Positions 1 through 28,393 of a stretch of 28,393 nt of DNA are shown here, in pieces (positions within the stretch are counted from its first letter, which is position 1; each line of letters opens with the position of its first letter). The translations under genes were made by a program, and so were the position numbers. The stretch is from assembly GCA_035574055.1 (NCBI GenBank), contig DATLZJ010000477.1, positions 1-28,393 on the forward strand, given 5' to 3'. This stretch comes from Caldilineaceae bacterium (GTDB lineage Bacteria; Chloroflexota; Anaerolineae; Caldilineales; Caldilineaceae). The notes under the pieces were generated by a model. It did not search any database. It was given only the letters and a program-made list of their open reading frames with translations, and was not told the origin of the DNA.

Positions 1-96
1 CGCCGGTAAATACGCCGGTGGTCATGGAGAACACGGAGAAGATGGCGAAGAAAGAAAGGCCGGTTGCGCGCTCACCGCCTGCCTGCCATACCGTCC

Positions 97-954
97 TCAG
101 CCCCGGTCGAGCATACGCCGGAAGCTGCGCAGCCCAAAGCGGGTGCAGAGCACGACAAAGAGGGCCAGCACCGCGAGGTTGAGCCAGGGCGGCAGCGAGC
201 CGGCCCCAAAGAGCGAGGCGCGCAGCCCGTCCACCACATAGGTGGTGGGGTTGAGATAGGCCAGCACACGCATCCAAAGGGGCATGGCCGCCAGCGGATA
301 CAGGGCATTGCTCAGAAAGAGCAGGGGCAGGTTGAGCACAAAGAGCAACATATGATAGCCGCCCACGGACTTGCTGCGCGCGGCCACGCCGTTGCTAAAG
401 CCCACAAAGGCCATGACATAGAGCAACAGGTAGAGCAACGCCGCGGGCAGCCCAAGCGGCCCGCCCGCCAGCCGCGCGCCCAAGGCCAGTGCAATCGCCA
501 GGATGATCACCGACTGGAGCAGGGTCTTGACCAGCCCGCTGGCCGTGCTGGCGAGCAGGATGCTCAGGCGCGGGATGGGCGCGACGAAATACTCTTTGAG
601 AATGCCTTTGATCTTCTCCTCCAGCAGGGTCATGCCGCTGTTGACCGCGCCGCTGAGCGCGGTAAGGGCGATGATGCCGGGGGTAATGAAGGCCAGATAG
701 CTGCTGCTGCCCAGCAGATCGACGCGCACGACCTGCTCCATGCCGATGCCGAAGGTGGCAACCCAGAGCAGAGGCCAGCCCAACGTACCCCCGATCTCCA
801 TATGGTTGCTGCGGAACTTGAGCATGTGCTTGCGAAAGATGACCGACGCGCCCCGCCACAATTCGCGCCAGGCGGTTTGAGGGTGGGCGGGGGAAGCGGC
901 CAGCGGGTAGGCCGCCGCGGTCTGGTCCAAGGAACGGTCGAGATGACCCTGCAT
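97..954 (-). CDS. ABC-2 type (DrrB/NodJ-like) transporter permease, 285 aa
   Basis: Six hydrophobic segments and the ABC-2 signature YLAFITPGIIALTAL...EEKIKGILKEYFVAPIPRLSILL. Start moved from 1083 to ATG 954, which has a GGAGG SD just upstream. Confidence 0.9.
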   Translation of the reverse strand: MQGHLDRSLDQTAAAYPLAASPAHPQTAWRELWRGASVIFRKHMLKFRSNHMEIGGTLGWPLLWVATFGIGMEQVVRVDLLGSSSYLAFITPGIIALTALSGAVNSGMTLLEEKIKGILKEYFVAPIPRLSILLASTASGLVKTLLQSVIILAIALALGARLAGGPLGLPAALLYLLLYVMAFVGFSNGVAARSKSVGGYHMLLFVLNLPLLFLSNALYPLAAMPLWMRVLAYLNPTTYVVDGLRASLFGAGSLPPWLNLAVLALFVVLCTRFGLRSFRRMLDRG

Positions 955-1127
955 GACGCCTCCAGCGAGAATACCGTATGGGACTAGTGTACCCAATGCG
1001 CGGGAGAATCGGAAACCGAAAGGAAGCGCAAAGCGGTTGCGTTCCGCGGCAAGCTGTTGTACAGTAGCGGGTGCGCATCCCATCTCCCACTTCCATCGTT
1101 TATCTCATCTTATAGCTTCTCTTCATT

Positions 1128-1260
1128 AAAACTTGCCAAATCAACAGTTGCTAAGTCAGAAGTCGCTGAGCGAACATAGCCGGTTGAACGTTGCCGACGC
1201 AAGGTTATGCAAGTGAAACTTGACAGAGCGAAGATTGCCAAAGTGAAGATTGCTAAAGAG
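1128..1260 (+). repeat. Degenerate tandem array of about 9 units of 14-15 bp (consensus about AAnnTTGCYAARnn)
   Basis: TTGC-like cores at 1133, 1148, 1163, 1177, 1191, 1205, 1220, 1235 and 1250. The last two units, GAAGATTGCCAAAG and GAAGATTGCTAAAG, are 13/14 identical. Confidence 0.65.
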
Positions 1261-1270
1261 GAGGAGGCAG

Positions 1271-1624
1271 ATGACCCAGGTCCAAAGCCGGATTGGCCCT
1301 TTGCAGATAGGCATCATCCTGCTCGCCGTAGCGACGGCGGCCATTCACATCTGGCTGGCCGTCGCCGAGATGGACTTTGACCTGCTGTTCATCGCCAATG
1401 GCGTGGGCTACCTGGCGTTGGTCGCCGCGCTCTATGCGCCTCTGCCGGCGCTCGCGCCCTATCGCAACAGCGTGCGCTGGGTGTTGATCGCCTACACTGC
1501 GGTTACGGTGGTGCTATGGCTTTTGATCGGCGCGCGCACCCTCATCGCCTATATAGATAAGGCCATCGAGATTGGGCTGCTGCTCCTGTTGTGGATGGAG
1601 GGGCAGGCGGCGCGGCGCAGGTAG
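1271..1624 (+). CDS. Small multi-pass membrane protein of unknown function, 117 aa
   Basis: Strong SD (GAGGAGG) before ATG 1271; about 4 hydrophobic helices; host-like codon usage. Confidence 0.8.
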   Translation: MTQVQSRIGPLQIGIILLAVATAAIHIWLAVAEMDFDLLFIANGVGYLALVAALYAPLPALAPYRNSVRWVLIAYTAVTVVLWLLIGARTLIAYIDKAIEIGLLLLLWMEGQAARRR

Positions 1625-1767
1625 TGTTTGCTTTGCTTGACCGCTGACAGATCATGGCGCTAGCTCGCCGCCGGCGCAGGGAAGTCGCGCTGGCGGCTGC
1701 TGCCTATGCGCCGCAGGCGCGGCCTCCGGTATCACTTGTGGCGCACACGCATGGGTTATGTCAGAGC

Positions 1768-1881
1768 GTGCGCTAAAATAGCGCACCTACGAGGCCGCCA
1801 GGATGCCAGCCATCGCGTAGGTGCGGCATCCTGCCGCACATGTGCGCCGGGCGCGAGCGTGCGCTATCCTAGCGCACCTAC
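1768..1881. repeat. BIME/REPIN-like cluster of three GTAG-type REP palindromes in alternating orientation
   Basis: 1768-1790 (minus: GTAG-GTGCGCTA-ttt-TAGCGCAC), 1817-1839 (plus: GTAG-GTGCGGCA-tcc-TGCCGCAC), 1859-1881 (minus: GTAG-GTGCGCTA-gga-TAGCGCAC). 1764-1792 and 1855-1883 are 26/29 identical. Confidence 0.8.
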
Positions 1882-1986
1882 GATAGTAGCGGGCCTGACC
1901 AATGGTAGAACAATGAAGCGAATTTTGCGAACCCCCTACCCGCTGCCGGACCCAACAAGATGAAGGCTCTTTTAGCATGTGAAAAT

Positions 1987-2016
1987 TTGCGCGATTAAAA
2001 AAGCGGCTGCTATAAT
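1987..2016 (+). promoter_or_regulatory. Sigma70-type promoter of the atp operon
   Basis: TTGCGC-N18-TATAAT with an extended -10 (TGcTATAAT), 40 bp upstream of the first atp ORF. Confidence 0.7.
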
Positions 2017-2056
2017 CGCCGTACTGTCAGCTAGAGGGACGCTCACCCGGTAGAAC

Positions 2057-2314
2057 ATGCACACCAGGCACATCAATCTGCGGCGGCTCACTCAAACCTT
2101 CTTGTTTGTGCTGGTACTGCCCTCAAGTTTTGCCGTGGCCCTGGACCTGCTCTCCGGCTTTTTTCCGTACATCACGATTGCCGCCGTACTCATCGTCTTT
2201 CCGGTTGCCGCCATTGTGATTAGCCGGACTGCACTGCAAGAGTTGGAGCGAGTCATCGAAGAGGTCGCGCCTCCCACCCAACCTGTGACGGAGCCGCGCG
2301 GCGAGACCGGCTAG
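2057..2314 (+). CDS. AtpZ/AtpI-family two-helix protein (ATP synthase gene 1), 85 aa
   Basis: First ORF of the atp operon; two hydrophobic segments around ALDLLSGFFPYITI, resembling the lD...g..P.f pattern of this family. Confidence 0.7.
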   Translation: MHTRHINLRRLTQTFLFVLVLPSSFAVALDLLSGFFPYITIAAVLIVFPVAAIVISRTALQELERVIEEVAPPTQPVTEPRGETG

Positions 2315-2354
2315 CTGTTTGTGCCATGCAATATCGGGCCATGCATTAGAGCCT

Positions 2355-2374
2355 GGAGCGCCATCTGGCGCTCC
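2355..2374. other. Perfect 9-bp inverted repeat (hairpin) between the atpZ/I-like gene and atpB
   Basis: GGAGCGCCA-tc-TGGCGCTCC. Confidence 0.5.
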
Positions 2375-2451
2375 CAAACCATACGAACCAGGGTGGCTGC
2401 TTGTGCGCTGCCCGCGACCTAAAGGCGTACCACCTACAGGGGTAAGCGAGC

Positions 2452-3831
2452 ATGGAAAGCAACGAACCAAGACCAAACGCCGAATCACAAGAGCCTGAGT
2501 CTCAACAGCCGGCGCCGCAACCGGCAGTGTCCCGACCGGTGGAATCCCAGCCGGCCGTCGAACCAGCGCCCGGCGCCGAGGCGGCTGCGTCTGTCGAGCG
2601 CCGACCCGTCGTCGTGAGTGCGACGCCAGCAGCGCCCGCCGAGCCGACCGAGCCATACCCGGCCAGCCCGACGAGCACGCCTGCCGTTCCGTTGACCGGT
2701 CCCGGCCAGCCCAAGCCCAACATCTTCCAGCGTACATGGGACCGCTCCCAAGCCTGGGTGCAGGCCAACCCACGGCGGGCCGCTATCTGGGCCGGGGCGA
2801 TTTTACTCCTGATCATCGGCTTCTTTATTCCCGTGGAAGAGCCGCATGTAGCGCTGTCGGGGGAGCCGATCTTCTCGCAAGGCCCCTGGTGGCTGACCAA
2901 CTCCATCCTGACGACCTTGCTCATAGACCTGATCATCCTGCTGCTGGCGCTGTCGGCGACCCTGCGGATGCAGATGATCCCCAGCGGGATGCAGAACTTC
3001 ATGGAGATGGTCATCGAGTACCTCTATGGGCTGGCCGAGAGCATCGCCGGGCGCGACGCCCAGCGCTTCTTCCCCTGGGTCGCCACCATCTTCTTCCTGG
3101 TCATCATCTCCAACTGGTCGGGGCTGATCCCCGGTGTGGGCAGCATCGGCTACTTCCAGAGTGAGGTTCACTTGGAGGAGCCGCACCAGGAGGAGGAAGA
3201 GCAGCAGGGCGAGCAGGCGTTGTCTATGGACCGCCAGCTTGCTATGGCCGACGGCAACCTCATGGTCGTGCTGCCGGCGCCTGCTCCACAGGAAGGTGAA
3301 GGCCAAGGACAGGAGCCGCTGCCGGGAGAGACCGAAGCAGCAGCCCACGAGGCGCACTTTGTCCCGCTCTTCCGCTCGCCCAGCGCCGACCTCAACCTCA
3401 CCTTTGCCCTGGCCCTGACCGTCATGGTCATGGTGCAGGTTTGGGGCATCCGGGCGTTGGGGGGAAGCTACTTCAGGAAGTTCTTCAACGCCAGCGGCCA
3501 GGGCTTCATGAAAGGCATCAACATCTTTGTGGGCCTGTTGGAGCTGATCAGTGAGTTCTCCCGCTTGATCGCCTTTGGCTTTCGTCTTTTTGGCAATATC
3601 TTTGCCGGCGAGGTCGTGCTGGCGACCATGGCCTTCCTGATCCCTTTCCTGCTGCCCGTTCCCTTCTACATCCTGGAGGTCTTTGTAGGCTTGGTGCAGG
3701 CGCTGGTCTTTATGATGTTGGCGCTGGTCTTCTTCAGCATGGCGACCATCAGCCACGGCCATAACGATCATGGCGAGCACCACGGACACGGCGAGGGCCA
3801 GCAGGTTGTCCATGAGGGCGCGCCCATCTAG
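2452..3831 (+). CDS. atpB: F0F1 ATP synthase subunit a, unusually long (459 aa)
   Basis: Motifs [39 protein letters not shown] (essential Arg) and [12 protein letters not shown]; position in the operon. Confidence 0.97.
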
Positions 3832-3926
3832 GCCATCGAGGACCGCAAGCGCGCCTCATGGGCGAAGGCGATGGGCACAGCCGGTCATGCCTTCGTTTGT
3901 ACGAGCTACTTAATTCATACTCATGA

Positions 3927-4178
<252 letters not shown>

Positions 4179-4271
4179 GCGAAGCCTACCCGCGCAGGCC
4201 GGCGCAGTTGGGGATCAATCTGCTGCCGGCTTCGCTAACCGGCTACCTGTTTGTCTCAAAGGAGGCGTACC

Positions 4272-4775
4272 TTGGACCAATTAGGAATTAGCGGCGGCCT
4301 TCTCGTCTCCCAAATCGTCAACTTTCTGCTCCTGATGATTATCCTGCGGCTGGTGCTCTATGGGCCGGTGCTGCGGATGCTGGAGGCGCGCAAGGAGCGG
4401 ATTGCCCAGGGCATGCGCGACGCCGAGCGCGTTGCTGCGGCGGCCCAAGAGGCTGAGGCCGAAAAGGCCAAGGTTTTGGATGCCGCCCGCCGCGAGGCGC
4501 AGGAGATCCGCGCCCAGGCGACACGCGATGCCGAGAAGATCGCCCAGGAGATTCGCTCACGCGCCGAGCAAGAGGCGACCGAAATTCGCATGAAGGCGCA
4601 GGAAGACGCCGAGCGCCAGGTGCAGTCGGCGTTGGCCGACGCCAACCGCCAGATCGCCGAGCTGGCGATCCTGGCGACCGAGCAACTGCTTGGGCGAGAA
4701 CTTGCCCAGCGCAGCGAGCAGGAACGCTTTGTTTCTGACTTCATTGCCCAGTACAACGGGGGCGCAACGCGATGA
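4272..4775 (+). CDS. atpF: F0F1 ATP synthase subunit b, 167 aa
   Basis: N-terminal TM helix ([12 protein letters not shown]...YGPV) followed by a long Ala/Glu/Arg coiled coil; TTG start 4272 with AAAGGAGG SD. Confidence 0.95.
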
Positions 4776-5305
4776 GCGATAAGCAAGCGCAGGCGCAGCG
4801 CTATGCCCAAGCCGTCTTTCAGGCGATGCTGGAGCGGTGGCAAACTGCGCTGGATCAAGTCCAGGCTGTGCTCAACCAGGATAAAAAGCTTCGCGCCTTG
4901 GTGATGGATGGCAGCAAGGATTTCAACCAGCGAGCCGAGGCGCTGGAGGCTGCGCTGCCGGCGGGGCTATCCGTCGAGATCGTCAACCTGCTCAAGCTCA
5001 TGCTCCAGCAGGGCGATTTGGACTTACTGCCGGAAGTGGCGCTCGCCTTGGGCCAGATCGGCAGCGGCCAACGCATACCGACCAAGGCCGAGATCACCAG
5101 CGCCGTCGAGCTGACCGACAAAGAGCGTGAGGCCCTGCGCCGCACGCTGACCCAACAGTTCGGCGAAGGGCTGGTCTTCAGCTTCCATGTGGACCCGTCC
5201 TTGATGGGCGGGCTGCGTGTACGTGTGGGCGACCGTCTGATTGACACCTCTGTCGCCAGCCGCCTGGCCGCGCTGCGCGAATCTCTCTCGTCGGTCGTCC
5301 GCTAG
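4772..5305 (+). CDS. atpH: F0F1 ATP synthase subunit delta, 177 aa
   Basis: A.RYA.A N-terminus and [23 protein letters not shown]-terminal motif; ATGA overlap with atpF. Confidence 0.95.
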
Positions 5306-5359
5306 TCCATGGCCTTGGCCTGATTCGCCCCGGAGTGGGCGTGGTTGGAGGAACCCACA

Positions 5360-6880
<1,521 letters not shown>

Positions 6881-6959
6881 CACAACCCGTGGTGCGGGTC
6901 ATGATGAATGGGGATGAGAGCAATCGGAATGGGTAGCTCTGAAAGACGAGGGTTGCACC

Positions 6960-7841
6960 TTGGCTAGTACACGAGAAATCCGGCGGCGTATCCGCTCAGT
7001 CACAAACATTGCCCAGGTCACCAAGGCGATGGAGGCGGTGTCGGCGGCCAAGATGCGCAAGGCGCAGCAGCAAGTGCTGGCGACCCGGCCCTATGCCGAG
7101 CAGGCGCATGAGGTGCTTTCCTACATCGCGCGCCTGACGACGGTGGAAAGCGAGATGAATCCCTTGCTCCGGCCGCGCCCGGCCATCAACCGGGTCGGGT
7201 TGCTGCTGGTGACGGCGGACCGCGGTCTGGCCGGCGGCTTTAACGCCAATGTGATCCGCAAGGCCGCCTTGTTCATGCGCGAGCGCCGGCAAGCGGGCGC
7301 CAGCGTCGAGGTTGTTACCGTGGGCCGCAAAGGGCGAGATTGGCTGTTGCGCTACGACCCGGTGATCCGGGCCGAGTTCACGGGAATGCCCGACAGCCCG
7401 ACGGCGGCGGATGTGGGGCCGGTGGCCCGGGTGCTGGTAGATGACTTCACCCAGGGCCACTTCGACGAGGTCTATACCGTCTATACGGACTTCGTCAACA
7501 CGCTCCGCCAGGTGCCGGTGGTCAAGAAGCTCCTGCCCATCGAGCCGGCGCAACCGTCGGTCACCATGGCGCCCGACTATATCTTCGAGCCGTCGCCCGA
7601 AGCCGTGCTCAACCAGGTGTTGTACGGCTTTATCGAGGTCCAAATCTTGCAGTCGATCTTTGAGTCCATCGCCAGCGAGCATTCGGCGCGTATGGTCGCC
7701 ATGCGCAACGCCACCGATGCAGCCAATGAGTTGATTGACGTGCTGACGCTGACCTATAACAAGGCGCGCCAGGAAGGCATCACCAGCGAGTTGATGGACA
7801 TTATCGGCGGCAGTGTGGCGCTCTCGGCCCAGGCAGCGTAA
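6960..7841 (+). CDS. atpG: F0F1 ATP synthase subunit gamma, 293 aa
   Basis: [55 protein letters not shown]. Confidence 0.98.
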
Positions 7842-9293
<1,452 letters not shown>

Positions 9294-9299
9294 ACCGGT

Positions 9300-9740
9300 A
9301 TGCCCATCAAGGTTGACATTGTGACCCCAGAGCGGCGTCTGGTGTCCGATGAGGTTGACATGGTGACTCTGCCCGGCATCGAGGGACAGATGGGCGTCAT
9401 GCGCGGCCACGCGCCGCTGATGACGCTGCTGGACATCGGCGAGATCGTCCTGCATAAGGGCAGCGACACCCGGTACATCGCCGTTGGCGGCGGGGTGGTG
9501 GAGGTGCGCCCGGACAAGGTAACAGTGCTGGCCGAGACCGCCGAATCCGCCGAGGAGATTGATGAGACACGGGCCGCGGCCGCGCGCGAGCGCGCCAGGC
9601 AGTTGCTGGCCGAAAACCCGCCGGTCGAGCGCAAGCTGGTCATCGAGGCGGCGCTGCGACGCAGCAACCTGCGGCTGAAGGTGGCGCGGCGGCGAGGTCG
9701 CCAACGCCAGGGGCCTTCCTTTGAGGATGAGCAACAGTAG
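9300..9740 (+). CDS. atpC: F0F1 ATP synthase subunit epsilon, 146 aa
   Basis: [36 protein letters not shown] helical hairpin. Confidence 0.97.
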
Positions 9741-9858
9741 CGCCGGACCCAGGGTCGTACATGGCGTGCGTTGTTGTACGCAGGGCGCCGCTCTGCCTGC
9801 GCGCGCAGCGGCCCCTATCCACCCTTGGGGAACGGTCAACGCAACGTGAGGAAAACCT

Positions 9859-9896
9859 GTGACCGGGTTCTTGTTGTAGGAACCCGGTCGCTTATT
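9859..9896 (+). terminator. Probable intrinsic terminator of the atp operon
   Basis: Perfect 10-bp stem GACCGGGTTC (9861-9870) / GAACCCGGTC (9880-9889), followed by a short T-rich tail. Confidence 0.6.
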
Positions 9897-9923
9897 GGGT
9901 GCAAATCCTTCACAGCGCCTGCC

Positions 9924-9970
9924 GATATCTATTGGATGTCTATTTGATGTCTAGTTGATGTCTGCTTGAT
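9924..9970 (+). repeat. Four tandem 11-bp direct repeats at the mreB promoter
   Basis: GATATCTATTG, GATGTCTATTT, GATGTCTAGTT, GATGTCTGCTT, then a fifth GAT. Confidence 0.8.
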
Positions 9971-9995
9971 TCCCGGTGAGGGCGGCTGTTATACT
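9966..9995 (+). promoter_or_regulatory. Sigma70-type promoter for mreB
   Basis: TTGATT-N18-TATACT with an extended TG at 9987-9988. Confidence 0.6.
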
Positions 9996-10174
9996 TGTGC
10001 TTGTCGTGTAGTGGTTACGCAGCGCCACTCGCCCGGCCGCGGGTAGCCCACGGCTTTCTGCTCGGCTTTATACCCGGCAGTTGATCCATGCCGGTTGATG
10101 GATAGGCGCCGGGGTTGCCTGGTTTGGGTGGTGCAGGGGACGGGGTCCCAAAAGGTCTACGCGCCAAAAAGCCT

Positions 10175-11200
10175 ATGTTCCAAAAACATATTGGGATTGA
10201 CTTAGGTACCGTCAACGTGCTGGTCCACGTCAAAGGCCGGGGCATCGTTATGCACGAGCCTTCGGTGGTGGCGATCCGGCTGCGCGACAACAAAATGGTG
10301 GCCGTGGGCCATGAGGCATATGATATGCTCGGGCGCACGCCAGAAAGCATCGAGGTGGCGCGGCCCATGCGCGACGGCGTTATCGCCGACTTTGTCGTCA
10401 CCGAGGCCATGTTGCGCTACTTCATCCAGGCCATTGTGGGCGATATGAACCGGCTGCTCAGCCCGCTCTTCAAGCCGAAGGTCATGATCAGCACGCCCAA
10501 AGGGGTGACGAGCGTCGAGGAGCGGGCGGTTCACGACGCCGCCATGCAGGCTGGGGCCGGGGCTGCCTATCTGATCCCGGAGCCGCTGGCTGCGGCCTAT
10601 GGCGCCGGTCTGCCCATCGGCACCCCCACGGGCAATATGGTGGTAGATATGGGCGGCGGCACCACCGAAGCGGCGGTGGTCTCTATGTATGACATTGTGG
10701 TATGGAGCAGCGTGCGCGTGGGTGGGAACCGCTTTGACGAGGCCATTGTCAACTACATTCGCAAAAAGTATAACCTGCTGATCGGCGAGCAGACGGCGGA
10801 GGAGATCAAAATCGCCATCGGCAGCGCGCTGCCTCTGGAGGAGGAGCGCTCGATGGAGGTGCGCGGCCGTGACCAGGTGACGGGGCTGCCCAAGATCATG
10901 CAGATCACCAGCAGCGAAGTCACCGAAGCGATCCAGGAGCCATTGCAGGCGGTGGTGAGCACGGTGCGGGCGACGCTGGAAAAGACGCCGCCGGAGCTGG
11001 CCGCCGATATCATTGATCGCGGCATGGTGATGACAGGCGGCGGCGCCCAGCTCCGCAATATCGCCCAGCTCTTGACCCAGGAGACGGGCGTCCCCGCCTA
11101 TGTAGCCGAAAATCCTATCGCCTGTGTTGCACTGGGTGCGGGCCGGGCGCTGGAAAACTATGAAATCATGCGGCGCAGCCTGCCCATTGTGCCGGGGTGA
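10175..11200 (+). CDS. mreB: MreB/Mbl-family actin-like rod-shape protein, 341 aa; no mreC/mreD adjacent
   Basis: [52 protein letters not shown]-type motif (MTGGGA). The start could instead be TTG 10115. Confidence 0.95.
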
Positions 11201-11330
11201 TGGCGGCGAAAGCCATGCGCTAAACTCGACTGTACCAAGTTAGTCCAAAATTGTTGTACACTTTGTTGCATAGGTTTTCTATGCCGGTCTCGTACCGGTC
11301 TTGAATAGGTGGAATTGGTCTTCTTCGGAT

Positions 11331-11371
11331 TTGCCGAACTATGAGAGTTTGATTACAATTTAATCTACTCT
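11331..11371 (+). promoter_or_regulatory. Promoter for ridA with an overlapping imperfect palindrome (candidate operator)
   Basis: TTGCCG-N17-TACAAT; AGAGT-tt-GATTA-caatt-TAATC-t-ACTCT (11344-11371) is centred on the -10. Confidence 0.5.
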
Positions 11372-11452
11372 TAAGGTGAGGCGGTTGTCGCCCCTTTGGT
11401 GAATGATTTCGTTCTGCTACCCACGCATCCCAGCGCACAAGAGGTCCACCAA

Positions 11453-11836
11453 TTGAGCCGCGAAGCTGTTTCGACACAGCGCGCGCCTGCGGCGGTCGGC
11501 CCGTACTCCCAGGCCATCCGCGCCAATGATTTTGTCTTTGCCTCTGGGCAGCTTGGCCTGGACCCGGCCACGGGCAAGCTGCGTGAGGGGCTGGAAGACC
11601 AAACGCGCCAGGCGCTTGCGAATTTGGCCGCAGTCTTGCAGAGCGCCGGCGCGAGCATGGCAAGCGTCGTCAAGACGACCATCTTCCTAGTGGACATCTC
11701 CCAATTCGCCACAGTCAACGCCATCTATGGGTCGGCTTTCCCCGGCCCACCGCCGGCGCGCAGCACTGTGCAGGTGGCAGCGCTCCCATTGGGGGGGCTG
11801 GTCGAAATCGAGGCGATTGCGCTGGTCGAGCCGTAA
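11453..11836 (+). CDS. ridA: RidA/YjgF/UK114 family imine deaminase, 127 aa
   Basis: [31 protein letters not shown]...[25 protein letters not shown] with the catalytic Arg; TTG start 11453 with AAGAGG SD. Confidence 0.95.
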
Positions 11837-11845
11837 CGGCAGGGG

Positions 11846-11897
11846 GACCGCCCGCTTGCCGCCTGATCGCGCAGGCAAGTGGTCGGGGTGGTTTTGT
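11846..11897 (+). terminator. Possible terminator hairpin after ridA
   Basis: GACC...CGCTTGCC / GGCAAGTG-GTC imperfect stem followed by GGTTTTGTT. Confidence 0.35.
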
Positions 11898-11899
11898 TC

Positions 11900-11949
11900 G
11901 GAATCGGTCTTTAGGAATCGGTATTGTCGCTCTAGGTATTGTCGCTCTA
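11900..11949 (+). repeat. Short tandem duplications upstream of rpsA
   Basis: GGAATCGGT at 11900 and 11914; GGTATTGTCGCTCTA perfectly duplicated at 11920-11934 and 11935-11949. Confidence 0.75.
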
Positions 11950-11997
11950 ATCGTTGGGCAGTTCTATTCTTTCTTTTCGGAGGACGTTTCATTCATT

Positions 11998-13296
11998 ATG
12001 AGCAACGGTCACGCAACACTCGATGTTACCGCCACGTCTACGCAGGTAAGCGTGGCAGGAGCCACGGATCAGCACCCAATGGCCTTGCTGCTCGAACAGA
12101 TCGAGCAGTCGCTGTTGGAGCCAACGGCGGGTGAGATTCGCACCGGGGTGATTGTGGACAAGCGCCCCCACGAAATCCTGGTGGATATTGGCTACAAGTC
12201 TGAGGGGATCGTCAATGGCCGTGAGATTGAGCGCATCGGCGATATGCTGGATACGCTCAAGGTAGGGGATGAGGTGCCGGTCTATGTGCTGCGCGAGGAC
12301 AAGGACGGCAACCTGCTGTTGAGCATCAGCCGCGCCCAGGCCGAGAAGGACTGGGAACGGGCCGAACAGCTCATGGAGTCCCAGCAGATCTTCGAAAGCT
12401 GTGTGGCGGCCTACAACCGCGGCGGCGTGATCGTCAAGATCGGCCAGGTGCGCGGTTTTGTGCCTGCCAGCCAGCTCAGCGCCGACAGCCAGAGCCAGGG
12501 CGATGACTCGGTTGAAAACGCCGATGACCGCTGGGCCAACCTGGTCGGCGAAAACCTGATGCTGAAGGTCATTGACATTGACCGCAAGCGCAACCGGCTG
12601 ATCCTCTCGGAACGGCTGGCCGTGCGCGAGTGGCGCCGCCAGCAGAAGGAACAGCTCTTGGACACCCTCAAGGAGGGCGACACCTACGACGGTGTGATCA
12701 GCAGCATTGCCGACTTTGGCGCCTTCGTGGACTTGGGCGGCGCCGACGGGCTGATCCACCTGAGCGAGCTGAGCTGGAACCGGGTCAGCCATCCCAGCGA
12801 GGTTGTCAAGGTCGGCGACAAGATCAAAGTGCAGATTCTGAGCGTAGACCAGGAGCGCCGCCGGATCGGTCTGAGCCTGCGCCGCCTCCAACCCCAACCG
12901 TGGGACGTGGTCGAGCAAACCTACGAGGTCGGCCAGATCGTGCGCGGCCGGATCACCAAGCTGGTCAACTTCGGCGCCTTTGCCCGCCTGGAGAAGGATG
13001 GCATCGAGGGCTTGATCCATGTCAGCGAGCTGACCGACAAGCGCATCACCCATCCGCGCGAGGTGGTGGCCGAGGGCGAGGAGTACGACCTGCGCATCAT
13101 CCGCATTGACACCGACAAGCGGCGCATGGGCCTGAGCCTCAAGCAGGCGCAGCCCGCGGACCCGGCGCTGGAGATTGACTGGCAGGTGGCGCCCAGCAAC
13201 GACGCCGAGAGCAACAGCGACGGCGAGACCGTTGAGCCGGCCGCGGTCGAGGCCGAAATCACCGCCGCAAGCGCAGCGGAGCGCGTGGCTGAATAG
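11998..13296 (+). CDS. rpsA: 30S ribosomal protein S1 (four S1 domains plus acidic tail), 432 aa
   Basis: [13 protein letters not shown]...[37 protein letters not shown]...[10 protein letters not shown]; GGAGG SD. Confidence 0.93.
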
Positions 13297-13355
13297 CCGG
13301 ACAGCCATCCAGCCATAGACGCCGCGCCCGCTCACCCCAGAGCGCAATCGAATCG

Positions 13356-13392
13356 GACGCGAGGATGCTATCCACATCCTCGCGTCTTTTTT
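13356..13392 (+). terminator. Intrinsic terminator of rpsA
   Basis: Perfect 12-bp stem GACGCGAGGATG / CATCCTCGCGTC, 7-nt loop, then T6. Confidence 0.9.
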
Positions 13393-13588
13393 ATTCCTCC
13401 ATTTCCTTATTCCTCCTCCCTCCATACGCCCATCGAATGCGCTTGGCTATCACTGATGGCGCCAGTCATCGCAAAGGACGCGCCAGGGGACGCATCCGCC
13501 GACGCTGGATGGACGCGCCGGCATTAGACTGCCAACAACCCCTCAATGCAGAGACGGTGCGAGGGCGAAGGGAGGAGAGTGAATCAAA

Positions 13589-16417
13589 ATGGATACACAA
13601 CTCTTTGTCGGACGAGAGGCCGAGCTGGCAGAGCTGCAAACGCACCTGGATAAGCTGCTGACCGGCCACGGTGGCATCTGTTTCGTGGCCGGCCAGGCCG
13701 GCAGCGGTAAGACCGCGCTGGTCCGCCACTTCTTGCAGCGGGCATTGACCCAGGCGCCGGATTTAGTGGTTGCAGGCGGCAGCGGCAACGCCCAAACGGG
13801 GATCGGCGACCCCTACCTTCCCTTTCGCGAGGCGTTGGCGCTACTCACCGGCGACATCGCCGCCAACCAGGCCGCAGGCAAGATCACCCTGGAGAGCGCG
13901 GGGCGGCTGCGCACAGTCATGGTGCGCGCCATCGAGGTGTTGGTCGAGGTCGCGCCCGAGCTGATCAATGTGCTGGTCCCCGGCGGCAAGCTGCTCGCCC
14001 ACATCGGCCAGCAGGTCGTCAAAAAGACCGGCTGGATGGAAAAGCTGGCTCGGTTGAGCCAGCGCACCGCGCTGCTGACCGGCGTCGCCGAGACCGCCAC
14101 CGAGCAGGTGCGGATCGTGGAAAAGTTCACGGCCTTTCTGCGCCAGTTGAGCAAGGAAGTACCCCTGATCCTCTTCTTCGACGACCTGCAATGGGCCGAC
14201 GCGGCCTCTATCAACCTGCTCTTCCATCTGGCGCGCAGTGTGGAGGACGACCGCATTCTGCTCATCGGCGCGTACCGCCCCAACGACGTGATGTTGGGGC
14301 GTCTGGGCCAGCGCCACCCCCTGGAGCCGGTGATCCTGGAGCTGACGCGCTACTTCGGCGATGTCACGGTCAACCTGGATGAGGTCCCGGAGGAGACCAA
14401 CCGCCGCTTTATTGATGCGCTGCTGGACGCGGAGCCGAACCGGCTCGGCCCCGATTTTCGCAACGCGCTCTTCCAGCAGACCGGCGGCCATGCGCTCTTC
14501 ACGGTGGAGCTGCTCCATGCCATGAAAAAGCGCGGGGACTTAACACGCGGGCCGGATGGCGCCTGGATCGCCAAAGAGAATCTGGACTGGAGTGCGTTGC
14601 CCGCCAAGGTCGAAGGGGTGATCGCCGAACGGATCGCCCGGCTCGATGACGAGCTGCGCGAGCTGCTGATGGTGGCGTCAGTCGAAGGCGAGGAGTTTAC
14701 CGCAGAGGTCGTCGCACGGGTAGAGGCCCTGGTCGAACGCGAGGCCATCCACCTGTTGAGCCAAGAGCTACAGCGGCGTCATGGGCTGATTGACGCTCAG
14801 GGCCTGGTGCGGATAGGTGGGCTGCGCCTCTCGCTCTTTCGCTTTGTTCACAGCCTGTTCCAGCAGTACCTCTACAATCACCTGGGCGAGGCCGAGCGCG
14901 TCTATCTCCATCGCGATATCGGCAGCGTGCTGGAGGAGCTGTTCGGCGCCCAGACCGACGATGTGGCGGCGCGCCTGGCGCGCCACTTCGAGCTGGCCGG
15001 CATCGCCGACAAGGCCGCCGGCTACCGGCTCCAGGCCGGCGTCCGGGCTTGCCGTATGTCGGCCCATGATGAGGCGGCGACGCATCTGCAACAGGGCCTG
15101 CGCCTGCTGGCCGATGTCCCCGCCGGCCCGGCGCGCGACCTGCTCGAGCTGCGCTTGCAGACCATGTTGGGCACCGCGCTGGTGGTGACCCACGGCTACG
15201 CCTCCTATGATGTGCAGCAGGCTTTTGCCCGCGCCCGCGAGCTGTGCAATAAGCTGGATGACCCCCAGGCTACGATCCCGGTCATCTTTGGACTGGGCGT
15301 TCACTACCTGGTCTCCGGCGAGCTGCACCATGCCGAGGAGCTGGGCAGCCAACTGCTCGAGCTGGCGCAAAAGGACAACGACACCGGCTTCGTACTGGGC
15401 GCGCGCCTCATCATGGGCGTGGCGGATATGTACCGCGGGCGGCTTGTCTCGGCACGCGCACAACTGGAACAGGCCGTGGTGGAGCTCGAGGTGGAGGCGC
15501 ATAGCAATCTGGCGCATCTGCAAGGGCAGGACCCGGTCGTCGCGGCGCTCGGTTTTCTGGGGCTGACGCTCTGGACGCTGGGCTATCCGGACCAGGCGCG
15601 GCGGCGCATCGAGGAGGGGCTGGCCTTGGCCCAGCGCATCGGCCATCCCTACACCTCGGCCTATATGAGCAGCGTTGCAACCTCCTTCTTCCTGATCCTG
15701 GGCGAGGAAGGCCGTTGCCGGCGCCAGGCGGAGGAGACGCTGGCGATCAGCCAGGAGCGGTACCCCCTGTGGCAAGCCACCACCACCATCGCCTTGGGCT
15801 GGCTCCAGGCGCGGCAGGGGCAGTTTGCGCAAGGGCTGGCCGCCATGGAGTCTGGATTGGCCTTGTGGGAGGCCAGCGGCGCATACACCTCTGCCCCCTA
15901 CTTCCGCGCCCATCTGGCCGAGGCTTATCTGCTGGCCCGGCGTCGCAGCGCCGGGCTGCGTGTCCTAGATGAGTCGTTCCGCTATACCGACCAGGGCTGG
16001 TGGCTGCCGGAGCAGCGCCGGCTCTACGCCGAATTCCTGCTGCTCGAAGCCGGCCACGAGGCGGAGGCCGAAAGCGAGCTGCGGCAAGCCCTGACGCTGG
16101 CGCAGGCGGCCCAGGCGCGGTCGCTGGCGCTGCGCGCCGCCATGAGCCTGGCGCGCTTGCTGGGCAACCAGGGCCGCGCCGCCGAAGGCCGCGAGCGACT
16201 GCTGGCCTGCTATGGCTGGTTCACCGAGGGGCTGGAGACCAACGACCTGCAAAACGCGCGCGACTTGCTGCGCACCCTGGATGAGAAGACGGCCGCGCCC
16301 AAGGACGCCATTGGGGACGCTGCACGCGCCGAAATCGCGACAGCGCTGGGACGGCCGGCTGATACAGTGGTCCACAGCCCGCCTATGATGCAGGCGACGC
16401 CGGTTGCGCTGATGTAA
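13589..16417 (+). CDS. STAND-class (AAA_16/COG3899-like) ATPase with C-terminal TPR-like helical repeats and no recognisable effector domain, 942 aa
   Basis: FVGRE.EL start, Walker A GQAGSGKT, Walker B LILFFDDLQWAD, LIGAYR, GGHALF (GxP-equivalent), LP..V..VI..RI.RL, and a helical C-terminus ending FTEGLETNDL..AR.LL as in kinase/cyclase-fused family members; GGAGGAG SD. Confidence 0.88.
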   Translation: MDTQLFVGREAELAELQTHLDKLLTGHGGICFVAGQAGSGKTALVRHFLQRALTQAPDLVVAGGSGNAQTGIGDPYLPFREALALLTGDIAANQAAGKITLESAGRLRTVMVRAIEVLVEVAPELINVLVPGGKLLAHIGQQVVKKTGWMEKLARLSQRTALLTGVAETATEQVRIVEKFTAFLRQLSKEVPLILFFDDLQWADAASINLLFHLARSVEDDRILLIGAYRPNDVMLGRLGQRHPLEPVILELTRYFGDVTVNLDEVPEETNRRFIDALLDAEPNRLGPDFRNALFQQTGGHALFTVELLHAMKKRGDLTRGPDGAWIAKENLDWSALPAKVEGVIAERIARLDDELRELLMVASVEGEEFTAEVVARVEALVEREAIHLLSQELQRRHGLIDAQGLVRIGGLRLSLFRFVHSLFQQYLYNHLGEAERVYLHRDIGSVLEELFGAQTDDVAARLARHFELAGIADKAAGYRLQAGVRACRMSAHDEAATHLQQGLRLLADVPAGPARDLLELRLQTMLGTALVVTHGYASYDVQQAFARARELCNKLDDPQATIPVIFGLGVHYLVSGELHHAEELGSQLLELAQKDNDTGFVLGARLIMGVADMYRGRLVSARAQLEQAVVELEVEAHSNLAHLQGQDPVVAALGFLGLTLWTLGYPDQARRRIEEGLALAQRIGHPYTSAYMSSVATSFFLILGEEGRCRRQAEETLAISQERYPLWQATTTIALGWLQARQGQFAQGLAAMESGLALWEASGAYTSAPYFRAHLAEAYLLARRRSAGLRVLDESFRYTDQGWWLPEQRRLYAEFLLLEAGHEAEAESELRQALTLAQAAQARSLALRAAMSLARLLGNQGRAAEGRERLLACYGWFTEGLETNDLQNARDLLRTLDEKTAAPKDAIGDAARAEIATALGRPADTVVHSPPMMQATPVALM

Positions 16418-16431
16418 CGGCGCAACCGGCG
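16398..16431. other. Perfect 12-bp hairpin spanning the ATPase stop codon, at the junction with the SBP56 remnant
   Basis: CGCCGGTTGCGC-N10-GCGCAACCGGCG; no U-tract. Confidence 0.6.
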
Positions 16432-16452
16432 CCCGGACAACTCGTTTCTATC

Positions 16453-16641
16453 CATAGCACCCGGGATGACCAGTTCTATCTTGACAAGCTGACCGGCTGG
16501 ATGGTGCGCGCCGACGTGAACCCCTATGGCGGCATGGTCTTTGACCCCAGCTTCTTTGTAGACTTCGGGTCCACTCGACCCCATCAAGTTCGCTTGGAGG
16601 GCGGCGATGCTTCCACTGACTCCTATTGCTATCCTTCTTAA
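16453..16641 (+). pseudogene. 3' remnant (about 62 codons) of a selenium-binding protein SBP56 / methanethiol oxidase family gene
   Basis: Manual translation gives HSTRDDQFYLDKLTGWMVRADVNPYGGMVFDPSFFVDFGSTRPHQVRLEGGDASTDSYCYPS*. This matches the SBP56 C-terminus pattern YSxWDxQFYP..l.GWMVk....P.GG...D..FFVDFG....HQVRL.GGDASSDSYCYP. No start or upstream SBP56 sequence is present. Confidence 0.85.
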
Positions 16642-17358
16642 CGCGGCGCACACCCTGCCGGAGCTGTTGCCCGCGCTGGGGGTGTGGCTGGCGATGCTGG
16701 GGTTTGGGGCCTATCACGGCCTCAACCCCGGCATGGGGTGGCTCTTTGCGCTGTCGCTGGGCCTACAACAGCGCAACGCGCGGGCCATCTGGACGGCGAT
16801 GGTTCCCATCGCGCTGGGCCACACGGCGGCATTGGCGGTTGTGGCGGCGTTGGCGCTGGTGGGCGCGCAGTTCATCTCAAGCGGCACGGCCCAGGCCATG
16901 ACCGCGCTGCTGTTGATCGGCTTTGGCGTCTACAAGGTCTTCAACTACTATCGCCACCCGCGCTGGGTGGGGATGCGCGTCGGGGGGCGCGACCTGCTCT
17001 GGTGGTCGTTCCTCATGGCGACGGCTCACGGGGCCGGGCTGATGATCGCGCCGGCGCTGTTGGGGATCGTAGACCGGCAGGCGGGCCTGGGCTACGCCGC
17101 CCACCACACCCACCTGGCCGCGGGGGCAGCATGGCGCTGGCGATTGCCGCCCACACCCTATCTATGCTGGTGGTGATGGCAGCCGTCGCCTGGGCAGTCT
17201 ACAAGTGGGTGGGGCTGGCGGTGTTGCGCAGCCGCTGGATCAACTTCGACCTGGTGTGGGCGGTGGCGCTGTTGGTGGTCGGCGTCATCGCCGCCGCTGG
17301 GATCATGGGCGACCTGGCGACGCCTGTCCAGGCGACCGGCGCCCTGCACCGGCGCTAG
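16607..17358 (+). pseudogene. Frameshifted His-motif membrane protein of the type usually encoded next to SBP56 genes (about 250 aa if restored)
   Basis: Frame 1 gives GAYHGLNPGMGWLFAL...PIALGH...WSFLMATAHGAGLM. The C-terminal half (AHTLSMLVVM...YKWVGL..LR..WINFDLVW) lies in another frame. One extra G in the G5 run at 17122-17126 joins them. GGAGG SD before ATG 16607. Confidence 0.8.
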
Positions 17359-17416
17359 CACCCTGCCGGTATCCACCCGGCCTCATAATCCTCTACAACC
17401 CTCATCTCTCCTCTTG

Positions 17417-17463
17417 CCGGCGGAGTCTGGTTCCACCCCCAGGCTCCGCCGGTTCCCCTTTTT
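17417..17463 (+). terminator. Intrinsic terminator after the membrane-protein gene
   Basis: 14-bp stem CCGGCGGAGTCTGG / CCAGGCTCCGCCGG (one G-U), 8-nt loop, followed by TTCCCCTTTTT. Confidence 0.7.
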
Positions 17464-17785
17464 GAGAGAGTGGACTGCTGGCTGGTGACTGCTGGATGTT
17501 GACACGCGTCGGAACGCGGGGAGACGGTGTGGCTGATGGCGGCGCGCCAGGAGACGCATCGGTATAGTTCCGCCTGTTGGAGACAGGTCCGGGCGTCCAT
17601 CTGGCGTTGGTGGATCGCACGCGCAAGGCGGGCAGCGCCGTTTGCGCTCATCTCCCTCCCTGGCATCTCGATAGAGAGCCGTTCTTTGCGCAGCCGGGCG
17701 CGCCGTAACGAGATAATAGACGCCTTCCCCTCCGGCGCTGGCACACCTTACCACAAGCATGCTCAAGATACATCGCGAGATACAC

Positions 17786-17814
17786 TTGCACAATGAATGA
17801 CTTGTTCCTATACT
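17786..17814 (+). promoter_or_regulatory. Sigma70-type promoter upstream of the MTase-HerA-NurA cassette
   Basis: TTGCAC-N17-TATACT, about 220 bp upstream of the MTase ATG. Confidence 0.6.
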
Positions 17815-18033
17815 ACCCCTAGCACCGCGTTCCATCTCAATATCTGGTGTGGGAGTAGCTGCGGCGGACTACCGGCGCAGCTCGGGCTACATCCCCCGAG
17901 CGCACTATACCGCCTCTGGTTCGCCTCTAATCCTTCGGACAGTCTATCACTCGTTTTGCAGCGCAGATATTACATGAAGCGTATAAGTTCCTCCACACAT
18001 GAACCAAGCTATAGCATAAAGAGCTAAATCGTC

Positions 18034-18858
18034 ATGTGTTATAAACCTATCAGATTACTACGTTACCCAGGTGGAAAGCAGCGATTACTAAGTAGTCTGC
18101 TTCCGTTGTTACCAAGTTCACATACAATAAGAGGTAACTTCGTTGAACCATTTGTTGGAGGTGCATCTGTCTTCTTTGCAGTGAATCCGGACAGAGCTAT
18201 CCTATCAGATATCAATGGAGAGTTAATCGAGCTGTACCAGGGGATACGGGACCATCCGCGAGATGTATGGGAAAAGTACACGTCGTTTCCAGCAAGCAGA
18301 GATGGATATTACAGCATCCGAAATGCTGAGGTATCTGCTCTAGATCCAGTTACAAAGGCTGCTCGGATTCTTTATCTAAATCGCACAAGCTATAAAGGAA
18401 TGTGGCGCTACAACTCGCGTGGTCAGTTTAACGTGGGTTATGGCGGTGAAAGCAGGAGATGGGTAATCAAAGAAGAAGATATTCTTCAGGCATCGTTGCG
18501 ACTACGCAAGGCTCATTTAGAGATTTCAGATTTTGAGCAGATAATCGACTCGGCCAGAGCTTCCGATTTCTTGTTCGTCGATCCGCCCTATAAACCTGGT
18601 GCAAGAGAACTTACCAATGATCACTACGTCTTCAGCCGATTCACATCTGAAGATCATCAACGGTTAGCGAGGGCACTTCAGAAAGCTTCAGGCAGAGGTG
18701 TTAAATGGGCAATGACAATATCTTCTCATCACGAGATGATCCAGTTATTTTCGTCTGAGTCTGTTTTCTTGTTAAAAGAAAATATCAGAAAACGTGAAAA
18801 TCATTGTGAGCAGCAAGGCGAAGCTCTAATCTGCAACTACAAGGTTAATCATCTATGA
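18034..18858 (+). CDS. Dam/D12-class (alpha-group) N6-adenine DNA methyltransferase, 274 aa
   Basis: RYPGGK (motif X), FVEPFVGGASVF (motif I), LSDINGELI (motif II), YLNRTSYKGMWRYNSRGQFNV (Dam TRD hairpin), FLFVDPPY (motif IV). Confidence 0.93.
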   Translation: MCYKPIRLLRYPGGKQRLLSSLLPLLPSSHTIRGNFVEPFVGGASVFFAVNPDRAILSDINGELIELYQGIRDHPRDVWEKYTSFPASRDGYYSIRNAEVSALDPVTKAARILYLNRTSYKGMWRYNSRGQFNVGYGGESRRWVIKEEDILQASLRLRKAHLEISDFEQIIDSARASDFLFVDPPYKPGARELTNDHYVFSRFTSEDHQRLARALQKASGRGVKWAMTISSHHEMIQLFSSESVFLLKENIRKRENHCEQQGEALICNYKVNHL

Positions 18859-20834
18859 AAGACTTCTTTGCAAAAGCAGCAATGCAGAATCACCCCCTGC
18901 GAGTTTTGCAGACGTTCTTGGACCAAGAGGCATCTAACGAAACAGCAAAGAAGTATGATGAGCTTCGTTTTGTTGGTTACGTATTAGATATTGGCTACGA
19001 TACGGTTACCATCATCACCTCCGATCCATTTAAAATCGCCGTAGGTGGCGTACCGAGAAACTCATTACTTATTATGGTTCCATCAGACTATAAGCAACTC
19101 CCGCCTCACTTCACGCTATTGCGTGTGCTTGAGGCGGCCCCTACACCCCTGTCTCAGGCAGTACAACAGACGTATTTTGAGCTTCAGAAGAAGTCCATGC
19201 CTGAACTAGATGTATTTACACAGAGTGAGCTGCAATGGGGTGCCCTCAGGACAGGTGTGCTAGGGATGTTTTATCCCCATCCTGAACAACAAAATGAGAT
19301 TGAGTTCTCAGGAGACCTGAATAATTTCGTCAGCGCGCACAAATACAGAGTCTATGCCCCTGATGACGCACTTCTTGACCTCATTGTCAATTCGTTAGTA
19401 CCATATCAAGACCGATTCCTGTTGGGCCAGCTCCGTCTTACCGAGTGCCGCTTGGGTTTGCCAAACAAACCAATGCGAGATGTGAAAGTATATGTATCAG
19501 TTCAAGACTTTATGGGAACGCGTACTGCATTATTTGGCAAAACACGGCTAGGCAAGAGCAATGTTGTCAAATTAATAGCCCAAAGCATAATCGAGGCTAC
19601 CGCCACTTCTCGGAACGTAGGTCAGCTAATCTTTGATATCAACGGCGAGTATGCAAATGATAATCCTCAAGACGGAAGCAAGTCACTACGAAGTGCATAT
19701 CCAGATCGATGTCAAGTTTACGCATTGTCACAAAAGAAGTACACACCTTCACGGCCTCTAAAGCTAAACTTCTACGAGCAACCAGATAGCGCCCACCGCA
19801 TCATCCGAAGTCTTCTAAACCAAGATGGAAAGTTGAGTTCAGTCTATGTAAATAGCTTTGCAAATGCTGAACTTCCGAGTCTCAGCGAAGTAAAGAAAAT
19901 GCCATCTGGAGGTGATCAGATCCGAGCAATTCGTAAAATTCAGTTTTTCTGGGCGATACTAAAGAAAGCTGGCTATCCAGTTGATGAGACCATTCTATTG
20001 AAAACCGTACCGGCTGGTAATGGCACTGGAGGATTTGATCCTGGCTTTGCCGGAAAACTACGAGATGAAGCATACCGTGAGATAAATAAAACATCTGCGC
20101 CATCTCATATTCAGACCTTAAATGACCTCTGCTTTGAGCTTGAGACTATACACCAATACTATCAGAGAAATCCCAACGATAAGCTTTTCACTACCTCGTC
20201 TGGAAAGCCTTTATTTGATCCAGACGACAAAGCTCTACTGGAATTCCTAAACCCATTACCTGGTCGAGCTGGGGTTAGTTATATCGTTCCTTATCGAATT
20301 TATCATGACTCGAATGCTGGTGACTTTGTGAAGGAGATCTTAACATTACTAGATAGTAGCGAAACTGTCATATTGGATTTAGGAAATGCCAATGAGGCAG
20401 TTATGCGATACTTCTCAAATGAATTATCTGTATCTGTGTTTCAGCATCAGCTGAAAAAATTCACAGAGAATGCACTCGGACAGCACTATATTCAATTGTA
20501 CCTTGAAGAGGCACATAACCTCTTTCCAAGCACTGATGAACCTACTGATACTTATGCCCGTTTTGCGAAGGAGGGCGCAAAATATCATATTGGTATGGTC
20601 TATTCAACTCAATCGCCCTCTACCGTCTATAAGGACCTTCTGGCTCAAACAGAGAATTTTTTCGTTGCCCATTTATCTTCAAGGGATGAGGTAAATGCTC
20701 TTGCCAGGCTTAACATCTCCTATGAAAGCCTTAAAGATGACATCCTTATGGCAAAGACACCTGGCTATATGAGGATGCTAACCCGATCACATCGTTTTGT
20801 TGTGCCTGTACAAGCCCGGAAATTTGAACCATAA
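18855..20834 (+). CDS. herA: HerA/DUF87-like FtsK-HerA superfamily ATPase, 659 aa
   Basis: N-terminal HAS-barrel-like beta segment (FVGYVLDIG), Walker A GKTRLGKS, IFDINGEY, Walker B YLEEAH, EGAKYHIGMVYSTQSPS; ATGA overlap with the MTase stop. Confidence 0.88.
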   Translation: MKDFFAKAAMQNHPLRVLQTFLDQEASNETAKKYDELRFVGYVLDIGYDTVTIITSDPFKIAVGGVPRNSLLIMVPSDYKQLPPHFTLLRVLEAAPTPLSQAVQQTYFELQKKSMPELDVFTQSELQWGALRTGVLGMFYPHPEQQNEIEFSGDLNNFVSAHKYRVYAPDDALLDLIVNSLVPYQDRFLLGQLRLTECRLGLPNKPMRDVKVYVSVQDFMGTRTALFGKTRLGKSNVVKLIAQSIIEATATSRNVGQLIFDINGEYANDNPQDGSKSLRSAYPDRCQVYALSQKKYTPSRPLKLNFYEQPDSAHRIIRSLLNQDGKLSSVYVNSFANAELPSLSEVKKMPSGGDQIRAIRKIQFFWAILKKAGYPVDETILLKTVPAGNGTGGFDPGFAGKLRDEAYREINKTSAPSHIQTLNDLCFELETIHQYYQRNPNDKLFTTSSGKPLFDPDDKALLEFLNPLPGRAGVSYIVPYRIYHDSNAGDFVKEILTLLDSSETVILDLGNANEAVMRYFSNELSVSVFQHQLKKFTENALGQHYIQLYLEEAHNLFPSTDEPTDTYARFAKEGAKYHIGMVYSTQSPSTVYKDLLAQTENFFVAHLSSRDEVNALARLNISYESLKDDILMAKTPGYMRMLTRSHRFVVPVQARKFEP

Positions 20835-20852
20835 TTCTGATGGAGACATGAT

Positions 20853-22157
20853 ATGCCCTATCAACAAGGAAATCGGTTGCAAGGGGAGTATGCTAGCCAT
20901 CTTGGACATCTTGAAGTCCTTAAGAGCGATCTCGTCAATCAACTTTGCCAGAGCTTTGAAAGTCGAGGAACCTCGGCAACTCCCTTTTCGGCCTCATGGG
21001 AATCAATATCCACTTCAGGGGTGCCGTTGAGCTTGGTATTTGGCGTTGATGGTTCAATGCAAGTTATTGAATCTGATGTGCCCCCATATAAAGCTCTGGC
21101 ATTTGTGAAAACGGCTCTATTAAGGCTCGATCAATACGCCTTAGCAAGGCTCGATAGCGAATACCCAAATCCATTTGCATTACGGGATATCTTGTCAGAT
21201 TCAGCTCTATATCACGCGACAGTTTTTCCCTTGCGAAATGTCACACTGTCCACGCTTAACAACTACGATGCAATTCGCCAGATCATTTTTGATTCAATTA
21301 GTGATAAATCTTTGGGTGGTGAAATCCTAGAAACTCTTAAGTGGATAGCTTACGAAAAATGGGATAGACAGCAAAAGCAACTCCCACTGTTCGAGTGTCC
21401 ACACTGCGAACAGGCAGTTGCTACATTGCCCTATGACGCTGAACAAGGAGACTGCAGAAAATGCGGTGGTCATCTGTTGCTTACGGACATGCTGGGATTC
21501 CACCAGATAATGAGTACAGACGCAGCTCCTAACAGTCTGGCCACCGACTATATGACAGTACATGAAACCTTGTTCGTGTTCACTGGAATCCGGCACTTCT
21601 GGGAGACAAACAAAAATATATTGAGGGACTCTCTATTTATAAAAGACGGGCCTCTTTCCATTCGCGCCCAATACTCCAAGCTAGTAGCACCAATTCGTCG
21701 ATTCCTAGAGTATGCCAGACGTAACGGATATGATATCCATATTCTTGGGCAGGAAAAGTCAGGTTTATTCGCGGAGCATCTTCACCTAATCCACCGGGAT
21801 GCTCCTAACATGAGTCTATTTCTACCAGGAGACAGCTATATAAAGGAACGCATCCAGAATCGACCAAATCGGGGTGCGCCATATGGAAAAGATACGAACT
21901 ACGGAGCCAAGGTCTTTGTAAAGTTGAGTGACTATCATCAACTGGTACTCAACATACCCACTGGCGACTTCAGTCCGAATCCAACTCTCGCAGATTTAAT
22001 TGGCGTTGAACGAATCTTTGCTACCTTACCTCATATACTGAGTAACAGATACGAAGGCGCGCTCCTACCAATTGAGTTGGCACACGGTATAGCCTCGCTC
22101 TCGACTTACCCATCGGCTCACATCTTGAAGGTCTTTGCCGAAAGTCATAGGAAATAA
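20853..22157 (+). CDS. nurA: NurA-like nuclease with a CxxC-x15-CxxC insertion, 434 aa
   Basis: NurA-type acidic motifs FGVDGS and FIKDGPL, GQEKSG (lgvvK-like) and the C-terminal PIELAH; directly downstream of a HerA-like gene. Confidence 0.78.
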   Translation: MPYQQGNRLQGEYASHLGHLEVLKSDLVNQLCQSFESRGTSATPFSASWESISTSGVPLSLVFGVDGSMQVIESDVPPYKALAFVKTALLRLDQYALARLDSEYPNPFALRDILSDSALYHATVFPLRNVTLSTLNNYDAIRQIIFDSISDKSLGGEILETLKWIAYEKWDRQQKQLPLFECPHCEQAVATLPYDAEQGDCRKCGGHLLLTDMLGFHQIMSTDAAPNSLATDYMTVHETLFVFTGIRHFWETNKNILRDSLFIKDGPLSIRAQYSKLVAPIRRFLEYARRNGYDIHILGQEKSGLFAEHLHLIHRDAPNMSLFLPGDSYIKERIQNRPNRGAPYGKDTNYGAKVFVKLSDYHQLVLNIPTGDFSPNPTLADLIGVERIFATLPHILSNRYEGALLPIELAHGIASLSTYPSAHILKVFAESHRK

Positions 22158-22248
22158 CAAATGTTCTGTGCATCCCTTTCATATTGGCTTAGGCTAGGCA
22201 CCCTGCTCACCTAGGTGATATTCATAACCTTCTCCACCTACACACGTT

Positions 22249-23031
22249 CTACTTCCCCAACAGGTCATCGCTGTGGATCGTCGGGCACCAGAATTTTTCG
22301 ATGTAGCTGACGACCAACTTCGTGCCTTCGTCGTGGGAGACGTAGGGGGCGCGGGCCGGGTTGTACATGGCGTCGGTCAGGTCGCGCACGAGGGCGATGT
22401 TGACGCCCCACTGCACCATCTGCTTGATGCCAAAGGAGCGGTTGAGGATGCACCGGTTGGTGTGCACGCCCATCAACACCACCTGGCGGATGCCCATCTG
22501 CTGGATGAAGTTGTAAATCTCCTGGCCGCTGTCGGAAATGCCGTCTCGGCTGTGGTCAATGTCTATCGCCGGGTGCTGCCGCGTCCAGACGCGCATCGCC
22601 TCGGTCTCGCCTGTGTCCGACCCCTCATCCGAATCGTCAATGGGCAGCGGCGGCGCAGGCCGGTCCGCCTCCGCCGGGGGCGAAATGTAGGGCGCGGCGC
22701 GCATCCGGCGGCGGGCGGGCGTCTCGGCGTAATAGCTCATGGTCTCCGAAGGCGCATGGATGATATAGACCCCCTGGGCGCGCGCTGCATGGAGCACCTC
22801 GTTCATGCGCGGGGCCATAGCATCCACCCGCTCGGCCGCGCCCCGGCTCCAATGGTTGTCCCACATGTCACACACCACCACCGCCACCTGGGCCGCAGGG
22901 ATGGTGCGCCGCACGATCTCCTCGCGCCAGAGGTTATGGCCGCCGGCGTCCTGGATCAAATAGGAGCGGCGAAAGTGAAACAACAACTGGCCGGCGTAGT
23001 CCACCCCACGGCTCTCCAACCCTTCGTCCAT
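22249..23031 (-). CDS. Isochorismatase-family cysteine hydrolase, 260 aa
   Basis: VVVCDMWD (catalytic Asp), IIHAPS, VLMGVHTNRC (Cys nucleophile region), RDLTDAMY; GGAGGAG SD. Confidence 0.85.
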   Translation of the reverse strand: MDEGLESRGVDYAGQLLFHFRRSYLIQDAGGHNLWREEIVRRTIPAAQVAVVVCDMWDNHWSRGAAERVDAMAPRMNEVLHAARAQGVYIIHAPSETMSYYAETPARRRMRAAPYISPPAEADRPAPPLPIDDSDEGSDTGETEAMRVWTRQHPAIDIDHSRDGISDSGQEIYNFIQQMGIRQVVLMGVHTNRCILNRSFGIKQMVQWGVNIALVRDLTDAMYNPARAPYVSHDEGTKLVVSYIEKFWCPTIHSDDLLGK

Positions 23032-23087
23032 CTCAACTCCTCCCTATATATCAACCGGCATCGGCAACAAGTCGTTGCATAGGGGCC

Positions 23088-23112
23088 GGGCGCCCATCAG
23101 AGGCGCCCCTAC
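23088..23112 (-). repeat. Isolated GTAG-type REP-like palindrome
   Basis: Minus strand GTAG-GGGCGCC-tctgatg-GGCGCCC; same architecture as the 1768-1881 cluster. Confidence 0.55.
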
Positions 23113-23165
23113 GAGGAACGCCAATGAACAGGTGAACCGTCCATTGGCAATGGAAACGGCAACCA

Positions 23166-23219
23166 AAAAGGCAGGTCAAAAGACAACGCGAGCAGGGCTG
23201 CTCGCGTTGTCTCACCTGC
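23166..23219 (-). terminator. Intrinsic terminator after thuA
   Basis: Perfect 15-bp inverted repeat AGACAACGCGAGCAG-gg-CTGCTCGCGTTGTCT (23181-23212), with T-runs following on the minus strand. Confidence 0.75.
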
Positions 23220-23241
23220 GCTTGACCCATCGCCAAGCAGC

Positions 23242-24003
23242 TCAGGCCAGCGCCTCGACCGGCGCCAGCGGCTCCAACGGTTCCTTAACGTTGATGGCCC
23301 GCCCGTTGGCATAGGCGAACTCGAAGCTGCGCACCGGCGCGGCCCAACGCACCGCATTGGCAATCACCTGGCGCACCTCGGCCTGGTAGAAGATCGGATA
23401 GGTCTCATGGCCTGGGCGGAAGTAGAAGACCTTGCCGTGGCCCCGATGCCAGCAGCAGCCGCTGCGGAAGACCTCGCCCCCCTTGAACCAACTGATAAAG
23501 ACCAGCTCATCCGGCGTGGGAATGTCAAAGAACTCGCCGTACATCTCCACCTGAGGGATGTCAATGTAGGGGCCAAGCCCGGCGGCGATGGGATGGCCGG
23601 GCGCGACCACCCAGATGCGCTCATTCTCGCCCGCCTCGCGCCAGCGCAGGCTGCACGAGGTGCCCATCAGCTTCTTAAAGATCTTCGAGTGGTGGCCCGA
23701 ATGGAGCACAATCAGACCCATGCCCTGCAAAACCCGCAGGTGGACCCGCTCGACGATCTCGTCCTCCACTTCCCGGTGGGCGCCATGGCCCCACCAGGTT
23801 AACACATCGGTCTGGGCCAGCACCTCCTCGGTCAGCCCATGCTCAGGCTCGTCCAGGGTAGCGGTGCGCACCTGGGTAAAGCCATGCTCGCGCAGCCCGT
23901 CGGCGATGACGTTGTGCATCCCCTCCGGGTAAATGCTGCGCACCTTTTCGTTGCGCTTCTCGTGCCGGTACTCATGCCAGACGGTGACACGAATGTCGCT
24001 CAT
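23242..24003 (-). CDS. thuA: ThuA-family (trehalose utilisation) protein, 253 aa
   Basis: [74 protein letters not shown]; AAGGAG SD before ATG 24003. Confidence 0.92.
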
Positions 24004-24153
24004 GTGAAGATGCTCCTTCAAGAGGATTGGACGGCGATGTTCATCAAGTCCCACTGTTGGGACCGCGTCCATTCATTGTACCACCATCGGCGCGCAATCT
24101 GCCTTTACACAACCTGCCTTTGGCGCTCACCCCTTGCAGCATCTGCTGCATGG

Positions 24154-25053
24154 TCACAGGATCACCAGCGCGATCCCCAACAGCGTGATCGCCGCGCCCA
24201 CCAGGCTGTTGAGGCTCGGCATCTCCCCCAGCAACAGCACGCCCAGCAGGATGCCGCCCGTGACCTCTTGGGTGGCGATCAGATTGGCATAGGTGGCAGG
24301 GGCGCGGCGCAAGGCCGCGTTGTAGAGCGTATGGCCCAACCCCAGCGGGAGCAGCCCCAAGGCCAAGACGCTGGCGACCGCGGGCAGGGTGTAGCCGCCG
24401 GGGCTGAAACGCCACAAAGCCAACGGCAGCAGCCAGAGACCGGCCAGCATATAGACTGTTCCGGCATAGGCAAAGAGGCCGTAGCGGTGGCGCTGGCTGC
24501 GGCCCGCCACGCTGTACAGCCCAAAACAAATCGCGCTGCCCAGCGCCAACAGGTCGCCCACCACCATGCGCCGGGTGAAGGCCGGCTCAAACCCGGCCAG
24601 CACGGCAATGCCGGCCACCGCCACCAACGTGCCCAACCACTTACGCCGGTCCAACCCCTCCTGCAAAAAGAACCAGGAGAAAAGGGCCACAAAGATCGGC
24701 GCGGTATAGGTGATGGCGAGACTGTGGGCGATGGAGGTGTAGGCGAGGGACGCGATGTAAAACCCAAAGTGGAGCGCGGCGACCAGCCCGTAACCGGCAA
24801 AGCGCAGCCAGTCCTGGCGGCCCGGCAACGGCTGGCGAGTCAGCCAAGCCAATGCCAGCACTGCCGCCCCTGCCGAGAGCATCCGCCCGGCGGTGATCTC
24901 CAAGGGACTCAAGCTCTCGGCAGCCCAGCGCACCAGGACAGGGCTGGTGCTGAAGGCCAGCACCGCCAGGCCGACGAGATAGAGACCCCGCCGCTCCTCG
25001 GCGGCGCGCACCGCAGCGCCGCCGGCCTGAATCCGCTCTCCTTGGGCGCTCAC
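24154..25053 (-). CDS. DMT/EamA-family transporter, about 299 aa
   Basis: Two EamA repeats (FSTSPVLVR...R; YTAPIFVAL...L.E; GDLLALGSA..F..Y; LGHTLYN.AL; GE.P) and about 10 TM segments. GTG start is uncertain. Confidence 0.92.
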   Translation of the reverse strand: MSAQGERIQAGGAAVRAAEERRGLYLVGLAVLAFSTSPVLVRWAAESLSPLEITAGRMLSAGAAVLALAWLTRQPLPGRQDWLRFAGYGLVAALHFGFYIASLAYTSIAHSLAITYTAPIFVALFSWFFLQEGLDRRKWLGTLVAVAGIAVLAGFEPAFTRRMVVGDLLALGSAICFGLYSVAGRSQRHRYGLFAYAGTVYMLAGLWLLPLALWRFSPGGYTLPAVASVLALGLLPLGLGHTLYNAALRRAPATYANLIATQEVTGGILLGVLLLGEMPSLNSLVGAAITLLGIALVIL

Positions 25054-25119
25054 AATATCATCAACCGGGACGGTATCGTCAACCGGGTAGGGCCTGTGGT
25101 GGACCGGCCTGGAACAGGG

Positions 25120-25236
25120 CTACAAGCCGGACGGGGTGATCGCCACGTAGATCAGGCTCAAGACCATGCTGAAAACAATCAGCAGGCTCAGGATATAGAA
25201 GATTTTCTCGTTGCGGGAATAGCGTCGTCTGCTCAT
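25120..25236 (-). CDS. Small single-pass membrane protein, 38 aa, absent from the ORF track
   Basis: MSRRRYSRNEKIFYILSLLIVFSMVLSLIYVAITPSGL*: basic N-terminus plus one TM helix, GC3-rich codons, and a TGcTATAAT promoter upstream. Confidence 0.65.
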   Translation of the reverse strand: MSRRRYSRNEKIFYILSLLIVFSMVLSLIYVAITPSGL

Positions 25237-25387
25237 GGCAAGTTGCTGTGCGCGTGGCAGTTCACGGCGTCACACGCGCCGCCGGTTCGCCCAGGCAACA
25301 AGCCTTGGGCTACAGGTCAAATCGTATGGCTGTTATGTTAATCGTACCCTCATCAGGCGTGTGCCCGTCAAAACAGACACAGATTCC

Positions 25388-25396
25388 ATTATAGCA
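25388..25396 (-). promoter_or_regulatory. Extended -10 promoter element for the small ORF / EamA genes
   Basis: Minus strand TGCTATAAT; no clear -35. Confidence 0.5.
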
Positions 25397-25523
25397 CACG
25401 CGCCGAGCCAGAAACCAAGCGACCGGCGCCCGTTGCCAGTTCCGTCTATCTTTTCCCCCGGCCTGCACTCACCGGATTGCAGAATGAGATGCAGAATCGG
25501 GTGCGGGGTGATACACTTGCCCT

Positions 25524-25925
25524 ATGACGCGTGGACAGACATTGGGCGCAGCCGGCAGCGCTGCCGCCGCAGGGGTTGCGCTCTTGGGCTTTCTGCTCTA
25601 TTCCGTGCCCCCCACGCTGCCCGATGGCGCGCCCAACCAGGCGGCCCTGCTCCTCTTTCTATTCGGGCTGCTCCTGCTGGTCTTTGGGTTCAGCGGATTG
25701 GTGGCGTTGGCGCTGCATGGCCGCTGGCCGGGGCTGGCCGGGGTGCAGGACCGCCGCAAGCGGCCCGACCCCGGCGTCGCCCTGCGCCAGGCGGGGTTAA
25801 TGGCCGCGGCGGTTGGGGTGATGGCCGTCCTCGCCTACCTGCGTATGATGGACATCACCATCGCCGTCGTGACCCTGGTCATCGCCGGGCTGGTGGAGGC
25901 GTTCCTGCAAAACCGGCGACGCTAA
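25524..25925 (+). CDS. Hypothetical four-helix membrane protein, 133 aa
   Basis: Four hydrophobic segments with basic loops; host-like codon usage. Confidence 0.75.
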   Translation: MTRGQTLGAAGSAAAAGVALLGFLLYSVPPTLPDGAPNQAALLLFLFGLLLLVFGFSGLVALALHGRWPGLAGVQDRRKRPDPGVALRQAGLMAAAVGVMAVLAYLRMMDITIAVVTLVIAGLVEAFLQNRRR

Positions 25926-25951
25926 ATCGTCGAATTACCCCGCGAATCCTC

Positions 25952-26551
25952 TCAGAAATCCCCCTCCCGCACATAAGGATAGCTCCACAGCGTGACCGTC
26001 AGGGTCACGGCCTTGAACCAGGCCTGGTGCATCCGCTCCACCTCCTCGGCGCTGTGCCCCTTCTTCGCCAAGAACTCCTTGATGGTGGCGCTGATCGGCA
26101 CGATGAAGGCGATCAGGTAGCGCAGGGGGATGATCGGCGTTGACTGGACCCCATCGGTCACGTTCTTCTTGGTGCGGTGGTGGCGCAGCGCGATCTCCTG
26201 CTGGTAATTCAGCCAGTCCCGGTCATAAGGGCGGCGGCAGGTGTCACGGATCCACTGGCCGAAGCGGCCGCGCACCTGCGCCAGGTATTTGTCAATGGGC
26301 TGCCCATTGCGGTCGCTGAAATAGACGAGCAGATGGGGATGCGAGCCGACAAACCCATACCACAGGTCCAAAATGGCATCCACCTGGTCATCCAGCACCT
26401 CGCCGGCCAGCCGTAGGTAACGCTCATCCTCACTGGTCCAAAGCAGGGTTTGCTTGAGCTGTTCAAACTCTTCATCGCTCAACGGCGAGCGAGGCAAGTC
26501 GGGAGCGCCGTAGCGATAGCCGGCGAGTTGAGAAGTCATGGTCGTTGACAT
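25952..26551 (-). CDS. Protoglobin (single-domain sensor globin), 199 aa
   Basis: GYxYG N-terminal loop, ILDLWYG (Trp B9/Tyr B10), RFGQW (Phe E11), LRHHRTKKNxTD (proximal His F8), IPLRYLIAF and AWFKAV, as in archaeal protoglobins; GGAGG SD. Confidence 0.95.
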   Translation of the reverse strand: MSTTMTSQLAGYRYGAPDLPRSPLSDEEFEQLKQTLLWTSEDERYLRLAGEVLDDQVDAILDLWYGFVGSHPHLLVYFSDRNGQPIDKYLAQVRGRFGQWIRDTCRRPYDRDWLNYQQEIALRHHRTKKNVTDGVQSTPIIPLRYLIAFIVPISATIKEFLAKKGHSAEEVERMHQAWFKAVTLTVTLWSYPYVREGDF

Positions 26552-26614
26552 ACCTGTTCCTCCTGTTGCGGGTAGGTTGGCGTTTCCGGGAGTTGCCGGT
26601 TGGGCAAGACCTCG

Positions 26615-26680
26615 TGTATAAAGTAGAGCAATTCGCGTGATAAGTACAATAGATTGTTCTTAGTAACTTCATAAGTCAAT
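26615..26680. promoter_or_regulatory. Divergent control region: LysR-type operator and protoglobin promoter
   Basis: Inverted repeat TAAGTACAAT-ag-ATTGTTCTTA (26641-26662, 9/10 paired); ATAAGT(A)CAAT repeated at 26640 and 26671; minus-strand TTATCA-N17-TATACA (26643-26615). Confidence 0.6.
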
Positions 26681-26697
26681 CGAATCGTGGGGCGCCC

Positions 26698-27702
26698 ATG
26701 GAGCTACGCCAGCTACAATATATGCTCGCCGTCGCCGAGGAAGGGCACTTCACCCGCGCCGCGGAGAAGACCTTTGTCTCACAGCCGGCCCTGTCTCAAC
26801 AGATCCAGAAACTGGAGGAAGAGCTAGGGGTCGCGCTCTTTGACCGCCGCCGCGGCCACATCCGGCTCACCGTCGCCGGCGAAATCCTCTGCCGCCATGC
26901 GCGGCGCATTTTGCAGGAGGTGGACGACGCGCGGCTTGCCCTCCAGGAGCTAGAGGGGTTAAAGCGTGGCTCGCTGCGCGTGGGCGTGGTGCAGACGGTC
27001 AACGCCTATCTGATCCCGCAGGTCGTCGTCGCCTTTACCCAGGCGCACCCGGCGATCCGGCTGCATATCGAGGAGCGCCCGGCCGGGGAGATCGAGCGGG
27101 GGCTGGAGCAAGGGGAGCTACAGCTTGGTATCGGCTTTGTGCCGCCCGATTCAACGGCCATCATCGCCGAACCACTCTTTACCGAGGAGATGCTGCTGGT
27201 CCTTCCCGCAATGCACCCCCGCGCGCGTCGCCGGCAGGCGGAGTTTCGCGAGCTGGCTACGCTGCCGATGGTCCACTTTTCGCGCGCCTTCTGCACGCGC
27301 CGCCTGCTGGAGGAATATGCCGCCGGGGTGGGGATCGACCTGCACATCGCGGTCGAGATGAACACGGTGGCCGGGATTTTGGCGACAGTCGCCGAGGCCA
27401 GTCTGGCGACGGTGCTGCCGCAGTTGGCGCTGGACGGGCAACGCCAGCCGGAGCTGGTGGGCCTGCCGCTCGTCAACCCCACACCCCAACGGACGGTGGG
27501 CCTCCTATGGCATCAGGATGCCTACCGCTGCGCCGCGGCCCGCGCCTTTGCCGAGGCAGTCAAGCAGCGGGTGGACGCCACCTTACCTGCTCATGGAGCA
27601 TCTGCCGCCGCCACTTCCAGCGGTCCCAGCAGCAGCCGGTCGGCTCCCTCCGCCCCCTCCGCGGTGAGCAGCGCCAGGCGGTCGAAGTCGGGCCGGGTAT
27701 AG
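26698..27702 (+). CDS. LysR-family transcriptional regulator, CynR-like, 334 aa including a low-complexity tail
   Basis: HTH FTRAAEKTFVSQPALSQQIQKLEEELGVALFDR, GSLRVGV, LLVLPA.HP, F.TR..L, E.NTV..IL..V: the E. coli CynR-like pattern. Confidence 0.93.
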   Translation: MELRQLQYMLAVAEEGHFTRAAEKTFVSQPALSQQIQKLEEELGVALFDRRRGHIRLTVAGEILCRHARRILQEVDDARLALQELEGLKRGSLRVGVVQTVNAYLIPQVVVAFTQAHPAIRLHIEERPAGEIERGLEQGELQLGIGFVPPDSTAIIAEPLFTEEMLLVLPAMHPRARRRQAEFRELATLPMVHFSRAFCTRRLLEEYAAGVGIDLHIAVEMNTVAGILATVAEASLATVLPQLALDGQRQPELVGLPLVNPTPQRTVGLLWHQDAYRCAAARAFAEAVKQRVDATLPAHGASAAATSSGPSSSRSAPSAPSAVSSARRSKSGRV

Positions 27703-28393
27703 AGGCCCAGCTCGATCTGATAAAGGCCGGGCGGCGTCTCCGGCGGCAGGGCAAAGGCGTGCCGGTCCTCGACAATCTGTCCTGCCGCCCAGGCCATTGT
27801 CGGCGGGTCAGGCTGGCCGTCATGGCCGCCGAGCATCTGATAGCCCTCATCCAGCAGGTGGACAAAGGTCGTATAATCGGCGGCCACCGGTCCCCGCGCC
27901 TGCCAGTAGAGCGTCACCTCTAGGGTGTCGCCAGGCTGCAAGCGCCGGCGGTTGAACGCATACCCGGCCAGCGTCACATTGTCCGCAAAGGCAACATAGA
28001 CAGGGTTGGGCGTTGCGCCCGGCGGCGTCTGGAGGGCGACCGCGCCAAAGCGCAGCGCGTTGTCCAGCACCGTCGCCTCCCCCCGGACCAAGCGCAGGGG
28101 CAGCCGCGGCTGATCGGGCGCATAGGCGTCATACAGCCCCACCGCCCAGTGGCCGGCGGTAGGGGTGTAGGCCGTCGGCGGCAGGGTGACCTGAAGCTGC
28201 TCGACCCGCCGCTCGCCGGCGCGCCATTGGCTGGTGGGGGCCAACCCGCCGCAGGGCATGGTATCCACCTGCGCCGCGGTCAACCCATCGGCGTCAATCA
28301 GATGCACAAAGATCGAGTAGTCTTGGGCCACCGGCGCGCGCGCCTCCAGCGCCAGGGTGATGGTGGCCGTTGCGCCCGGCGTCAGCTCGGCCG
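27591..28393 (-). CDS. 3' part of a large extracytoplasmic/membrane protein (C-terminal Ig-like repeats typical of Chloroflexota ArnT/PMT-type glycosyltransferase-like proteins); runs off the window edge
   Basis: Frame is open to position 28393. Two repeats of DY.xFVHLxD...D..P....W..G..v......l.lP......G.y...GLY are present. Confidence 0.75.
   Translation of the reverse strand, partial: AELTPGATATITLALEARAPVAQDYSIFVHLIDADGLTAAQVDTMPCGGLAPTSQWRAGERRVEQLQVTLPPTAYTPTAGHWAVGLYDAYAPDQPRLPLRLVRGEATVLDNALRFGAVALQTPPGATPNPVYVAFADNVTLAGYAFNRRRLQPGDTLEVTLYWQARGPVAADYTTFVHLLDEGYQMLGGHDGQPDPPTMAWAAGQIVEDRHAFALPPETPPGLYQIELGLYTRPDFDRLALLTAEGAEGADRLLLGPLEVAAADAP

Follow-up and report, generated by a model that had tools for sequence, protein, structure and literature searches.

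We analysed a 28,393-nucleotide stretch of a Caldilineaceae contig (the window) and found three adjacent genes at 18034–22157 that likely make up a restriction-modification-like (R-M-like) defence cassette, apparently intact and acquired by horizontal transfer. Judging from the sequence, a predicted structure and the comparison of related loci, a motor and nuclease of HerA-NurA type would serve as its restriction arm. This reading, already proposed from the DNA letters, gained support from the linkage of the three genes across loci, the co-divergence of their proteins, the association of distant HerA/NurA-like pairs with PF01555 methylases, the foreign GC content and the failure to find the cassette in same-genus genomes. 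The cassette is probably related to the sulfur-based TdpABC anti-phage system, with methylation in place of sulfur as the mark.

All three genes are intact and lie on the plus strand, in the order methyltransferase (MTase; 18034–18858), HerA-like ATPase (18855–20834) and nuclease (gene 3; 20853–22157). Open reading frame (ORF) calls and direct reading of the sequence confirmed this co-oriented arrangement: the MTase and HerA genes overlap by ATGA at 18855–18858, and an 18-nt spacer separates HerA from gene 3, with a GGAG 9 nt before the gene 3 ATG. The GC content is 0.41–0.48 across 18001–22000 versus 0.59–0.69 in both flanks, which bears out the AT-richness described in the sequence-only reading. 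On the left, it drops from 0.59 (17501–18000) to 0.44 (18001–18500) at the leader (17740–18033, plus strand), a region upstream of the MTase without coding evidence; the 76-aa ORF at 17797–18027 was not conserved in related loci. One promoter-like match (17787–17814) lies in the leader and is the only one to precede the MTase. The AT-rich stretch holds 14 such matches, against 7.7 ± 3.3 in shuffled sequences, and the earlier claim of a single predicted promoter is thus unsupported. On the right, a 91-nt spacer (22158–22248) precedes a convergent isochorismatase-family gene (22249–23031, minus strand); we found neither a flanking repeat nor a terminator-like site at this junction. Other neighbours encode a STAND/AAA_16-TPR ATPase and ThuA or are ORFs without a family match. 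The scan of these neighbours detected neither Mre11/Rad50 nor a recognizable restriction endonuclease, as had been noted before.

The first gene encodes a 274-aa Dam/D12-class N6-adenine DNA methyltransferase, with matches to Pfam PF02086 (6.6e-46, 157.5 bits, cut-off 22) and NCBIfam TIGR00571 dam (185.1 bits, cut-off 114.85). Its best solved relatives are DpnM (4e-37) and EcoDam (2e-24), and it has the size of these stand-alone enzymes, without an extra docking domain. The AdoMet motif (FxGxG) occurs as motif I EPFVGG (residues 38–43, 18145–18162) and catalytic motif IV as DPPY (residues 183–186, 18580–18591). A Dam-family enzyme of this kind would be expected to place N6-methyladenine in a short motif of the host's DNA. 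The target-reading hairpin (YKGMWR, 18391–18408) departs from canonical Dam. The EcoDam residues that contact GATC, reportedly described by Horton et al. in 2006, are K9, N120, L122, R124 and P134; in an alignment to EcoDam and DpnM, the MTase of the window carries R, K, M, R and G at these positions. We aligned it with the MTases of 56 full cassettes. The same signature recurs, with minor variants, in 50 of them (class 1), and the remaining six of the 56 (class 2) have the canonical K, N, L, R and P. GATC sites show no depletion, either within the cassette (16 observed versus 15.6 expected) or elsewhere in the window (119 versus 81.7).

The second gene encodes a 659-aa ring ATPase of the HerA/FtsK superfamily. 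It matches Pfam DUF87 (PF01935; 2.2e-14, 54.5 bits, cut-off 23.2) and the PADLOC models for HerA (down to 7.7e-21) and mad8 (6.9e-11), and contains Walker A (GKTRLGKS, 19536–19559) and Walker B (LEEAH, 20502–20516) motifs. The best PDB chain is TdpA (8wet_A, 3.2e-25), in a match that covers the sequence around Walker A and the last 156 residues. In an atlas search, residues 1–205 structurally matched the N-termini of DUF87/HAS-barrel clusters (TM 0.55–0.89); the N-terminal domain is an ordinary HAS barrel, and apart from the MTase we saw no sequence-reading domain in the cassette. Scores stayed far below the cut-offs of the NCBIfam equivalogs for repair HerA (NF040819/NF040937; 27–30 bits, cut-offs 800–970) and for the anti-phage HerA of Sir2 and DUF4297 systems (NF042943/NF042944; up to 57 bits, cut-off 800).

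The third gene encodes a 434-aa protein that we assign to the NurA-fold (RNase H-like) nucleases from its predicted fold. It had no match among Pfam, NCBIfam, PADLOC or PHROG families, and none to Pfam NurA even at E ≤ 10. The AF2 model is of high quality (pLDDT 92.1, pTM 0.90). Foldseek placed TdpB on top (1.1e-9), followed by Deinococcus radiodurans NurA (8.5e-6), TM1739 (9e-5) and Pyrococcus furiosus NurA (1e-4). VIA-align likewise ranked TdpB highest (Z 18.8 over 308 residues), with four NurA-family chains behind it: 2ygk (Sulfolobus solfataricus NurA, Z 15.0), 1zup (11.4), 7f6d_G (11.3) and 9x1l_G (10.5). EndoV and Argonaute PIWI reached at most Z 8.5, well below the NurA family. The NurA identity proposed in the sequence-only reading therefore holds at the level of predicted fold and fails in every sequence library; even TdpB gave no sequence match, profiles included, so that the likeness is one of fold only. 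Acidic residues D66 (VDGS, 21045–21056), D212, E238, D265 (KDGPL, 21642–21656) and E301 (QEKSG, 21750–21764) may act as metal ligands, given their strand positions in the model. Together with G67, they are invariant or ≥90% conserved in 59 homologues, down to 21% identity. Gene 3 also carries an inserted four-Cys zinc ribbon (CPHC, 21396–21407; CRKC, 21453–21464), and three of its four cysteines (C182, C185 and C201) are invariant or nearly so across the same homologues. All motifs that had been named earlier (DPPY, Walker A and DGS) were located.

Close relatives occur in 135 species genomes, which represent more than 20 named groups of bacteria and archaea; uncultured carriers include Saccharibacteria, Heimdallarchaeota and Methanoperedens. 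The co-occurrence of HerA homologues with an MTase and NurA, suggested as a check beforehand, was borne out: of the 68 loci with enough upstream DNA, 65 hold MTase, HerA and NurA-like genes in this order, and in most of them the genes overlap or nearly touch. The D12 methyltransferase is the sole linked modification gene recognized in these 65 loci and here. Among related loci, the largest group has a −4 overlap between MTase and HerA. When loci are compared in pairs, the identities of the three proteins rise and fall together (r 0.71–0.77), and the six loci with class-2 MTases group as a single clade in the HerA tree as well as in the NurA-like tree (support 1.0 in each). Relatives with 52–69% identity are found in distant phyla and archaea. 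The cassette is single-copy and was not found in eight same-genus genomes. DNA similarity to other cassettes is confined to the three coding regions (18126–22149). Three same-family genomes encode distant HerA/NurA-like homologues (23–27% identity) that adjoin PF01555 DNA methylases, and the methylase gene overlaps HerA in two of the three. For distant plasmid homologues, the PGAP label reads ‘DNA double-strand break repair nuclease NurA’.

Some relatives adjoin MmeI-type, Type I HsdR or DpnII R-M genes, including one distant HerA/NurA-like pair next to a DpnII system, but many relatives are surrounded by housekeeping genes and not by a defence island. In a Vibrio temperate phage, genes for HerA, a NurA-like protein and a Type II MTase lie between those for integrase and excisionase. 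Methylase-free copies, either the pair or a single gene, were found at loci L026 and L045 and on a Tolypothrix plasmid, and degraded copies at L027 (split) and L045 (with a broken HerA).

The sequence-only reading had placed the motor and nuclease beside repair HerA-NurA, Sir2-HerA and DUF4297-HerA. The motor-nuclease assignment stands, but the nearest characterized relatives are TdpA and TdpB. An et al. 2025 (Nat Chem Biol) reportedly described TdpABC as a phosphorothioate (PT)-based R-M system of thermophiles, in which TdpA is said to sense PT through backbone contacts in its pore. Each system has three genes, one for modification, one for a ring ATPase and one for a nuclease of NurA fold; TdpA is the best solved sequence relative of the HerA protein, and TdpB (TdpAB structures 8wet, 8wfd and 8y1k) is the top structural match of gene 3 with both search tools. 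They differ in the modification gene, which, judged by gene family, is a D12-class m6A MTase here and the PT-forming TdpC in Tdp. At 434 aa, gene 3 exceeds TdpB (358 aa) by 76 aa and shows no detectable sequence similarity to it; HerA exceeds TdpA by 73 aa. Relatives occur in many phyla, beyond extreme thermophiles. TdpABC is described as a PT-based R-M system with the motif GpsATC (PMC12914056), and the MTase here belongs to the family of the GATC methylases.

We modelled the action of the cassette on the homologous TdpA6-TdpB2, which degrades DNA without phosphorothioate. The MTase would mark self DNA with N6-methyladenine, the HerA-like protein would assemble into an ATPase ring through which DNA is threaded, and the nuclease of NurA fold would dock on this ring, in a predicted complex, so that DNA without the mark would be pumped and degraded processively. 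Anti-phage or anti-plasmid activity would be the expected outcome. As for the manner in which methylation would spare self DNA, it might stop the translocating motor or the nuclease, in the way that PT acts on TdpAB; alternatively, the methylase might be a site-reading subunit, as in Type I/III systems. Base-methyl sensing cannot simply copy the backbone-sulfur sensing of Tdp: a base methyl in the major groove is not obviously read by backbone contacts, which counts against the model at the self/non-self step. Further points against the R-M-like reading are the fold-only likeness of gene 3 to TdpB, the undepleted GATC, the many relatives among housekeeping genes, the methylase-free copies and the lack of a PADLOC-DB v2 model for gene 3 or of a system with this composition.

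Other known systems resemble the cassette in part. Sir2-HerA and DUF4297-HerA (8j4u/8su9, 8xau, 9c1m, 8wiv) also pair a ring ATPase with an effector, and our HerA matches their PADLOC and NCBIfam models weakly (e-21 to e-8; 57 bits against an equivalog cut-off of 800). Their effector is Sir2 or Cap4-like DUF4297 rather than a NurA-fold nuclease; these systems have no methyltransferase, and instead of marking self DNA they work through abortive infection or the depletion of NAD. MADS of Pseudomonas aeruginosa (mad1-mad8) couples m6A-based self/non-self discrimination to ATPase-nuclease modules (PMC13662399) and resembles the cassette through the mad8 match of HerA. It comprises eight genes, among them kinase genes and those of an OLD-like MAD3/MAD4 module, compared with three here, and the PADLOC models, mad included, do not match gene 3. 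DpnII (DpnM and R.DpnII) is likewise a compact mobile cassette with overlapping genes and provides the closest solved MTase. Unlike DpnII, the cassette has no PD-(D/E)XK or HNH restriction endonuclease, and its cleavage would be ATP-driven and processive, not site-specific.

The chances are roughly even that the cassette represents a distinct, very widespread ATP-dependent R-M class, in which a HerA-ring/NurA-fold shredder is controlled by methylated bases (m6A in this cassette, with methylases of other classes in sister clades) through a mechanism unlike that of TdpAB, with TdpABC as one thermophilic offshoot. The mark might then be read by the methylase as a licensing subunit or by the conserved zinc ribbon of the nuclease, for example.

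Less probable is a Type I/III-like logic in place of Tdp-like gating: the MTase would be the specificity subunit that, at an unmethylated site, recruits or licenses the HerA/NurA-like machine, and the motor-nuclease would never read the methyl group. The translational coupling of MTase and HerA (ATGA here, −4 in the largest related group) and the co-variation of MTase class with the HerA/NurA-like clade favour it. The pair occurs with D12 class 1, D12 class 2, PF01555 and PT (Tdp) modification, which a single pore-based sensor fits poorly, and the ordinary HAS barrel of HerA leaves the MTase as the only sequence-reading domain seen. The stand-alone size of the MTase, without an added docking domain, argues against this logic, as does the activity of TdpAB, which according to An et al. 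2025 reportedly works without TdpC in the complex.

We consider it improbable that the cassette is a purely selfish addiction module, persisting by post-segregational killing after loss of methylation without meaningful protection against invaders. Its extremely wide spread at high identity, its minimal mobile unit of three ORFs without conserved ends and the degraded copies, which are usual for R-M addiction modules, would suit such a module. In classical R-M systems, however, addiction and defence can go together; anti-phage activity is reported for the homologous TdpAB (PMC12914056, PMC13223576), and the prophage-borne relative between integrase and excisionase occupies the usual position of accessory (moron) genes.

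A DNA-repair end-resection pair of the archaeal/Deinococcus type (2ygk, 3tai, 7f6d, 9x1l) beside an orphan Dam for regulation or mismatch repair is very improbable: the hallmarks of that machine are present (a NurA fold with Z 10.5–15.0 and an adjacent HerA-type hexameric ATPase gene), the DGS Asp is shared and PGAP applies its repair label to distant homologues, but no Mre11/Rad50 was found among the neighbours scanned, neither Pfam NurA nor the repair-HerA equivalogs are matched, the cassette is foreign in composition, single-copy and mobile, occurs in distant phyla and archaea and was not found in eight same-genus genomes, and a methylase is linked in 65 of 68 loci, with another methylase family beside the distant homologues.

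We found no system of this composition and no model for gene 3 in PADLOC-DB v2, and no paper characterizing such a composition in the literature, in line with the sequence-only reading, which knew of no characterized system of this kind; standard annotation labels the nuclease ‘hypothetical’ or ‘NurA’ with a repair function. If the function proposed for the R-M-like cassette is correct, a compact three-gene immune module would be spread very widely through bacteria and archaea, and ‘DSB repair’ annotations on mobile elements would be corrected. It would pose the mechanistic question of how a ring translocase that grips the backbone distinguishes methylated from unmethylated DNA. Evolution would then have turned the HerA-NurA end-resection machine repeatedly into a restriction arm that acts processively, under m6A, other methylations and phosphorothioate.

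The cassette spans positions 18034-22157 on the plus strand of the window and comprises three open reading frames: gene 1 (18034-18858, 274 aa), gene 2 (18855-20834, 659 aa) and gene 3 (20853-22157, 434 aa). Direct reading of the frames reproduced the arrangement described in the sequence-only reading, with all three genes co-oriented, an ATGA overlap between genes 1 and 2, and a gap of 18 nt between genes 2 and 3, where GGAG precedes gene 3. The AT-rich composition claimed for the region was likewise recovered (GC of 0.41-0.48 over 18001-22000 vs 0.59-0.69 in both flanks). The single promoter predicted in the sequence-only reading gains no support from the AT-rich stretch, which contains 14 promoter-like matches, compared with 7.7 +/- 3.3 in shuffled sequences. 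The neighboring genes encode a STAND-type AAA_16/TPR ATPase, an isochorismatase-family protein, ThuA, and ORFs without a family match. We recognized neither Mre11/Rad50 nor a restriction endonuclease among the flanking genes, in agreement with the sequence-only reading. No direct or inverted repeats were found flanking the cassette, and a 76-aa ORF upstream of gene 1, considered as a fourth gene or C-protein, is not conserved in related loci. Judged from its three open frames and the presence of all motifs, the window copy appears intact.

Two other features lie upstream. The STAND-type ATPase (13589-16417, plus strand, 942 aa), approximately 1.6 kb from the cassette, has AAA_16 and MalT-like TPR domains and a weak match to the BrxC/BrxD N-terminus, and may be a further conflict-system gene. 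At 17417-17452, 3' of an ORF ending at 17358, a nearly perfect inverted repeat of 14 bp precedes a T-rich run; this looks like the terminator of that ORF.

Gene 1 encodes a D12/Dam-class methyltransferase (PF02086, 6.6e-46; TIGR00571, 185 bits) with both the EPFVGG and DPPY motifs, so the Dam-family assignment made from sequence stands. Its nearest relatives are DpnM, then EcoDam and T4 Dam, all three of which are GATC enzymes. We saw no GATC avoidance in the cassette or in the rest of the window. Gene 2 encodes a HerA/FtsK-type ATPase, as had been proposed, with a DUF87 match, Walker A (GKTRLGKS) and Walker B (LEEAH) motifs, and an N-terminal HAS barrel. The best solved relative is TdpA (3.2e-25), the ATPase of the phosphorothioate (PT)-based defense system TdpABC. 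Gene 2 scores far below the NCBIfam equivalog cut-offs for repair HerA and for the Sir2- and DUF4297-type anti-phage HerA proteins, and we rejected membership in the latter two systems on this basis.

Gene 3 was searched as a single sequence and with two profiles, and gave no match in Pfam (to E 10), NCBIfam, PADLOC, PHROGs or PDB beyond weak zinc-ribbon noise. We rejected a MADS fragment because no PADLOC model, the mad models included, matched the gene. An early structural model from 22 close homologues had a pLDDT of 69.6, with residues 67-130 disordered; the AlphaFold2 model from 59 diverse homologues reached a pLDDT of 92.1 and a pTM of 0.90. Foldseek ranked TdpB, the TdpABC nuclease, first (1.1e-9), followed by Deinococcus radiodurans NurA, TM1739 and Pyrococcus furiosus NurA. 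The independent aligner VIA-align gave Z 18.8 over 308 residues for TdpB, 15.0 for Sulfolobus solfataricus NurA, 11.4 for TM1739, 11.3 for DrNurA and 10.5 for TkNurA, and Z ≤ 8.5 for Endonuclease V and Argonaute PIWI domains. With TdpB and NurA as top matches and the other folds scoring lower, the model argues that TdpB is the nearest relative and that the name NurA, which no sequence library supports, is right at the level of the predicted fold. Homologues with as little as 21% identity keep D66 (in DGS), D212, E238, D265 and E301 with little or no variation, and the same holds for C182, C185 and C201, three of the four cysteines in an inserted zinc ribbon.

Homologues of gene 3 are widespread. 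A word-indexed search returned >1,760 at 65-73% identity and an exhaustive search yielded 587 clusters at 50% identity. Among the named sources are WOR-3, Rectinema, Poribacteria, CPR3, Nitrospirae, Dehalococcoidia, Nitrososphaeraceae and Methanophagales. Close relatives occur in 135 GTDB species genomes. We collected related loci with an alignment of close homologues rather than the diverse 59-sequence alignment. Co-occurrence of HerA and NurA-like genes with the methyltransferase, which the sequence-only reading had singled out as a check, was found in 65 of the 68 loci whose upstream DNA was long enough to judge, always in the order methyltransferase, HerA, NurA-like, and mostly with overlapping or closely abutting genes. 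Exceptions to the triad are a solo, intact NurA-like gene (L026:7001-8329), a NurA-like pseudogene split in two without HerA or methyltransferase (L027:6998-8197), and a broken HerA without a Dam-type methyltransferase (L045:3015-6366). The flanking genes vary between genomes, and DNA similarity between the window and other cassettes is limited to within the coding regions (18126-22149). Cassettes are usually GC-poorer than their surroundings (mean 0.416 vs 0.478). Neighbor clustering revealed no shared flanking family except a gene of ~920-970 aa that directly follows the NurA-like gene, on the same strand, in three unrelated genomes (L043:8318-11224, L055:8320-11223 and L070:8377-11142). Pfam identifies the first two copies as UvrD-helicase/PD-(D/E)XK nuclease fusions, and the third clusters with them by BLASTP. 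This gene may serve as an optional fourth component, or it may be a defense gene that happens to lie alongside.

The cassette is single-copy in its own MAG and was not found in eight same-genus genomes; in the same family, only distant homologues were detected, in 3 of 24 genomes. The genes on either side of the cassette (16456-17334 and 22249-23042) fall on separate contigs in each of the five same-genus genomes inspected, with nothing else nearby syntenic, which places the cassette in a variable region. Neither an empty site nor a target duplication could be defined in these genomes.

The methyltransferase is the least conserved of the three proteins (mean pairwise identity across cassettes 0.49, vs 0.62 for HerA and 0.57 for NurA-like), and the pairwise identities of the three correlate (r 0.71-0.77). 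Conserved residues divide the methyltransferases into two classes. Class 1, the majority class, which includes that of the window, has LRYPGGK, (F/Y)KGMWR and FNVGYGG and, with minor variants, the hairpin signature R/K/M/R/G. Class 2 carries the GATC-contact residues of canonical Dam/DpnM (LKWAGGK, WNGLYR, FNVP), and its six loci (L042, L043, L046, L048, L060 and L073) group as a single clade, with support of 1.0, in the HerA tree and the NurA-like tree alike. Distant pairs in three host-family genomes (23-27% identity for NurA-like, ~30% for HerA) adjoin beta-class PF01555 (N6_N4) DNA methylases instead of D12 enzymes (L092:10326-11321, minus strand; L093:3892-4893 and L094:5814-6962, both plus), and the methylase overlaps HerA in two of the three. 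The gene next to the L092 set encodes a Schlafen-type helicase. A further distant homologue (33% identity) adjoins a DpnII system. The temperate Vibrio phage 10N.286.55.C4_PE001 (L106:1309-5750) carries HerA, NurA-like and a convergent Type II methyltransferase between integrase and excisionase. A Tolypothrix sp. PCC 7910 plasmid (L105:2635-9338) has an HTH regulator and a DUF87/"NurA" pair without a methylase; an 816-aa exonuclease-domain protein is encoded after this pair, whose nuclease PGAP labels as double-strand-break-repair NurA. Repeated linkage of one motor-nuclease pair to differing DNA-modification genes is what characterizes a restriction arm that can exchange its modification partner.

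In 2025, An et al. reportedly found that the TdpA hexamer and TdpB translocate on and degrade PT-free DNA, and the PT sulfur is said to interfere with backbone contacts of TdpA. From the homology to TdpAB, we propose a processive DNA shredder made up of the HerA-like ring and the NurA-fold nuclease, in which case self DNA would be marked by the Dam-family methylase. We consider a restriction-modification (R-M)-like function likely. There are two candidate ways in which a base methyl could be sensed. In a Type I/III-like scheme, the methylase would act as the site reader; the translational coupling of methyltransferase and HerA, the co-divergence of methyltransferase and motor, and the variety of marks in sister clades speak somewhat in favor of it. 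The other candidate is Tdp-like gating, in which the mark would block the motor or the nuclease. A purely selfish addiction role is improbable, and would be compatible with defense rather than its opposite. We rejected a repair HerA-NurA function as very unlikely, given the low equivalog scores of gene 2 and the lack of a Pfam NurA match for gene 3.

We found no paper describing the methyltransferase/HerA/NurA composition, as defense or R-M, in the literature searched, and PADLOC-DB v2 lacks a model of gene 3. A 2026 review of NurA notes distant bacterial NurA-like sequences of undetermined function (PMC13748450). TdpABC has been described as an R-M system based on PT, with the consensus GpsATC and with the mark made by TdpC alone (PMC12914056). 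The cassette resembles it in its motor, closest to TdpA among solved structures, and in its nuclease, structurally nearest to TdpB, but a Dam-family methylase takes the place of TdpC and its PT mark. The cassette is probably a methylation-based counterpart of TdpABC.
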